Below the pieces are notes generated by a model. It was not told the DNA's origin, searched no databases, and was given only the letters and a program-made list of their open reading frames with translations. From Blastocatellia bacterium (lineage in GTDB: Bacteria; Acidobacteriota; Blastocatellia; UBA7656): DNA of 64,000 nucleotides. The DNA lies in NCBI GenBank assembly GCA_963765495.1, contig CAVXWP010000006.1, positions 32,001 through 96,000 of the forward strand, in the 5' to 3' direction. A program made the position numbers and the translations under genes. Below are positions 1 to 64,000 of the stretch, piece by piece. The first letter of the stretch is position 1. The number at the start of each line of letters is the position of its first letter.

Positions 1-1
1 C

Positions 2-1696
2 CGCACAAAGGTAACCGATCAGAACCTGCGCGCTTCATACTTTGCTTCGATAAGGGATTACTATGATCTGAAGGTTGATTTGCTTATGCAGTTGGCCCGG
101 CAACACCCGTCCGAAAATTACAAAGCCCTGGCCATAGAGGTTAGCGAGCGCGCGCGCGCACGAGGCTTGCTCGATTTGTTGACGGAAGCGCACGCCGATA
201 TACAAAGGGGGATCGCTCCTGACCTGCTCGCGCATGAGCGAGAGTTGCAGCGTCTGCTAAACGCCAAGGCATATCAAATCCAAATGTTCAGTAGCAAGGC
301 TACGGATGAGCAAAAAGCAGCAGTCAGCAAAGAAATGAATAAGTTGTTGGCGCAGTATCACGAAGTTCAAGCCCAGATTAGAACCACCAGCCCGCGATAT
401 GCAGCGCTGACTCAGCCCGAACCGCTTACTCTTAAAGAGATTCAACAACAGGTGCTCGACCCCGATACGATGCTTCTGGAATATTCGCTCGGCAATGAGC
501 GGAGTTATCTTTGGGCGGTCACGCAGGATTCGATTGCAAGTTATGAACTGCCTAAACGGGTGGAGATTGAATCGGTGGCCGAAAAGGTTAAGGAATTGCA
601 ACATCTGCCCGGCGAACCTACAAGTCAGTATCAGGCGCGAGCGGCGGGGGCAGATTCACAATTCCAAACGCAGGCGGCCCGTCTCTCTCAGATACTGCTT
701 GGCCCGGCTGCCATGGAACTTGGAAACAAGCGGCTCGTCATCGTGGTCGAGGGCATACTGCAATACATCTCTTTTTCAGCCCTGCCTGTGCCTGCGATAC
801 AGGAGACAGGGGGCAAAGGCCCGGAGTCGGCAACCATCCGGCCCCTGGCCCCCGGCCCCCGGCCCCCCTTGATCGCCGAGCACGAAGTCATCAGCCTTCC
901 ATCAGCATCTGCTCTGGCTGTGCTCAGGCGAGAGACATCCGGTCGCGCACCCGCGCTCAGGGCGGTTGCCGTGCTTGCCGACCCGGTGTTTGATAAGAAC
1001 GACCGAAGAGTCAAGTTGGCAGAACAAGAGGAGCTTGCTTATAAGAGAGAAGCCTCGCTGCCACCTGAACTTGGTCGCGCATTGAGAGACTTCGATGTCA
1101 GTCGCGAGGGAGAAAGCTTGCAGCGGTTGTCTTCCTCAAGAGAAGAGGCCGAAAAGATACTGTCGGTCACACCTGCTAAAGAGGGCTTTGAAGCTGTTGA
1201 TTTCAAAGCCAGCCGCGCAACCGTCGAAAGCACGATCCTGAGCCAGTTCCGCATAATCCATTTCGCCACTCACGGCCTGCTCAACAGCGAGCATCCCGAG
1301 CTGTCGGGCATAGTGCTCTCACTTGTAAACGAAAAGGGAGAGCCGCAAAACGGTTTTCTCCGCCTGCACGACATATATAACCTCAACCTGCCAGCCGAAC
1401 TCGTAGTGTTGAGCGCGTGCCAGACGGGACTTGGCAAGGACATACGCGGCGAAGGGCTTGTGGGGCTCACCCGTGGATTCATGTATGCCGGGGCCGAGCG
1501 CGTCGTGGCAAGTTTGTGGAAAGTAGACGACGTGGCTACATCGCAGTTGATGAAACTGTTTTATCAGGGTATGCTGCGAGAGGGATTACGCCCGGCGGCG
1601 GCGCTCAGAAAGGCGCAGGTAGAGATGCAGAGGCGCAAAAGGTGGGAAGCGCCCTACTATTGGGCAGCCTTCGTGCTGCAGGGCGAGTGGAAGTAA
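2..1696 (+). CDS. CHAT domain (caspase-like) protein, 5' end outside window
   Basis: Frame is open from base 2. CHAT catalytic motifs IHFATHG (His) and VVLSACQTGLG (Cys); typical C-terminus PYYWAAFVLQGEW. Confidence 0.9.
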   Translation, partial: RTKVTDQNLRASYFASIRDYYDLKVDLLMQLARQHPSENYKALAIEVSERARARGLLDLLTEAHADIQRGIAPDLLAHERELQRLLNAKAYQIQMFSSKATDEQKAAVSKEMNKLLAQYHEVQAQIRTTSPRYAALTQPEPLTLKEIQQQVLDPDTMLLEYSLGNERSYLWAVTQDSIASYELPKRVEIESVAEKVKELQHLPGEPTSQYQARAAGADSQFQTQAARLSQILLGPAAMELGNKRLVIVVEGILQYISFSALPVPAIQETGGKGPESATIRPLAPGPRPPLIAEHEVISLPSASALAVLRRETSGRAPALRAVAVLADPVFDKNDRRVKLAEQEELAYKREASLPPELGRALRDFDVSREGESLQRLSSSREEAEKILSVTPAKEGFEAVDFKASRATVESTILSQFRIIHFATHGLLNSEHPELSGIVLSLVNEKGEPQNGFLRLHDIYNLNLPAELVVLSACQTGLGKDIRGEGLVGLTRGFMYAGAERVVASLWKVDDVATSQLMKLFYQGMLREGLRPAAALRKAQVEMQRRKRWEAPYYWAAFVLQGEWK

Positions 1697-1715
1697 AAGG
1701 AATGATTCCTGGCAG

Positions 1716-2360
1716 TTGAGCTTAAAGCCGTCATCATCGGAGCTTCTATTCAAAACAAGCATTAGGAGCAGCAAGAACTTGGACTCCTTGTCTTCCCGAA
1801 AGAGACAGTGGTTCCTCACCCAAGAGGCTTTCAATAACTTGCTTGCCCGCCTTGACGTTGATCGGGAGCGGGCGGGCGAGATATATGAGCTTATTCGGCG
1901 CAAGCTTGTAAAATTCTTTGAATGGCGTGGATGCCACCTTCCCGAAGACCTGGTAGATGAAACTATCAATCGCGTAACCCGTCGCCTCGAAGAAGGCGAA
2001 AACCTGCATGATCTGCAAAACTATTTTTACGGTGTGGCCCGCCTGGTCTTTTTAGAGAAACTGAAGGAGCAAAAGAAAGTCGAGCGAGCGCTCAATCAAC
2101 AACCGCCGCCTCTTATTGCTCCCGATGACGACAATCGGGGTGATTTGCGGCTCGCCTGCTTTGAGGCATGTTTGCAGAAGCTCCCAACCGAGCACCGCGA
2201 TCTTATAATCAAGTACTATCAACAGGAAAAACGCGCAAAAATAGATAACCGCAGGGCTCTGGCCGATAAGATGGGCGTGCCACTCAACACGCTGCGTGTC
2301 AGAACTCACCGTATCAGAGAGAACCTCGAGAAATGTGTTAATAATTGCATAAGCCGATGA
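1716..2360 (+). CDS. ECF-type sigma-70 family RNA polymerase sigma factor (start uncertain)
   Basis: Region-2-like EDLVDETINRV...YFYGVAR and region-4-like CLQKLPTEHRDLI...LADKMGVPLNTLRVRTHRIRENL. Confidence 0.8.
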   Translation: MSLKPSSSELLFKTSIRSSKNLDSLSSRKRQWFLTQEAFNNLLARLDVDRERAGEIYELIRRKLVKFFEWRGCHLPEDLVDETINRVTRRLEEGENLHDLQNYFYGVARLVFLEKLKEQKKVERALNQQPPPLIAPDDDNRGDLRLACFEACLQKLPTEHRDLIIKYYQQEKRAKIDNRRALADKMGVPLNTLRVRTHRIRENLEKCVNNCISR

Positions 2361-2385
2361 CGTAGAGCGAAACGAATTCAATATA

Positions 2386-3408
2386 TTGTCACATGTAAGT
2401 AACAGGAGAGTGGTTGAAATATTGGCGGAAGATGCGCAAAAACGATATATGATGACTCGTCATCTGCTCGGTGACCTGAGCGAAGAGGAGCAGGTCATGC
2501 TCGAAGAAGACTTTTTCGCAAACGATGAACTGTTTGAAGAGTTTCTGATTGCAGAAGAAGATCTGATTGACGATTACGTGCGCGGGAATCTTTCAGAAGA
2601 CGACCGCGAGCTATTCGAGAAAAAGTTCCTGGCCTCTCAAGAGCGACGCGACAGGGTCGAGTTTGCAAGGCTGCTGGTGACGCCTCAAAAGCAGACGCCA
2701 AAAAAAACAACTCCCGCGCCCGCCCGCCCGGAGTCACGTTCCCGGAACTGGTTCTGGTCGGCCTTGTGGCCCGCTCAAAATCGGGGTCTGGGCCTGGCAC
2801 TGGCGGCGATTGTTCTGGCTTTAGCCGTTGGCGGAGTGTGGATGATATTCGAGACTGCGCGGTTGCGAAATCTAATCAGCCAGGAGCGCGCCCACCAGAC
2901 CGAGCAACAGCAAGAGTTCGAACAGCAGCGCCAGCAGCAGCGCGAGCGAAACGAGCAGTTGAGCGCCGCCCTTGAGCGTGAACGCAATGAGCGCAGTCGG
3001 CTCGAACAGGAATTAGCCCGATTGCAATCCACCAATCCGACTATCGGGGGGCCGCCTAGCGGTTCCGACATATATCCGGCTTTGCTGACAAACAGGCTGG
3101 TAAGAGGTGAAAGCAATGCTCAGAAACTGATCATACCGGCGGGGACCAAACAGGTCCGGCTGAGTGTCAACCTTGAGCCGGATGATTATAAGAGCTATCA
3201 GGCGGTGCTTCAGACCGCCGAAGGCGATGAGATCAGAAAACTGGACAATCTCAAGGCGCGACAGAGCGCCGGAAACAAAGTGCTTTCCCTCACGTTACCC
3301 GCCAACCTTCTGGCAGATGGAACATACAATCTGACTCTGCGCGGCGTCACCGCCGATGGAGAGTCAGAACCCCTAGCATCTTATCTTTTCGCGGTCTCGA
3401 AAAAATGA
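2386..3408 (+). CDS. Putative transmembrane anti-sigma factor (start possibly 2449)
   Basis: Directly after the ECF sigma gene. N-terminal HLLGDLSEEE...DDYVRGNLS domain, one TM helix, coiled coil, C-terminal beta-rich domain. Confidence 0.65.
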   Translation: MSHVSNRRVVEILAEDAQKRYMMTRHLLGDLSEEEQVMLEEDFFANDELFEEFLIAEEDLIDDYVRGNLSEDDRELFEKKFLASQERRDRVEFARLLVTPQKQTPKKTTPAPARPESRSRNWFWSALWPAQNRGLGLALAAIVLALAVGGVWMIFETARLRNLISQERAHQTEQQQEFEQQRQQQRERNEQLSAALERERNERSRLEQELARLQSTNPTIGGPPSGSDIYPALLTNRLVRGESNAQKLIIPAGTKQVRLSVNLEPDDYKSYQAVLQTAEGDEIRKLDNLKARQSAGNKVLSLTLPANLLADGTYNLTLRGVTADGESEPLASYLFAVSKK

Positions 3409-3430
3409 TCCCTTAAAGCGGATTGCGACT

Positions 3431-3651
3431 CAGGGCCATTCAGTTTTTGAGTAGCGGACAACAGACGGAAGAAATGTTAAAAGTTGTATTCAAGCAAAGG
3501 CGAGTTGAAATAGGCCGGGACGGACGCGGATGCGGCGGATTTTCGCGGATCTGATCCAATTAGGTTTAATCCGCGTAAATCCGCCGCATCCGCGTCCGTC
3601 CCGGCCTATTCCCAGTTTCCTTATCTACACTTTGAAAACTGAATGGCCCTG
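3431..3651. mobile_element. MITE family A, copy 1
   Basis: TIRs CAGGGCCATTCAGTTTT / AAAACTGAATGGCCCTG; 9-bp direct repeat ATTGCGACT at 3422-3430 and 3652-3660; long internal GCGGAT-rich palindrome; no transposase. Confidence 0.85.
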
Positions 3652-3676
3652 ATTGCGACTGGTGACCAAAAAAGAA

Positions 3677-3716
3677 ACCACGAAATACGCGGACAATTTC
3701 GTGTATTTCGTGGTTA
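3677..3716. repeat. CACGAAATA-type palindromic repeat
   Basis: AACCACGAAATACGC...GTGTATTTCGTGGTT inverted repeat; a related motif lies inside the MITE at 56759-56902. Confidence 0.65.
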
Positions 3717-3735
3717 TATTTCTGTGCAATTTGCT

Positions 3736-5478
3736 CTATTTTTTCTCTTTCGGACCCAGGGCAAAAGACGGATCGCGGAAGACCTCTTTTCCTTCAAGCA
3801 ATGTGAGAAGGACTCGCGCCTCGTGAATCCGGTGCGCGGCAGTCTCGAAAAGATTGCGATCAACGACTATCAAATCCGCGGCTTTGCCTGTTTCGATAGA
3901 GCCTGTCCTGTTCTCATCAAAAGCCAGATACGCGCCGTTGATTGTGTAGCTCGCAAGTATTGTGGGCAAATCCACGACCTCTTCGGGAATCCAGGCGGGG
4001 CCGGGTCCTTCCTCAAGCCCGCGACGAGTGAGGGCCACTTGAATGGCATCGAGCGGATTCATCGACGACACGGACCAATCGCTTCCCGCTGCTATGATCG
4101 CGCCGGTCTTTGCAAGGCTTTCAATAGGGTAGAGCCAGCGCGAACGCGCAGGCCCGAGCACAGGCTCGGTCAACTTTGTGATGTAAGTATCGGCGTAGGC
4201 CCACAACGGTTGAAAGTTGGCAATTACGCCCAGGCGACGGAAGCGCGGCAAATCCTCGGGGTCGATAAGCTCCAGATGCGCTATGTGATGACGGCTTTCG
4301 CGGGTGCCGTTTATCCGGCGAGCCTGCTCGAAGGCGTCGAGAGCCATTCTGATTGCGCGGTCGCCTATGGCGTGAACGTGAATCTGAAACCCTTCGCCGT
4401 CAAGCGCCACGACCAGCCGGTTGAATGTTTCCGGTTCCAGATTGGCTTTGCCCCGTTCTGTGCCCCCTCCCAGATAGGGCTCAAGCAAGGCCGCCGTGTG
4501 CGCCTCTATCACACCATCTGCAAAAATCTTGACCGCAGAGGCGCGCAGATTGTGCCCCTGATACTTTTTGCGCAATCCCAGGAGGTGAGGAATCTGCTCA
4601 AGCCCTTTTGCCGGGTCTACGTGGATTGCCGCCACAACGCGAGCAGACAACTCGCCGCGCCGATCAAGTTCGGCGTAGGCTTTCAGTATATTCTCGTCAT
4701 CGGCATTAGCCTCCTGCAACGCGGTGATGCCGAAACGATTCGCCATTTCAAGCGCTCGCCTCAGACCCTCGATGTAGTCTTCCAGTTTGTAAGCGGGCAG
4801 ATGCGAGGCCACGAGGCTCATGGCGGATTCTCGAAGCGTGCCGGAAGGCTCGCCCGTTTTCGGATCGCGCTCGATGCGTCCGTTTGGCGGGTCAGGCGTG
4901 TCTCTGGTTATCCCTGCCGCCTCAAGCGCCCGCGAATTAACCCACGCCGAGTGACCGTCTGCGGCAGAGAGAAAAACGGGGCGGTCGGGGACGATTTTAT
5001 CAAGCAGCGACTTGTGCGGATTGCCGTCAGAAAAGACGGGCAGTTCCCAGCCGCTGCCTCGAATCCACGGCTTTTGAGGGTTTTGCTCACTGTACCGGCG
5101 TATGGCTTCAAGCACCTGCTCTTCGGTCGTAAGACCTTCGCCGAGATAACACTCGCTCAAATCGATGCCGCTCGTCACCGGATGCACATGCGAATCGTGG
5201 AAGCCGGGCAGCACCATCTTGCCCTGCAAATCTATAACGCGAGTCGAGGGGCCTATCCACCTGGACGCGCCGCTGTCGGTCCCCACATAAACTATCTGCC
5301 CGCCTGTTATGGCTACGGCTTCGGCCCACGAACGCACGGACGAGAGCGTATAAACAGCGCCGCCTCGCAGAACGAGTTCGGCCTGCACGGGCCGGGTTTG
5401 CGGTCGCGGCGAAAAGTTGAGCGATAAGCAGGCAAGCGCTACAACGACCAGCCGCCGCCAGTACTGGATTGTTGGCAT
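3736..5478 (-). CDS. Amidohydrolase family 3 (YtcJ-like), secreted
   Basis: PGFHDSHVH, VHAIGDRA, HIAHLE and GSDWSV motifs; signal-peptide-like N-terminus. Confidence 0.9.
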   Translation of the reverse strand: MPTIQYWRRLVVVALACLSLNFSPRPQTRPVQAELVLRGGAVYTLSSVRSWAEAVAITGGQIVYVGTDSGASRWIGPSTRVIDLQGKMVLPGFHDSHVHPVTSGIDLSECYLGEGLTTEEQVLEAIRRYSEQNPQKPWIRGSGWELPVFSDGNPHKSLLDKIVPDRPVFLSAADGHSAWVNSRALEAAGITRDTPDPPNGRIERDPKTGEPSGTLRESAMSLVASHLPAYKLEDYIEGLRRALEMANRFGITALQEANADDENILKAYAELDRRGELSARVVAAIHVDPAKGLEQIPHLLGLRKKYQGHNLRASAVKIFADGVIEAHTAALLEPYLGGGTERGKANLEPETFNRLVVALDGEGFQIHVHAIGDRAIRMALDAFEQARRINGTRESRHHIAHLELIDPEDLPRFRRLGVIANFQPLWAYADTYITKLTEPVLGPARSRWLYPIESLAKTGAIIAAGSDWSVSSMNPLDAIQVALTRRGLEEGPGPAWIPEEVVDLPTILASYTINGAYLAFDENRTGSIETGKAADLIVVDRNLFETAAHRIHEARVLLTLLEGKEVFRDPSFALGPKEKK

Positions 5479-5510
5479 AAGGCTCCTCTTTGAGAGGGAA
5501 TCGGATTTCA

Positions 5511-5593
5511 GACAGGGATTTACAGGATTAGATAGGATTCTACAAGATTTATTTTTAATCTTGCCTAATCCTTATAAATCCTGTTGATCCTGT
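5511..5593. repeat. ACAGGATT-type palindromic repeat
   Basis: ACAGGATT units followed by AATCCTGT units; related copies at 30591-30642 and 63151-63230. Confidence 0.7.
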
Positions 5594-5607
5594 ATTCTCT
5601 TCACGCG

Positions 5608-6981
5608 TCAGCCATTACTCGCGCCGGTTCGCTTATCGTTTATGCCCAGAGCTTTCATGCGGCGGTAGAGATGAGAGCGGTCTATGCCCATAGCTTCCGC
5701 TGTGCGAGTGATGTTGCCGTCACATTCGCCGAGCTTGCGTATGATGTAGTTTCGCTCGTAGGCGTCGCGCCCGTCGCGATAGGAAGCAAAGTTGTAGCGG
5801 GAAGGAGCAGCCGCGCATTCCGATGAACCCTGCGGAGGCAGATCATCGGCCGCGATAAGTTCTTTCGTGTTCATGATGACCACCCGCTCGACGGTGTTTT
5901 TAAGCTCGCGGACATTGCCCGGCCAATTATAATCGGCCAGGCGTTCGAGCGCGTCATCGGTAAAGACCTTTGCCGCGCGCTTGTAGCTGATAGAAAATTT
6001 GCGATTGAAATGATCAACCAGCGAGGGTATGTCTTCGCTGCGCTCGCGCAGGGAAGGTACTTCGAAAGGGATGACGTTGAGGCGATAAAAGAGGTCGGCT
6101 CGAAAGGTGCCTCGCTCGATCTCTTCGTCAAGTCGTTTGTTGGTTGCGGCTATAATCCTGACATCAACCTTGATCGAAGTGTTCGACCCGACGGCTTCGA
6201 AACGCTGCTCTTCGAGTACGCGAAGCACCTTGGCCTGTACCTTGAGGCTCATATCGCCCACTTCATCAAGCAGCAGGGTTCCGCCGTCGCTCTGCTCAAA
6301 CTTGCCGCGCTTGGCCTGCGTGGCTCCGGTAAACGCGCCCTTGGTGTGGCCAAAGAGTTCGGATTCAATAAGCTCTTCGGGGATGGCGGCGCAGTTAAGC
6401 TCGACAAAAGACATGGAGGCGCGCTGCGATTCGCGGTGAATGGCGCGGGCCACAAGCTCCTTTCCTGTGCCCGATTCGCCGTAGATGAGAATGCGACCGC
6501 CGGTCGGCGCTGCGATGGCGATCTGCTGACGAAGCGCACGCATAGGCACGCTTTCGCCTATCATCACATAATCGTCTTCGACCTGTTCTCGGAGTCGTCG
6601 ATTATCGGCTTCAAGCTGTCGCTGTCGCAGGGCATTGCGAATAGCGAGAACCGTGCGCTCTATCTGAAACGGTTTTTCTATAAAATCGAGCGCGCCGAGT
6701 CGCGTAGCCCGCACCGCCGTTTCGATGTTGCCGTGACCGCTGATCATAATCACGGCCGTCTCAGGATAGCTCTTTTTGAGCCGTTCGAGAGTCTCTATGC
6801 CATCCATTCCCGGCAGCCACACATCAAGCAAGACGCAACCAAAGATGCGGCGCTCGAAAAGCGCCAGGCAGGCTTCGCCCGAATCGGCAGTCTCGACTGC
6901 CAGCCCTTCGTCTTCAAGCACTCCGGCCAGCGCCTGCCTTATTCCTTCTTCATCGTCTACGACAAGAACCGAGTTGGGCAT
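5608..6981 (-). CDS. Sigma-54-dependent response regulator (NtrX-like: REC-AAA+-Fis HTH)
   Basis: VLVVDDEE receiver domain, GESGTGKELVA, ESELFGHTKGAFTGA, WPGNVREL, C-terminal HTH. Start taken at ATG 6981 because the upstream ORF extension is repeat-derived. Confidence 0.9.
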   Translation of the reverse strand: MPNSVLVVDDEEGIRQALAGVLEDEGLAVETADSGEACLALFERRIFGCVLLDVWLPGMDGIETLERLKKSYPETAVIMISGHGNIETAVRATRLGALDFIEKPFQIERTVLAIRNALRQRQLEADNRRLREQVEDDYVMIGESVPMRALRQQIAIAAPTGGRILIYGESGTGKELVARAIHRESQRASMSFVELNCAAIPEELIESELFGHTKGAFTGATQAKRGKFEQSDGGTLLLDEVGDMSLKVQAKVLRVLEEQRFEAVGSNTSIKVDVRIIAATNKRLDEEIERGTFRADLFYRLNVIPFEVPSLRERSEDIPSLVDHFNRKFSISYKRAAKVFTDDALERLADYNWPGNVRELKNTVERVVIMNTKELIAADDLPPQGSSECAAAPSRYNFASYRDGRDAYERNYIIRKLGECDGNITRTAEAMGIDRSHLYRRMKALGINDKRTGASNG

Positions 6982-7006
6982 AGGTATTTGGATTTGAGAT
7001 TTGAAT

Positions 7007-7087
7007 AAGTTTTGAATTATGAGTTTTGAGTTTTGAATTAAAATCAGATATCGGCATTCAAAACTCAAAACTCATAATTCAAAACTT
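7007..7087. repeat. Perfect 32-bp inverted repeat built of TTTTGAR heptamers
   Basis: 7007-7038 AAGTTTTGAATTATGAGTTTTGAGTTTTGAAT is the exact reverse complement of 7056-7087. Confidence 0.9.
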
Positions 7088-7091
7088 AAAA

Positions 7092-8315
7092 CTAATCACG
7101 TTTGGGCGGCAGCCCGAGAATAACCTTTTCAAACGTGTCGAGATCGAGCCGCAGCATGTCGCCTGCGTCTGAGAAAATCTCTCGCTGTCGCTTGCGCCGC
7201 TTCAGGAAAATCGTTGTGCCGAACAGTGCGCCTCCGACCAGCGCGGTCGTCATAACAAGTCCGATTAAGGAGAAGGTCGAAAGCAACATCTCGGCGGCCT
7301 TCTCTGCCTGGAAAGGGTCATTCGTGGGCAACAGTGGGTTTCGCAGCCACTTCACTCCGTAAGGATACTCGATTGAATCCACCAGCCGGGCGGCCACCTC
7401 GCGGTCCTGAAAACCGGTCGCCTCGACTATATAATTACCCTGGCGTTTTAAAACTATGCCGTTGCGCTCGTCATCGGATACCGTATCGAGATAGGCACTC
7501 GCCTGTTTCATCGCATCGGTAGCAAACTGCGGCGTGTTGTACTCGATGATGACGATTTTCATCGGCGGCGCGCTCGCGCCTTCGACCGGAGCCTGAGCAT
7601 AGTAGGCCATTGCCGCTTCGGCCTTGCCGGCAAAAGGAAACATATCGCGGCTGTGTTCGACGAACTGACCGAGAGCATCAGGGCCGAGGAAGTATCGCTC
7701 GCTTGAAGCAACCATCGATTCATCGGGGAGGCTCTCCATCACAAGAGGGCGTCTGTCATCGTGACGAGCCGCAACTATATTATTTGCAATCGCGGAGGCC
7801 AGCTTCTTATAAGTGGCCGTTGCCCCCTTTTGCCCGCCTGCCGAAATCACCCGCACGAAATAGATGTCTTTCCAGAAAACAATCGCGCCCGGCAACACGG
7901 CACCACCCGCTCCGATGTTTTCTGGCTCGGGGATAGCGGCAGCCGCGCCGGAGTTGTAGGTAAACAGACCGAAGGCCGCAAATGGAGTCTCGGTCTGAAA
8001 TATATCTACACGCGCGCCTCCGTACTGCCGCGAGGCGGCTTGCGTAACCAGATATTCTTGAAAAATACCTGTTTGTTCCCCTGTCAGCGCCGCAAGCTTT
8101 CCGGTTCCGTACTGACTGATTTCCGTTGTCGCCTTCGCGCCTGCGAGTCTATCGAGCAATAGATCCGCTGTGGAGCGTGTGTGTGCGACCGGGGCCACAT
8201 CGGATACGATTACCGGCTTGTCGTTTGAAGGTTGCTCGCCGCCGCGAGCGCCGCTTGCGGCGGCGAGCAATAATAAAAACGCAGCAAAAATTGAGACTCT
8301 CTTTCGATACTTCAT
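7092..8315 (-). CDS. Exported, membrane-anchored hypothetical protein (DUF6599-like)
   Basis: Signal peptide, AAFGLFTY and IVFWKDIYFVRV motifs, C-terminal TM helix. Confidence 0.6.
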   Translation of the reverse strand: MKYRKRVSIFAAFLLLLAAASGARGGEQPSNDKPVIVSDVAPVAHTRSTADLLLDRLAGAKATTEISQYGTGKLAALTGEQTGIFQEYLVTQAASRQYGGARVDIFQTETPFAAFGLFTYNSGAAAAIPEPENIGAGGAVLPGAIVFWKDIYFVRVISAGGQKGATATYKKLASAIANNIVAARHDDRRPLVMESLPDESMVASSERYFLGPDALGQFVEHSRDMFPFAGKAEAAMAYYAQAPVEGASAPPMKIVIIEYNTPQFATDAMKQASAYLDTVSDDERNGIVLKRQGNYIVEATGFQDREVAARLVDSIEYPYGVKWLRNPLLPTNDPFQAEKAAEMLLSTFSLIGLVMTTALVGGALFGTTIFLKRRKRQREIFSDAGDMLRLDLDTFEKVILGLPPKRD

Positions 8316-8373
8316 CTGGTTCTTCCCTGAATCATATTTTACAACATAAAAATTAGACCCCGCCCGGCCCGAT

Positions 8374-9027
8374 TCAGTTCCGGCGGCGCAGCTGGCTCAA
8401 AATCATGTCGGCGTAGCGGTCCGGGTGATGGACCTCATCAAGGTGTATGCGGCCCGTCTCTGATGCACTGTCTATAACGATGTCGCCCAGTTTCATAAAA
8501 CGCTGAAAGACCGAAGCCGTCACGGTCACATCCTGAATATTTCGCAACGGGATGTTGCGCACAGTCTTTGCTATCAACCCGTAGCTCATTTCAAGCTTGT
8601 GACTTGTGAGCGTGTAGACCTCGCGCCGCCTGAGAATGTGTTTATAAACCGGGACGGCAAAAGCAAGCATCCCCGTAGCGAGGATCGTAAAGAATGCGAT
8701 CTGCCCCGTGATAATTTCGGGTTTCCAATTGTTCATGAGACCCATCACGGCCGCAATCGCAATAAGAATCATCACGGCCAGAGCGTACCACATTGCCACG
8801 TAAACGAGCGTGGGACGGAGCGTGAAAATCACCTCTTCGTCCACCATCTCACCGGGCGCAAAGGCGGAAGCCCCGACCTGTCTGGCCTGCGAAGAGAGCA
8901 CGTCCGCTCCTGTCAGAGGACCGAGATTGCGCTCGGCCTGACCGCTCCCGGCCCCAACCACAGCGCCGCAGAAATTGCAAAAACGGCTTCCATCGGGAAG
9001 CCCCTGACCACATTGATTGCAAAACAT
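8374..9027 (-). CDS. Zinc-ribbon plus bacterial PH (bPH_2) domain membrane protein
   Basis: MFCNQCG...FCNFCG ribbon, two TM helices, YTLTSHKL...IPLRNIQDV PH-like segment. Confidence 0.8.
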   Translation of the reverse strand: MFCNQCGQGLPDGSRFCNFCGAVVGAGSGQAERNLGPLTGADVLSSQARQVGASAFAPGEMVDEEVIFTLRPTLVYVAMWYALAVMILIAIAAVMGLMNNWKPEIITGQIAFFTILATGMLAFAVPVYKHILRRREVYTLTSHKLEMSYGLIAKTVRNIPLRNIQDVTVTASVFQRFMKLGDIVIDSASETGRIHLDEVHHPDRYADMILSQLRRRN

Positions 9028-9336
9028 ATTCTCATCCGTGAGCAATCATCAAAATAATCTCTACCCTGTGTGGGCCGAATCAACACTCGGGTCGCAATAA
9101 TCGGGCGGAACCTCTTACAAAACCGGAACCCGCTCAAAGATTGCGAGGCCTGCCAGAATTTTATCACAGCAACCTGCCCGGAGATAAGAAGCCTCCGCCG
9201 CAACGCAAAATCGCTATGAGAACGGGTGGGAAGAGACCGCGCCCCATCAAAGATAAATAAAGCAGGCAAACAAACTATCGACTGGTTTGCATCGTAACCT
9301 ATAATGTATTACGGCCTTTCTTTGAGAGGTAAACAA

Positions 9337-10347
9337 ATGAGTGAAGCAGCAAATGACAAGGAAAATCAGATGCAGGCAGCGCTTGCGAAGATAACCGGCA
9401 GAGTGACGCGCAAACGCCTTGCCTATTGGATGCGGATGGCCGGTATGATCACATTAGGCACGGCCGGGTCGCTCACCTTGCTGATCGGCGCGGCGAGTTA
9501 TCCGCTTTCGGAATTGCTTATTCGTCCGAGGCTCAAGCGCCTTTTGCATCTGAAAAGCCCGCACCTGAGACGTTTGATAGAGCGTTTGAGGATCGAGTTT
9601 GAAGATGTGATAATCCGGTCATTCGATGGAACGCGGCTCTGCGGATGGTGGATGCAAGCGGGGGAATCGGCTCCTACCGTAATCGTGTTGCACGGCGTAA
9701 AGAAGAATCGCACGGATGTATTGCGCACGGCGTTGATGCTCAGACAAACCGGGTTCAATGTTCTCATCCTGGACGGGCGCGCCCACGGAAACAGCGAAGG
9801 CCGCTTTGTCACCTACGGATTTAACGAAAGGCGCGATGTTGAGACGGTCATCGAGTGGCTGATTGCGGAAAAAGGGATCGATAGAGATTTGATCGGGCTT
9901 GCAGGAGAATCAATGGGCGCGGCAATCGCCTTACAGGTAGCGGCTCATCATTCGTGGATAAAGGCGGTCTGGGCCGACAGCCCGTTCGCTTCCTTGCGCC
10001 GCATAGCCTCGGAGTACGTTCGCCGCGTGACGGGTCTACCCGATTCGGTCCTGACCCCTGTGTTGTGGACTACGCTCAGAGTAGCCAATTACCGTGGCAA
10101 ATTCGATGTTGATCTGGTTGATCCCCTGAAGATGGCGGCAAAGATACAGGCGCCCGTCTTTTTAGTGCATGGCACGGCCGATCAGTTGATTGAAACCGAG
10201 CATTCAAAAAATATCTACGACGCGCTTTCGGGCAAAAAGGAGCTATGGTTTGTCGAAGGCGCGCGCCACGCCAGATGCGCCCGTTTCGCCAAGCAGGAAT
10301 ACGGCGACCGCGTGACCCGATTCTTCCTTGAAAACCTGAAGAAGTAA
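9337..10347 (+). CDS. Alpha/beta hydrolase
   Basis: VIVLHG, DGRAHGNSEG, nucleophile elbow GESMG, VHGTAD, GARH. Confidence 0.9.
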   Translation: MSEAANDKENQMQAALAKITGRVTRKRLAYWMRMAGMITLGTAGSLTLLIGAASYPLSELLIRPRLKRLLHLKSPHLRRLIERLRIEFEDVIIRSFDGTRLCGWWMQAGESAPTVIVLHGVKKNRTDVLRTALMLRQTGFNVLILDGRAHGNSEGRFVTYGFNERRDVETVIEWLIAEKGIDRDLIGLAGESMGAAIALQVAAHHSWIKAVWADSPFASLRRIASEYVRRVTGLPDSVLTPVLWTTLRVANYRGKFDVDLVDPLKMAAKIQAPVFLVHGTADQLIETEHSKNIYDALSGKKELWFVEGARHARCARFAKQEYGDRVTRFFLENLKK

Positions 10348-10378
10348 GAGCTTCGGCATATTTAAATTTTCGCGCATA

Positions 10379-10408
10379 TTGACACTTTCGCGTAAGGTCT
10401 GGTAACTT
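10379..10408 (+). promoter_or_regulatory. Sigma-70 promoter for tRNA-Asn
   Basis: Perfect -35 TTGACA (10379-10384), 18-nt spacer, -10-like TAACTT (10403-10408), 26 nt before the tRNA. Confidence 0.6.
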
Positions 10409-10468
10409 ACCCATTCCTTCGAAAGAAGGATTTTTCCTGAGTAGCTCAATGGCAGAGCATCCGGCTGT

Positions 10469-11361
10469 AAAGGATGAATGATCTTTGCAGCTTCCACAGG
10501 TGACTGTGGTTGAAAAACTGGGTGAATTCAAGGAAGCCTACGCTGGCTACGGTCAGTAGGGTAACCCTGAGCGAAGCCTGCTAAAAGGTAGTGCGCTTTT
10601 GAGTGCGCTGTCGGCAGGAACGTGCAGAGACTGAGATTGTGTTGCAATGAAAGTTCTACCATTGGTAGGAACGGAACTCAGATCTGCTATTGTTGGAATG
10701 GTGGCTGGAGACGCCGGGATCAGGAAGCAAAAAGGCTGCCGATCTGTGAGTCTCCGGATTACTCATGCTGAGAAACAGAGAGAGTATCTTGAATACAAAA
10801 GAGATATCCTCCAAAATCTGTTTAAGGGATGGGAAATTCCTATCAGACCAATCAATAATAGCGGATATCCAGGAGTCAGACTGGAAACTCGCAATCATCC
10901 CAAACTAAGAGCCATTTATAAATGGTTTTATAGCGAGGGAAAAAAGCGGTTTTCGAGGCAAATTCTCAACTATCTAACACCCATCGGGGTTGCTATTTGG
11001 TATATGGATGATGGTTCTCTCTCTTACAAGAAAAGAGAGGGAAAGGTTCACGGAAGAGAGGTCCATCTCAATACTTACTGCTCATTGGAGGAGGCTGAAG
11101 TTATCCAAGCCTACTTCAAGGAAGTATGGGATGTCTCTTGGACGGTGATTCCAAATAAAGGGCTTTTTCGGCTTAGGATGGGATCGAACGGGGCTAAAAA
11201 GTTCTTTATGATCATCAGTCCGTACATAATTCCGATGATGAGGTACAAAATAGATTTGGGGTACGTAAAGCAACACGATCAAAGCGCCCGGCAACTTTTT
11301 TCAATGCCAGAAGAGAGTTGATGAGATAGTCCGCCCCTATGTGAAAACATAGGATCAAGCG
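10469..11361 (+). ncRNA. Group I self-splicing intron (IC3-like core), 893 nt
   Basis: P1 CTGT|AAAG pairs with CTTTGCAG, giving a U.G pair at the splice site; P2 CCACAG-GTGA-CTGTGG; core elements GAATTCAAGGAAGCC, AACCCTGAGCGAAGCC, GTGCAGAGACT, GAGATAGTCC; P9 CCTATGT-GAAA-ACATAGG; terminal G at 11361. Confidence 0.92.
10647..11321 (+). CDS. Intron-encoded double-motif LAGLIDADG homing endonuclease
   Basis: Motif 1 AIVGMVAGDAGI and motif 2 LTPIGVAIWYMDDGS (LAGLIDADG_2-type); basic 224-aa protein; AT-richer than flanking genes; lies inside the intron. Confidence 0.9.
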   Translation: MKVLPLVGTELRSAIVGMVAGDAGIRKQKGCRSVSLRITHAEKQREYLEYKRDILQNLFKGWEIPIRPINNSGYPGVRLETRNHPKLRAIYKWFYSEGKKRFSRQILNYLTPIGVAIWYMDDGSLSYKKREGKVHGREVHLNTYCSLEEAEVIQAYFKEVWDVSWTVIPNKGLFRLRMGSNGAKKFFMIISPYIIPMMRYKIDLGYVKQHDQSARQLFSMPEES

Positions 11362-11414
11362 TAACCGGAGGGTTGTAGGTTCGAGTCCTACCTCAGGAGC
11401 CATTTTTTAGGAGC

Positions 11415-11449
11415 AGAGGGTCATCATTTCGATGGCCCTTTTGCTTTCT
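11415..11449 (+). terminator. Rho-independent terminator after the tRNA
   Basis: AGGGTCATC-ATTTC-GATGGCCCT stem-loop followed by TTTGCTTTCT. Confidence 0.65.
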
Positions 11450-11860
11450 TAGCGCCTTTAAGAAATATCCCTGTCTAAAGCCGCGCCCGGCTTCTATATA
11501 ACCAATTGCCGGTTCTCAGATCATTCTGAAACCATCGTATTATTTCTTACTATTAACTTTACTGTGTTTGTGTCGCTCTCTCTATGGCGTCGGCTTTAGC
11601 TTGACCATAACCCGCCCGGAGTATAATCTTGTTCTGTCTGCAACGATGCAGAAGCCATCCGGTCTTGAGTGGTAGCCGGTATGTCTCCACGATTTGCCAC
11701 TTGTGGAGATTCGCAATGTCGGCACATATCAATCGCCTCGATAACAGAGCACCGTTTCTGGCCCTCGCTTATCCTGGGTGAGTATTTACCTTGCCGGCAA
11801 TGATACGCGCTTCCTGCTGCGAGCAGCAACGCCCCAGGTGAAGTCGCTCTGTATTAAAGT

Positions 11861-12100
11861 ATGATCACAAATTTAGTGGATATCGAAGACGCCAAGGAAC
11901 GTCTTGCGTCCGGCGAGCTAGCCTACGCATTTGAGATAAACGACCATACTACTATGCTTGGTCCGGCCTGTAGTTTTGGGGCCGATTACCTTCGAAGACT
12001 TCACACAGAAGGCCGCTATGCTGAAAACTTCGAAGAGGCAACGCAATTGGCTGATCAAAGAGGCGCGAGCATTACAGGAATATGGTTTGTGAAGCGATAG
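11861..12100 (+). CDS. Hypothetical protein
   Basis: 79-aa ATG ORF with protein-like composition; no motif recognised. Confidence 0.5.
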   Translation: MITNLVDIEDAKERLASGELAYAFEINDHTTMLGPACSFGADYLRRLHTEGRYAENFEEATQLADQRGASITGIWFVKR

Positions 12101-12186
12101 CCGTATTAGGCTCGTGAGATTAGACATTATCCAGACCGCGAGACGAGCGATGGTAACAGTGGAGCGAGTCTCTGAAGATATCGAGT

Positions 12187-13077
12187 ATGAAGACGAAATC
12201 AACCAAATTAATAGACGAACGTCCGTGGACACGCCCCTGGTGGCAATATTCTGAGGGGAACGGTCCCGTCTTATTCTATATCGTTATTATTCATGTGCTG
12301 GCGCTTGTGGGGGTGATCTTATTTCCCTTGCCGAGTTGGGGCATTTTGATCCCGGCGCTGGTGGTCACCTCGATTGGCGGCATAGGAACATCTGTGTGTT
12401 ATCACAGGTGTCTTGCTCACCGCTCGCTGCAATTGAATCGTGTGGTTGAGAATGTGCTTATATTCTTTACCATCTTTAACGCGTCAGGTGAGCCCATGTC
12501 GTGGGTGGCCAACCATCGCCATCATCACGCGAAAGCCGATACGGTTGAAGATATATCGAGTCCGCGTTACGGCGGGTTCTGGTGGGCGCATATCAAATGG
12601 GTCTATCAGTGGTCAGGCTCGGAAGTCAGCAGGTGGTGCCCTGATCTGGACAAGCCGCGATACAGGATATGGAGGCGGGTGCAGATTCCTATCATCACGT
12701 TTTCGATACTGGCGGGGCTTGCTCTGGGCTGGCAAGCCTTCTTCTGGATCGGAGCAATAAGGCTGGTCTATGCGCTGCACTTTCAAATGTTTGTCAACAG
12801 TCTGCTGCACATGTCGCCTGATTTGCCGGATGGCGTGGACTCCAGCCGCAACATCTGGTGGCTCGGTCCTTTGCAATTTGGAGCGTGGGGAGAGAACTGG
12901 CACAAAAATCATCATTCGGATGCAAATGCGGCACGTTTCGGCCGCCGATGGTGGCAGATTGATATCGGCTGGTATGTAATTCTGGGGCTTAAGGCGCTGA
13001 GGCTTGCAAATGACATAAGACCCACCAGGGATATTCTCAAGAAAGAGCGCCAGGCTGTTTATGCTCAAACGAATTGA
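12187..13077 (+). CDS. Delta-9-type fatty acid (acyl-CoA) desaturase
   Basis: His boxes YHRCLAH, HRHHH and WHKNHH; TM helices; WWQIDIGW C-terminal motif. Confidence 0.9.
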   Translation: MKTKSTKLIDERPWTRPWWQYSEGNGPVLFYIVIIHVLALVGVILFPLPSWGILIPALVVTSIGGIGTSVCYHRCLAHRSLQLNRVVENVLIFFTIFNASGEPMSWVANHRHHHAKADTVEDISSPRYGGFWWAHIKWVYQWSGSEVSRWCPDLDKPRYRIWRRVQIPIITFSILAGLALGWQAFFWIGAIRLVYALHFQMFVNSLLHMSPDLPDGVDSSRNIWWLGPLQFGAWGENWHKNHHSDANAARFGRRWWQIDIGWYVILGLKALRLANDIRPTRDILKKERQAVYAQTN

Positions 13078-13138
13078 TAAAAGTTTATGCATAGGGGCGG
13101 GTTGAACTGTGTATAGAGTATTGAAGCGCGAAACGGAA

Positions 13139-13396
13139 ATGAGTACCGAAGAGCAAAAACTGATTCACACTATTTTACAGGAGATAGACGGTCAATTAAG
13201 TCGGGGGATTCTGCCCGTGCATAATGATCACCTGAAACATCTCTCTGAAGAAGGCGATATACTCAAATACCTGCTCTATATGAAGAAAGAGGGATTGATC
13301 AGCGGCGATCTGGTTACAAAAGGTGTTGATAGCACACCTTATAGAATGACAAATATCAGGCTTACATACATTGGTATCAAGAGACTCAGATCCTAG
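13139..13396 (+). CDS. Small hypothetical protein, possible winged-helix fold
   Basis: LLYMKKEGLISG...IRLTYIGIKRL resembles a wHTH wing pattern. Confidence 0.5.
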   Translation: MSTEEQKLIHTILQEIDGQLSRGILPVHNDHLKHLSEEGDILKYLLYMKKEGLISGDLVTKGVDSTPYRMTNIRLTYIGIKRLRS

Positions 13397-13435
13397 TATT
13401 GAGACCTATGTTGGGGAGGCGAGAGAAGGAGATAG

Positions 13436-13723
13436 ATGAGCATTTGGCTGGAAGATAAGATCAGAGACGCAATCCTTTCCGTGCGATGGAGGCGGGCTGG
13501 CGAAGGGCTCCACCCTGGCTATTTCGCGGCTGCGACACTCGAATCATTGCAATTGAAGGGGTCGGCCGCTTCCTTCCTGGCCCGTTATATCTCAGAGAGT
13601 CTTATCGCTGATTGGGATAGTAAAGAGCACGATTCAGTAAAAGGTGAACTGGATGAGTTCAGCCTGGAAGAGATAGCCGATTATCTTGAAGACGAAGGCT
13701 ACACAGTATCTTCACCAGACTGA
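13436..13723 (+). CDS. Hypothetical protein
   Basis: ATG preceded by AGGAG RBS; 95 aa. Confidence 0.55.
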   Translation: MSIWLEDKIRDAILSVRWRRAGEGLHPGYFAAATLESLQLKGSAASFLARYISESLIADWDSKEHDSVKGELDEFSLEEIADYLEDEGYTVSSPD

Positions 13724-13785
13724 TTTTAGTATGAACCCGGTAACTTTGTAACTTTCGATTCGGTGGCAAGACCGGAAGCAGTCAG

Positions 13786-14115
13786 GTGCAGAACGGTCGT
13801 CGGAGACACGTCGAGGAGCGAAATATGAATCAGGGTGGCGCGCTGGAATTCGTTATCGCGGGAGTAGCGGGCTTACTCATAATCTCGCTTATGTTCTGGA
13901 TAGGCCATGCATTGTTGGGATGGCTGGAACATGAAACTCTGCCGGAGTCTGAATCTCTGCGGGGTAAGCCCGAGCAGTCGGTGCTGGAAAATCCGGCTGG
14001 CCTGCCGATAGAAGCCGGGCAGAGGCGATTGGCAACGCAATCTGAACATAATGATATAAATGCAAAGATAGAACGCACTCATCCAACCCCGGTCCCCACG
14101 GCTGGTCAATTGTGA
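13786..14115 (+). CDS. Small membrane protein
   Basis: One TM helix; GAGGAG before the internal ATG (MNQGG). Confidence 0.45.
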   Translation: MQNGRRRHVEERNMNQGGALEFVIAGVAGLLIISLMFWIGHALLGWLEHETLPESESLRGKPEQSVLENPAGLPIEAGQRRLATQSEHNDINAKIERTHPTPVPTAGQL

Positions 14116-14183
14116 TTGTGGTTTGAGCGCTCAGCTTAAGAGCGTCCAACTCGTGTGCTCGTAAATGGAGGTATGCAATACTG

Positions 14184-14741
14184 ATGGCAAGTAACAGCCC
14201 TGTACTCCTCGAGGATGGCGACGGCCAGATCGTAGCCGAGCTATCCGATTCCCTGATGAGCGCACCCGAAGCGCAGGCGACCAAACATCAGGCATCCAAA
14301 AATCAAATGCCGGTTATACCTGATGAGGTCAAATATGAGCCTCAGGCTCATAGAGAAACGGGCGATCAGGTTAATCGTTTTCTGCTTTGCAGGCTTGTCA
14401 GCGAGTCTGCGAGACAAATAAAGATGAACGCGGAAAAAGTAGGTGAATCGTTGCCGATGACGATGATTATCAGGGGCGTCCTGCAATGTTATCGCGCGGC
14501 GGCCAGAGATGAGACCGGTCCACTTGCGGGGCCGGACCCGGATATTGTCGGTCTCAGGAACCTTAACAAAGCGGTGCTTAAAGATCAGATCGCGCGCCAC
14601 TCAAGAGATAGGGTAACAATCAAGCAGGGGCAACTCGAACGCGCAAAGCGGCTCGGCGATGGCACGAGAATCAAGGATCAAAAAGAAGAACTTGAACTCG
14701 CAATAGAGTTGCGCAACCGCCTGGCTGAGAAATTTCGTTGA
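14184..14741 (+). CDS. Hypothetical protein
   Basis: GGAGG RBS upstream; C-terminal coiled coil. Confidence 0.5.
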   Translation: MASNSPVLLEDGDGQIVAELSDSLMSAPEAQATKHQASKNQMPVIPDEVKYEPQAHRETGDQVNRFLLCRLVSESARQIKMNAEKVGESLPMTMIIRGVLQCYRAAARDETGPLAGPDPDIVGLRNLNKAVLKDQIARHSRDRVTIKQGQLERAKRLGDGTRIKDQKEELELAIELRNRLAEKFR

Positions 14742-14804
14742 GTCGCGCCGTGCGATGGCTGATCGCCCGATTCCGAGTTGTTTGCCGTTTGATCTGGAGA
14801 AGAT

Positions 14805-15326
14805 ATGAAAATGAAAGTTGACGATATACTTACTTATATAGATTCTCGAATCTCCCCGCGCTATGGCACAGGCGTTGTCACCTCCATCAGCGCGGATGAG
14901 TACACTATTTTATGGTCGGGGCGCGGGTTGACCAAATATCGGCGCTCGGTGATTGATGGGAAACTGGAACAGATATTTCAGCGAGCCGATAAGCAGGGAG
15001 GTCTACCTAAAGAGCGACACCTGCATCTGGGCGCGTCAAAGGTCGGAGTCCCCTTCAATGTAAACTTTGATCGCGAAAAGGTGAAACAGTCGTGCGAAAC
15101 CCTGATATTATCGGAGGTGCGCAAGGCCAAGGAGGTGGCCGATGGTTTGACATCAGAGTTGTTCGCAAAGAAGCTTGCTCTGCGGGGACCGGCAAAGACC
15201 GTTTTATGGCAACTGGCCGAGTTGTGCAGCTCTCGAAAGTCTGCCGCCTGTGATGAAGCCCGAAATATAAGCAAAGAACTCTTCTTCGGCTATGTTCTTC
15301 AGAAATCCGATTTCGATGAGTCGTGA
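14805..15326 (+). CDS. Hypothetical protein
   Basis: GGAG RBS; N-terminal SPRYGTGVVTSI resembles an SH3/Tudor-like strand pattern. Confidence 0.55.
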   Translation: MKMKVDDILTYIDSRISPRYGTGVVTSISADEYTILWSGRGLTKYRRSVIDGKLEQIFQRADKQGGLPKERHLHLGASKVGVPFNVNFDREKVKQSCETLILSEVRKAKEVADGLTSELFAKKLALRGPAKTVLWQLAELCSSRKSAACDEARNISKELFFGYVLQKSDFDES

Positions 15327-15454
15327 TCTCGCGTGTGTAGGGTCATTGTTATGGTGCGACAGCAATTCGCGGACAAGTATCTCTTCAGTTATATCCTTGA
15401 TGTGTGAATAGAGAGCCACAATTGCTTTAGCCTCTCCTCAAGTGGGCAACCTAT

Positions 15455-17404
15455 TCAATGCGAAAGACCGACGCGCAGCAGCAAGCTTGTGAAGCGAGGG
15501 TCCGAGCGCAGAGGGTCGTAAGGTTGTTCAACTAGCAGGTTCATCAGTTGCGGTGAATGTTCCGCATAGGCTTCTTCGAGTAAGGCAAAAGCCCGGTCCC
15601 TTTGCCCGACTGCGGCACAGAGCATCGCCTTCAACGCGGGCGGAACATACTCTCGCTCTGCTAACTGATTCAATTCCTCAAGCATCTTTTGCGCCTCAGC
15701 TTTTCGACCGGCGCTGGCGTAGATCAAGCCAATGCCGCAGACGTAAGCGGGCGTTCGCCCGGCCAGGCCGATGGCGGTTTCGTATTCTTTGAGCGCCTCG
15801 TCATACCTTCCCATCCGCCAATATGTATCCGCCAGATAGCTATGCGCCACGGGATAGCTGGCGTCCAGTTCGAGCGTCTTTTTGCAGGCGGCGACGGCTT
15901 CCTCATAGCGGTGGGCGTAGTCGTAAGCCAGCGCGACATCGGCCAGGATCGGCAGCGACAGCGGGTCGAGCGCTTGCGCGAGTTTGATCTGTTCAATCGC
16001 TTCGTCCGGCTCCTGTTGAATGTTCAAGTACAGCGAATAGCCATGATAAGCCTGCGCATAGCTCGGATTAATTCCGATGGCCTCCTCATGCTCTCTTCTG
16101 GCACCCGCCCAGTCCCAATCCAGACTGTATGCATCGGCCAGCGCCTCGTGCGCTTCGGCGATACGGGCATCTAGCTCAAGCGCTTTCAATGCCGCCGCCT
16201 TGGTTTTAGCGATGGCTTCGCGAGGCTCAAGCGGGATATACCACATTCCCAGGCTGTAACATTGCGCCAGTTTGGCGTGGGCCAGCGTGTAGTCCGGGTC
16301 TATTGTGATCGCCTGCTGGAAATTGGCGATGGCTTTCTTGAGGTCTTCGCCCGTTCGCTTGTTCAGATGGTAAAGTCCTTGCAGGTAAGTCTGGTAAGCC
16401 TCGATGTTTGTGGTGTAGGGCTTTTTCGGTTCCTCAACACTGCACAGCCTGAGTTTGAGGCTGGCGGCGACGTTGCAACTGATCTCGTCCTGTACGGCGA
16501 AGATGTCTTTCAACGCCCGGTCATAGGTATTGCTCGCCCAAATGATGCGGCCATCGCTGACGCTGGCCAGCCGGACTTCAATGCGCACGCGGTCCCCGCT
16601 TTTTTGAACGCTGCCTTCCAACACTGCCTCGACGCCGAGCCGATGGCCGATCTCGCGCGGATCAATCTCTTGATCCTTGAACATGAAGGAAGAAGCGCGC
16701 GAGGTCACCTTCAACTCGCGGATCCTCGACAGTTCCGTGATGAAACTCTCTGTCATGCCGTCACTGAAATAGTCCTGTGAGGCGTCGCCAGTTAAATTCT
16801 TCAGCGGCAGCACGGCAATCGAGCGGACCGGCGTTGCTGCCGCGACGGCATGATTACGGTTGATAACCAGTACCACCGACGAAGCTACAAGCAGTGTCGC
16901 GATAAATCCGAGCGCCGCCACTCGATACCGCGCACGCAGACGCCGCATCTCCGCCGTCTGTGCTTGCGTAGACGGTTCCTCCTTTACCGATATCGCCGCC
17001 TCGTGTTCCTCTTCCGCGATGAGGATGACCCCGCGCGTTCTTTCGATTTCAAAGATAGGCGAATCACGCCCAACGGCCTGCTCTTCGACCGGCCCGATGT
17101 AACGATAGCCTTCCGCCCAGCGGGTCTCGATGAAGCGCGGCGCATCCAATTTGTCGCCGAGCGCTTTGCGAACCGCGCTAATGCATCGCGACAATGCTTC
17201 ATCGTAAACCTCTCGACCCTGCCAGAACTGTTCGAGCAGTTCCGTACGGCTCACCAGCCGCTCCCGATGTTCGATCAGATAAAGCAGGACTTGAAACGGC
17301 TTTCCGGTGATGCGGACCGGTTCGCCACCGCGCGTGAGCTGGCGGCGGTCTGGCTCCATCTGGTATTCGCCAAGGAGGTAGCTTTTTCTGACTTGCACGG
17401 CCAT
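15455..17404 (-). CDS. Winged-helix (CadC/OmpR-type) - TM - TolB-like - TPR transcriptional regulator
   Basis: FQVLLYLIEHRERLVSRTELL...FIETRWAEGYRY, TM helix, SIAVLPLKNL..DYFSDGMTE, multiple TPRs, YDPLRSDPRF tail. Confidence 0.9.
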   Translation of the reverse strand: MAVQVRKSYLLGEYQMEPDRRQLTRGGEPVRITGKPFQVLLYLIEHRERLVSRTELLEQFWQGREVYDEALSRCISAVRKALGDKLDAPRFIETRWAEGYRYIGPVEEQAVGRDSPIFEIERTRGVILIAEEEHEAAISVKEEPSTQAQTAEMRRLRARYRVAALGFIATLLVASSVVLVINRNHAVAAATPVRSIAVLPLKNLTGDASQDYFSDGMTESFITELSRIRELKVTSRASSFMFKDQEIDPREIGHRLGVEAVLEGSVQKSGDRVRIEVRLASVSDGRIIWASNTYDRALKDIFAVQDEISCNVAASLKLRLCSVEEPKKPYTTNIEAYQTYLQGLYHLNKRTGEDLKKAIANFQQAITIDPDYTLAHAKLAQCYSLGMWYIPLEPREAIAKTKAAALKALELDARIAEAHEALADAYSLDWDWAGARREHEEAIGINPSYAQAYHGYSLYLNIQQEPDEAIEQIKLAQALDPLSLPILADVALAYDYAHRYEEAVAACKKTLELDASYPVAHSYLADTYWRMGRYDEALKEYETAIGLAGRTPAYVCGIGLIYASAGRKAEAQKMLEELNQLAEREYVPPALKAMLCAAVGQRDRAFALLEEAYAEHSPQLMNLLVEQPYDPLRSDPRFTSLLLRVGLSH

Positions 17405-17424
17405 AAAACTGCTCCGGGGAGATT

Positions 17425-17457
17425 TTTTCAGGTTCTTTTCAAGTTCTTTTCAGGACT
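17425..17457. promoter_or_regulatory. Three 11-bp direct repeats, candidate operator
   Basis: TTTTCAGGTTC-TTTTCAAGTTC-TTTTCAGGACT between divergent genes. Confidence 0.55.
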
Positions 17458-17540
17458 TCCCGCCGCGTTATCGAGTAGAGTCCAATCGGTCAACAAATGA
17501 ATCGACGTTTCAGGACGCCACCGCCAGTATAGCACTGAGT

Positions 17541-17849
17541 ATGGTTATGCCGACAAACAGAAAGATCACTGTTGTCGCCTTTGAGCGTGAGCGTGTCGTC
17601 ATGCGCGCTTTGCCGATGCGCTGCCCGGTCTGTCAGAACGACACCGAATTATTAACGGTCCGCCAGGCTGGCCGACTCGCTCAGGTCGGGGCGGCGAGCA
17701 TCTACCGCTGGATTGCCTCGGGCAAAGCACATGGCATGAGGACCGCCGGAGGCGGGCATCGCGTCTGTCGCCATTCGCTCTTTCATCCGCTTCGTGCGGA
17801 ATTGCCGCACGAGGAGCAGGCTCTGGCTTATCAAGGAGACCTACCATGA
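17541..17849 (+). CDS. Small CxxC plus excisionase-like (HTH_17) DNA-binding protein
   Basis: CPVC followed by LLTVRQAGRLAQVGAASIYRWIASGK; stop overlaps the next start (ATGA). Confidence 0.7.
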   Translation: MVMPTNRKITVVAFERERVVMRALPMRCPVCQNDTELLTVRQAGRLAQVGAASIYRWIASGKAHGMRTAGGGHRVCRHSLFHPLRAELPHEEQALAYQGDLP

Positions 17850-20467
17850 AAAACCGCCCTTATTCGACCTCCCTCAAAGGTTCGATCACCAGCCTGCTGC
17901 TGGTCGTTTCATCTGTGATGATTCCGGTACTCAGCCCGATGCGCGCCGCTTCCCAGTCTTCTGCGGTTTGCGATCCGCAAGCGGTAGCCACGCACCACGC
18001 CGCGACCCCCAACGGCGTGCCGTTCAAGTCGCTGCCGCTGCGCTTCGAACTCAACGCCGGACAGACCGACCCGCAGGTGCGCTTCATCGCCTGCGACCAG
18101 AGCAGCCAGATGTACCTGACCGCGCGCGAAATGGTGCTGCGCGTCTTCGAGCCTCGCAGCGCAAATGCGCGGCCCGGCGATATCGAGAAAGCTGCGACCG
18201 ACAGCGCCGTCGTGCGACTACGGGCGGTTGGTGCCAACCCCAACCCGCGCATCGCCGGGCTTGATCGGCTTCCCGGCAAGACGAATTATTTCCTCGGCAG
18301 TGACCCGAAGAAGTGGCGCACCAATGTCCCTTCGTTTGCGAAAGTAAAATATGAAAATATCTATCCCGGCATAGATATGATCTACTACGGCAACGAAGGA
18401 AATCTCGAATACGACTTCAATGTAGCTCCAGGAGCCGATCCCAGCCGGGTCGCTTTATCGGTCGAGGGGGCGGACGGGGTTCGCATCAACGAAGCGGGCG
18501 ATCTGGTGTTGCGCACGGCGGTCGGCGAAGTCACTCAGCACGCGCCTCGGATTTATCAGGAAGTGAACGGCAATCGTCGAGAAATCGCTGGCGGCTACAA
18601 ACTGATTGAGAGCAGTCCCGCAATCCAAAATCCAAAATCCAAAATCCAAAATCATTTAGTGGCATTCGACGTGGCCGGCTATGATGCGACGAAGCCTCTG
18701 GTGATTGATCCTGAACTGGTCTATGCGACCTACTTCGGCGGCAGCGCCGGGACGGATGTCACCGGACCTGCGGTGGACGCAGTCGGGTCGGTCTACGTGA
18801 CGGGCGACACCTTCGCGCACGATTTTCCGACCAAAGAGGCGCTGCAAGGGACCAACCGCCACAGTCAGGGCCTTTCGGCCTTCGTCAGCAAGTTCAGCCC
18901 CGACGGACAGTCGCTGGTCTATTCGACCTATCTGGGGGGGGCCAGTGGCTTCGGTGCGAATGATTTTGGGATGGGCATCGCCGTAGATTCGACGGGAGCG
19001 GCCTGCATCACCGGCCTAACAAGCTCAACAGACTTTCCAACCCGGAATGCGATTCAATCGCAATACGGGGGCAGTCAAGACATCTTCGTGACCAAGCTCA
19101 GCGGCGACGGCGCGAGCCTGATCTACTCGACCTATCTCGGCGGCAGTGGCTCGGATGTGCCGAGGGGCATCAAACTGAACGCCTCGAATGATGCTTATAT
19201 TTATGGCCAGACCGGCTCCGGCAATTTCCCAACGGCTAATCCGTCTCAGCCTGGCTACGGCGGCGGTAGTTCGGATGGCTTCTTGTCGGTGATTAATTCG
19301 GATGGTTCTCAATTGCTCTATTCGACCTACATAGGAGGCAATGGACAGGATGACCTTCAATCACTCATCATTGATCCGCAAGACGGCGGCATCAACCTTA
19401 GTGGCCACACGCAATCGAGTAACCTCGCCAGCAATGATCTCCATATTATGACTGGGGCAGACACCGACACATTAATGATAAGAATAGACCCTGGTTTTGG
19501 TGTTGGACATTATGCCTTCGAAATCCCATTTCTTGTTCTACAGAACCCCAATCAGACATTTAATGATTCCCTTCTATTGCTTTTTTACTGGCACTTGCTT
19601 GGTAATGACCGCGAGCCCTTGCAATCTCGTGAGTTTCCCCAAAAGGGGCTGGCGGGCGTAGAGGCACAAGCCACTGAAATTGAAGCATTTTATTCGGGAG
19701 GCTGCGTGATCGCAACGAACTGTTCCGGCAATGTGGCTTTCTTCAACGCCGATGCGAATGACTTCAGCTTAAAAAGCCATACAGACATTCCAATCACCAT
19801 CACTCCGGCCATAGCTGCGGTGAGAGATGCTCAGGATGCCGTCTACGTCACTGGCACCGCGCCGACCAGTGCGGCTTTCCCGCTTGTCAACCCGCTACAA
19901 AGCGGCGGAGGCGGCAACGATGCCTATGTCACCGTCTTTGCACCAGATACTCGCCAGATCGTCTTTTCGACCTACATCGGCGGCAGCGCAAGCGATTTTT
20001 CCGGCGGCATCGCCCTCGACCCGCAAGGCAACATCTACATCGCCGGCAGCACCCTGTCGCCCAACTTTCCAACCCTGAACGGATTTCAAAGCTCGCCGCT
20101 CGCGCCCGCCGGGCAGGGCAATGGGTTCATCGTCAAAATCTCTGCGGTCGGGCCGTTTGAAACCGGGCCGGATTTCTCACTCGCACTCGATTCGCCGACC
20201 GTGACCGTACAGGCGGGCAAGAAAGCGAAGATCAAAGTCAACATCAACCGCACCGATGGATTCACAGGCAAAGTAACTGTTGCGTCCAGCGATCCGGGTC
20301 AGGGGCTCGTAGTGAAGCCGCCGACTCCGATCACAACGACTGGCGACAGTGTGAAATTCAAGTACAAGACCGCCAATGCTGTGCCGGGCCAATATTCGAT
20401 CACCTTCACCGCCACGGATAAGTCAGGCAAAACGCGCACGGCGACGCTAACGCTCATCGTGCAATAG
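17846..20467 (+). CDS. Secreted SBBP-repeat (beta-propeller) cell-surface protein
   Basis: PLRFELNAGQ, YPGIDMIYYG, PLVIDPELVYATYFGGS, repeated YSTYLGG/GIAVD units, C-terminal Ig-like domain. Confidence 0.9.
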   Translation: MKNRPYSTSLKGSITSLLLVVSSVMIPVLSPMRAASQSSAVCDPQAVATHHAATPNGVPFKSLPLRFELNAGQTDPQVRFIACDQSSQMYLTAREMVLRVFEPRSANARPGDIEKAATDSAVVRLRAVGANPNPRIAGLDRLPGKTNYFLGSDPKKWRTNVPSFAKVKYENIYPGIDMIYYGNEGNLEYDFNVAPGADPSRVALSVEGADGVRINEAGDLVLRTAVGEVTQHAPRIYQEVNGNRREIAGGYKLIESSPAIQNPKSKIQNHLVAFDVAGYDATKPLVIDPELVYATYFGGSAGTDVTGPAVDAVGSVYVTGDTFAHDFPTKEALQGTNRHSQGLSAFVSKFSPDGQSLVYSTYLGGASGFGANDFGMGIAVDSTGAACITGLTSSTDFPTRNAIQSQYGGSQDIFVTKLSGDGASLIYSTYLGGSGSDVPRGIKLNASNDAYIYGQTGSGNFPTANPSQPGYGGGSSDGFLSVINSDGSQLLYSTYIGGNGQDDLQSLIIDPQDGGINLSGHTQSSNLASNDLHIMTGADTDTLMIRIDPGFGVGHYAFEIPFLVLQNPNQTFNDSLLLLFYWHLLGNDREPLQSREFPQKGLAGVEAQATEIEAFYSGGCVIATNCSGNVAFFNADANDFSLKSHTDIPITITPAIAAVRDAQDAVYVTGTAPTSAAFPLVNPLQSGGGGNDAYVTVFAPDTRQIVFSTYIGGSASDFSGGIALDPQGNIYIAGSTLSPNFPTLNGFQSSPLAPAGQGNGFIVKISAVGPFETGPDFSLALDSPTVTVQAGKKAKIKVNINRTDGFTGKVTVASSDPGQGLVVKPPTPITTTGDSVKFKYKTANAVPGQYSITFTATDKSGKTRTATLTLIVQ

Positions 20468-20628
20468 CATACGCTTTGCCCTGTTTCGGTCGACGGAAAA
20501 TTTCGCAGAATGCCCAGAGAGCGAAATCGAGAAAGAACAGGCCATCCAATCTGTCTGTGAGCGCTATCCGACGCTGAGTTCGTATCTAAATCATTCCGCA
20601 AGAGATAGGTACAAATGAATTTGAATGA

Positions 20629-20718
20629 AAGGCAAATTGAAATAGGCCGCGGATTTACGCGGATCGGGCGGATATGCGCGGATTAGATCAAATTGGGGCT
20701 GATCCGCGTAAATCCGAC
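20629..20718. repeat. Partial internal segment of MITE family A
   Basis: AAGGCAAATTGAAATAGGCCGCGGAT...ATCCGCGTAAATCCG matches the core of 3431-3651; no TIRs. Confidence 0.7.
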
Positions 20719-20739
20719 CACCTTAGAGGCGAAGTTCGT

Positions 20740-21290
20740 CTCCAGGCAGGAGTCAACGCCAGCCGTCGGCAGTCATCCTTGATAGCCAGAGCGTCAAGTC
20801 TGCAACTGTAGGCGGCCCTGAGCGCGGTTATGACGCAGGAAAGAATGTTTCCGGGCGAAAACGACATCTTTTGGTAGGCGTGAGGGGACTGATTTTGGTG
20901 GCAGTGGTGCATTCGGCTGGGACGCAGGACTGGCAGGGAGCTGAAGCAGTAGTTGAAGCTTTGCGTAATCGCTTTAGCCGATTGAGGTTGATTTTGGCCG
21001 ATAGCATCTATAGTCGAAATGGGCTGCCGGGGTTTGTAAGGAAGTTGCGGAGATGGAGAAAGCTTCGGCTAGAAATAGTGAAGCGACCAAACGAGCAGAA
21101 AGGGTTCCAGGTGTTGCCGCGACGATGGGTGATAGAGCGAACATTTGGATGGTTGATAAGGCAAAGGCGGCTAGTGAGAGATTATGAATATTTGCCAGAA
21201 ACCAGCGAGACGATGATTTATCTGGCAATGACAAGGTTAATGCTCAAGCGACTGGAAGGTCATTCCTGACACTTTTCAGACGCGCTCTTA
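20740..21290 (+). pseudogene. Degraded IS5-family transposase / IS remnant
   Basis: Out-of-frame PSAVILDSQSVKS near 20763-20805; ORF 20871-21269 with LADSIY and VLPRRWVIERTFGWL..RRLVRDYE; right-end-like TTTTCAGACGCGCTCTTA. N-terminal half missing. Confidence 0.85.
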
Positions 21291-21572
21291 GGATTCGGTC
21301 AGGATAATGGAATCCATTTCGATTGCAGGGGCCTTTAGCAACCGTTCTTCGCGAACGGCCATGAGCTTGACCTTCTTTAGCTCGATTCCTTTGATTCCAA
21401 AGAAGTTGGCCATTTGCATTATCTGGTCGAGGCTCACGAAATCCTCCAGATCGGAACAGAATTTTCGTATGCCGGGGTCAAACTCGTGACACCCCATCCG
21501 CCTGGGTAGATTCAGACCAAGCTCGCAATGGCCGTCTTCCTGGTAGCGCAAACAGAAGTCACAAATTTTCAT
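21288..21572 (-). CDS. Small Cys-rich hypothetical protein
   Basis: CDFC...C...C...C; co-oriented with and overlapping the upstream ORF. Confidence 0.55.
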   Translation of the reverse strand: MKICDFCLRYQEDGHCELGLNLPRRMGCHEFDPGIRKFCSDLEDFVSLDQIMQMANFFGIKGIELKKVKLMAVREERLLKAPAIEMDSIILTES

Positions 21573-21801
21573 CTTGCCCCTCTTTCAGTGACTCCGGCCG
21601 GGGGTCATAATCGTAATCTTCTCGTGGTTGAGGGCCGGGGCGGATCCAGGCGATATCCGGGTCTTCGCCTTCGATTCCGGGAGCCGCGTTAGCCTTTCGC
21701 ATCTTGGATTCTATTCTTTGAGTCTCTTTATCCTTCCGTTTCTGTTGCCGCGCTTTCTCTTTCTCACGTTTCTGAAAAGTTGGCCTTGATTTTTTTGCCA
21801 T
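21559..21801 (-). CDS. Small basic hypothetical protein
   Basis: AAGGAAG RBS; PTFQKREKEKARQQK...EDPDIAWIRPGPQP. Confidence 0.65.
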   Translation of the reverse strand: MAKKSRPTFQKREKEKARQQKRKDKETQRIESKMRKANAAPGIEGEDPDIAWIRPGPQPREDYDYDPRPESLKEGQDENL

Positions 21802-22007
21802 TTATGTCTTCCTTTGGTTTATATCGCTCGAGCCTCGATCCTCTGCATTTTTGGCCCGACCCTAATACTATACATGACTGCGCAGCTAAAAACGATCAGC
21901 ATTGTTCGATCAGAGCCTACAAGACCCCGGCGCCCGCACCCGTTTGCGAAAGGCGGCGGCCTGTTTTACCTGTACCAATCTCTGCCGGTTCGAATTAGAA
22001 TAGATGA

Positions 22008-23345
22008 ATGAAACGGGAAACGTCTTCCGGCGCGGTTGGTTATATCGGGCTTCTGCGAAGCAACTCCAACTTCCGCCGACTGTGGATAGGCCAGTTTGTT
22101 TCCCAGACCGGCGACTGGTTCAACTCCGTAGCCTTATTCACTCTACTGCTGAACCTGACCGGCTCGGGCGCGGCGGTCGGCTACATCCTCATTCTTAAAT
22201 TGCTCCCCACGTTCTTTGTCAGCCCGCTTGCCGGGGTGGTTGCCGACCGCTTCAACCGTAAGACGATAATGATCGCTTCCGATCTGCTGCGCGCCCTCCT
22301 GGTGCTTGGTTTTTTGCTCGTGCGCAGACCCGATCAGGTGTGGATCGTCTATACCCTCACGGCGCTTGAAATCGTGCTGACCTCTTTTTTCGAACCGGCG
22401 AAATCGGCCGCCATTCCAGAACTTGTCACGCGCGATGAATTGATCTCGGCCAACGGGCTTTCGGGCGCAGCCTGGTCTGTGACGCTCGCCTTAGGCGCTG
22501 CGCTGGGCGGATTGGTGACCGGCGTCTTTGGCCGTGACGTGGCCTTTATCATAGATGCGCTTACCTTTCTGATCTCGGCCGCCTTTATTTCGCTGACACG
22601 GTTTTCCCGCGCACCCGAAGATCGCAACGCTCTTGCTGCCACGGATAAGAATGCGCGTCTCTCTTTTGCCGAGGCCACGGGCATAACGGATTTCATCGAA
22701 GGCACCCGCTTCCTGAAAGCCAATCCACGAGTCGCGGCACTGCTGCTTGTGAAGCCCGGATGGGGGATTGGCGGAGGCGTGCTTTTGCTGCTTACGATCT
22801 TTGGCAAGCAGATATTTCCCATTGGAGGAGACGGCAGCATATCGATAGGTCTGCTCTATGCGGCTCGCGGGTTTGGCGCGCTCATCGGTCCTATAATCGC
22901 TCAGGCAATCACGGGGCGTTCTCCGCGCGTTATGCGCCGGGCGATCACCATAGCCTTCTTTGTCTCCATGATCTTTTATCTGATGTTCGCGCACGCCGCT
23001 GTACTCGCGCTGGCGGCGTTGTTTGTAGTAGGCGCTCACATGGGGGGCAGCATTCAGTGGGTCTATTCGACTACGCTCATACAACTTGAGGTTCCAAACC
23101 GTTTCCTCGGTCGCGTCTTCGCAATAGAGATGGCGCTCGTCACGCTTTTGATGTCGCTATCAACATTCCTGACCGGCTGGGGACTGGATTTCGCCGGGTT
23201 CAGCCCGCGCACTATGGCTACCTTGCTCGGGTTTGCCTTCATGATTCCCGGTCTCGCGTGGTTTGGTATTCAGCACTGGATGGATGGGCCTGATCGGAAG
23301 TCGGCGAAATCCTCGCAAGTCATCGAAGCCGAATCGGCGGATTGA
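22008..23345 (+). CDS. MFS transporter (DHA3/H+ antiporter-like)
   Basis: NFRRLWIGQFVSQTGDW, motif A AGVVADRFNRK, about 12 TM helices. Confidence 0.9.
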   Translation: MKRETSSGAVGYIGLLRSNSNFRRLWIGQFVSQTGDWFNSVALFTLLLNLTGSGAAVGYILILKLLPTFFVSPLAGVVADRFNRKTIMIASDLLRALLVLGFLLVRRPDQVWIVYTLTALEIVLTSFFEPAKSAAIPELVTRDELISANGLSGAAWSVTLALGAALGGLVTGVFGRDVAFIIDALTFLISAAFISLTRFSRAPEDRNALAATDKNARLSFAEATGITDFIEGTRFLKANPRVAALLLVKPGWGIGGGVLLLLTIFGKQIFPIGGDGSISIGLLYAARGFGALIGPIIAQAITGRSPRVMRRAITIAFFVSMIFYLMFAHAAVLALAALFVVGAHMGGSIQWVYSTTLIQLEVPNRFLGRVFAIEMALVTLLMSLSTFLTGWGLDFAGFSPRTMATLLGFAFMIPGLAWFGIQHWMDGPDRKSAKSSQVIEAESAD

Positions 23346-23408
23346 GAAGAAGGTGACTTGAGAAGAAGGCGGGTTGAGAAGAAGACCGTCACTCGGGAGG
23401 GGATTTTT

Positions 23409-24035
23409 ATGGGATTCTATTCAAAACACATCTTTCCACGGATTCTTGATTGGAGTCTTGGAAATCAGGTAGTCCAGAACCTTCGCCGTCAGACGCTCAG
23501 TGAGGCCCGTGGCCACGCGCTTGAGATCGGTTTCGGCACGGGGTTGAATCTGGCTCATTACCCCTCCGAGGTTACGCGGCTTACGATCATTGACCCCGAG
23601 ACTATGCTTGCCGGGAGGGTCGCAAAAAGAATAGCCGAAGCTCGCGTGCCGGTTGAGAAGATACACATGGATGCAAGCAGGCGGTTGCCGTTTGAAGATA
23701 AACATTTCGATACGGTGGTCTCTACTTTTACGCTTTGCTCGATTGGAAATCTCTTGTCTGCGCTTTCGGAAATCCGGCGAGTGCTCAAACCCGAAGGCCG
23801 TTTCATTTTTCTGGAACACGGGCGCAGCAACGATGAGCGAACGGCAAAACGCCAGGACTTCTTCAACCCTGTTCACAAAATACTGGCCTGCGGGTGTAAC
23901 ATCAATCGCCCGATTGACCGGCTCATTGAGCGAGCGGGGCTTGAGATCGAAACGCTTGATCGCTTTCTGATGCCCGATTCGCCGCGCATCATGGGAGAGA
24001 TCTATAGAGGCGCAGCCGCGCCCGGCGAGCCTTAA
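23409..24035 (+). CDS. Class I SAM-dependent methyltransferase
   Basis: LEIGFGTGLN, LPFEDKHFDTVVSTFTLCS, RRVLKPEGRFIFLEHG. Confidence 0.9.
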   Translation: MGFYSKHIFPRILDWSLGNQVVQNLRRQTLSEARGHALEIGFGTGLNLAHYPSEVTRLTIIDPETMLAGRVAKRIAEARVPVEKIHMDASRRLPFEDKHFDTVVSTFTLCSIGNLLSALSEIRRVLKPEGRFIFLEHGRSNDERTAKRQDFFNPVHKILACGCNINRPIDRLIERAGLEIETLDRFLMPDSPRIMGEIYRGAAAPGEP

Positions 24036-24120
24036 CAAAGCGATGTCGCGCGGCGCTTTTTACCGCTCGGTGGAATGTGCTAAGTTAAAACCACCAAAAA
24101 GAAATCGAGAGGAGCACTGT

Positions 24121-24345
24121 ATGGCAGAAGAGGTTTACAAGGGCATAACCATCGTCGGCACATCGAATCAGAGTTTCAGCCACGCTATCGAAGTGGCCGT
24201 AGAACGCGCCAAACAGACAATACGAGATTTGAAGTGGTTCGAGATACGTGACCAGAGAGGCGCGCTCAGAAATAACCAGATCGAATATCAGGTGACACTG
24301 GAAGTCTTCTTCAAACTGACCGGCGATCAATCAGCCGGAAGTTGA
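24121..24345 (+). CDS. Dodecin (flavin-binding)
   Basis: VYKGITIVGTSNQSFSHAIEVAVERAKQTIRDLKWFEI...YQVTLEVFF; GAGGAG RBS. Confidence 0.9.
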   Translation: MAEEVYKGITIVGTSNQSFSHAIEVAVERAKQTIRDLKWFEIRDQRGALRNNQIEYQVTLEVFFKLTGDQSAGS

Positions 24346-24396
24346 AATGGAAAGGCCGGAAATCCGACGGCCCGGCTCCTGTGTGTATCGGGCCGT

Positions 24397-24576
24397 CTAT
24401 AACTGATCTCTGATAATGAGCCACGACCCGCAATCGCAGCGATATATTCCAAGTTCAGATATGATCCTTCGCTGTCGGCAGGCGGGACAATAAAACGAAT
24501 AGACATATCGCCCGTGGGTGTCATTCCAGAAGTGGTCTTCAATCAGGACATCCACTCCAATCTTCCGCTTCTGCAT
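24397..24576 (-). CDS. Possible 59-aa zinc-ribbon microprotein
   Basis: FYCPAC...YRCDCG. Confidence 0.45.
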   Translation of the reverse strand: MQKRKIGVDVLIEDHFWNDTHGRYVYSFYCPACRQRRIISELGIYRCDCGSWLIIRDQL

Positions 24577-24686
24577 ACGGTGGAGTATAACACAGCCCGA
24601 CAGCAGAGACAGACCGCGCAGGTTTTTCAGGACGGACCCAAAGCCTGTGGAGCAAGGGTCGGCAATAATTATAAGAGGGGAAATCA

Positions 24687-26018
24687 ATGAGACTCAGACC
24701 AGATAAAGCGAGCAGCTCTTTCATCTCGGCCACACGCCTCGCATTTATGTTTGTATTCACATTACATCTGTCGGCGTTTGTTGCCTGCGGGCAGGCGTCG
24801 GAAGGCGCAGGCACCAGACAGGCCGATGCGAAGCCGACCGATTCGAAGCCGACCGATGCGAATGCGCGTAAACATCACGAGATTACGCCCGGTTCTCTTC
24901 CACCGCCCGGCTCCACTCCGTCGGCAGTCAACGGCCCCAGAGTTGTACCCCGACCCGAAGGCGCAGAGCTTACGCTTCCCGAAGGGTTTCAGGTGAGCCC
25001 TTATGCGGAGGGCGGATTTGATGAAGCGCGATGGCTGGCGCTTGCGCCCAACGGCGATGTGTTTGTTTCGGATCACAAGGCCGGAAGTATCCTGATACTG
25101 CGCGACACCAATAACGATGGCCGCGCAGACCAGCGATTCGTATTCGCTTCGGGGTTGATGCAGCCTTTCGGCATGGCCTTCTGGCACGATTATCTCTACG
25201 TCGGAAACACAAACGCGGTCGTGCGGTTCAAGTACAAACCGGGACAGACAAAGGCCGAAGGAGAGGCTGAAAAGATTGCCGATTTGCCGGGCAGAGGGTA
25301 CCGCGAGCACTGGACGCGCAATGTCATCTTCAGCCCAGACGGCTCGAAGCTGTACGCAACCGTGGGGTCAGAGACAAATGTAGATGTAGAGAAAGACCCT
25401 ATGCGCGCGGCTATCTCTCAGTTCAACCCCGACGGCAGCGGGCATAAAATCTTTGCCGCCGGGACACGCAATCCCATAGGGCTTGCTTTTTATCCGGGCA
25501 CGCAGACGCTCTGGGCCGCCGTGCAGGAGCGCGACGGATTAGGCGATGATCTCGTACCCGATTATGTGACTTCGATCAAAGAGGGAGCCTTTTACGGCTG
25601 GCCTTATTCCTATATCGGTCAGAACGAAGACCCGCGACGCAAGGGCGAAAATCCCGAACTTGTGAAAAAGGCTATAGTGCCCGACGTATTGATTCAGGCG
25701 CATTCGGCTGTGCTGGGTCTGGTCTTTTACGAAGGCGACATGTTCCCGGCAGAGTACAAGGGCGATGCCTTTGTCGCTCTTCACGGGTCGTGGAATAGAT
25801 CGAAGCGAACCGGCTATAAAATCGTTCGTATTCAGTTTGAGAACGGCAAGCCCGCAGGCGGATACGATGATTTTCTGACCGGCTGGATGATAGGCGAAGA
25901 GAGCCGCGATGTGTGGGGCCGCCCCGTGGGGCTTCTGGTTTTGAAAGACGGCTCGATGCTCATAGTCGATGACGGAGCCGACAAGATATGGCGCGTCACC
26001 TATTCAAAGCCAAAATAA
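24687..26018 (+). CDS. PQQ-dependent sugar/sorbosone dehydrogenase family protein (lipoprotein-like)
   Basis: GTRNPIGL, ERDGLGDDLVPDY, FYGWPY, HGSWNRS, GRPVG. Confidence 0.9.
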   Translation: MRLRPDKASSSFISATRLAFMFVFTLHLSAFVACGQASEGAGTRQADAKPTDSKPTDANARKHHEITPGSLPPPGSTPSAVNGPRVVPRPEGAELTLPEGFQVSPYAEGGFDEARWLALAPNGDVFVSDHKAGSILILRDTNNDGRADQRFVFASGLMQPFGMAFWHDYLYVGNTNAVVRFKYKPGQTKAEGEAEKIADLPGRGYREHWTRNVIFSPDGSKLYATVGSETNVDVEKDPMRAAISQFNPDGSGHKIFAAGTRNPIGLAFYPGTQTLWAAVQERDGLGDDLVPDYVTSIKEGAFYGWPYSYIGQNEDPRRKGENPELVKKAIVPDVLIQAHSAVLGLVFYEGDMFPAEYKGDAFVALHGSWNRSKRTGYKIVRIQFENGKPAGGYDDFLTGWMIGEESRDVWGRPVGLLVLKDGSMLIVDDGADKIWRVTYSKPK

Positions 26019-26047
26019 TCACATCTGTACGGGAGGAAAGAAATTTT

Positions 26048-26114
26048 GCCACCGCAGTCACAGAGCCACAGAGATTTATTATATTTTTCTCTGTGACTCT
26101 GTGACTGCGGTGGC
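26048..26114. repeat. CACAGAG nonamer-type palindrome
   Basis: GCCACCGCAGTCACAGAGCCACAGAGA ... TCTCTGTGACTCTGTGACTGCGGTGGC. Confidence 0.8.
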
Positions 26115-26170
26115 TGTTTCCGAACTTTGAAAAATAATCGGCGTGAAGTGCGAGAGGTGACTTCGGACAG

Positions 26171-28504
26171 ATGAAAAATGAAGACCGAAAAAGATTTTTC
26201 CGTCTGGCAACTTGTGCCGCGCTCGCGTTCACATTTGCGCTTTGCCTTGAAGCAAGCGCCTCGGCTTTGACAGCCCGGCAAAGCCTGCGCGTGGAAGGCA
26301 CGATCACAGATCAGGCGGGTGCTCCGGTTGCCGGAGCAGAAGTTGCCCTCAGCAGTCGAAATTTTTCTGCCAGCCGGATCACAGACGGCAACGGGCATTT
26401 TATCTTTGATTCCGTTTCGACAGAAAGCGGCACGTTGCGAGTTAATGCAGCCGGTTTTGCTCCGCTCGAAAGAGGGTGGAGCGCCGATAACAGAGAGAGT
26501 ATTCAACTCGACATAGAGCTTGCGCCCGCGCCGCTGTCGGAACAGGTGACCGTCACCGCCGAGCGCACGCTCACTCGCGTGAGCGACACGGCGGCAAGCG
26601 TGGCCGTGCTTTCGGCAGAAGACCTTTCGACCAGTGCCGCGCTCACGCTTGATGACACGCTTCGACAGGTGCCGGGTTTCAGCCTGTTTCGCCGGTCGGG
26701 GAGCCGCAGCGCCAACCCTACGACGCAGGGCGTTTCGCTTCGCGGTGTGGGCGCAAGCGGCGCGAGCCGCGCCGTCGTACTTAGCGACGGCATCCCGATC
26801 AACGACCCTTTCGGCGGATGGGTCTACTGGGACAGGGTTCCGCGTCAATCAATAGGTCGTGTCGAAGTAGTTCGCGGCGGCGCGTCGAGTCTTTATGGAA
26901 CCGATAGCCTCGGCGGCGTCATCAACTTCATACCCCGCGAAGTAACTGGTTCCACCCTCTCGCTTGAAGCCTCTTACGGCAACCAGCAGACGCCGAGCCT
27001 GTCCGTGTTCACGGGCGGCAGATTCGATCAGTGGAGCGTCAAACTCGCAGCTGAAACCTTTCACACAGACGGCTATGTGATAGTTGATCCGGACCAGCGC
27101 GGGCGCGTTGATACGCCCGCCACGTCAGAATACTCGGCGCTTGATTTGACTCTCGCCCGACTGCTGTCGGATAAAGGCCGCGTATTTGTCAGCGGTTCTG
27201 TTTTTGGAGAATCGCGCGAAAACGGAACCCCGCTCCAGCTTAATCGAACGCACATCCGTCAGCTTGCCGCCGGAATTGACTGGCAATCCGCAAGCATCGG
27301 AGCCTTTGGGTTGCGCACTTACGCGAGCACTCAGGTGTTCGATCAGGATTTTACGGCCATAGCCTCGGACCGCAACAGCGAAAGCCTCACTCGCAGCCAG
27401 CGCTCTCCTGCTCAACAGGAGGGATTCGGATTTCAGTGGTCGCGGCTGGCGGGATCGAGACAGACGCTGGTAGCCGGACTCGACGGGCGCGAGGTGCGGG
27501 GCTCAAGCGACGAGATAGGTTTTTTTGGCGGGCGGGCTACTTCGGCTCTGGGTGCGGGCGGGCGCGAACGCGTATTCGGATTCTTTGGCCAGGACATCAT
27601 TCGCATCCACCCGCGATGGCTTGTCACCGTGGGCGCGCGTCTTGACCGATGGCGCAATTACGACGCGCTTTCGACCACGCGATCCCTCACACAACCCGGC
27701 GCGGTTTCAGTCACCGATTTTTCAGACAGAACCGAAACCGCTTTTAGCCCTCGATTGTCTGTGCTTCACAAGCTGACGGAAAACATTTCGCTTGTGGCAT
27801 CGGCTTACAGGGCATTTCGAGCGCCTACGCTCAACGAGCTTTATCGCGGCTTTCGCGTCGGAAACATCGTGACACAGGCAAATGAAAACCTGCGCGCCGA
27901 ACGTTTGACCGGCGGCGAAGGCGGCGCGAGCTTTACGGCATTTAATCGGAGGCTCAACACTCGCGGCACATTTTTCTGGAGCGAGGTCACGCGCCCTATT
28001 GCCAACGTGACTCTGAGTTTTACACCCGATCTGATCACTCGCCGCAGACAAAATCTTGGCCGCACCCGCTCGCGCGGCGTCGAGATAGAGACCGAAGCGC
28101 GACTGACCGATTCTTTGACCCTTTCAGGCGGTTATCTGTTTGTCGATGCCACGGTGCTTGAGTTTCCCGCAAACACTATTCTTGAGGGTTTACTGATACC
28201 GCAGATACCGCGTCATCAATTTACATTTCAGATGCGATACACCAACCCCTCGCGTGTCAACGTGGGGGTGCAGGGACGCGCCGTCGGCAATCAATTCGAT
28301 GACGACCTCAATCAATTCAAACTGGATCGTTTCTTCACGCTCGATGCCATCATATCTCGCGCGGTCGCGCCCGGCGTAGAACTGTTCGCAGCCGCCGAAA
28401 ATTTGTTTGACGAGCGTTACACCGTAGGGCGCACGCCGGTCAGAACCATAGGCCCGCCCTTGCTTGCTCGCTTTGGCATCAGATTGAGATTTGGAGCGCG
28501 TTAG
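26171..28504 (+). CDS. TonB-dependent receptor with N-terminal carboxypeptidase-regulatory-like domain
   Basis: EQVTVTA TonB box, plug motifs VLSDGIPIND and VEVVRGGASSLYG..GGVIN, FRAPTLNELY, ENLFDERY. Confidence 0.9.
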   Translation: MKNEDRKRFFRLATCAALAFTFALCLEASASALTARQSLRVEGTITDQAGAPVAGAEVALSSRNFSASRITDGNGHFIFDSVSTESGTLRVNAAGFAPLERGWSADNRESIQLDIELAPAPLSEQVTVTAERTLTRVSDTAASVAVLSAEDLSTSAALTLDDTLRQVPGFSLFRRSGSRSANPTTQGVSLRGVGASGASRAVVLSDGIPINDPFGGWVYWDRVPRQSIGRVEVVRGGASSLYGTDSLGGVINFIPREVTGSTLSLEASYGNQQTPSLSVFTGGRFDQWSVKLAAETFHTDGYVIVDPDQRGRVDTPATSEYSALDLTLARLLSDKGRVFVSGSVFGESRENGTPLQLNRTHIRQLAAGIDWQSASIGAFGLRTYASTQVFDQDFTAIASDRNSESLTRSQRSPAQQEGFGFQWSRLAGSRQTLVAGLDGREVRGSSDEIGFFGGRATSALGAGGRERVFGFFGQDIIRIHPRWLVTVGARLDRWRNYDALSTTRSLTQPGAVSVTDFSDRTETAFSPRLSVLHKLTENISLVASAYRAFRAPTLNELYRGFRVGNIVTQANENLRAERLTGGEGGASFTAFNRRLNTRGTFFWSEVTRPIANVTLSFTPDLITRRRQNLGRTRSRGVEIETEARLTDSLTLSGGYLFVDATVLEFPANTILEGLLIPQIPRHQFTFQMRYTNPSRVNVGVQGRAVGNQFDDDLNQFKLDRFFTLDAIISRAVAPGVELFAAAENLFDERYTVGRTPVRTIGPPLLARFGIRLRFGAR

Positions 28505-29130
28505 ATCACTCTTAATTCGCGCAGGACGCTGAGTATTTGCGGGAGCGGACGCTGCCACAGCCCTTCGACACGAAGCCAGAAACCGGCAATGATCTTCGAT
28601 TGGTAAACGCCTTCTTCACCGATCGGGGTTATATGGTATCGCCCGTCATCAGCCAGCTCATAAAACTCGGCGCTCTGGCGAACAGGGTCAATCAGCCAGT
28701 ATTCTTTGATGCCTGCGCTCTCATATTCAACGAACTTGTCGCCCCGGTCGCGGCCTACGCTTTCGGGCGAGACTATCTCTATCACCACGTCGGCCGGGCC
28801 GTTCAAGTAAGTCTGTTCCAGCAGGTGCAGACGCTCACGCCCGATGAAAATCAGATCAGGCTCGCGCCCGCTCGGACGCCCCGCGAGCCGCATCACAAAC
28901 GGCGCACGCAGGACTTTTCCAAGTTCGTGGGCTTCAACAAAGATTCCCAGGATCTTTTCAATAAAACTACCTATCTCTTGATGATCAACAGGAGCAGGTG
29001 ATGTCATAATAATCTCCCCGTCAATCCACTCGGCCCAGGTGTCTTCGTCGCACCAGTCGAGGAATTCTTCAAAGGACATCTTCTCTTTCGGAGGGACGCG
29101 CCGGGTCATCTCAATCGTTTCTACTGCCAT
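28501..29130 (-). CDS. Uma2 family endonuclease
   Basis: EWIDGEII, REPDLIFI, PADVVIEIVSPES, YESAGIKEYWLIDP. Confidence 0.9.
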   Translation of the reverse strand: MAVETIEMTRRVPPKEKMSFEEFLDWCDEDTWAEWIDGEIIMTSPAPVDHQEIGSFIEKILGIFVEAHELGKVLRAPFVMRLAGRPSGREPDLIFIGRERLHLLEQTYLNGPADVVIEIVSPESVGRDRGDKFVEYESAGIKEYWLIDPVRQSAEFYELADDGRYHITPIGEEGVYQSKIIAGFWLRVEGLWQRPLPQILSVLRELRVI

Positions 29131-29217
29131 TGTGGTTGCTCCTTTTTGTTTTCCAATTCTACCCAAGGCGAGGCCGAATGTTAATAGACCGAAGGGCTGG
29201 TATAATATAAGCCCGTT

Positions 29218-30591
29218 ATGCAACAAGACGCGCTGACGCTCAGATTCGAAGCCGGGACGCTTTTGCTCGACGGGGCCGACCGTTCATTTCAAGCTCCTAC
29301 AGTCTTCAAATGGGATGACAGGGTGAACAGGTGGCGCGCCCCTGCTCTCTTCTATCGCAGCGTAATTACAGAGTTGATCCGCCGCAAGATTCCTCACGAA
29401 GACAAGGCGCGCAGCTATCACGAATTCGATTTCCGCCCCACGCTACAGATCGAGCCGCGTCCCTATCAACAGGAAGCCATAGCGCGCTGGCGAGCTTCAA
29501 ACCGATGCGGGGTCATCATTCTTCCCACGGGCGCGGGCAAAAGCCACGTGGCGCAGATGGCCATAGAGTTGACCAATCGCTCGACGCTGGTCGTGGTCCC
29601 GACCATTGATCTGATGAATCAATGGTATGATCTGCTGCTTTCAAGTTTTCAAGCCGAGATAGGATTGATAGGCGGCGGGTACTTCGAGATAGGCGCGATG
29701 ACGGTGACGACCTACGCATCGGCGTTTCGATTTATGGAGCGGCACGGCCACGAGTTTGGCCTTATCGTCTTTGATGAATGTCATCACCTGCCCGGCAGCG
29801 TCTATCGCTACGCCGCAGAGATGGCCATCGCGCCCTTTCGTCTGGGACTGACCGCCACACCCGAGCGGGCGGACGGCGCCGACGCCATGCTTGATGAATT
29901 GATCGGCCCCATAGTCTATCGGCGGCAGGCCAGAGAGCTTGCCGGCGAGTACCTTTCCGATTACAGCGTAGAGCGAATACACGTCAGCCTCAGTTCAGAG
30001 GAGCGCGAGGCATACGAACGCGAGCGCGCCGTCTTTCGCGGCTTTATAGATGAGCAGGGGATTTCGCTTGGCAGCCTTCGCGGGTGGCAGACATTTATCA
30101 TCTCAAGCGCCAGAAGCCCTCAGGGCAGACGGGCTATGATGGCCTATCGCGAATCGAAGCGAATCGCCCTCGGCACCGATGCCAAGCTGCGGATACTTGC
30201 CGGGTTGCTTCTGCGTCACAAACGCGAAAGAGTGCTGATCTTTACCGCCGAAAACGATATGGTGTACCGCATATCAGAGCAATTTCTGATTCCTGCGATC
30301 ACTCATCATACCGGCGTCAAGGAAAGACGCGAGTGGCTTGAAAGCTTTAACAAAGGCGAAGTCCTGGCGCTCGCTACTTCAAAGGTTCTAAACGAAGGAG
30401 TCAACATCCCGGCCGCTGCAATCGCCATAGTGCTGTCGGGTTCGGGCTCTTCCAGAGAGCATATCCAGCGACTTGGCCGCATACTCAGAAAGCAGCCCGA
30501 CAAGGAAGCGATACTCTACGAAGTGATAACAGCCGATACCACAGAAGAACGCATCAGCGAGCGACGCAGCAGCGGCGACCAATTCGCCTAG
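29218..30591 (+). CDS. XPB/Rad25-like SF2 DNA helicase
   Basis: LPTGAGKS, DECHH, LGLTATPER, LNEGVNIP, QRLGRILR. Confidence 0.85.
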   Translation: MQQDALTLRFEAGTLLLDGADRSFQAPTVFKWDDRVNRWRAPALFYRSVITELIRRKIPHEDKARSYHEFDFRPTLQIEPRPYQQEAIARWRASNRCGVIILPTGAGKSHVAQMAIELTNRSTLVVVPTIDLMNQWYDLLLSSFQAEIGLIGGGYFEIGAMTVTTYASAFRFMERHGHEFGLIVFDECHHLPGSVYRYAAEMAIAPFRLGLTATPERADGADAMLDELIGPIVYRRQARELAGEYLSDYSVERIHVSLSSEEREAYERERAVFRGFIDEQGISLGSLRGWQTFIISSARSPQGRRAMMAYRESKRIALGTDAKLRILAGLLLRHKRERVLIFTAENDMVYRISEQFLIPAITHHTGVKERREWLESFNKGEVLALATSKVLNEGVNIPAAAIAIVLSGSGSSREHIQRLGRILRKQPDKEAILYEVITADTTEERISERRSSGDQFA

Positions 30592-30642
30592 ACAGGATTA
30601 ACAGGTTTTACAGGATTGAATATGTGTTTTGTAAATCCTGTC
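30591..30642. repeat. ACAGGATT-type palindromic repeat
   Basis: GACAGGATTAACAGG...AATCCTGTC between the helicase and DUF790 genes. Confidence 0.65.
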
Positions 30643-30658
30643 AAAAAAAGAGCAGATT

Positions 30659-31867
30659 ATGCTGACTTCCGATCTTGCTATGAGCTGGCGGCGCGGGCGC
30701 GCGACCGGGCCAAAGTACATAGATGTAAACGCGGCGGCCTATCTTCAGGTGGCCGAAGGGTTGATAAGTATAGTCCGCGAGCACGAAGATCTGACTCGCG
30801 GCACGCTCGATGAAGCCTTGCAGGAATACGTTGGAACCGCGACCGATTACAAGATTTTGCGCGGCTTGATAAAGCTGCTTATGGATCGCTGCGTCTTTGA
30901 AACCGCAAGCGCGCGCGACCCCGCGGAGATTCGACGCGCGCTGTTTCTCGAGGCCCGCTCGCATCACCCCGTCTCGCAAAACGAAGAGGCTCGCCACAGG
31001 GTTCTGACAGAAATCGCAGCCGCGCTTGATTCAAATCCTTCGGAGTTGATCGAAGGGCTGTACGCGGATTTGCCTGAGAACCAGAGATTGACTGGTTTTG
31101 AGGAACTCCCTGCGCGTGAGTTGCTTGACCGCTACAATCTGGCTCAGGCGCAGGCCATGCTTTATCGTTCGGTCGAGATGCGCCTCAAGGTCGAGCCTCT
31201 GTCGACGGCCGATTACCGACAGCTGTTTGATGCCATCAAGACTTACAGATTGATTCACACGATTTCGGGCCGCGCCGAAACCGGATATGAGATTCGCCTG
31301 AGCGGCCCGGTTTCGATGTTTCATCGTTCGCAGAAATACGGCGTGCAGATGGCCGTATTTCTGCCCGCGCTGCTCGCCTGCCGGGGCTGGACGATGCGCG
31401 CGGAGATAGATTTGAAATTCGGCGGCACGGCCTTCTTCGATCTCGACAGCAGGCAAACCGAACTGCACTCTTACTTCCTCAGCGAAGAGGCCGGTGAAAA
31501 TCCTCTGGTCGATAAACTGATGACTAAATGGGAGACGCTTGTAAGTCAATGGGGTTTAGAGATCAGCCGCGAAGTCATCGCTCTGGGCGCAAGCGCCTTC
31601 ATACCCGATTTCGTCTTCGCTCGCGCCGATGGAAAACGCATCTATCTTGAGGTGCTGGGATTCTGGACGCCGCGCTATCTTGCGGATCGGTTGAAGGAGT
31701 TCGAGCAGGCCGGGTTTAAGGATTTCATTCTGGCCTTGTCAAACGAATTGCGCGGCAGCCGCGATGTCCCGCCCCGCCTGCCGCCAAACGTAGTCGAGTT
31801 CAAATCGGTTCTCGATGCGGCTGCCATAAACGCGGCGCTCGATTATTTGACGCGGGACCAGACCTGA
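30659..31867 (+). CDS. DUF790 family (Bax1-like) nuclease
   Basis: MLTSDL start, LYADL, RYNLAQAQ, SGPVSMF...KYG, IPDF...YLEVLGFWTPRYL nuclease-like motif. Confidence 0.85.
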   Translation: MLTSDLAMSWRRGRATGPKYIDVNAAAYLQVAEGLISIVREHEDLTRGTLDEALQEYVGTATDYKILRGLIKLLMDRCVFETASARDPAEIRRALFLEARSHHPVSQNEEARHRVLTEIAAALDSNPSELIEGLYADLPENQRLTGFEELPARELLDRYNLAQAQAMLYRSVEMRLKVEPLSTADYRQLFDAIKTYRLIHTISGRAETGYEIRLSGPVSMFHRSQKYGVQMAVFLPALLACRGWTMRAEIDLKFGGTAFFDLDSRQTELHSYFLSEEAGENPLVDKLMTKWETLVSQWGLEISREVIALGASAFIPDFVFARADGKRIYLEVLGFWTPRYLADRLKEFEQAGFKDFILALSNELRGSRDVPPRLPPNVVEFKSVLDAAAINAALDYLTRDQT

Positions 31868-32827
31868 TCATCGGGCAGTTTTTATGACGCGAATATCATA
31901 GCTCTCGCTCAATTTGCGCCCCTTTTTCTCTCGCTCGTAAATTCTGATCCTGTAACTGCCCGACGACAGGAAACGCGCGGGCAGGCTGATCGTGTAATCA
32001 TTGGTCGATTGACGAATCAAACCTTTGGCCTGCCAGATGATCCTCTTTTGATGATTGGCAATCTCTACATCATACCTCTGAAAATCAGCCCCGCTTTGAG
32101 AGTTTAAAATCAAAGTTACGTTTGTGATCCGCGATGGAATCTGCAACTCGTTCAGGTTTTGCTCGCTTGAGCGAACCGTCGCATTGCTCGGATAGACATC
32201 AAGCGCAAGGATGTTTGCATGCGGCGAAGCTGCGTCTTCAGCCTCTTTTTGAAGGCGAGCTATTTCACTGTCGCTCTCCTGTTGTTTGCGACGAAGTTCG
32301 GATTCGATCTGTCGCAATTGCTCGTTTTCGCGTTCCAGCCTGAGGCGTTCGGCCTCCTGATTGGCTAGCCTTTCGCTCATGGTTTTCTGCTCGGCAGCCA
32401 ATCGGTCTTGAAAAGCTTTCTCCTGCTGCCTGCCCCGGAGCCAGCCCCCAACGAGTATGAAAGCAAGAAGAGTCGCTGCCATAGCCGCGTATTGCCACCT
32501 GAAAGCCGGGCGGCCTGTTTGCGCTGAAATCGGGATGACTTGAGCCGGTTCTTCTTCAAGAGCGCGGCTTTCGCGCACCAACCGGAGTTCTTCGGCGCAC
32601 TCGTCGCAATCTCGCAGGTGGTTCTCAATAAGACTCTGAGCGGAGGCGGTTCCCACCCGTTCGTATGCGTAGTCTATGAGCGCGTCTGCGGGCAGATGCC
32701 TGTTGTAGAGCTTCAACGCAAAAAGCGTCTCTCCGAGTTCGAGGCGGCACCGCTCGCACTCGGCCACGTGTTTGCGCACACGGCGCGCCTCTTCGCCTTC
32801 AAGCGTATCGTTTGCCAGCCAGGGCAA
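31868..32827 (-). CDS. zf-HC2 anti-sigma-like membrane protein, N-terminus apparently damaged
   Basis: Two HxxxCxxC motifs (HVAECERC, HLRDCDEC), TM helix, coiled coil; C-terminal domain resembles 2386-3408; in-frame stop two codons before the TTG. Confidence 0.7.
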   Translation of the reverse strand: MPWLANDTLEGEEARRVRKHVAECERCRLELGETLFALKLYNRHLPADALIDYAYERVGTASAQSLIENHLRDCDECAEELRLVRESRALEEEPAQVIPISAQTGRPAFRWQYAAMAATLLAFILVGGWLRGRQQEKAFQDRLAAEQKTMSERLANQEAERLRLERENEQLRQIESELRRKQQESDSEIARLQKEAEDAASPHANILALDVYPSNATVRSSEQNLNELQIPSRITNVTLILNSQSGADFQRYDVEIANHQKRIIWQAKGLIRQSTNDYTISLPARFLSSGSYRIRIYEREKKGRKLSESYDIRVIKTAR

Positions 32828-32921
32828 ATATTAAAAGCTTGTTGCCATTGACACCAAGATAGACAGGGATGGATTCACTCATCTCTTTGGGGCCAGTGAT
32901 TTTGGCCGGGTTTATGAACTT

Positions 32922-34070
32922 GTGCCAGAAGCGAGCTTTTTTGGGGTTTTCGCTGATGCCGTTCCCCTTGAATCAGGCTCGCTTCCCACAACCGGAGGCG
33001 GAAGCACGGGACTCACCGAGGATGGTTCATCCGGCCTTTGCGAATTGCATATAGTAAACAGCAGCGGGAACAATATCCTCGTGGATGTTGAGACGGGCCA
33101 CTTCTCAGTCGGCAATGCTTTGAAAGCAGATGCCGCAGCCAAGGCTCCCCCCTGCACCGATCCAAATCAACAGCCTTGCCCGCAAGGAAATATGACTTAC
33201 TTCATAGACTCCATAACGGATGCGGTGTATCAGGCTGAAATACCCTTTCTTGGTTCGACCGCGTTAACTATGGTGGGAACTCTCGACATGGATACAACCT
33301 CGTCGGTCGGGTTGGATTTTAGCAAGAAGGGAGACCTGTTTGTGACACTGACACTGAACGGAGAGACGCATTCGAACCTCTACAGAATTGACATGCAGAC
33401 GGGGAAACCTACCCTGATTATGCCGCTTGATTCTGTGATCGAGTCGATTGCGACGGCCGAAGACTTTACCCTCTCAAGCATAAACCCGCCGGCGACTAAA
33501 ATAAATCTCAATAAAACGAATATGTTTACGGGGTCGGCCACGATCTCGCGCGACGGCAACCCTGTTGCCAATGTGCCGGTCAATATTGATGTAAAGGGTG
33601 TGAATAATTTCACCATCCAGAATGTCACGAATTCCGAAGGCAATGTCACAATCGAGTACGCGAACCTTTCCGGGAATCCCGGGCTGGATACCATCACCGT
33701 GAGCAGCCCTACGTCTACCGACGACGGTCTGCTTCAAATCGGAGAGCAGGACACTCGATTCTTCCCTTCACAGGCTACGGTAGAGTGGACAACCGGGCCG
33801 ATCATCGACAAGGTCAAAGTAAAAGGCAACGGCAATAACCTGGTGCTGACAGGGGCGATGTTTCGAGCCGATGATCGCGTTTTCATCAACGGAGTTGAAG
33901 TGCCCGCAAATCTCGTGAAATTCAAAAACAACGGAAAAATCCTCTTGAAACTCAAGAGCCGCAAAGGCGAGTTTCTCAATCCCTGTGTAAACGGAGGGTC
34001 GGAAAACAGGCTGACTGTGGTAAATTCTGAGGGCGGAACCGAGGAAGCGAGCTTCATAGCCTGCCCTTGA
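32922..34070 (+). CDS. Extracellular-type beta-rich protein (propeller-like plus Ig-like), possibly 5'-truncated
   Basis: Thr/Asn/Gly-rich; GLDFS..G.LF and LYRIDMQTGKPT units; no clear signal peptide. Confidence 0.55.
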   Translation: MPEASFFGVFADAVPLESGSLPTTGGGSTGLTEDGSSGLCELHIVNSSGNNILVDVETGHFSVGNALKADAAAKAPPCTDPNQQPCPQGNMTYFIDSITDAVYQAEIPFLGSTALTMVGTLDMDTTSSVGLDFSKKGDLFVTLTLNGETHSNLYRIDMQTGKPTLIMPLDSVIESIATAEDFTLSSINPPATKINLNKTNMFTGSATISRDGNPVANVPVNIDVKGVNNFTIQNVTNSEGNVTIEYANLSGNPGLDTITVSSPTSTDDGLLQIGEQDTRFFPSQATVEWTTGPIIDKVKVKGNGNNLVLTGAMFRADDRVFINGVEVPANLVKFKNNGKILLKLKSRKGEFLNPCVNGGSENRLTVVNSEGGTEEASFIACP

Positions 34071-34104
34071 TGAGTGAACCGATTTTCCTCGGAAGGAAAC
34101 TCGA

Positions 34105-36077
34105 ATGAGCGCGAGCCCTCTCAAAACAATCCGTCGAAAACACCGGAACCTGACGCCGATCTGGATCACGGTTCTTCTATTAGCGGCAGGCTCTCCGGTT
34201 GTGCCCGGGGCGAACGCTCTCTATTTTCAAGACAAAAATCTTAACGCTGGGCTCGAACAGGGCGCAGCCTTCGCCCGCCAATTGGGCGCGGGGGAGATTC
34301 ATGCCTACACATTGAGGCTGGTTGCGGGGCAATACGCGCACGTCTCAATCGCGCAACAGGGTGTAAACGTGATCGTGACTCTTTCCGGGTCTGACGGCAA
34401 GGTGCTTGCCACTGTGAATCGGCGAGATTTCAATCAGGGGATAGAGTCGGTTTCGTTTGTCGCCGAAACGACCGGAGATTATCGCCTCGAAGTGCGCGCA
34501 GGTGAAGGCGGCGAAGCCGGGCATTATCACATCCGCGTGGAGGAATGGCGCGGGGCAACGATTCAGGATAAGGACCGCGTCGCAGCCGAAAGACACCTCG
34601 ATGAAGCGCGGAGACTGAAGCGCAGGTGGTGGGTTGAAGAATCGCTTAGGGCCGCCGCCCGTGAAGCGGAAGAATCGCTCCTGCTTTGCGAGCGAGCAGG
34701 CGACGCCGAAATGGAGGCCGACTCGCTCCTTCAATTAGGCAGCATCTATCAGTTCATGAGCGATAGCGCAAAGGTCATAGAGTATTGTGATCGGGCGCTT
34801 GCGCTCAGTCGGGCGGCCCGCGACCCTTTCGGGGAAGCCCGGGCGCTTATGATCCTTGCAAAGACGCGCGGAAGGGCGATCAGCGCTATGCCGAGCTTCG
34901 TTATCCCGAATCGCTCAGGTTTGAACAGATTCGCCGCCTGCTCGATGATCGGACGGCGCTGCTCGAATACATGATCGGAAAGGACTCCTCATTTCTTTTC
35001 GTGGTCAGTCGGGAGGGGGTTGAAAGCTACGGCCTGCCGCAAGCGGCCGAGATGGAAGAACTGGTTGAAGAGATACGGGAAGCATTGAAGCGGCCCGGAC
35101 GGCGCGAATTTGCCCGCTATGTGAGCGCAGCCCGGCGGCTTTATGATGCGGTTATCCTGCCTGCCGCAGACAGACTTGCCGGAAAGAAACGATTGCTGAT
35201 AGCTCCCGACGGAGCCCTGTATTATCTGCCGTTCGAGCTTCTGTTAAGCAGTCAGGCAAATACGGAAGGCCGCGCTGTTTACAAAGAACAGCCCTTCTTG
35301 CTCAGGCAATGGGCGATCAGTTACATCCCTTCGGCGGGCGTGCTTGCGAGCCTCGAAAGCGGGAAAGCAAGAGCCGAGCCCCTATCATCAGAAGCAAAGC
35401 AATTTATTGCCTTCGCCGATCCCGTTTACCCGCCCGCCGGAAAAGCCGATTATAACGAGGCGAGCCGCGTGGCCCGCAGCCTTGCCGGAAGAGACAGGTT
35501 CAGGCTGGAGCGTCTGAGCGATTCGGGCCGCGAGGTCAAATCTATAGCCGCAGCCTTCGAGCCTGAAAGCGCGATCATCTATCTGAGACAGGAAGCCAGA
35601 GAAGAAAACGTAAAGAACAACCCTGATTTGAGCCGCGCCCGTCGCATACATTTCGCCGCGCACGGGCTGATCAGCGAGCCCGAGCCCGAGTATTCGGGGC
35701 TCGTCCTATCGCTGGATGAAGATCACGCGGAAGACGGCATCTTGCAGGTTTACGAGATATTCGATCTGAGGCTGACAGCGGACCTTGTGGTGTTGTCGGC
35801 CTGTCGGACGGGGTTGGGGAAGAAGCTCAGAGGCGAAGGGGTGATCGGATTGAGCCGGGCTTTTTTGTATGCGGGAGCATCAAGCGTTGTGGTGAGTCTG
35901 TGGCAGGTGGCCGATAAATCCACAGCCGATTTGATGGTCAGGTTTTATCAAGGGATGGAGGGCGAAAACGATAAATCCGAATCGCTCAGACAGGCAAAGC
36001 TCAAGATGATCGAATCGAGTCCTTACAGCCATCCCTACTACTGGGCCCCGTTTATTCTGATTGGCGACCCGCGATGA
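34105..36077 (+). pseudogene. PPC-TPR-CHAT protein split by an internal deletion/frameshift
   Basis: ORF 34105-34974 has signal peptide, PPC-like domain and 1-2 TPRs, then loses sense. The CHAT-frame peptide RYAELRYPESL...LLEYMIG starts near 34885 and continues as 34971-36077 (HFAAHG, VLSACRTGLG). Confidence 0.75.
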
Positions 36078-36164
36078 TGATGCGTGAAGCGTGATGCGTG
36101 ATTAACCCGGCTTGCAAATTGCTTTTTACACGCAGGTTCCAAATTAATCACGCATCACGCTTCA
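36078..36164. repeat. GCGTGAT heptamer inverted repeat between convergent genes
   Basis: Perfect 21-bp IR, 36085-36105 versus 36144-36164. Confidence 0.85.
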
Positions 36165-37259
36165 TTTGTATATTTCGCCGAAGAGCTTGCCCGCAATCTC
36201 TTTGTCTATAGTCTTGAGAACCTTATACTCCTCAAGCGCCGTTCCTCTGTCTCCGAGCATCAGATGTGTCTGAGCAAGTCTGTAATGCGCCTGCGCGTGC
36301 TCCGGGTCAATGCTTATAGCCTGTTTGTATGCCTGTTTGGCTTCCGACAGTCGTTTCATCTTCTGCAAGGTCGTGCCAAGCACGTAAGGCGCGCCTACGA
36401 AATCGGGTTTGAGATTGACGGCCTCTTTATAGGCCGTTATTGCCTCATCCATGCGTCCGAGATTGGCATAGGCCGCGCCCAGATTATAATACGAGTCGCC
36501 GGAATCCGGTTTTACCTTGAGCGCCGCCTGATAAGCGGCTATCGCATCTTCGTAGCGGCCCAGCTTGTGACAGCCCACTCCGATATTATAATGCGCGTCT
36601 ACGTAATCAGGTTTGACCGCGATGGCCTGCCGATAGGCTTCCAGTGCTTCTTCGGCTCGTCCCTGTCTGGAATATGCCACGCCGAGTTTATAGTGCGCCT
36701 CCGCATAGTCGGGCTTGATGTTTATGGCCTGCTTCAAAGCAATTATCGCTTCGTCCAGACGGCCAAGCCTGTGATGCAGCATCCCCAGATTGAAATGCGC
36801 CGCCGCGCTGTTCGGCTCGATGCGAAGCGCCTGATTGTATGAGGCTATCGCATCGTCATATCGCTCAAGATTTTCGTAGGCCACCGCCAGGTTGTAATAA
36901 GCCTTGGGGTGTTCCAGGTTGATGCTGATGGCTTTTCTGTAAGCGACGAGCGACTGTTCATACAGGCCCATCCTCGTGTAGAGGTCGCCCATTTCGCAAT
37001 AGGCCAGTTCATCTTCGGGCGATATCCGAATCGCCTCATTATAAGCTTCGACCGCCTCGTCGTAACGCCCCAGATTGGCGTAGATTTCACCGAGTCTGTG
37101 TCGCGCATAGATGTCATCGGGCGCAACACGCACAGCCATACCGTAAGCTGCAAGAGCCTCTTCATACTGGCCCTGCCTCGAAAGCTCGCCGCCTCTTTCT
37201 ATAGCTTCGAGTGAGGCTCGAATCCGGCTGCGTTTTCTCAATCCATCGAATAGCCTCAT
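36162..37259 (-). CDS. Tetratricopeptide repeat protein
   Basis: About 10 canonical TPRs (AYYNLAVAYENLERYDDAIASYNQALRIEP). Confidence 0.9.
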   Translation of the reverse strand: MRLFDGLRKRSRIRASLEAIERGGELSRQGQYEEALAAYGMAVRVAPDDIYARHRLGEIYANLGRYDEAVEAYNEAIRISPEDELAYCEMGDLYTRMGLYEQSLVAYRKAISINLEHPKAYYNLAVAYENLERYDDAIASYNQALRIEPNSAAAHFNLGMLHHRLGRLDEAIIALKQAINIKPDYAEAHYKLGVAYSRQGRAEEALEAYRQAIAVKPDYVDAHYNIGVGCHKLGRYEDAIAAYQAALKVKPDSGDSYYNLGAAYANLGRMDEAITAYKEAVNLKPDFVGAPYVLGTTLQKMKRLSEAKQAYKQAISIDPEHAQAHYRLAQTHLMLGDRGTALEEYKVLKTIDKEIAGKLFGEIYK

Positions 37260-37630
37260 AGCAAATCTCACACCCGCCGATAAGTCGTGCGCACTCCCCT
37301 GATACGTATTTGCCGGTTTATGATCGGACGATTTATAGCGTCCTTTGGTAGACGCCGGCTCGTTAATCAGGTATGTCCTTTTTAGACTACGAAGTAGATT
37401 TGAAGGAATTGGGGTGCATCCCTCGCTTCAGATAATCCCGAATAATCTCAAAATTCGGGCGAGCGACAGCAAAGGGGGAAACCTCTACGTGAGGCAATAT
37501 ATCAGAATAAATTATGGAATGAAATACTTAAATACGCTCTATTTTTCAGCTTTTTCATTTGAATCAGGACGGGCCAAAAGATTACCTGTACGGGTAAATC
37601 GCCTCATATTGTTTTACCGATGCATTGCGG

Positions 37631-37688
37631 GGCAAGTTGAAATAGGCCAGGACGGACGCGGATGCGGCGGATTTTCGCGGATCTGATC
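37631..37688. repeat. Partial internal segment of MITE family A
   Basis: GTTGAAATAGGCCAGGACGGACGCGGATGCGGCGGATTTTCGCGGATCTGATC is nearly identical to 3504-3556. Confidence 0.8.
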
Positions 37689-37709
37689 ATGATGCCTCAG
37701 GCCATTATT

Positions 37710-38935
<1,226 letters not shown>

Positions 38936-38939
<4 letters not shown>

Positions 38940-41545
38940 TCTTCCCTCACAAAGCGAAGCGGGTCGAGGCGGAGCGCGCGCGCCGCCGGATAGAGACCGG
39001 CTGCGGCCGTGACCGCAAGTATCAATAGAGTTGACTGGATGAGAAAGGTTACGGGGAAGTGAAACTGGATCGTCCATCCGAATGACTGGACGTTTATCAC
39101 ATAGACCAGCACAAGCGACAGCATTATGCCTATCAGGATTCCCACAAATTGGCTCACGCCGCCAAGCAGAACTGCCTCGATGACGATCATTCGGCGAATC
39201 TGTTTTCGCGTAGCGCCCAGAAAACTGAGCACCGCAAGCTCTCGCCGCCTCTCAAGTATCAGCGTAAACAATGTGGAGATCACTCCCAATCCCGCGACCG
39301 CTATCGCTATCACTTCGAGCGCATAGGTGATTGAGAAGGTGCTGTCAAATATTCGAATCACCTCGCGCCGCACGGCCTCGTTTGTCCTGAGCAATATCTG
39401 ATACTTGCCGCCTATCGAGCGCGCCAGCCTCTCTTTCACGTCATCCGGGCGAGCGCCCGGCTTCAGATAAATCGAAAGGCTGCTCGGACGCGCGGCGTTA
39501 AAATGTTTATCATAAGTCCCCGCATCCATCACGACCGCGCCTCGCGTGTTCGAGTAGTCGTAATAGACAGCCTCTACTTTGAACTCTCTGTCGCCCGCCT
39601 TTGTCGGCAGCGTAATCACATCGCCGGGTTGCTTGTTGAATCGAAGCGAAAAGCTTTCCGATACGACGACCGCGTCTTTATTGATGCTTTCGCGCAGACG
39701 GTCGCGAGCATTCGAAGGGGCTTTGAATGCCAGCCGTCCGTGTTCGAGCAGGACGGGGAAGTCGCCCGCGCCAAGCGTTATCAGGTTGCCCTGATAGGTG
39801 GCCTGCTGCGCTCGAAACGAATCGACCGCGAGCACATCGGGGTCGGCTCTGACTGCGGTGATCGCTTCGTCGGCTATCTCGCCTTCTGATGTCGCCGTCG
39901 TGCGGGTCAGGGGGCGCGCAAAGATGTCGGCCTTCAGGGTCTGGTCTACCCAGTAGCTCACGGTTTCGCGGAAGCTGCCTATCATTATCGAAATCGCCAC
40001 CATCATCGCGAGGCTCATTGCAAGGGCCGCCACCGAAATCGAAACGCGGGGAATCGCGCCGCGCAGGTTGGCGCTTGCGAGTATCCCTTCTACCTGAAAG
40101 GCCGCAAGCGCCCGGTTTATAAAACGACCGCTCAACCTGCACGCAAGCCACAAGGCGTTGGGCACGAGAAAAGCGCCGCCAAACATCAGGGCAAGCGCCG
40201 CGCCGTAGCCTGCTACCGGCAGGCCGTTTATCGCGTTCAACCGGCTGAGCAGGTAACCGCAGGCAAACAGCGCAAGCGAGATGGCTAAGTATTTAGGCGA
40301 TGGCCGAAAGCTTTTGGCAAGACGTTCGGCCCCGCGCATGGCTTCAATCGGACGAACGCGCGCCGCCTCGAAAGCGGGCACCGAGGCGGCTAAGAGCGCG
40401 AGCGGGAGGGCTACGGCAAAGGCGAGACCCACCTCCGCAAGGCCGAGCGAGTAGCGGGATACGGACTGGGTCGCGGCCGTCGCTATATAAAAAGTTTCGA
40501 CCGTAACGGCTGTTGCGCGCACTGCGCCCGCCGCCATCAGGCGTCCAATCGCGAGACCTATGACCGTTCCAAAGACGGCAAGCAGCAGCGCCTCGCCCCA
40601 GAAGAGGATCAGCACCATACGGCGACCGACGCCCAGGGCGCGGAGCGTGCCTACCTCTTCGCGTCGGGTGATGACAGAGATAGAGACTGTGTTGTAGATG
40701 AGAAACAATCCTACCAGCAGGGCTATGGACCCGAGCGCGCTCAGGTTGAAATGAAATGCCGAGATCATCTTTTCCACCTGACCGAAGCGCTGGTCGGGCC
40801 GCGCAATGACGAGGCCCTCGGCGAGACGCGGGGCAATCTCGGAGGCGGCCTGCTCGGTGGAGATTTCGGGTTTGAGTTTTACATCTACGCGGTCGAGCAA
40901 GCCCAGACGGTCAAGCGCCAGTTGAGCGGCGGCGATATCCATCAGCGCGAAGTTGCCGTCGAGAACGCGGGCCGGGCCTTCGTCGAGCAACAGGCCGCGC
41001 ACCCTGAATTCGCGCCTCTGGCTGCCCATCGTGAGTGAGATGGAACTGCCTATTGAAAGATTGTGACGGCGGGCGAATTTTTCGGTAAGGATGATGGATG
41101 CCGGGTCTGTGAGCAGCAGCAGGAACTCGCGCGCCGTAGGCTCGCCCTCGCCTGAGTTGAGGCGAAGCAATTTGTAGTCGCGCAGCGAGCGGTCGCGCAA
41201 TACGTCTACGCCGAGGATTTGAAGAAACTCGCCAGCCGATTCGTCTGCCATCGCGTATCCGGTTATGACGGGGCTAATACGTCCGTAGGCGCGGAGCCAT
41301 CCGAGGTCTTTCAGCGCGAGTTCATCAAAGCGTCCGGCCGCGCCGGTGATTTGAATCGAAGTCTCTCCGGCGATGGTTTCAGTGGCGGTGCGAAAGGATT
41401 CAAGCGAGGTGGCGTTGGCCAGGCGGATGGCTATCATCACGCCTACGCCGAGGCTTATGCCGAGTACGGTTATCGCCGAGCGCACGGGGTCGCGGGCAAG
41501 CGCTCGCAGTATGAATTGCTTAAAGAGTTTGAAGTACGCCTTCAT
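38936..41545 (-). CDS. ABC transporter permease (FtsX/MacB-like, AttF/G-type)
   Basis: Two MacB-PCD/FtsX halves; RREEVGTLRALG; INVQSFGWTI. Confidence 0.9.
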
Positions 41546-42230
41546 GCTTTTGAGAACTTTCCTGGTCTTGCTCGATCAACCCGTCGCGCATGCTTATGGT
41601 GCGCCTGCCGTATGAGGCGGCTTCTTCGGAATGGGTAGCGAGGATGATTGTAACGCCGAGTTCCTGATTCAGGTCACGAAGCAGGCGCATGACGTGCTCG
41701 CCGTTTTCGCTGTCGAGGTTGCCGGTCGGCTCATCAGCCAGCACGAGTTGAGGCTGGTTGATTACGGCGCGAGCCACGGCTGCGCGCTGCATTTCGCCTC
41801 CCGAAAGCTCCGAAGGGAAATGGTCCAGCCGATTGATGAGACCGACGCGGTCCAGAAGTTTGCGTGTGCGCGTGCGCGCCTGACGTTCGCGCGTGCCGTC
41901 CAGCATCAGGGGAAGCGCTACATTTTCGGCGACCGTAAGCGTAGGCAGCAGGTTGAAGAATTGAAAGACGAAGCCCACCTCTTTGCGTCTGAGCCGCCCC
42001 AGTTCCTCTTCGTTCAGATGGTCGAGCCGCACGCCGTTGAGCGAGACGCTTCCACTCGTAGGGCGGTCCATCCCGCCTATCAAATGAAGCAATGTCGATT
42101 TGCCGCAACCCGAAGGTCCCATCAGGATGATGAAATCACCTTCTGCGGCCTCGAAACTCACACCCCTGAGCGCCGCCACGCCGCGACGGCCCCCGCCGTA
42201 AATTTTTTCTACCTTTTCGACTATAAGCAA
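41520..42230 (-). CDS. ABC transporter ATP-binding protein (LolD-like)
   Basis: GPSGCGKST, LSGGEMQR, LADEPTGNLD. Confidence 0.92.
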   Translation of the reverse strand: MLIVEKVEKIYGGGRRGVAALRGVSFEAAEGDFIILMGPSGCGKSTLLHLIGGMDRPTSGSVSLNGVRLDHLNEEELGRLRRKEVGFVFQFFNLLPTLTVAENVALPLMLDGTRERQARTRTRKLLDRVGLINRLDHFPSELSGGEMQRAAVARAVINQPQLVLADEPTGNLDSENGEHVMRLLRDLNQELGVTIILATHSEEAASYGRRTISMRDGLIEQDQESSQKHEGVLQTL

Positions 42231-42342
42231 TGGTAAGTCTCACTCCCGAATGAACTGATCAGAACAATATCACAGTATTACGTTGCCTCGCCTTTGTGGC
42301 AAGATATCGGCCTCTGCGCAGAGGCGAACGGGGGATTTTATC

Positions 42343-42547
42343 CGGGGCCATTCAGTTTTTGAATTGCGGGCAACATGCGTCAGGCGTTTTGCCAGGTTAA
42401 ATTGGATGCAAGGCGAATTGAAATAGGCCGGGACGGACGCGGATCGGGCGGATTTTCGCGGATTAAATCCTATAGTGTCAGATCCGCGCCCGTCCCGGCC
42501 TATTCCCCTTTTCCATGTGCTACATTTTGGAAAACTGAATGGCCCTG
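42343..42547. mobile_element. MITE family A, copy 2
   Basis: TIRs CGGGGCCATTCAGTTTT / AAAACTGAATGGCCCTG; 10-bp direct repeat GGATTTTATC at 42333-42342 and 42548-42557. Confidence 0.85.
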
Positions 42548-42682
42548 GGATTTTATCCATTATCTTACTCAGATGATTCATAGCCACATTGAATTATTCT
42601 TCTCTCTCTAATAAGCTTTCGCAGAACGCTTCTTTGATCAAGGTCTGAGGTTGTCGAGACCAGAACGGCTCCGGGAGGTGGT

Positions 42683-43939
42683 ATGAGTAAAGGCAAGAAG
42701 AAAGAGAAAGAAGATTCTGCAAAGAGAGTGCTGGAACGCATACGCCGATCGGCCGCATTGTTGAAGAAAGGCGATTACCCGGATGAGCTTTTTGATGATG
42801 TCCTGTGGATGGTTGAGCGCGGTCTTGAAGAGAAAGTTTATCAACTCATAGAAGAAGAAGAATACGACGAAGAGGTTCTGGATGTCCTGGCGATGGCTCT
42901 TCATGAGGCGGGTTATCGTTTGTACCTTTCATTCGTCCCCGCATCAAAGCAGGAGAAAGCGAGCGTCCGCGAAGAGATTCCCGCAATAATGATCCCCTTT
43001 GCCATTATATTTGCCGTGCCGGTCTTGATAGGCGAAGCCGCAAGTTTCCCGACCGAACTCCCTCTGACCATAAAGCGAGCCGCGGAGGATCGGATTATAA
43101 GAGACGCGCTTGGCCTCGATGAAGGAGGCTCGATATTTCTCGATGATCGACTCTATCGCGTAGACCATACGGAGTGGCGGCAGGAATCGGCCGCCAGAGA
43201 GTATCTGAACTCTCTGGCGTCTTACCTTACAAAATCGAAGAAGAAGTTCCCGCCTCTCGCCGCCGACTACAATGACCCGCCGCAGTTTCACGGCGACCCT
43301 TACCAGCTTGAAAGAATGAGCATTATTCAAAGAGCGGTCTGTGGAGCGGTCCTGACAAATCAGGGAGAGGAAGGCGAAGAAGCGCTCGAATTTGAAGACC
43401 ATATCTTCGGAGAATCGGAAGAAGGAAGATTCGACGCTTTGGGGAACCTGATCAAGGAAGAACTCGCTTCGCACATGGCCGGGCCTGAATTCGATGTCTT
43501 TGTCTATCCTTATCTCGTCGAATTGAATGAAGTGCCTGAAAGCGGCCTCCAGCTTCAGCGAACCATTCAGATATCGCTTGAGACCGAAAGAGCGATGCAG
43601 AACCTGCTCGAAATGGCCCCGCCCGGAGAAGTTATCGAGCCGCTTCTATATGTATCGCGCCACGGAGGAGATGAGGTAGTCGAAGAGATTCGGCTTGCGG
43701 CTTACGGGCGCGAGGCGGAAGACGAAGAGCCGTTCTTTACCTTCGTCTGGGAGATAGTCCACGAACTGGAAGACCCCGAAGACGTTTCCGAAGCCATAGT
43801 GGAAATCTCAAAACAGCTTAATGCCAAGATACTGCTGGTGGAAGAAATATTATCCGATGAGAGATGCGATGATTGCGGCGCGAAGCTCTATCACGGCCCC
43901 GGCGGTCTGTCTCACGGCACCGAGTACCGCGAAGAGTAG
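42683..43939 (+). CDS. Acidic hypothetical protein with C-terminal CxxC
   Basis: GGAGG RBS; 418 aa; ERCDDCGAKLY. Confidence 0.75.
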   Translation: MSKGKKKEKEDSAKRVLERIRRSAALLKKGDYPDELFDDVLWMVERGLEEKVYQLIEEEEYDEEVLDVLAMALHEAGYRLYLSFVPASKQEKASVREEIPAIMIPFAIIFAVPVLIGEAASFPTELPLTIKRAAEDRIIRDALGLDEGGSIFLDDRLYRVDHTEWRQESAAREYLNSLASYLTKSKKKFPPLAADYNDPPQFHGDPYQLERMSIIQRAVCGAVLTNQGEEGEEALEFEDHIFGESEEGRFDALGNLIKEELASHMAGPEFDVFVYPYLVELNEVPESGLQLQRTIQISLETERAMQNLLEMAPPGEVIEPLLYVSRHGGDEVVEEIRLAAYGREAEDEEPFFTFVWEIVHELEDPEDVSEAIVEISKQLNAKILLVEEILSDERCDDCGAKLYHGPGGLSHGTEYREE

Positions 43940-43940
43940 G

Positions 43941-44071
43941 TTCGTGATGCGTGATGCGTGATGCGTGACCTGTGACTTTTAGCCTGGCCACTGTCAAAAA
44001 CAAATCGCAAGCTTGATAAGGGTGAAAGAGATCAAGCTCTGATGTAATCACGCATCACGAATCACGCATCA
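43941..44071. repeat. GCGTGAT heptamer inverted repeat
   Basis: (CGTGATG)3 on the left arm; ATCACGCATCACGAATCACGCATCA on the right arm. Confidence 0.8.
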
Positions 44072-44076
44072 TTCGC

Positions 44077-44460
44077 TCATCTTTCCACCACGCCGAGCAC
44101 GGGGCGGCCCGTCGCATTTAGCGCCCTCCGAATGGCCTCGGAATCGAATTGCAGCAGCGAATTGCCGCCGCCGTTTGTATTAAAGGTCGGGCCTTGAAAT
44201 CCGCCCGTGCTCCCGAATTTGGCGATGATCATCGCCCCGTAGATATTGCCGTTGCCGCCGCCGTTTCGAGTCACCGAGCCGCCACCCGGAACCATAATCA
44301 ATCCCTCAAAATCCGGGTTGCCGCTCAATGTCAGATTGCCCGTTACGACCAGCAGCCCCGCTCCTCCATCCAGGTTGGCATTGCCGTCAACGAACTTGAA
44401 GGCAGGGACGCTCGTGGTGCCTACGGTGCCGCTGAAATCGCCTGAAACATAACTCTCAAA
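44077..44460 (-). pseudogene. C-terminal fragment of a PilX-like/adhesin protein
   Basis: FVDGNANL.GGAGLLVVTGNLTLSGNPDFEGLIMV...GNIYGAMI beta-solenoid-like tail; no credible start or N-terminal domain. Confidence 0.6.
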
Positions 44461-44737
44461 TTCGGTGAGGCAGGAAGCCACAAAAAATGGAACGCTCAAT
44501 TTATACGTGGCGATCCCGTGAAGGAAAGAAGCAATTATTTCTTTACTTAAACGAGCGGAAATATCTGCAAATCAAAAGTGGAATTTATACCCATCGCAAG
44601 GTTTGACCTGTGACAGAAAGGGACTAGCTATGTTATTGATAAGACACGGGTTAGGTGTTACTTTTTGCGGCAAAGTACGGAAGCTGTTATTAGCCATTTT
44701 GACAGATTTACAGGTGTAACCGTTCAGGTTGAGACAA

Positions 44738-45801
44738 TTATTGCCCTGTCGCATCTTCACGCGCATACAGGATGAGCTTTACGCCGGGTCGCAATCGGCA
44801 CGTTTTGATTTGTCGGTAACGGGTGCCGAATGATGATTGAATCTCTTCTTCCTGAGCTTCGGATGCAATTATGATCGAGTCGTTCAACTCGACTACGCGC
44901 CCATAATATCCGACGTGGTTGTAATCGCGCAGATACCAGGGCAGGGGCCAGTATTCCGGCGATGTGACGGCGATTGTTGTATCCAGACCTGTCACGGTAT
45001 TTTTTGCAATGCGGTTGATATCGCGGGTTTGCTTCGCGAGGTTTGCTCTATCTGAGACCTGTCACGGGGTCTGGTCTTTCTGATTTTCACGAACAAGGCA
45101 GTGGCAAAAAAAGCTGTGACCAGCACCCCCACAGACAACCCGGCCGTCTCTTTTGTCGCAAAAAGAAGGGCAGCCGAAGCCGAGGCCGCAAACAGATAAA
45201 CCGCTTTTGACGTGTCGCAGTATCTCAACATTGCGACGATAAAACCAAGCGTGAAAAAGACAAATAACGATTCGTGTATAAAGTAGCGGGACATATAGAC
45301 AGCGCCGGGCGATACGGCCACGAGCGCGGCAGATGCGAGCGCGCCGATTGAACCCGTGTAGCGCCGCAGGCAAAGGATCAGCCAGATCGTGCCTATGCCA
45401 AACAACACCGTGACCAGGCGAAGCGCGAAAGTATTCAATCCGAATAGATAAGAAATAGGCAGGGCAAAATAATAAAGCGAAGGACCGTGATAGTTGGCCG
45501 GGTCGTACTGGTAAAAGCCTTCGCGGAACAGCCTCAGAATAAAAAATCCGTTTACGCCTTCGTCCTGATGCAGGGGATTTAGCTGAAGTTCATAAAGCCG
45601 CAGAAGCGCCCCCTCGATCAATATCGCTGCGCTTGCCACCCGCCATACGCTTTCCGACATTTCGAGTGCGCCGCCCGCTTCTGCATCAGAATTCTTCGGG
45701 TCGTTTCCGTAAGCGCCCTGTCTTGCGTCCGAATCCTCAGCGCCGGGTGATTTCGTAGAGGGTATACTCACCAGCTTCTCCGATTTTTTTATAGCGCTCA
45801 A
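44738..45801 (-). pseudogene. GT-C fold glycosyltransferase (TIGR03663/Agl23-like), split with internal deletion
   Basis: N-terminal part PLHQDEGVN...YDPANYHGP...SRYFIHE...ATKET; separate C-terminal part EYWPLPWYLRDY in another frame. Confidence 0.7.
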
Positions 45802-47650
45802 AGAATGAATCGCTCACATTCATCAGATTGCGTTCGAGCGGGCTCACGACTACTTATTCGACGCCGTAGTCCGACATCAGCATCTCGGCATCGGACGCGC
45901 CCGCGTATATGTTTTTGATTTCGGCCTCTCGTTTGGCGTAATCAAGCCCGTGCGTCCAGATATGACCAGGATAGCCCATAAGCGAGCGCCTGCCGGTCAA
46001 AAATACCGGGCTGTTAAATGTTGCTGCGTGCAGGATGAGGGTGCGCGGGCGGGTATTATTCATAATCATTCCGGCAAATTCGACCCCTTCGCTGTCGAAC
46101 TCTCTGTAGCGGGATGCGCCTGAAATGATTCGCCAGATATCGAGGCTCCCGGCCAGCACAAGCGAGACGAAGATCGCCACGGCAAGGTAGCGGCTCGATT
46201 TTTGCCGCCTCCATAAACGAGCAAGCATCAAAGCCACGAGCGGCACAGAGGCGATATACCAGTAGACCAGGATTTTGATATTATCCCAAATCCAGGGAGC
46301 CGCCCTGAACAGATTCGCCGCGATAAAACACAACGTAAACGGAATATAGAATACGAGCAATTTGTTGTTCACAACGCGCTTTTTGCCGGGCCAAAAAATT
46401 GCCGCCACAATGAGCGGTATGAGCAAGCCGGTATTCTTGAACCAGAAAAGAAAGATGTTCTCTTTGCCGCTATCGAATCCCGGTTGCCACCCTAAAAAGC
46501 TCGCGGCCGTATCCATCCTGCCCTCAACCATCCAGAAAAGCTGTGGCGCGGCAACGACCAGGGCAGCGGCAAAAAAGCAGGCCCACGCGCGCCACTTTCT
46601 TCTGAGCAGCATAAGACAAAAACCGGTTGTCATAACCACAAGGAATGTGTGCGTATGTATGAGCGGCAAAAGCCCCGCAATCAGCCCGGCTGTCGTCATC
46701 CGCCTTGATTGGGCTTCCTCGTCATCTGCAATCCACCACTGGGTGAAAATGACGATGGCGAGCGGGAGCCCGAGCAGAAGGCTCCGTTGAGGGACCAGCA
46801 GCGCCGTCAGGATATTGCCCATGCGCCATGCGCTGTCGGGCAGGATCGTGTAATCGTGCGGCAACCGTTCAAGCAATCTGAAGATGCCCGTTTCGGTTTG
46901 GTGAGCGTCTTTAAATAAAAGCCACCAGCCCAGGCCGCCGCTCAAAAACAGAAGCGCAGGCGAGACAAGCGCCGCTATTCGATCTCTGGTCACGATGAGC
47001 GCCCAGCGGTGAAAAAGGCCGACCAGCGCAAGCGCGAGCGCGATATTTTCGAGAAATACAGCACGGCGGAGGCTCGCGCCGTATCGGACGAACACGGCGG
47101 CCACAAGGTCTGCGAGGAAAGGATAGACGAATCGAACACGGGCAAACGTGGGGTCTTCGGGCGGTATGTTCTCGCCGTAAGCAAATCTGGTAATCACGCT
47201 TATGTGAAAGGGCAGATCGCCATAGTTTGTGGTCACGCCCGTATAGATGCCGTCACTCGTTTCAAACATCGCGCGATCAAAGACCAGCCACAGCACAAGC
47301 CCGGCAAGTAAATAAAAGATCAGATAAGCCGCGTGGCGGCGCGCGGGTCGTTTTGCAACTGCCGCTAGCGTCGCTATCATCGCCTTTATATCGGCTCGCG
47401 CCCGCTCTTTGTGCGCTCGATCAAAGAGCAGCAAGGTTGGGGAAGCTGTTATAGCTCCCGCGAGAAAGATGACACCCGTGGAAAAGCCGAAAAGGAAAGC
47501 CAGTATGAATACTGAGAAGCCGAGAAGCGCCAGCCCCAGACAGGTTCCCGCGCAGAGTCGCGCGGCGAAATGCGATTCCGCATCGTAGAGATAGGTGAGC
47601 GCGGCCCCACCCGTGATCGTAATCAACTCAAGAGTCAGCGCGAAAAGCAT
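45737..47650 (-). pseudogene. Polytopic GT-C-like membrane protein with a premature stop at 45854-45856
   Basis: YGDLPFH, WIWDNIK and GYPGHIWTHG motifs; the frame continues past the TAA as VVVSPLERN...YTLYEITRR to a TGA at 45737. Confidence 0.65.
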
Positions 47651-47778
47651 CGCGAAAATTATAAGTTCAGGGTTGATGATTTGCGATACAAAGATTAAGG
47701 CACCAGAGACTTGGTTTTGCCCTGGTGCCTTTCTGCTCAGGCGGGAAGTTTGTCTGTTCGGCTTTTGGCGGTCTCGTT

Positions 47779-49797
47779 TTAGTTGTTTGGGCGATACCAG
47801 GAGATACCCGTAGCCGTGGGCGAGGCCACGCTGGCGATAGCCGTTTCAGTTGACCCGCTGTTATCTTCGCCCAGGCTGTAAACTGTGCCCGGAAAGAAAG
47901 GCGGGCCGAAGCTGCCGCCGGAAAAGCGCACGTCATAGAATATGTCACGGTTGGTGTATGCAATGTTGTTTATCTTGGCCTGTACGCGGCTCCCAACCAG
48001 CTTCCAACGGTCGTTGCTTCCGGGTGAGCTGCTTCCGGTATAGACGATTGAGCCTTCGATCTGGCCTCCGTCATTAGATATGTTCTTGTTGAAGGTAGCG
48101 ATTGCCGCGTTGATTTCAAGGTTGAGGCCGCTTGAGACGTAACTCGAATTCGGAGAAAGATTCACATTGCCGTCGTTGGTGAATATTCCAAGCACGTTTT
48201 GAATCGAGTTCAGATTCGACACGGGTGTCCCGTCAGAGTTGGCAACCGCGTCCTGGTATTTTATGTCGCCCGTGATTGTTATGTCTCGTTGCGCGGTGAC
48301 GGTCAATCTGGTTCCGGCAGCCAGCGCGGGCTTGACCGAGCCGTTATTTGTACCGCCGCGCAGGCTATTGATTGCGCCGTTTACAAACAGCGATACGGCA
48401 GGCTTCGGAGACTGCGATTTGAACCTGTCGGTCGGCACTCCGGTGAATGTCCTCGTATTACTGCCCGTTGTGATGGTTGTTGTGTTGGCAGACGGGTTTA
48501 CCGTGATGGTGGTTTTGGTGCTGCCTTGTTTGATTATGTATTCTTGATTGCCCCCATTGGAAATAAGCTGAATATCGTCTGCGTTGCCCTGCACATAAAT
48601 TCCCGCTCCTGAAATCGAAACGCCATCACCGGAAGGGACATAGACGCCGTTATTGAGGAGTGCCCCGATCAGGCCGGGCTTGTTGTTTGATGCATCGCGC
48701 AGGTTGGCCGAAAGCGTCTGAGAGGCAACGCGCCCGAGCGAGTCGAACACAGGAAGCAGGTTGCCCAGCAGGTCCTTAGGTATGACGGCGGGCGGGTCAA
48801 CGGGCGTGCCGTCAGGATTCTTGTCGAGTATTCCCGTCCCGTTTATTACGGCGTACTCCTGCGAGTAGTTGTTATCGGGGAGCGGCACCTGAGCCACTTT
48901 CTTGTAGCCTTCCGAGCTTATGTCTATACCCGTGATGCTATTACCTGGTATGTTCTGGTGCCCGTTGTTGAAGTCACTGCTGTCATATCGAATATAATCG
49001 TCCACTTGTGACACCCTGTTGCGAAAAGAGACGGTCCGGCTCGATGCGAAAGCAAAGTGGGTGTTGGTGTGGACAATGCCTGTAAAAGTCCCTCCGGCAA
49101 GAGCCGCGTTTGATATCGTATCTCCATTGTCGAAGAATGCTCCAAAGCCCGAAAAGCTGAAGGTGCGGTCTGTGCCCGAAGAGGAACCACCCGTCAGGTT
49201 GATGTTGGTTGATATTCGCCCGGTCTCGGCGACCGTCGCCTTGCCGCCCGCTTCCGTGGTGCCGGTGACCTGAAACGAATAGCGCAATACATCGGTCTCG
49301 GTGGCCTTGGTCGAAGATGTCTTTACGACGCTGACCGTGCCTGAGAATTTGCCGTACTGCACGGTGAAGGCCGAGCCGTTGATGTCCTTGAGTTTTATCT
49401 TTCGCGCCTCGATCTGCGCCAACTGATTGGCCCGCGCATAGACGTTTGTGTAAAAGACATTGTTCGGGTCTGCAACCGGATCGGGCAGCACCTGTATATC
49501 GGGAAAAGTGCCCTTGCGATAAAACCCGCCAGTCCCGTATGTGGCCGTGCCGTCCTTTATCTTTGCGATCTCTTCTTCGAGCGCCTGCGCAAGGGCGCGC
49601 CGCGCTACGGCAGACCCGGCGTCGGCCGTGAAGAATGCCTGTTCGCCTACACGCTGGCTCTTGGTGATGACCGTGTCTGTCGTCGCAGAAAAGACTACAG
49701 CCATACCGAGCGCCAGCAGGATGGTCGAAACCAGCAATGTTGTGATGAGCGCGATACCGCGTTCATTCTTCTCCTGTTCGTTTCTCTTCTTAATCAT
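47779..49797 (-). CDS. Large PilX-like minor pilin (cassette B)
   Basis: ERG|IALITTLL type III signal without Glu5; AFFTADAG; long Gly/Asn/Thr-rich C-terminal domain. Confidence 0.8.
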   Translation of the reverse strand: MIKKRNEQEKNERGIALITTLLVSTILLALGMAVVFSATTDTVITKSQRVGEQAFFTADAGSAVARRALAQALEEEIAKIKDGTATYGTGGFYRKGTFPDIQVLPDPVADPNNVFYTNVYARANQLAQIEARKIKLKDINGSAFTVQYGKFSGTVSVVKTSSTKATETDVLRYSFQVTGTTEAGGKATVAETGRISTNINLTGGSSSGTDRTFSFSGFGAFFDNGDTISNAALAGGTFTGIVHTNTHFAFASSRTVSFRNRVSQVDDYIRYDSSDFNNGHQNIPGNSITGIDISSEGYKKVAQVPLPDNNYSQEYAVINGTGILDKNPDGTPVDPPAVIPKDLLGNLLPVFDSLGRVASQTLSANLRDASNNKPGLIGALLNNGVYVPSGDGVSISGAGIYVQGNADDIQLISNGGNQEYIIKQGSTKTTITVNPSANTTTITTGSNTRTFTGVPTDRFKSQSPKPAVSLFVNGAINSLRGGTNNGSVKPALAAGTRLTVTAQRDITITGDIKYQDAVANSDGTPVSNLNSIQNVLGIFTNDGNVNLSPNSSYVSSGLNLEINAAIATFNKNISNDGGQIEGSIVYTGSSSPGSNDRWKLVGSRVQAKINNIAYTNRDIFYDVRFSGGSFGPPFFPGTVYSLGEDNSGSTETAIASVASPTATGISWYRPNN

Positions 49798-49808
49798 AAC
49801 GGCCTCTC

Positions 49809-50861
49809 TTAGGAACTGAGATTGTTGTTGCGCGAGAGATTGAAATTGCGCGGCGTGATTTCAAACTTTTGAACGACACGTCTGTAGCTCTTGCTTGTCG
49901 TGGGCGTACCGGGCGTCTCTGCTTCTATAGTTATAATGGCCGAGTGAATGTCCCTGCGCGAGGTCAGCTTGCCCGACGCGACCGCGTCAGTGCCGTTACC
50001 GGGAGTTGAGGTGATTCGCTCTTCGATGGTGCCGGATGCGTTTTTTAACAAGACGCGGTACTGCACCTGGAAATTCAGGATGCCTCGCGCTACTGGATAC
50101 CATGTCGTCAAATCTTCGGTTCGCTCAAGCTCGTGCGTGGTTGTGTTGACCCTGTAGCAAACTGTGTTTGTAAGCAGCGTCAAGTAAGAATTTCCATAAA
50201 TGGGTTCTCCCGTATCAAACGACGCGCCGAAAACCGAAGCCGGGCTCAGCACGGTGGCCGGATCGTATTGCAGCTTGATCTGCTCGGCGCCGTCAACGGT
50301 GACGGTCGCCCCGTTTTGCTTCAGTGTGACGATCCTGGCGCGCAGATCGTCATAAACTATGTATTTTCGTGGATCGGTTGCATAGCTCTTGTAGATCGAC
50401 TTTTGCTGAGCAGTGCCGCCGACCTCCGTATAGCTGTAAGTAAATTGCTCGTTTGATCCCGAGCCGCTTCTTGCCACATCCGGGGGCACTACGAGAAATA
50501 ACTCACTCGCACCACTATTTTGATTCTTCACATTTGTGTAAGGAGCGAACGGGTCTCCGTTGATTATCATTATCGAATCGGGCGCTCCTCCCTGCCCGTC
50601 TATATAGAAGATTGCCGCAAAGCTTCCCACATCCACGCCCATGGGGCTGGGCAGCCCTACGCCTGCCGATTGAATATCGCGCGTGAGCAGGTCAATTGCC
50701 GTGCGAACGCTTTGATTCATATCAACCACGGAGGACTCGGTAACAAAGACCTGCTGGTTGCGATTGGTAAGCGAAAACACCGCTCCAAGCAAGCCCACTG
50801 TCAGCAAGGCAGCCACTGTCAATTCGAGCAGCGAGAAACCGCTTTCACTATTGCTTTTCAT
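49809..50861 (-). CDS. PilW-like minor pilin (cassette B)
   Basis: SG|FSLLE prepilin motif; LTRDIQSAG; GGAGG RBS. Confidence 0.85.
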   Translation of the reverse strand: MKSNSESGFSLLELTVAALLTVGLLGAVFSLTNRNQQVFVTESSVVDMNQSVRTAIDLLTRDIQSAGVGLPSPMGVDVGSFAAIFYIDGQGGAPDSIMIINGDPFAPYTNVKNQNSGASELFLVVPPDVARSGSGSNEQFTYSYTEVGGTAQQKSIYKSYATDPRKYIVYDDLRARIVTLKQNGATVTVDGAEQIKLQYDPATVLSPASVFGASFDTGEPIYGNSYLTLLTNTVCYRVNTTTHELERTEDLTTWYPVARGILNFQVQYRVLLKNASGTIEERITSTPGNGTDAVASGKLTSRRDIHSAIITIEAETPGTPTTSKSYRRVVQKFEITPRNFNLSRNNNLSS

Positions 50862-50880
50862 TATCCCGACCTCCATCCGA

Positions 50881-51360
50881 TTAGCTTGATCGCACCGTCA
50901 CAAGCGTTGTCTCTTCGGCCTTTCCGGCATTGCGCCCGGCCTGCAATGCCGCAACCCGTACCGAGATTATTATGGTGTTGTTCAAATCCGTATCGGTCTC
51001 TATCTTCCAGTAGCGGCGATAGAAGGGCTGATCGCCCGTCTGTATGGGAGTGAGCTTGATCTCTCCCGTCTTTTCATTGACATATATGTCTTCGTAATAT
51101 GGAACCGTGCCGACTTTAACCTGGCTCTTGAGGTCGCCACCGAGTTTGAGCCGATTGTTGCTGAACTCTACCGAGGTCAACTCTTCGATCTTCTCCTGCG
51201 CGAGAGCCGTTGTTGCCGTAAACTGTTTAACAACACGGTTCTGGGAGATGGCGAGTGTAAACAACCCCGCCAGAAATATAAGGCCAATCATTGATATGAC
51301 CGAAGCTACCGCCACCTCGATTACTGTGAATCCGCTTTGATTATTTTCACATCTCTTCAT
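50881..51360 (-). CDS. PilV-like minor pilin (cassette B)
   Basis: SG|FTVIE; ALAQEKIEEL. Confidence 0.85.
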   Translation of the reverse strand: MKRCENNQSGFTVIEVAVASVISMIGLIFLAGLFTLAISQNRVVKQFTATTALAQEKIEELTSVEFSNNRLKLGGDLKSQVKVGTVPYYEDIYVNEKTGEIKLTPIQTGDQPFYRRYWKIETDTDLNNTIIISVRVAALQAGRNAGKAEETTLVTVRSS

Positions 51361-51410
51361 AATCGGTCTCCGATTCTGCGCTCAAAGTAGCTTGATGCAT
51401 GCTCTGAACC

Positions 51411-51980
51411 TCAAAACTGAGCATTTACCCATGCACCCTTTTCCAGGCGATAGGTGGTGATTCCGCCTACGCTCGTAATCGTGATGGCTTCATATGATTT
51501 GCTGTTGCCGAAGAAGATCGAAACTACATCAGGTCCCGAAGCCACCACGGGAAAACCGCGCGAGGTGAAATCCTGCATGTAGTATCCGTTTTTAAGAGAG
51601 AAGGAGACTAGGCCTGTAGTTGTTACGCCTGGCGGCACAGCGCTTACGCCCGCCGGTTTTTGAAACGTGATTCCCTGGGGCAGAGGGATGAACTCAATGT
51701 GGTCCACGGTTGTGCCGTCATCTTTGTAGATGACAAGTCCAGCCCGGTTGCCGGTAATATCGACGGCAATGGATGTTTTCTTATTATCTGAAACGGCGCT
51801 CATCTTGGCGCGATTTATCAACCCCACCATCTGACGCGCGGCTATGTTGAGCCTGTACTCGCGCATCGCGGCTGTTATCTTGGGGGTGGCAAAGGCCAGC
51901 AAAACGCCTACCAGCATCACAACAACCGCGATCTCAAGCGCCGTAAAACCCCGCTCCTTTTTCACGATCCTTTCGAGCAT
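51411..51980 (-). CDS. FimT/GspH-like minor pilin (cassette B)
   Basis: RG|FTALE; YRLNIAAR...AKMSAVS; FTSRGFP. Confidence 0.85.
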   Translation of the reverse strand: MLERIVKKERGFTALEIAVVVMLVGVLLAFATPKITAAMREYRLNIAARQMVGLINRAKMSAVSDNKKTSIAVDITGNRAGLVIYKDDGTTVDHIEFIPLPQGITFQKPAGVSAVPPGVTTTGLVSFSLKNGYYMQDFTSRGFPVVASGPDVVSIFFGNSKSYEAITITSVGGITTYRLEKGAWVNAQF

Positions 51981-52360
51981 TTTTCTATCTCGCGATCCTT
52001 TTTGCTCAACAGCAAGTGTCCTGTTCTCTTCTTTTGAAGGATTGATCATAGCTGTTCGTTTGCAACGGCAATGCCAGATGAAAATGATGACAAATCTGAG
52101 AAAAATGAGGGAAAGTATGACCCGGAAGGGTTATCGCTGTGACGGTCTTTAAAATCAAAGTGACGGAATCAATTCAATCTGACCTATGGTATTTCAATGT
52201 CAGATGATGCATGAAACCGGGCAGGGAATTTTCGCGAGCCTCCGTTTTCAAGAAAGGCCGGGCGTGCTTGAGCAGATCGCAACAGGTAAAGTTGCCACGA
52301 ATGAAAGCGAATCCTCAGCAAGAATTTGTCTTCATTCGTGGCTTCTCTGGATAACCCGTC

Positions 52361-54418
52361 TTAATAGTTTTCCCGCTTCCATGACCTTGCGGTAGTCGCG
52401 GGAGCGGCTATGTTGCTTACCTGTACTACGTTGGCTACAGGAGGCGACCCCAGACTGTAATTTGTGCCGGGGAAGAAAGGCGGCCTGAATGTGCCTCCTG
52501 AAAACCGCACATCGAAATAGGTGTCTCCGTTGTAGTAATCAACCAGGCTGTTGTTTTTCTCTACGTCACTGCCTACAAGCCTTATTCGATCACTTGAGCT
52601 TGGAGTCGAATGCCCCGAGCCGTACCAGGTTGTGATACCGCCTTCCTGCCCGGTCTTGGGTGCCTGACTGTCGTTTGAGGTGTCGCTGTTGAAAACGGCG
52701 TTCGCCGCGTCAATCTCGATGCTCAGACCCGAAGAGACGTAATTCGTTTTCGCGTCGAGATATATGTTGCCGTCATTTGTGAAGAGCCCGAGCACGTTAC
52801 TCACCGAACTGATATTTGAAACGGGGGTGCCGTCGGAATTTACCACCGGGTCGGCGTACTTCAGATCGCCCGTGACCTTTATGCTTCGCTGGGCGGTAAT
52901 GGTCAGCGCCGTCTGTGATGCGATTGCCGCTCTGTTATTCGAACTATCCTTACCGCCGCGCAGACTCGTGATGCCGCCGTTTACATAAAGCGACGCGCCC
53001 GATCTCGGGTTGTTGGGGTCCTGTCTATCCATCGGCACTCCCGTATAAGTCCTGGAAGTAGCCCCCGAAGAGATCGTCGTCGTGTTGGCACTGTAATTTA
53101 CGCGGATCGTTGTGGTCGTGCTGCCCTGCGTGACGACATAGACCTGATCGGCCTGGCTCGCCGGGCCGCCCTTGTTGTCGGCATAGAGTTGAACGTCATC
53201 GGCGGTTCCCTGTACATAAATCCCCGCGCCTGTGATTGTGCTGCCGTCGCCTGATGAAATATAGACTCCCTGCGCGAGCGACCCTCCCGACACCGCCGGA
53301 GAGGTATTGGCCACGCTGCGGAGATTGGCCGCGAGCGCCTCGGCAGTCACCCGGCCCGAAGCGCCGAAGATCGGCAGTGGGTTGCCCGAACCGTCTTTCG
53401 GCATTACGGCCGGAGGATCAACGGGTGTGCCGTCCGGGTATGTGTCTACTATCCCGGTCGCGTTTATCACGGCGTACTCTTGCGAGAACTCGTTTGTGGG
53501 AAGAGGCACTTTGCTGGTTTGCTTGTAGCCTTCGGAACTGAGGTGTATGCCGTAATAATCGCTCTGCGGTATGGCCACCATGCCCCGCTGGTAATCGCGT
53601 ATATTGGGATCAACCTGAGATATGATGTTGCGAAAGTTATATTGCCAGGGCGTATAGAATGCGAAATGCGTATTTGTATGTACGGGTCCGCTGAAGGTGC
53701 CCGGAACCAGCACATATTCGGGATGATTCGGGTCGTCGCCTACATCAAAGAATGCACCGAAACCCGAAAAGCTGAAGTCGCGAGGGCCGCCCGAAGGCGG
53801 GCCGTTTGTAAGAGTAACGACTGCCGAAATGCGGCCCGTCTCATCTACTGTCGCGCTGCCGCCCGCCGTGGTCGTCCCGACTACCTGAAGCGAATAGGCA
53901 AAGACAATCGACTGAACGGCCAGATTCTGGCTCGATTTCTGGAGACCGGGTTGCGTACCGGCGAGCGGGCTGAAATTCACCTGAAAGCTTGAGCCGTTAA
54001 GCTGATCGAATAATTGATCGCGCGCCTGGTCTCTGATAAGCGCCTCGGCGCGCGCCTTGACCCGCGCATAAAAGGGGATATTCCATGTCCCATCTGGATT
54101 CGGGATCACCTGAACATCCGGGAACTGATTCGCCCCTGCCGATGTGGGGCCCGAGTAGAAGCCCGTCTCGCCGGTCTGTATCTTGTTAAGCTCTTCTCCA
54201 AACGCCTGCGCAAGCGCGCGTCGGGCAATGCCTATCCCGGCATCGGCTATGAAGAATGCCTGCTCGCCAACCCTCTGGCTCTTGGTCGTCACCGTGTCGG
54301 TTGTTGCCGAAAAGACTATGGCCATCCCCAGCGCCAGCAGTATCGCCATAGTCAGCAGGGCGGTGATGAGCGCCATACCGCGCTCGCTTGCTTTCGTATT
54401 GCTCGCTTGCCTTTTCAT
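52361..54418 (-). CDS. Large PilX-like minor pilin (cassette A)
   Basis: ERG|MALITALL; clear paralog of 47779-49797. Confidence 0.8.
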   Translation of the reverse strand: MKRQASNTKASERGMALITALLTMAILLALGMAIVFSATTDTVTTKSQRVGEQAFFIADAGIGIARRALAQAFGEELNKIQTGETGFYSGPTSAGANQFPDVQVIPNPDGTWNIPFYARVKARAEALIRDQARDQLFDQLNGSSFQVNFSPLAGTQPGLQKSSQNLAVQSIVFAYSLQVVGTTTAGGSATVDETGRISAVVTLTNGPPSGGPRDFSFSGFGAFFDVGDDPNHPEYVLVPGTFSGPVHTNTHFAFYTPWQYNFRNIISQVDPNIRDYQRGMVAIPQSDYYGIHLSSEGYKQTSKVPLPTNEFSQEYAVINATGIVDTYPDGTPVDPPAVMPKDGSGNPLPIFGASGRVTAEALAANLRSVANTSPAVSGGSLAQGVYISSGDGSTITGAGIYVQGTADDVQLYADNKGGPASQADQVYVVTQGSTTTTIRVNYSANTTTISSGATSRTYTGVPMDRQDPNNPRSGASLYVNGGITSLRGGKDSSNNRAAIASQTALTITAQRSIKVTGDLKYADPVVNSDGTPVSNISSVSNVLGLFTNDGNIYLDAKTNYVSSGLSIEIDAANAVFNSDTSNDSQAPKTGQEGGITTWYGSGHSTPSSSDRIRLVGSDVEKNNSLVDYYNGDTYFDVRFSGGTFRPPFFPGTNYSLGSPPVANVVQVSNIAAPATTARSWKRENY

Positions 54419-54428
54419 GATGCCTCCC

Positions 54429-55445
54429 TTAATTCCCTGTTAGCCACGTACCTTTAGTATTCGCGCTCAGGTTGTTATTGCGCAGCAGGTTGAGATTGCG
54501 AGGCGCGACCTCGAATTCAGTAACCGCTTCTCTGTAACCCTTGTCGCTTGATTGCAAATCGGGCGTTTCGGCGCGGATCGTGATGATGACCGAGCGAATG
54601 TTTCTGCGAACCGCGGGCGCAGTCTCTATGGTCTCGACCGGGACGCCGCCCGCGCCCGGCGTGATGATCCGGTATTTTATTTGAATATCTTTTATACCAC
54701 GGGCTATCGGGTACCAGTTCGTAAGATTCGCCGTGCGCAGTAGCTCGCCCGTCGTCGTGTCGAGCCGGTACGCAACCAGACTGTCGAGCACTGCCACCAT
54801 CGCGTTTGCGTAATCGGGCTCACCCGTGTCGCTGGTCGTGCCAAAGGCTGTCGGCGGGTTCAAATCGCTTGCGGCTGTGTGCGGCAGGTTGATCTGATTG
54901 CCCGAAAGCGTGGCGTCGGCCGTAAGCGAAAACACCATGGCTTTGTTGTCGTCGTATATGATGTATTTTCGCTGATCGTTTGCGAATGATCTGTAAACGG
55001 GCCGCATCTGATTCGTATGCAGATCGCGATAGGTGAAGTATGCGTAAGCCGGGCTCGTCGTATTCGGTTTGTTTACCTCCGGCGCTAGAGTCACCTGATA
55101 GGTCGAACTGTTTACCTTGACTCCGTCATTGAACGGCGCGAAAGGATCGCCGTTTACAAGCAGAAGCTGGTCGGGGCTGTTGCTTGCGCCGTCTATGTGA
55201 AAGATCGCGGAGTAACTGCCGTTTGGCCGGGGAAGCCCTACGCCGGCCGATTGAATATCACGGGTGAGAAAATCGGTCGCCGTGCGAAGGTTCTGATTCA
55301 TATCCGTAGAGCCGGACTCCGCGATATAGACCCCCTGATTGCGGTTCATCATAGCGAATATCCCGCCCAGAACGCCCACGGTCAGGAAAGCGGCCATCAT
55401 CAATTCGACAAGCGAGAATCCGTTTTCATCCTTTAAATTCATCAT
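54429..55445 (-). CDS. PilW-like minor pilin (cassette A)
   Basis: NG|FSLVE; LTRDIQSAGVGLP. Confidence 0.85.
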   Translation of the reverse strand: MMNLKDENGFSLVELMMAAFLTVGVLGGIFAMMNRNQGVYIAESGSTDMNQNLRTATDFLTRDIQSAGVGLPRPNGSYSAIFHIDGASNSPDQLLLVNGDPFAPFNDGVKVNSSTYQVTLAPEVNKPNTTSPAYAYFTYRDLHTNQMRPVYRSFANDQRKYIIYDDNKAMVFSLTADATLSGNQINLPHTAASDLNPPTAFGTTSDTGEPDYANAMVAVLDSLVAYRLDTTTGELLRTANLTNWYPIARGIKDIQIKYRIITPGAGGVPVETIETAPAVRRNIRSVIITIRAETPDLQSSDKGYREAVTEFEVAPRNLNLLRNNNLSANTKGTWLTGN

Positions 55446-55459
55446 CGTGATACTCCTCG

Positions 55460-55930
55460 CTAAAACGAGCGCACAGTCGTCAGCGTAGTTGATTCGGGCG
55501 TATTGCCCCGGCTGGCCTGCACGGCCACAACGCGCACGGAAATGACCAGCGTGTCATCAAGCGCGTTTGCCGCCGGGTCCTGCTGGATCTTCCAGTAACG
55601 TATAAAGTTCGCGGATGTATCTGTCGGAGTCGTGACAGTTACGGCCCCCGTTTTATCATCTACCGAGATGCCCTCGACATAGTTGGCGACCTGGGTTGCC
55701 GCAGTCAGCCCGCCCCCGACGGCCAGACGGTTGGTCCCGTCGTTTCTTTCAGCCGCCATCAACTCTTCGATCTTTTTCTGAGCCAGCATGGTCGTCGAGG
55801 TGGACTGCTTGATAAAGCGATTCTGCGTTATGGCAAGCGTAAATAGCGTGGCGAGAAATACCAGCCCCGACATGGTTATGACTGAGGCAACAGCTACCTC
55901 GATCATCGTAAATCCGCTCTCGTTTTTCAT
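55460..55930 (-). CDS. PilV-like minor pilin (cassette A)
   Basis: SG|FTMIE; LAQKKIEEL; AGGAG RBS. Confidence 0.85.
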   Translation of the reverse strand: MKNESGFTMIEVAVASVITMSGLVFLATLFTLAITQNRFIKQSTSTTMLAQKKIEELMAAERNDGTNRLAVGGGLTAATQVANYVEGISVDDKTGAVTVTTPTDTSANFIRYWKIQQDPAANALDDTLVISVRVVAVQASRGNTPESTTLTTVRSF

Positions 55931-55947
55931 CCGTTTGCTCCTATGGG

Positions 55948-56523
55948 CTATTTGCCTGTCTTTACCCATTGCCCATTCTCCCACCACCAGGTGCGCAGCC
56001 CGCCAACCGAAGAGAGCGTGATTGCGCGATAGGATTTGCCGTTGGTCAGATAGACCACGTTTATATCGCCGTCGGTCGTGACCGCGGGAAAGCCCCGCGA
56101 ATTGAAGTTCTGTCGAAAGACGTTTGTGTATCCACTGAGCGCCGGAAAAGAGACTACACTCGATACGGGCACGCCCGTCATCGGCGCGGTAACGCCCGAA
56201 GGCATCGCAAAATAAACACCCTGCGGCAGAGGGGTGTATTCGATATGGTTGATGCTGCCATCCGCGTTATAGACGACTATCCCCATTCTCAGCCCCGTTG
56301 TGTCAACCGCAAGCGATGATGTCTTGTTGTCGGAGATGGCCTGCAACTTTGCTCGCTGAATCATGTCCGATGTCATGCGCGCCGCGATGTTTAGCCTGTA
56401 CTCGCGCATCGCGTTGCCTATTTTCGGGATAGCCATCGCCAGTACGACGCCGATCAACAGAACCACGCCCGCAAGCTCGAGCATCGTAAAGCCTTGTTCT
56501 TTTTTGACGAACCTTCTAGTCAT
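55948..56523 (-). CDS. FimT/GspH-like minor pilin (cassette A)
   Basis: QG|FTMLE; YRLNIAAR; FNSRGFP. Confidence 0.85.
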   Translation of the reverse strand: MTRRFVKKEQGFTMLELAGVVLLIGVVLAMAIPKIGNAMREYRLNIAARMTSDMIQRAKLQAISDNKTSSLAVDTTGLRMGIVVYNADGSINHIEYTPLPQGVYFAMPSGVTAPMTGVPVSSVVSFPALSGYTNVFRQNFNSRGFPAVTTDGDINVVYLTNGKSYRAITLSSVGGLRTWWWENGQWVKTGK

Positions 56524-56758
56524 TACTTGTCTCCATGTGGCCTTATTGAGTTGCAAAGACGATGCCATTTCGATAAGGCAACCGAGATTCGCGAAAACAA
56601 AGGAAGTGATCCCCCAAATTATCCAGAGCGGTTCGATAGACGTTTTTAACCGGCTTCTAAGAGCGATCAGGAGTTTGTGAGGTGTTACCTGCGGATACGC
56701 TTTGTGGAACTTTATTTTTTCCCATTACCGATTTTAAGTACAAGAGTGCTCAATAAGG

Positions 56759-56902
56759 CAGCAATTCTCGGTTTAGAAATTCTGTCTTAACAAAAAGTGA
56801 ACCACGAAATACACGAAGCACACGAAATAGAAGAATTATTCGTGTATTTAGTCTGTTTCGTGGTATATCCCGGTGCGATTTCCTCTAAACCGAGAATTGC
56901 TG
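56759..56902. mobile_element. MITE family B
   Basis: Perfect 19-bp TIRs CAGCAATTCTCGGTTTAGA / TCTAAACCGAGAATTGCTG; 9-bp direct repeat TCAATAAGG at 56750-56758 and 56903-56911; internal CACGAA/TTCGTG palindrome. Confidence 0.88.
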
Positions 56903-57056
56903 TCAATAAGGCGATTTTAGTTTTCGGGATTACCGAGAACGAATTTCGGGGCGGGGATAGGGCTCACGCCTGATCGGCTCTACAAGGCAATTTTCGCCGG
57001 TCTGCTGTGTTGAGTGATTGAGGTAAAGCCTACGGTCAAAGATCGGAGGCTTTATC

Positions 57057-58004
57057 TCATTTTTTGATTTGTCGCCACGAGGCCAGTTTTATCCTGCCCA
57101 CTGAATTGCCCTGATTGAGCGTGAGGACAAAGCTTCCCGTTATTGTATTTCTGTTTTTGTCGCCGTTTGGGCCTTCGACAAGCGAGTTGTTAACGTTGTT
57201 GTTGCCAAAGGCAATGACCTGTCCGTTGATGCTGCCGTTGCCGCTCAGGTCCACCTGCTCTCCGGAGTATGTAATCCCGGTAAAGCTTATGTCCGCGCTG
57301 AAATCGCCTCTGACTCTTATGTCTTCGACGGCGGCCATCAGCATATCGACCTGCACGAAGGGAGGAAGCAGGGGTGTTTGCAGACGGGTCAGATTTGCTT
57401 TCAGATTCGGATTGCCCTGTATATCAATCGAGCCGCTTGCGAATATGGTCACCTGTACTGCGTCTACGCCCTGGCCTATGTTGCCCGTGAGTTTCACACT
57501 GCCTCCGTTTGGCGTGCTGGAACTCGGGGTGGCTAAATTGTAATTATCACGGCCTACAACATAAACCGTATGCCCGTCTGCCTTTGGCCTGTGGGTTGTC
57601 GGGTCCGTGTCGTTTGAGATGTTCCAGGGGTTGCTGGCATTGTTGTATGACCAGCCGACCTCGGACGGGCTGGAGAGTCTTGTGGGGTTTCCAAGACCGT
57701 TTGCGTCGCGAGTTATCCTCAAAGCGACCGCGCCGGTTTGCTGGACGTTGTTCCCGCTGTTGGCACTGGAATCGAGCGCCGTGGCAAGCGCGACATAGGG
57801 TATATTGAGTCTTGCGGCGAGGGAAGCGAGTTGTATTATTCCCGTGTTTCCGTTACCGTGATGGGTAATATTTTTGTCGTTAACGACAAGTGCCGCGATG
57901 ATCGGGTGTGAAGCAGATTTGAAGAATCGGGGTCTGGCCGCGAGCGTGGCAGGGAAGAATTTATCGCGGGGTTCTGTTACACAATTCCACAGATGTAGAA
58001 CCTC
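57057..58004 (-). pseudogene. 5'-truncated PilX-like/adhesin C-terminal fragment
   Basis: Frame is open from 58004 with no ATG/GTG/TTG until 57722; TIFASGSIDIQGNP, GITYSGEQVDLSGNGSINGQVIA, ends ASWRQIKK. Confidence 0.6.
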
Positions 58005-58055
58005 TTAGTAGCGAATTTCAACCTTTTTTTTGGCGAGCAGACAATAGCGCCCACG

Positions 58056-58616
58056 TTATCTGGTTTCGTCGGTCTGGCAATCGCCGCCAAGGACGCGGTC
58101 TTCTATACATCGAAGCAAGCGGTCTTCGAGCACGCCCTTCGATGTGAGAGGCACCCATTCGCTGCCTGTGACCTGATCGGCCAGACCTTCGAATTTGGCA
58201 TATACTCCGACCTGAGATTTGGTGGGCGTTGTGGGGCTGATTTGAATACGCAAGACGTAACGGCCCTTTGCCCAGTTTCGCACGATCGCGGCGGGAACCT
58301 CGCAGTAATGCTCAAGCTGGCTCCGCGTAGTGATTCCCTTTATGAAGATAATCGGCTTGCTTATGAGAGCACATTCGCCCGAAGTCGGATTGCAATCCTC
58401 CTTATCGAGCGGTATCTCTCGCGTTTCGAGCATCTGCTTGGCTACGGTAAGCACTTCATCGCGCGAGGCGGAAATGATATAAGGATTTGGAAGCGGCTTG
58501 ACCGCCTTTGGCTTATTAAGCTGTATTTGCGCGCCGACAGTCACGACTGCGGCCAGCACGAGAATCAATCCGCGAATAGTTTTGCCGAAACGAAATGCGC
58601 TAACTTGATTTGACAT
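58056..58616 (-). CDS. Secreted hypothetical protein
   Basis: Signal peptide; several Cys; WVPLTSKGVLEDRLL C-terminal motif. Confidence 0.7.
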   Translation of the reverse strand: MSNQVSAFRFGKTIRGLILVLAAVVTVGAQIQLNKPKAVKPLPNPYIISASRDEVLTVAKQMLETREIPLDKEDCNPTSGECALISKPIIFIKGITTRSQLEHYCEVPAAIVRNWAKGRYVLRIQISPTTPTKSQVGVYAKFEGLADQVTGSEWVPLTSKGVLEDRLLRCIEDRVLGGDCQTDETR

Positions 58617-58907
58617 TAACTTCACCCTCAACACATCAGATCGAGACTTGAACATTATCAGCGCCCGCCGGTTTATACAAGAGTGCCACCCCTGGATGAA
58701 CGATTCAGCCATCGGCAATTGCAAAAGCAGGGCAATACCGCTTTGCAAAATCCAGGTTTGGAAAGCGGAAACATGCTGCCTCATCCGTGGCCTGTTCCTA
58801 CGCGCCTGTCGCTCAAATCAACCTTTAACTCTATTGCCGCGTTATTGAGGAAATTGACGCTCATCGCGGCGCGATGCTAGACTTGACGGCTTGAATGGAG
58901 GTGTCAG

Positions 58908-59078
58908 GTGCCGATCAGTGAAAGATTGCTCGAGATACTTGCCTGTCCTGTCTGCAAAGTGAAGGTAGAGTTAAAGCCCGACGGGAGCGGTTTGAAATGC
59001 CCGAACTGCCGTCGCGTCTATCCCATTCAGGATGACATCCCGGTCATGCTCATTGACGAAGCGGTAATTGAGCAGTGA
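58908..59078 (+). CDS. Trm112/YcaR family protein (absent from ORF track)
   Basis: GGAGG RBS, GTG start; MPISERLLEILACPVCKVKVELKPDGSGLKCPNCRRVYPIQDDIPVMLIDEAVIEQ. Confidence 0.9.
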   Translation: MPISERLLEILACPVCKVKVELKPDGSGLKCPNCRRVYPIQDDIPVMLIDEAVIEQ

Positions 59079-59090
59079 GCAGATCAACCG

Positions 59091-60122
59091 ATGACGGCTG
59101 CCCGCGAAAATCCTGCGCTCGACTGGTCCGAGGTTCGTCGAGTTCTGCTCGTGCGATTGCGGTCGATAGGCGATACCGTTTTGATGACTCCGTGCCTTTC
59201 GGCCCTCAAATCCTTTCGACCTGATGCGAAGGTGGCCGTTTTGATGGAACCTCTATCCGCCCCCGTTTTGGAAGACCATCCGCTCGTTGATGATTTGCTG
59301 ATTGTTCGTCCGGGCGCGGCAAAGCGTGCGCGTCTTTCGGTCAAACTCCGCCCCATGCGATTCGATGTAGCCTTTAACATGCACGGCGGCACTACCGGGG
59401 CAATACTGGCGGCCGTCTCAGGGGCGAAAAGCACAATCGGCTATCGTGATTACGGCTTCTCGTGGATGCTTGACAAGCGAGCGCCTTCGCCCGATCAAAT
59501 ACTCGGGCGAGAGGGCCTGCACAGCGTCGATCAACAACTCGCGCTGCTCAACTGGTCGGGAGTTCCGCTCCCGCAGACGAAACCGAAATTGAGCCTGACA
59601 GTCTCAGACGCTGCGCGGCAAAGTGTGCGCGCACGGCTCGCTCAACTGGGGATAGACATCTCGGCGGAGGAGAAAAGATTTGCCGTGCTGGCTCCGGCAG
59701 CGGCGATGGAATCGAAGCGATGGCCGGCGGAAGGGTTTGCATCCGTTGCCGATCAATTGAGCAAAGATTGGAATCTTCCTTCTGTCATCATAGCAGGCCC
59801 CGGGCAGGAAAATATCGCTCTCGATGTCGCGCAGCTCGCGCGCTCGCCGGCGAAGCCTCTCACCGGGATCGGTTTGAAAGAATTGATCGCATTGCTTGAA
59901 CTATCCGGCCTTTTCATAGGCAACGACAGCGGCCCGATGCATATCGCCGCCGCTCTTGCCCGCCCCGTTGTCGCCTTATTCGGTTCGTCGAACGCGACCG
60001 TCTGGCATCCGTGGACTGACTCGCCTTATCGAATCTTACAGGCCGAAGACGGGATCAGGCAGATTCGGGCAAATGATGTGATCGCCTCGGTTGAGGAAGT
60101 GATTCGTGAAAATGATGCGTGA
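59091..60122 (+). CDS. Glycosyltransferase family 9 (heptosyltransferase-like)
   Basis: VRLRSIGDTVL, SKRWPAEGF, FIGNDSGPMHIAAAL. Confidence 0.9.
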   Translation: MTAARENPALDWSEVRRVLLVRLRSIGDTVLMTPCLSALKSFRPDAKVAVLMEPLSAPVLEDHPLVDDLLIVRPGAAKRARLSVKLRPMRFDVAFNMHGGTTGAILAAVSGAKSTIGYRDYGFSWMLDKRAPSPDQILGREGLHSVDQQLALLNWSGVPLPQTKPKLSLTVSDAARQSVRARLAQLGIDISAEEKRFAVLAPAAAMESKRWPAEGFASVADQLSKDWNLPSVIIAGPGQENIALDVAQLARSPAKPLTGIGLKELIALLELSGLFIGNDSGPMHIAAALARPVVALFGSSNATVWHPWTDSPYRILQAEDGIRQIRANDVIASVEEVIRENDA

Positions 60123-60178
60123 TTTTCAGGCAAGATGCCTGTCAAAGACAACTTGCAAGTCTCACGCATCACGCATCA
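60099..60178. repeat. GCGTGAT heptamer inverted repeat
   Basis: GTGATTCGTGAAAATGATGCGTGA ... TCACGCATCACGCATCA. Confidence 0.65.
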
Positions 60179-60186
60179 AGTCAATT

Positions 60187-61170
60187 ATGGATACACTCAC
60201 AAAAGAGAGAGCCGAAAAGATTGCCGAGCGGTTTGAAGGCAAGCGCATAGTTGTGCTCGGCGATTTAATGCTCGATGAATTCATCTGGGGACGTGTGCGG
60301 CGCATATCGCCGGAAGCGCCCGTTCCCGTAGTCGAGGTGGAAAGAGAAACGCTCGCGCTTGGAGGCGCGGGCAACGTAGTCTCTAATCTGGTAGCGCTCC
60401 GAGCCGCTCCCATCCCCCTGGGCATCGTGGGCGCAGACGCCAATGCTGATCGGTTGCGTTCGGCCTTTGACGCGCTCGGTGTGAAGTCGGAGGGGCTTCT
60501 CGTTGATGAGGCTCGCCCAACCACGCTCAAGACTCGAATAATCGCGCACAATCAGCAGGTAGTCCGCGCCGACCGCGAGAGCCGCCGGGCGATCAGCCGC
60601 GAGGTCGAAGACCGCGTGATTGAGCGATTTCGATCAGAGATCGAATCGGCCGATGCGGTTGTGGTCTCTGATTACAATAAGGGATTGTTGACGGCTACGT
60701 TGCTTGCGCGGGCGCTTGAGATCGGACGCGAGCGCGGACGTATCGTTTGCCTCGACCCGAAGATGCGCTCCTTCGATCATTATCAGCCGGTTACAGTCAT
60801 CACTCCCAACAATCAGGAGGCGGCCGAGGCGTCGGGCGTGATGATCGAAGACGAGGCGAGCCTGATTGAAGCGGGCCAGAGATTGCTCGGCTCACTCGAT
60901 TGCCGCGCTGTGCTTATAACGCGAGGCGAAGAGGGGATGACGCTGTTTACCCACGGCGAAGATGTGACTCATATACCCACGGTCGCCCGCGAAGTGTATG
61001 ATGTGACAGGCGCGGGCGATACGGTGATTGCAACGCTTGCGCTCGCGCTTTCGTCTGACGCATCGCTTGCCGAAGCGGCGATGCTTGCAAATCACGCGGC
61101 GGGCGTGGTCGTGGGCAAACTGGGAACCGCGACCGTCACAGGCGAAGAGTTGCTGGCAACGATTTCGTGA
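60187..61170 (+). CDS. rfaE1: D-glycero-beta-D-manno-heptose-7-phosphate kinase
   Basis: GDLMLDE, RRISPEAPVPV, LGGAGNV, SDYNKG, VYDVTGAGDTV. Confidence 0.9.
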   Translation: MDTLTKERAEKIAERFEGKRIVVLGDLMLDEFIWGRVRRISPEAPVPVVEVERETLALGGAGNVVSNLVALRAAPIPLGIVGADANADRLRSAFDALGVKSEGLLVDEARPTTLKTRIIAHNQQVVRADRESRRAISREVEDRVIERFRSEIESADAVVVSDYNKGLLTATLLARALEIGRERGRIVCLDPKMRSFDHYQPVTVITPNNQEAAEASGVMIEDEASLIEAGQRLLGSLDCRAVLITRGEEGMTLFTHGEDVTHIPTVAREVYDVTGAGDTVIATLALALSSDASLAEAAMLANHAAGVVVGKLGTATVTGEELLATIS

Positions 61171-61190
61171 AACTGTCTGGGAGTCAAAAG

Positions 61191-61730
61191 ATGAGCGGCT
61201 ATTGCCTGGTTGCGCCGGATCACCCTTATCACGGACCTTATCACGCGAGCGAATACGGTTTTCCTCTTAGCGATGATCGAGGACTTTTCGAGCGCCTCGC
61301 GCTTGAGATAAATCAGGCGGGGCTTTCGTGGCTCACTATCCTGAAAAAACGAGAGGGTTTCCGTGCGGCCTTCGACCACTTCGACATCGCGCGGGTCGCC
61401 GCCTATACGGATAAAGACCGGGCGCGGCTCTTGAGCGATCCGGGCATAATCCGCAATCGCCTGAAGATAGACGCGGTGATCGAAAACGCCCGAAGGATTG
61501 CCTCCATCCGCGATAGTCACGGCTCGTTTGCCGCGTGGCTCGACCATCATCACCCGCTTGAGCGCGAGCAGTGGGTAAAGCTATTTAAGAAGACGTTTCT
61601 TTTTACCGGCGGCGAGATCACGGGCGAATTTTTGATGAGCACGGGTTATCTGCCGGGGGCGCACTCGCCCGCTTGCCCCGTCTATGATCTGATCGCAAAC
61701 AAGCGCCCGCCGTGGATGAGGCAAATCTAA
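61191..61730 (+). CDS. tag: DNA-3-methyladenine glycosylase I
   Basis: LFERLALEINQAGLSWLTILKKR, GIIRNRLKI, GAHSPAC. Confidence 0.9.
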   Translation: MSGYCLVAPDHPYHGPYHASEYGFPLSDDRGLFERLALEINQAGLSWLTILKKREGFRAAFDHFDIARVAAYTDKDRARLLSDPGIIRNRLKIDAVIENARRIASIRDSHGSFAAWLDHHHPLEREQWVKLFKKTFLFTGGEITGEFLMSTGYLPGAHSPACPVYDLIANKRPPWMRQI

Positions 61731-61821
61731 AGATGGATGTTTATCGCCGCAGCCCGTAGAATATAGGTTTCGGATTGTCGCGGTTGTTCGAGGGAATTAT
61801 TTATTGAAGGAGTCATAAAAC

Positions 61822-63138
61822 ATGAGCGCAGAATTACTCAGTAAAATCATCGAGCGGCGCGCCGTAGTCGGCGTGATCGGTCTCGGATATGTAGGTCTTC
61901 CACTTGCGGTCGAGTTCAGCCGTAGCGGGTTTCAGGTCTACGGCTTCGAGGTTGACGAGCCTCGCATAGAGATAATCAACTCGGGTCGTTCCTATATCCC
62001 GGACGTTCCTACGGAGATAGTCCGCGCGCTGGTCGAACGCGAAAAGCTTTCGGCCACTTCCGATTTTTCGAAACTCAGCGAGGTTGACGCCGTCATCATC
62101 TGCGTTCCCACGCCTCTTCGAAAGACCAAAGAGCCCGACATCTCTTATATACTCGCCGCGTCCGAACAGGTCCGAGCCAATCTCCATTCGCCTCAATTGA
62201 TCGTGCTCGAATCCACCACCTATCCCGGCACGACCGATGAGGTGCTGCTCCCGATGATGGAAGATTCGGGCCTTGTGCTCGACACCGATTTTTTTCTCGC
62301 CTTCTCGCCCGAACGCGTAGACCCCGGCAACAATCAATATCAAACTCACAACATTCCGAAGGTAGTGGGCGGCGTCTCTCAGCTTTCCACCGAAGTAGCC
62401 TCGGCGCTTTATCAAACCATAGTCGAGCGCGTGCATAAGGTATCGAGCGCCCGTGTGGCCGAAACGGCGAAGCTGCTTGAGAACACATTTCGCTCGGTCA
62501 ACATCGGGCTCGTAAACGAACTGGCGCAGTTGTGCTATCACCTCGGCATAGATTCGTGGGAAGTGATACAGGCGGCGGCGACAAAGCCGTTCGGCTTCAT
62601 GGCATTTTATCCCGGCCCCGGAATCGGAGGACATTGCATACCTCTGGACCCTCACTATCTGTCGTGGAAGGCGCGGCTGCACGGGTTCGAGGCCCGCTTT
62701 ATAGGGCTTGCCGAAGAGGTAAATTCGCGCATGCCTCACCACGTAGTTCAACTCACGCAGGACGGATTGAATGAACACGCCAAACCGCTTAAGGGATCGA
62801 ATGTGCTTGTGCTGGGAGTAGCCTACAAGCGAGACATAAACGATGTGAGGGAATCGCCCGCGCTCGGCATCATAGATCAACTGCTGCACAAGGGCGCGCA
62901 GGTGAGCTATCACGACCCGTTTATCGCGACGATGGACCTGGATGGAAAAGGGAATCTCTCGGGCGTAGACCTGACCGACGAGACGCTTGAAAAAAGCGAT
63001 TGTGTGGTGATAGTGACGGATCACTCTAAGGTGGATTACGCGAGAGTGCTGCGCCTTGCGCCGCTTGTTATAGACACGCGCAACGTGACTCGAAGGCTCG
63101 GCATGCCTGAGTATGAATCGAAGATAGTCAGACTGTAA
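61822..63138 (+). CDS. UDP-N-acetylhexosamine (nucleotide sugar) dehydrogenase, WbpA/WecC-like
   Basis: GLGYVGLP, CVPTP, ESTTYPG, SPERVDPG, GGHCIPLDP, DVRESP. Confidence 0.92.
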   Translation: MSAELLSKIIERRAVVGVIGLGYVGLPLAVEFSRSGFQVYGFEVDEPRIEIINSGRSYIPDVPTEIVRALVEREKLSATSDFSKLSEVDAVIICVPTPLRKTKEPDISYILAASEQVRANLHSPQLIVLESTTYPGTTDEVLLPMMEDSGLVLDTDFFLAFSPERVDPGNNQYQTHNIPKVVGGVSQLSTEVASALYQTIVERVHKVSSARVAETAKLLENTFRSVNIGLVNELAQLCYHLGIDSWEVIQAAATKPFGFMAFYPGPGIGGHCIPLDPHYLSWKARLHGFEARFIGLAEEVNSRMPHHVVQLTQDGLNEHAKPLKGSNVLVLGVAYKRDINDVRESPALGIIDQLLHKGAQVSYHDPFIATMDLDGKGNLSGVDLTDETLEKSDCVVIVTDHSKVDYARVLRLAPLVIDTRNVTRRLGMPEYESKIVRL

Positions 63139-63150
63139 GACACACGAAAC

Positions 63151-63230
63151 TTTAGACAGGATTAACAGGATTTTTAAGGATTCGACAAGCTTATCTTCTG
63201 GTCTTGTTAATCCTGCTAATCCTGTCTAAA
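63151..63230. repeat. ACAGGATT-type palindromic repeat
   Basis: TTTAGACAGGATTAACAGGATT ... AATCCTGCTAATCCTGTCTAAA after the operon end. Confidence 0.8.
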
Positions 63231-64000
63231 AAATGCCCACGCCCTTTGATTCTTCCCCGTTAAAAATCAACCGCAATGTTCAGAGTATGTGTTGCTGAAA
63301 GGGGCGTTTCCAGAAGGTTCAAAGGATAAATCCTGATAGTGGCGCATTCAAATCACGCCTATGAATCCGGCGCGTTCCGGTTTGAATCGAAAATAATCAG
63401 GCTATGAATCGTCTGCCTGCGTCTAAAGATGTTGTTTGAAGCTCGAAGTATGTCTTGAACTGCGGCTGACCGATTCATGCACAGCCGACAGGGTGGAATT
63501 GTTGCGAATTTTTTGCAAAACCCGGAATCGGGTTAAGCCTAAACGTTGATTATGCAATAATACTTGTTCTGTTTCTCAAATAAGTCATGGTCCCGGCTAT
63601 AGAAACGCGAATCGCTCGTATGATAATTCACGATATGCTGTGAATGCGCCCCGGAGGGGCGCGAGTATGGTAGCCAGAGGCAAGCCGGAGACGCAGCCTC
63701 TGGAAATAGGCCCCATATTTGACTGCGCCCTGAAATGGCGCAAGGATACGATGAAGCAGGTTTTGAGGAAATCTCCTCGCGCCCTTCCAGGGCGCGGGCA
63801 TATTTAGACGATTGATCCAGTGGCAAGCAAAGCGCGGCCACTGGCTACCTTCCTTTGACCCCTCCGGGGTCAGGGGAATAGACCGAACCCGTTGGACGCT
63901 TGTGAGTCTGAAATAGTTTTTTGCGCGAGATGTGCTACGCGCTCGCGCTTATTGTGTGGATGTTGTGCAGCAAAGGCAGCGCGTGTGCCCGAAACATTCC

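Follow-up and report, generated by a model that had tools for sequence, protein, structure and literature searches.

Interrupted tRNA-Asn gene

The window is a stretch of 64,000 nucleotides from a Blastocatellia bacterium (GCA_963765495.1, CAVXWP010000006.1:32001-96000), and all features described here lie on its plus strand and are numbered from its first nucleotide. A tRNA-Asn(GUU) gene is found in it in two parts. The 5′ exon at 10435–10468 is 34 nt long, corresponds to standard nucleotides 1–35 and ends in C32 U33 G34 U35 (...CTGT). The 3′ exon at 11362–11402 is 41 nt long, begins with TAACC and extends from U36 through the CCA end. When joined by script, the two exons give a 75 nt sequence that ARAGORN identifies as tRNA-Asn(gtt), with a canonical cloverleaf, every stem paired and a GUU anticodon. 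The break is within the anticodon, between U35 and U36, as the original prediction had placed it, and 893 nt (10469–11361) intervene. The junctions are unambiguous, as no sliding is possible at either end. A terminator-like hairpin followed by a run of T residues (11415–11441) is situated 13 nt past the CCA end and was detected by consensus scan only; a sigma-70 consensus scan gave no promoter sites at the locus.

Default ARAGORN reports no tRNA within the window, and Rfam at gathering thresholds reports no family there; thus standard finders miss the split gene, which had been anticipated. Once ARAGORN is set to permit introns, its genome run recovers this gene, listed as i(35,893). The host genome (7.30 Mb in 17 contigs, 97.94% complete) has 49 uninterrupted tRNAs, and tRNA-Asn is absent among them. 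Two further long-intron "Asn" calls in the genome (L005 and L006) are false positives with mismatched stems, long odd arms and no Rfam support. The split gene is therefore the sole recognizable tRNA-Asn gene, in line with the proposal that it is the only Asn isoacceptor. The long-intron calls for Thr, Arg(ccg), Arg(tcg) and Glu were also rejected as false positives; L005–L010 are without Rfam support, with L007–L010 checked by Rfam only.

Two other tRNAs that seem to be missing from the host genome, tRNA-Leu(UAA) and tRNA-Arg(UCU), are likewise explained by interrupted genes, and these are polymorphic in the host's bacterial family. RF00028, the Rfam group I intron model, gives no score to the intervening sequences of the genome's tRNA-Leu and tRNA-Arg genes, even at E-values up to 10. 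That these inserts would also be of group I rests on their splice-site letters and on resemblance by eye.

The two halves of tRNA-Asn covary across the split in relatives. Two pairs in the acceptor stem, one in the anticodon stem and one in the T stem are changed on both sides, and 100% of the cells are paired. This covariation across the intron indicates that the spliced molecule is under selection.

Group I intron sequence and secondary structure

The intervening sequence starts with AAAGG and ends with ...AAGCG. RF00028 matches the window at 10459–11353 over its whole length (model positions 1–253) with 35.2 bits and an E-value of 4.6e-7; the match was obtained in E-value mode, and the family cut-off is 50 bits. 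The low score of the window copy results from a 651 nt insert between P7 and P3′, which is penalized. Relatives that have no open reading frame (ORF) score 69–105 bits with the same model in eight of the eight cases tested, above the cut-off of 50. The group I core put forward in the original prediction stands with respect to the full-model match, the scores of the ORF-less relatives and covariation, but the window copy itself falls below the Rfam cut-off, and the group I case rests on the ORF-less relatives and on covariation.

The structure was scored on 17 ORF-less pre-tRNAs and comprised the tRNA stems, P1–P9 and the P3/P7 pseudoknot. In this set 98.0% of 1473 cells are paired, and 26 of 90 pairs are changed on both sides. 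Controls in which the partners were slid by one to three columns gave 34–44% paired cells and one to nine both-side changes, and none of 500 shuffles reached the observed values. The six ORF-bearing copies have 97.6% of 551 cells paired, with 25 of 94 pairs changed on both sides; slid controls over both sets gave 34–46% paired. Judged by sequence comparison, the insert in tRNA-Asn is a group I intron, and compensatory changes among 23 related copies support its P1–P9 helices.

The P1 hairpin (10464–10491) consists of 10464–10472 paired with 10483–10491 around a 10 nt loop, L1 (10473–10482), and contains the splice-site wobble U10468·G10487. This U·G pair is invariant in 17 of 17 ORF-less and 6 of 6 ORF-bearing copies, that is, in 23 of 23 sequences. 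The terminal G (omega G) at 11361 is directly before the 3′ splice site, and its column is invariant in both alignments. Both the U·G pairing in P1 and the G at the intron end had been predicted. P2 (10494–10509) has 6 bp and a GNRA loop, GTGA, with 100% of cells paired and compensatory changes present. The 5′ strand of P3 (10518–10524) pairs across the ORF with the 3′ strand at 11285–11291; P3 is represented in both covariation sets, and two of its pairs are changed on both sides in each. The P4-P5-P5a region (10528–10570) is made up of P4 (10528–10533/10565–10570), which in the window has one A·C mismatch (10531/10567), P5 (10537–10538/10560–10561) and P5a (10543–10546/10553–10556), all four pairs of which covary. 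P6 (10577–10618), with 10577–10581 paired with 10614–10618 and a variable extension, was scored in both covariation sets.

The 5′ strand of P7 (10624–10632) pairs with 11328–11334, the 3′ strand, which is preceded by a conserved J8/7, and P7 forms a pseudoknot with P3. The P7 pairs are nearly invariant, so that covariation neither supports nor contradicts this helix. By analogy, the guanosine-binding pair is presumably 10627/11332, beside a bulged A. A stem at the P7.1 position, with its 5′ strand at 10635–10645 and its 3′ strand at 11270–11280, has 11 bp and loops out the ORF; in the six ORF-bearing copies it is 89.4% paired, with three pairs changed on both sides. The position between the P7 5′ strand and P3′ is occupied by a 33–39 nt hairpin in ORF-less copies and by 651–652 nt in six of six ORF-bearing copies. 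P8 (11292–11320) consists of 11292–11301 paired with 11311–11320, and the ORF stop codon TGA is at 11319–11321. The segment 11318–11333 is invariant in all aligned copies. P9 (11336–11353) has 7 bp and a GAAA loop, with both-side changes in five of seven pairs in the ORF-less set and in four of seven in the ORF-bearing set. P10, read by eye, has at most 2 bp.

The compact core with short P2–P9, the GNRA loop L2 and the GAAA loop L9 fit the likeness to subgroup IC3 that the original prediction proposed. Between P7 and P3′, however, the intron family has an additional hairpin that is conserved and is not known to belong to IC3. Other element types, namely an IStron, a group II intron or one of archaeal type, were weighed and rejected: the sole long ORF is a LAGLIDADG gene, and the only matching intron family is RF00028.

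The LAGLIDADG open reading frame

The ORF at 10647–11321 is intact and encodes 224 amino acids. Its last ∼50 nt also form the 3′ strand of P7.1, P3′ and P8. The translated sequence matches the Pfam LAGLIDADG_2 profile, PF03161, over positions 1–168 of 168 with 118 bits and an E-value of 5.3e-34 (cut-off 25), which upholds the earlier identification of a LAGLIDADG gene. Two LAGLIDADG motifs are present, at residues ∼14–23 with D22 and at residues ∼115–123 with D121 and D122. Each motif ends in an acidic residue. Conservation of D22 among 24 homologues is at least 90%, and the residues D121, D122 and G123 do not vary at all. Purifying selection acts on the gene, since dN/dS is 0.07–0.16 in all 15 pairs formed by six intact orthologous ORFs. 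The ORF is single-copy, there being no second copy in the genome.

The nearest solved relatives by sequence are I-SceI and chain 6x1j, which is I-WcaI by its title, with an E-value of 1.2e-19. The predicted structure (pLDDT 91.6, pTM 0.86) has I-WcaI and I-SceI as its best PDB matches, with a TM score of 0.74, and the modeled product displays a two-lobed alpha-beta-beta-alpha-beta-beta-alpha fold. As a predicted I-SceI-like enzyme, it would be a new meganuclease that targets a highly conserved tRNA sequence.

Distribution among relatives

The closest named records to the host are Blastocatellia and Pyrinomonadaceae metagenome-assembled genomes (MAGs), and the host, a soil bacterium, is an acidobacterium, as had been thought probable. 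Relatives of the intron came from species genomes scanned with the protein as guide, from metagenome contigs and from a survey of genomes of the host family. Of the 80 loci retained from the protein-guided scan, four more are tRNA-Asn genes interrupted at this position. The metagenome scan, which demanded an exact 16 nt core motif and whose counts are samples, gave at least 80 loci; at least 17 resemble the window locus, and at least 13 are tRNA-Asn(GTT) genes split at 35/36. ARAGORN confirmed 11 interrupted Asn genes among the fetched loci and miscalled L221 and L222, though their exons are plainly Asn; it found an uninterrupted Asn gene in 14 of 16 exon-only loci. Most related intron copies are ORF-less and 241–305 nt long.

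The relatives survey suggested with the original prediction did reveal both intron-plus and intron-minus alleles. Among 53 genomes of the host family, 14 have the intron, 29 have abutting exons without it and 10 give no match; eight of these ten are at most 90% complete and two are at 94%. Both intron states are found within four genera (g4, g8, g9 and g13). The LAGLIDADG ORF is present in only 2 of the 14 intron-plus genomes, G000 and G005. A hydrolase gene is situated upstream in four intron-plus and six intron-minus relatives, the 10 with a matching flank, and this common neighbor indicates that the intron-plus and intron-minus forms are two allelic states of a single locus. Across the phylum, five genomes in an evenly drawn sample of 401 have a match, and two of these, outside the host family, are confirmed as Asn 35/36 introns.

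One soil DNA run contains exact pieces of the window intron together with an intron-less tRNA-Asn allele. Exact 10468|11362 joints were rejected as evidence of spliced RNA, since they occur in DNA runs and thus represent intron-less alleles. The search for RNA runs gave none that contains the locus. Three runs examined yielded contigs only, from which splicing cannot be read; one run labeled metatranscriptomic, flagged as "probably DNA", has only pieces of relatives and no joint.

Proposed splicing and homing

It is highly probable that the locus is the genome's single tRNA-Asn(GUU) gene with a 35/36 group I intron carrying a LAGLIDADG endonuclease gene, an element predicted to splice and to home. 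The primary transcript would fold into P1–P9. P1 would be formed by exon nucleotides 31–35 and the first intron bases with a guide at 10483–10491, placing U35·G at the splice site; P3 would form across the ORF, and the pocket for guanosine would be provided by P7. In the first step a guanosine from outside would attack behind U35; in the second, the 5′ exon thus released would attack behind G11361, the last intron base, producing mature tRNA-Asn. The exons are probably aligned for the second step via the anticodon stem rather than P10. Exon pairing in the anticodon stem was reportedly required in a 1993 study of Anabaena, going by its title. The 651 nt insert between P7 and P3′, closed by the 11 bp stem, would encode a monomeric I-SceI-type LAGLIDADG endonuclease. 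The most likely activity of this protein is cleavage of intron-less tRNA-Asn genes in the anticodon region, which would drive intron copying, or homing. Catalysis, cleavage specificity, current mobility and a dependence of Asn decoding on splicing are what we infer from the sequence.

A different role for the protein, that it now acts mainly or only as a maturase, is unlikely but has several observations in its favor. The ribozyme would have lost a stabilizing peripheral motif when the ORF entered, the sole tRNA-Asn would mature only with help from the intron's protein, and the element would be kept by dependence, not by homing. The internal motif of the small hairpin between P7 and P3′ is kept in 25 of 25 related ORF-less copies and is missing from all six ORF-bearing ones, and its loss may leave the ribozyme less able to fold unaided. 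The strong purifying selection on the ORF would fit a maturase equally. [quoted passage not shown] However, the acidic residues of both motifs are kept, the best fold matches are true endonucleases, and between two genera the ORF is much less diverged than the neighboring gene, which fits recent transfer. Maturase and nuclease roles are also compatible in one protein.

A stronger form, to which we give an equally low probability, is that ORF entry replaced the ribozyme motif, so that the intron needs its own maturase and all Asn decoding is locked to an intron-encoded protein in an addiction-like manner. On this wider view, the intron family would amount to a natural time series in which free-living soil bacteria display the stages of the homing-endonuclease cycle, with three unrelated nuclease genes at three sites, decaying copies and empty introns.

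Probable mobility and turnover of nuclease genes

The LAGLIDADG ORFs of G000 and G005 have a pS of 0.33 and 88% amino acid identity, and the adjacent hydrolase genes have a pS of 0.78, which is saturated, and 69% amino acid identity. That the ORF is far less diverged than its neighbor suggests, from one flanking gene in one genome pair, that it arrived after the hosts diverged, by horizontal spread. When 31 intron cores are placed in a tree (218 columns), the introns that bear the ORF do not fall together. Four changes are needed on the best tree and at least two are forced by its well-supported branches; resolution is weak overall, with 6 of 28 inner branches starred. A clade supported at 100/99 contains two LAGLIDADG-bearing cores, two empty cores, one with an HNH ORF and one with another LAGLIDADG type.

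Nuclease genes of other kinds are present elsewhere in the family. An HNH ORF (∼125 amino acids as submitted to Pfam) is located in the P1 loop of five copies (L139, L146, L217, L218 and L224); the two tested match PF01844 with 21.7 and 22.1 bits, the cut-off being 21.4. Progressively shorter remnants of this ORF are found in L219, L223, L170 and L011. In the window, the sequence ATGATCTTT (∼10477–10486), which comprises the 3′ part of L1 and adjoining bases of the P1 3′ strand, matches the leader of the L1 HNH ORF of L224 and also the partly deleted forms in L170 and L011, the match being a 9 nt piece read by eye. This piece is likely the scar of a lost HNH endonuclease gene. L112 has a 138-amino-acid LAGLIDADG_3 ORF inserted at the J3/4-P4 boundary. 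In L015, an Anaerolineae MAG, a 52%-identical relative of the window protein is encoded between P7 and P3′ of an intron that splits a tRNA(CAT) at 33/34; this intron scores 29 bits with RF00028, and its splice site was read by eye. Three different nuclease genes at three sites, together with decaying HNH copies, are what repeated invasion and decay would be expected to leave behind.

It is quite improbable that the intron is an immobile relic of vertical descent whose patchiness arose by repeated precise loss only. Such a history would fit the upstream gene shared by the 10 flank-matched relatives, exon variants that track intron lineages in part and the restriction of the LAGLIDADG ORF to 2 of the 14 intron-plus family genomes. 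This history is at odds with the synonymous divergence of 0.33 in the ORF versus the saturated 0.78 in the flank, with genera mixed for intron presence, and with the three different nuclease genes and the decaying HNH copies. Very improbable is a dead split gene whose functional tRNA-Asn counterpart would be hidden in the ∼2% of the genome missing from the assembly: the assembly is in 17 contigs at 97.94% completeness and tRNAs sometimes go unassembled, but the halves are perfectly complementary and covary across many species, in the other 13 intron-plus family genomes the exons abut nowhere else (a single additional partial match, weak and 30 nt long, is confined to G012), and the two further "missing" tRNAs of the genome are likewise explained by interrupted genes.

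Comparison with known introns and endonucleases

[quoted passage not shown] The same paper claims 17 new tRNA/site classes, 21 in all, and introns of up to 922 nt that are possibly coding. The words Asn, Acidobacteria, LAGLIDADG and homing are absent from its text; the class list is given in images and may include Asn at position 4. Its tFind procedure follows the same discovery logic as used here, in which ARAGORN is allowed long introns and a covariance model for group I is applied as well. As with the classical tRNA introns, the window intron is a small anticodon-loop ribozyme with a U before the 5′ splice site, a terminal G and a patchy spread, and it has P1 formed with anticodon-arm bases, a GNRA L2 and a GAAA L9. 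It differs from them in its host, tRNA-Asn(GUU), in the 35/36 site ("position 4"), in the extra hairpin between P7 and P3′ and in the LAGLIDADG gene.

Group I introns in the T-loop of bacterial tmRNA, according to a 2025 report (PMC11915505), have LAGLIDADG genes in 23 of 844 cases, 19 of them "in the P7.1 region". These resemble the window intron in the P7.1-region LAGLIDADG gene of a minority of copies, most copies being ORF-less. The host is the tmRNA T-loop and not a tRNA anticodon, however, and the comparison concerns the placement and scarcity of the ORF. The term "group I introns" has also been applied to inserts of 22–49 nt in cyanobacterial tRNAs (PMC5733544), and such inserts are not comparable with the window intron.

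I-SceI and I-WcaI, monomeric endonucleases of mitochondrial rRNA group I introns, have PF03161 and two motifs in a chain of ∼225 amino acids in common with the window protein. The window protein shows only 21–24% identity with them, has a bacterial host, and its predicted target is a tRNA gene, not rRNA. I-Ssp6803I, from the tRNA-fMet intron of Synechocystis, offers a parallel, as it too is a homing endonuclease whose gene lies in an anticodon-loop intron of a bacterial tRNA. That enzyme belongs to the PD-(D/E)XK family and targets the anticodon region of the intron-less gene. The window element differs from it in nuclease family, tRNA and site.

The kind of element, its mechanism and the placement of the ORF all have precedents. 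In the literature searched, neither a group I intron of tRNA-Asn nor a bacterial tRNA intron with a LAGLIDADG gene is named, with the proviso that the class list of Williams (2020) may include Asn. Three features appear undescribed in that literature: the choice of tRNA and insertion site, a nuclease of this family within a tRNA intron, and the turnover of several nucleases.

Implications

Annotation pipelines will report the host genome and at least 13 relatives as lacking tRNA-Asn. The tRNA-Leu(UAA) and tRNA-Arg(UCU) of the host genome would also be called missing, and inferences on completeness and codon usage would then be wrong. An essential single-copy decoding function would be placed behind an RNA-catalyzed step in common soil bacteria. 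The intron family also provides a compact natural system for the invasion, decay and replacement of homing-endonuclease genes, with stages represented by empty introns, the P7.1 LAGLIDADG gene, the L1 HNH gene, a second LAGLIDADG type, HNH remnants and empty alleles in the same soil.

Nuclease genes in the tRNA-Asn intron family

The LAGLIDADG gene is not the only nuclease gene carried by introns of the tRNA-Asn family. An HNH endonuclease open reading frame is found in the P1 loop of several related introns (L217:1018-1392 and L146:269-637; also L139, L218 and L224), and its reading frame continues across P1', P2 and P3. Decayed remnants of this HNH frame are present in L219, L223, L170 and L011, and probably also in the P1 loop region of the window intron (about 10477-10486). 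A third nuclease gene of the family, encoding a 138-amino-acid LAGLIDADG_3 protein (25.1 bits), is found in the related locus L112 (L112:2339-2752). It interrupts the intron at the J3/4-P4 boundary, and in other respects this copy is ordinary.

In introns of this family that lack an open reading frame, P7 and P3' are separated by a hairpin of 33-39 nt (for example, in the copy at L110:13301-13644). An internal motif of the hairpin is strictly conserved, being present in all 25 ORF-less copies but in none of the six that carry the LAGLIDADG gene.

A related LAGLIDADG gene occurs in an Anaerolineae MAG, within the intron of a split tRNA of anticodon CAT that is broken between U33 and C34 (L015:826-2207) and is wrongly called tRNA-Pro by ARAGORN. 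The encoded protein is 52% identical to the window protein, and the gene is likewise placed between P7 and P3'.

Upstream region of the split tRNA-Asn

A terminator-like hairpin followed by a T run (window 10415-10430) ends 5 nt ahead of the first base of tRNA-Asn; it may terminate the hydrolase gene that precedes it (9304-10347) or belong to the leader of the tRNA. At 10380-10385 there is a perfect TTGACA, but no -10 consensus element passed the promoter scan. Several relatives have a tRNA-Ala(CGC) gene that precedes the split tRNA-Asn by ∼30 nt (L013:1190-1265; L110, L118, L132 and L143). This gene is absent at the matching place in the window, and ARAGORN did not find it anywhere in G000, the genome that holds the window.

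Other split tRNA genes

The sole tRNA-Leu(UAA) gene of G000 (L003:201-516, G000:C12:68327-68642) is broken between U34 and A35 by a 229 nt insert whose last base is G, and to which RF00028, the Rfam group I intron model, gave no match with E allowed up to 10. Among the 53 genomes of the host family, the full insert is found in eight and the insert plus ∼500 nt of extra sequence in five; the remaining genes are mostly uninterrupted. The sole tRNA-Arg(UCU) gene, on the minus strand (L004:201-873, G000:C1:1074195-1074867), is broken after U34. Its 597 nt insert, also with G as the last base and also without a match to RF00028, contains an HNH_3 open reading frame of 171 amino acids (PF13392, 44 bits). 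Short forms, long forms and uninterrupted genes of tRNA-Arg(UCU) are all present in relatives. As tRNA-Asn, tRNA-Leu(UAA) and tRNA-Arg(UCU) are each interrupted, the split tRNAs of this genome therefore number three.

Follow-up and report, generated by a model that had tools for sequence, protein, structure and literature searches.

Why should a gene lack a stop codon of its own and run on into the catalytic core of the ribozyme that carries it? The question is raised by an insert in a tRNA-Asn gene of a Blastocatellia bacterium, within the 64,000-nt stretch of DNA that we analysed as a whole (the window), which holds an open reading frame for a LAGLIDADG protein. We consider it likely that the insert is a mobile group I intron in the sole tRNA-Asn gene of the genome, that the ORF fills the loop of a hairpin named P7.1, and that the end of the ORF results from passive read-through. 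The features on which this reading draws are collected in Table 1.

Table 1. Positions of the tRNA-Asn exons, ribozyme elements and endonuclease gene in the window.
Feature	Position	Strand	Basis
tRNA-Asn(GTT) 5' exon; last base is anticodon U35	10435..10468	+	ARAGORN; identical to 5' half of relatives' intron-less tRNA-Asn genes
Group I intron, 893 nt; preceding exon base U, final base omega G 11361	10469..11361	+	RF00028 full-length alignment
P1: exon GGCUGU and intron AA (10463-10470) with UUGCAGCU (10485-10492)	10463..10492	+	Sequence; RF00028 P1 alignment
P2 hairpin, CCACAG-GUGA-CUGUGG	10494..10509	+	100% of cells paired; 2 pairs changed on both sides
P3 5' strand, CTGGGTG	10518..10524	+	97.8% of cells paired with 11285-11291
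P4-P5-P5a-P6 domain	10528..10618	+	P4 98% and P6 100% paired, both with compensatory changes
P7 5' strand, GACU	10629..10632	+	Pairs with AGTC 11328-11331
P7.1 5' strand, GATTGTGTTGC, closing stem around ORF	10635..10645	+	Inverted repeat I2; MFE fold; covariation
LAGLIDADG homing-endonuclease ORF, 224 aa, I-SceI-like monomer	10647..11321	+	Pfam; PDB; AlphaFold; Foldseek; dN/dS
Overlap zone, 54 nt: codons 208-224 and stop = P7.1', J7.1/3, P3', P8	11268..11321	+	Codon positions
P7.1 3' strand, GCAACACGATC	11270..11280	+	Covariation; MFE fold; inverted repeat I2
P3 3' strand, CGCCCGG	11285..11291	+	RF00028 alignment; covariation
P8 hairpin, 10 bp (11292-11301 with 11311-11320), 2 G.U, 9-nt loop	11292..11320	+	RF00028; 93.8% of cells paired, 5 pairs changed on both sides
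Junction string GTTGATGAGATAGTCC: last P8 bases, J8/7, P7 3' strand (AGTC 11328-11331)	11318..11332	+	Sequence
P9 hairpin, GAAA loop	11336..11353	+	98.3% of cells paired; 6/7 pairs changed on both sides
tRNA-Asn 3' exon, CCA encoded	11362..11402	+	Sequence; ARAGORN
Terminator-like hairpin with T tail, 3' of tRNA	11415..11441	+	

When introns were allowed, ARAGORN called a tRNA-Asn(gtt) gene at 10435-11402 with an 893-nt intron, which separates anticodon bases U35 and U36. The exon junction is unambiguous, having been fixed against an intron-less allele (locus L009). At the 5' splice site, U10468 (position -1) wobbles with G10487 in an 8-bp P1, and at the other end G11361 adjoins the 3' exon. 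ARAGORN at default settings detected no tRNA in the window and Rfam at gathering thresholds gave no match anywhere in it; both the tRNA and the intron were missed because the insert is long, and relaxed settings recover both. A scan for sigma-70 promoters across 10300-11500 returned 0 sites. For 10380-11450, a search of sequencing runs listed no RNA data set, and the best DNA data set contained 0.35 of the sampled words. Genome-wide, ARAGORN with introns allowed made 11 intron calls. Two other 'tRNA-Asn' intron calls (L155 and L156) matched neither a tRNA nor a group I intron at E<=0.1 and were treated as false, and an 'Arg(tct)' intron call (L154) holds an ordinary 67-bit tRNA. The genome assembly, which is 97.9% complete, contains 49 tRNAs and no uninterrupted tRNA-Asn according to ARAGORN. 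No other tRNA-Asn gene was found in the genome, so the intron must splice if the cell decodes Asn with the interrupted one, and splicing with P3 and P8 inside the ORF is therefore essential. From this sole, interrupted copy we infer that the intron self-splices in vivo.

An earlier, sequence-only reading of the locus had placed the ORF in the P7.1 loop and had named the P3, P8 and P7.1 pairings. All of its coordinates agree with the sequence, and the pairings were borne out by three approaches. The RF00028 alignment, which spans model positions 1-253 over 10459-11353 (E=4.6e-7; 35.2 bits vs a gathering score of 50), reproduces P3 and P8 as named and treats the whole ORF as a single insertion after the P7 5' strand. 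Homologous introns without an ORF score 79.8-88.7 bits against the same gathering score (4/4 tested), and their P7.1 hairpin is inserted at the very model position that the ORF occupies here (4/4 tested). An unconstrained minimum free energy (MFE) fold of all 893 nt likewise recovered the 11-bp closing stem, P3, P8 and P9, with a z of -9.5 relative to 20 shuffles.

The third approach was covariation across a set of 33 homologous Acidobacteriota tRNA-Asn introns, in which the named structure is 93.5% paired, compared with 32-44% when partners are slid by 1-3 columns. Changes on both sides occur at 30 pairs, a count reached by 0/500 shuffles, this shuffle control not being a probability. P2, P3, P4, P6, P8 and P9 are each 94-100% paired with 2-6 compensatory pairs, those in P3 including CG replaced by UA (5 sequences) and GC by AU (2), and P3 and P7 stand in pseudoknot order. 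P7 itself is invariant in 33/33 introns, so covariation is uninformative for it, either way. P5 as drawn (10537-10540 with 10557-10560) is poorly supported and calls for redrawing, being unpaired in 32/33 and 23/33 homologs at two columns. The 14-nt P1 loop (10471-10484) is similar to the leader that precedes an HNH gene in sister introns.

A P7.1 hairpin lies between P7 and P3' in 33/33 introns; to our knowledge, it is not a known feature of subgroup IC3, to which the classical bacterial tRNA introns belong. Its closing stem in this copy comprises 11 bp including one G.U, and also emerged, independently, as inverted repeat I2. Imperfect 11-nt inverted repeats are not rare, 3 of the 8 listed pairs in the window being 11 nt long with 91% complementarity. 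Support for the closing stem lies in its position, covariation and fold. Among the 7 introns with a LAGLIDADG gene, P7.1 is mostly paired, with replacements of UA and of CG by AU, and the homologous 5-bp stem covaries in the 26 introns without a LAGLIDADG ORF. The ribozyme is best read as an ordinary small bacterial tRNA intron of ~240-270 nt without inserts, with P7.1 as an extra short hairpin between P7 and P3', and an I-SceI-type LAGLIDADG gene would have taken the place of the ~18-20-nt P7.1 loop. The extended P7.1 stem would join the ends of this 616-nt insert and, by drawing them together, would allow the core still to fold.

The assignment of the protein to LAGLIDADG_2 was confirmed by an HMM search, in which Pfam PF03161 matched with E=5e-34 and 118 bits (cut-off 25), residues 12-186 covering profile positions 1-168 of 168. 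In the PDB, I-SceI matched ORF residues 13-202 by sequence (E ~1e-10). The AlphaFold model of the 224-aa protein (pLDDT 93.1) adopts a monomeric pseudo-dimeric alpha-beta fold, for which the best Foldseek matches were I-SceI (1r7m) and I-WcaI (6x1j) at TM 0.75-0.76, E ~3e-15 and 22-23% identity; bI3 and I-AniI were also among the structural matches. Two motifs, VAGDAG (GD 21-22, D22) and YMDDGS (DDG 121-123), align with LGDAY and FMDDGG of I-SceI, and we take their acidic residues, D22 and D121/D122, to be catalytic. The GD and DDG motifs are conserved in 7/7 LAGLIDADG introns, and across 46 sequences D121 and G123 never vary, D22 and D122 hardly ever. Purifying selection on codons 2-207 is strong, with a dN/dS of 0.048-0.115 in the 18/21 pairs with unsaturated dS and dS values of up to 2.8. 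The ORF retains its full length and an N-terminus that is intact and common to close homologs, and has a G+C content of 43.3% vs 54.3% for the window.

The start codon follows the P7.1 5' strand by 1-6 nt in 7/7 LAGLIDADG introns, and in 6/7 the strand itself includes an SD-like GAGG or GGAG. The present copy has no clear Shine-Dalgarno sequence, a claim of the sequence-only reading that holds when the upstream string is inspected; GAGA occurs where 4 of the other 6 LAGLIDADG introns have GAGG. In this copy, the P7.1 5' strand falls within the expected ribosome footprint of ATG 10647.

Lacking a stop of its own, the ORF continues through P7.1', P3' and P8 to TGA 11319-11321 at the P8/J8-7 border; its path and the stop coordinates are those given by the sequence-only reading. 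The resulting tail lies beyond the enzyme fold: the I-SceI alignment stops at residue 202, the predicted fold at ~203 and the last helix spans 196-202, while the tail has a pLDDT of 55-74. A stop before P3' is absent in 7/7 LAGLIDADG introns, which cross P3' in frame 0 (4 introns), 1 (2) or 2 (1), terminate at a J8/7 TGA (5), a P8-loop TAG (1) or a P9 TAG (1), and have their ORF ends 26-70 nt beyond the P3' anchor; these seven introns are mutually related and the alignment anchors were taken from the window sequence. A broader set of 36 close protein clusters, sorted by motif, fell into frame classes of 8, 6 and 13 with 9 short or other and had tails of 4-36 residues, some of the 'short' tails possibly being contig truncations. 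The junction at 11318-11332 contains TGA, TGA and TAG and so stops two of the three frames, and its GATGAGATAGTCC part is invariant or near-invariant in 33/33 introns. Across the homologs, the nucleotides of the overlap zone are conserved and the peptide is not.

The earlier estimate of about 50 dual-coded nucleotides was therefore right about the overlap, which we counted as 54 nt, and too strong in calling it dual-coded: the same core nucleotides are read in three frames with differing stops in homologs and the tail peptide is unconstrained. Judged from these comparative alignments, the overlap is passive read-through, or "core creep", in which constraint falls on the RNA and not on the peptide tail. 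The three frames, the lack of peptide conservation and a position outside both the I-SceI alignment and the confident part of the model suggest that the protein does not need its tail. The ribozyme would supply the stop, here the P8/J8-7 TGA, and the 17 extra residues would be a by-product outside the enzyme fold. The available text of Edgell, Chalamcharla and Belfort 2011 (PMC3073962) describes core creep as the extension of the 3' end of an intron ORF into the ribozyme core, and predicts this extension to be variable in length and dispensable. As far as sequence can show, the introns compared here bear out both expectations.

Several aspects of the distribution favour mobility. Of 401 genomes sampled from the class, 46 have the intron core, with a patchy occurrence within genera, and the same upstream hydrolase gene stands beside intron-plus and intron-minus loci. 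Among the 33 introns, 14 have no ORF at all, 8 have only an HNH gene and 7 have a LAGLIDADG gene; one metagenomic intron carries both genes. The HNH gene of the sister introns resides in the P1 loop and creeps 15-96 nt into P1'/P2/P3, and HNH remnants of 36-79 nt occur in the same intron family. HNH and LAGLIDADG genes are alike in having no stops of their own and being ended by the ribozyme. On a tree of the ribozyme core, LAGLIDADG carriers are scattered, requiring 5 parsimony changes of which at least 2 are forced by well-supported branches. Close members of the LAGLIDADG family (62-91% identity) in Acidobacteriota sit in tRNA-Asn at 7/7 checkable loci, one further locus (L049) being cut by a contig end, and more distant relatives (~30% identity) occupy 23S or 16S rRNA genes in candidate-phyla bacteria (L025, L026 and L045). 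A protein of the cyanobacterium Argonema galeatum (P0035) shows 55% identity. Inserts in tRNA-Leu(taa) genes called by ARAGORN contain relatives at 36-39% identity; for two of these inserts (L062 and L059), Rfam found no group I intron at E<=0.001.

The sequence-only reading predicted cleavage in the anticodon arm of the intron-less tRNA-Asn gene, a reasonable expectation that is consistent with the patchy intron at a syntenic locus, the intact motifs and the low dN/dS. The protein would cut near GGCTGT/TAACCGG, which would drive homing. An intact 23-nt target (<=3 mismatches) was absent from 3/3 LAGLIDADG-intron genomes searched (97.9, 94 and 89% complete), and purifying selection in such target-free genomes fits ongoing horizontal homing and a maturase-like role equally well.

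By translating the unspliced precursor, a ribosome would open P7.1, P3 and P8, so that translation and folding would be mutually exclusive on any one molecule, and the competition between translation and splicing that had been proposed for this locus is a reasonable supposition. Weak initiation probably limits this conflict, since the ATG and the SD-like bases are part of the P7.1 stem or adjoin it; translation of the intron after its excision may contribute too. The same features could mean that the overlap is a selected regulatory device, in which a stop placed in the core makes the translating ribosome unfold P3/P8 and so trades endonuclease production against splicing. Openness of the ORF into the core in all seven LAGLIDADG introns, the recurrent placement of the start codon and SD-like bases at P7.1 and the same habit of the HNH gene at P1'/P2/P3 would agree with this, and the available text of a 2014 review notes both core-overlapping ORFs and interference of translation with intron folding in bacteria (PMC3984707). 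However, only the lack of an earlier stop is conserved, whereas frame, stop and extent of overlap vary as under drift, and at least 9/36 close protein clusters have early ends, in some cases apparently ahead of P3'. Moreover, J8/7 is invariant in ORF-less introns too, and its stop codons are therefore not there for the ORF. We regard such a device as unlikely.

Selection could also act on the protein as a maturase that helps the ORF-swollen ribozyme fold, instead of or beside homing. [quoted passage not shown] Against this, both catalytic acidic motifs are intact in 7/7 introns, I-SceI and I-WcaI, which are pure endonucleases, are the nearest structures, and the scattering of the carriers on the core tree is what a mobile gene would show. 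The 14/33 ORF-less and 8 HNH-only introns further indicate that the ribozyme family in general does not need the LAGLIDADG protein, and we think a mainly maturase role quite improbable. A bolder version, to which we give still less credence, holds that, where the sole tRNA-Asn gene bears this 650-nt insert and every target site is gone, the endonuclease has become indispensable to the host through a maturase-like role, with termination at P8/J8-7 tying the protein level to the fraction of unspliced precursor; if true, a 'selfish' gene would here have given rise to a self-limiting feedback within an essential bacterial tRNA. That the ORF is a decaying relic, no longer expressed or active, with read-through as the first step of degeneration, would accord with the GAGA in place of a clear Shine-Dalgarno sequence, the loss of the ORF's own stop and the decay of HNH genes to remnants in the same intron family. 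The full length and intact, shared N-terminus of the ORF, its intact motifs, a dN/dS of at most 0.115 at high dS and the confident protein model make decay highly implausible.

Under the preferred reading of a mobile intron with passive read-through, the arrangement itself (a tRNA group I intron, a LAGLIDADG gene and a core-overlapping ORF) is well documented, and the host gene and bacterial group are new, unless the Asn type is already listed in Williams 2020. Apart from the type list of one preprint, the literature searched yielded no description of a bacterial tRNA-Asn group I intron, and the available text of PMC5733544 concerns other cyanobacterial tRNAs. The interest of the locus lies in its set of relatives, where one ribozyme family is found empty, with HNH, with HNH remnants, with LAGLIDADG and once with both genes. 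A LAGLIDADG tail that crosses conserved RNA in three frames provides a clean natural test of the idea that the core-creep extension is variable and dispensable. The element also offers a convenient bacterial system for measuring interference between translation and ribozyme folding, free of translated exons.

Known systems share parts of this arrangement. The protein has the monomeric two-motif LAGLIDADG fold of I-SceI and I-WcaI, which come from yeast mitochondrial rRNA introns; in contrast to the protein described here, their solved chains have no counterpart of the 3' read-through tail, and a tRNA gene is the predicted target here. LAGLIDADG genes of bacterial and archaeal rRNA introns likewise differ in host, which is rRNA there and tRNA-Asn here. 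An endonuclease of the cyanobacterial tRNA-fMet intron was reportedly described by Bonocora and Shub in 2001; this enzyme, I-SspI, belongs to the PD-(D/E)XK family, so that both the tRNA and the enzyme family are other than here. I-TevI, from the td intron of phage T4, is a GIY-YIG enzyme. As far as the available text of PMC3073962 goes, its ORF resembles ours in lying in a peripheral loop and in having a 3' end that runs into the core to the next in-frame stop, with an overlap of 20 nt or 6 residues vs 54 nt or 17 residues here; its host is a translated phage gene, whereas here the host is a tRNA gene and the enzyme a LAGLIDADG protein. In the accessible part of Williams 2020, introns above ~400 bp are said to be possible carriers of genes, intron ORFs not being analysed there, and the site of our intron would correspond to Asn position 4 (CUGU/UAA) in its numbering, a type that may already be listed. 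The bacterial tRNA introns described in that text self-splice, as ours is predicted to do, and are, like the ribozyme studied here, small and inserted in the anticodon loop, with a U -1 wobble in P1 and an omega G.

ARAGORN, run with introns allowed, called a tRNA-Asn(GTT) gene interrupted by an 893-nt intron, and at default settings reported no tRNA across the window. Unambiguous intron junctions were set by the intron-less tRNA-Asn genes of relatives, for example at locus L009 (...GGCTGTTAACCGG...), and the splice-site wobble in P1 is U10468.G10487. The Rfam group I model had no match in the window at its gathering score (50), and at a relaxed threshold aligned over its full length (model positions 1-253) to 10459-11353 (E=4.6e-7, 35.2 bits), with a single long insertion immediately 3' of the P7 5' strand. 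All four ORF-less homologs tested scored above the gathering score (79.8-88.7 bits), and in each the P7.1 hairpin formed an insertion at the model position where the window has its ORF, an I-SceI-like LAGLIDADG homing-endonuclease gene. A terminator-like hairpin that includes a T run occupies 10415-10430 and stops 5 nt short of the tRNA gene, and a simple scan of 10300-11500 found no sigma-70-like promoter.

Features of the interrupted tRNA-Asn gene, with positions in the window (a prime denotes the 3' strand of a helix)
Feature	Position	Strand	Basis
tRNA-Asn(GTT) gene, CCA encoded	10435-11402	+	sequence; ARAGORN with introns allowed
5' exon end, U10468 (anticodon base 35)	10468	+	comparison with intron-less relatives
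Group I intron, 893 nt, last base G	10469-11361	+	exon junctions against intron-less allele
P1, exon GGCUGU and AA paired with UUGCAGCU	3' strand 10485-10492	+	read from sequence
P3	10518-10524 with 11285-11291	+	Rfam alignment, covariation, minimum-energy fold
P7.1 closing stem, GATTGTGTTGC with GCAACACGATC, 11 pairs including one G.U	10635-10645 with 11270-11280	+	
LAGLIDADG ORF, 224 aa, stop TGA 11319-11321	10647-11321	+	ORF call
Overlap of codons 208-224 and stop with P7.1', short joiner, P3' and P8	11268-11321 (54 nt)	+	
P8	11292-11301 with 11311-11320	+	Rfam alignment, covariation, minimum-energy fold
3' exon start	11362	+	comparison with intron-less relatives

An unconstrained minimum-energy fold of the 893 nt, with z = -9.5 relative to 20 shuffles, recovered the P7.1 closing stem, P3, P8 and P9. 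The closing stem was also picked up independently by a repeat finder (repeat I2); an 11-nt repeat is by itself weak proof, because similar imperfect 11-nt repeats exist elsewhere in the intron. For covariation, 33 introns were aligned from P1' through the last base, with the structure taken from the window. Paired cells made up 93.5%, compared with 87.8% after shuffling and 32-44% when partners were slid by 1-3 columns, and both-sided changes occurred at 30 pairs, a number matched by none of 500 shuffles, which is a count and not a probability and comes from interrelated introns with anchors picked from the window. P3 was 97.8% paired, with CG changed to UA in five sequences and GC to AU in two, while P8 (93.8% paired) and P9 (98.3%) had five and six compensatory pairs, respectively. 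P7 was uninformative because it is invariant, and P5 as drawn was poorly supported in homologs. Covariation among homologous introns, the check proposed in the sequence-only reading, upheld its P3 and P8 pairings, which appear identically in the Rfam alignment and in the fold. In the window, P4 (region 10528-10570) carries an A.C mismatch at 10531/10567, where the homologs have G-C in 27 of 33 and A-U in five.

Clear covariation is seen at the five basal P7.1 pairs of the 26 introns lacking a LAGLIDADG gene: pair 3 is A-U in 12 and G-C in 13, and pair 4 is G-C in 20 and A-U in five, while L003, one of these introns, is one base off register. This marks P7.1 as a genuine part of the ribozyme. 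The extended stem, scorable only in the seven LAGLIDADG introns, is mostly paired and shows UA-to-AU and CG-to-AU changes. Together, position, fold and P7.1 covariation bear out the closing stem around the ORF. Judged from these alignments, the ORF has taken the place of a conserved P7.1 loop of about 18-20 nt. Among the 26 introns, for example L134 and L137, this loop is strongly conserved (GAGGAnCC..AACCrATAA), and its CAACC-like stretch is complementary to a GGTTG run (10508-10512) at the P2 3' end, in which the only variation is one G-to-A change in L151. ORF-bearing introns may have lost a tertiary contact between the P7.1 loop and P2.

The predicted LAGLIDADG_2 identity of the ORF product was borne out by a Pfam search, in which residues 12-186 spanned the whole profile (E=5e-34), and residues 13-202 matched I-SceI chains in the PDB (E about 1e-10). 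An AlphaFold model based on 46 homologs (mean pLDDT 93.1) had I-SceI and I-WcaI as its nearest solved folds (TM 0.75-0.76); its final helix comprises residues 196-202, and mean confidence per 10-residue block in the tail was 74 at 201-210, 55 at 211-220 and 70 at 221-224. Three of 21 pairs were saturated at dS; in the other 18, dN/dS over codons 2-207 ranged from 0.048 to 0.115. The GD and DDG motifs are conserved in all seven LAGLIDADG introns. The G+C content of the ORF is 43.3%, compared with 54.3% for the window.

The claim that about 50 nt are shared by gene and ribozyme proved correct on counting. None of the seven LAGLIDADG introns has a stop before P3'. The frame relative to the P3' anchor is 0 in the window, L051, L054 and L135, 1 in L022 and L023, and 2 in L055, and the same P3' RNA is read by frame as ..SARQL.., ..RPATF.. 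or ..APGNF... The ORFs end 26-70 nt beyond the anchor: a TGA at the P8/J8-7 border stops five of them, a TAG in the P8 loop another, and a TAG 9 nt from the intron end, in the 3' strand of P9, the last. Motif sorting of 36 close protein clusters (P0001-P0036) placed 8, 6 and 13 in these three frame classes and left nine short or other tails, with 4-36 residues following a conserved ..YKIDL, although truncation at contig ends may account for some of the short ones. Across all 33 introns, ORF-less ones included, the junction string GATGAGATAGTCC shows little or no variation, and together with its preceding T it contains TGA, TGA and TAG; two of the three frames are therefore ended without any shaping for the ORF. 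By its sequence, the protein tail matches ribozyme read-through, consistent with core creep, in which the 3' end of an intron ORF extends into the ribozyme core up to the next in-frame stop.

The ATG at 10647 lies one base after the P7.1 5' strand, preceded by 22 nt (CAGAGACTGAGATTGTGTTGCA) that include GAGA in place of the GAGG of four relatives. Two further relatives carry GGAG 7-10 nt before the start, two use a TTG start codon, and the purine runs and start codon lie in or adjoining the P7.1 stem. Initiation would probably be hindered by the folded ribozyme, and ribosomes moving along the ORF would unwind P7.1, P3 and P8; translation of the excised intron would escape this clash between translation and folding. 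No uninterrupted tRNA-Asn was present among 49 ARAGORN tRNAs in the 17-contig genome (97.9% complete), and an intact 23-nt target (up to three mismatches) was absent from all three LAGLIDADG-intron genomes examined (97.9, 94 and 89% complete). We infer from these incomplete assemblies (89-97.9%) that the interrupted tRNA-Asn gene has to splice. The ordinary tRNA list of the window's genome also lacks tRNA-Leu(UAA), which ARAGORN with introns allowed placed at G000:C12:68327-68642 (L153:128-443); its 229-nt insert lies at the classical CUU/AAAA position and had no Rfam group I match even at E<=10.

Sister introns carry a different gene, with Pfam HNH or HNH_2 matches above cut-offs, in the P1 loop. 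HNH inserts of about 105-130 codons occupy the P1 loops of L005, L007, L129, L133, L134, L137, L140 and L147, that of L005 being without a long ORF. Like the LAGLIDADG gene, the HNH ORFs have no stop of their own and end 15-96 nt inside P1', P2, J2/3 and P3, reading through in a single frame (..HAGxLQLPQVTVVEKLGEF..); the L137 ORF is ended by a TAG arising from a P2 variant. HNH remnants retaining the leader and/or last codons are found in the P1 loops (16-79 nt) of the window, L022, L143, L144, L008 and L006. The window's 16-nt loop (10469-10484, AAAGGATGAATGATCT) is similar to the HNH-intron leader (..GCATGATCTTT..), and L022 preserves both of the gene's ends. It seems that the window's intron, and L022's more clearly, goes back to an HNH-bearing ancestor and lost the gene later. 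A 1189-nt tRNA-Asn intron on a metagenome contig (L054:518-1706) contains both genes, each apparently intact, with HNH (115 aa) in the P1 loop and LAGLIDADG (221 aa) in P7.1.

In addition, we surveyed the intron family among relatives. Of 41 related genomes searched at the DNA level, 36 had the tRNA-Asn 5' half and seven, including the window's genome, a homologous intron. The intron core was present in 46 of 401 sampled genomes of the class, patchily within genera, and in 8 of 401 sampled from the phylum; five matches fell outside the class, at least two of them again in tRNA-Asn. Close relatives are Acidobacteriota (Blastocatellia, Pyrinomonadaceae). Loci up to L152 with both exon anchors 100-2500 nt apart numbered 41, of which 33 were distinct; L049 (90% protein identity) was left out because a contig end cuts the locus. 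These 33 introns comprise 14 without insert (241-269 nt), four with nothing but HNH remnants (42-79 nt) in the P1 loop, eight with the HNH insert (about 312 nt), six with the LAGLIDADG gene, window included, and one with both. An upstream hydrolase gene is common to intron-plus (L003, L004, L022, L138) and intron-minus (L011, L012, L014) tRNA-Asn loci, which makes the intron polymorphic for presence or absence at a single chromosomal site. In the ribozyme-core tree the LAGLIDADG carriers are scattered, some being sister to empty or HNH-remnant introns, and parsimony gave five changes, at least two of them forced by well-supported branches. A 55%-identical LAGLIDADG protein from the cyanobacterium Argonema galeatum (P0035) has a tail (..ATAPD..) like the frame-2 P3' read-through, and its gene may lie within a related intron. 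More distant relatives (36-39% identity) in metagenome loci L059, L060 and L062/L063 sit in ARAGORN tRNA-Leu(taa) genes with 850-911 nt inserts, those of L062 and L059 having no Rfam group I match at E<=0.001.

Taken together, these analyses confirmed the sequence-only observation in its coordinates, ORF, stem and overlap, and supported its interpretation in part, namely the pairings, the LAGLIDADG identity, the overlap size and core creep. The arrangement is of a known kind, of which the tRNA-Asn/Acidobacteriota example is newly found. According to Williams 2020, interrupted tRNA genes are known in 21 types, up from 4, and a tRNA-Asn type may already be among them; literature searches turned up no account of the element itself. 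[quoted passage not shown] The relatives of the window's intron show with unusual clarity how overlap between homing genes and ribozyme cores arises. As set out in Edgell et al. 2011 (PMC3073962), core creep predicts an extension that is variable in length and dispensable, and at the sequence level the window's intron family matches both predictions.
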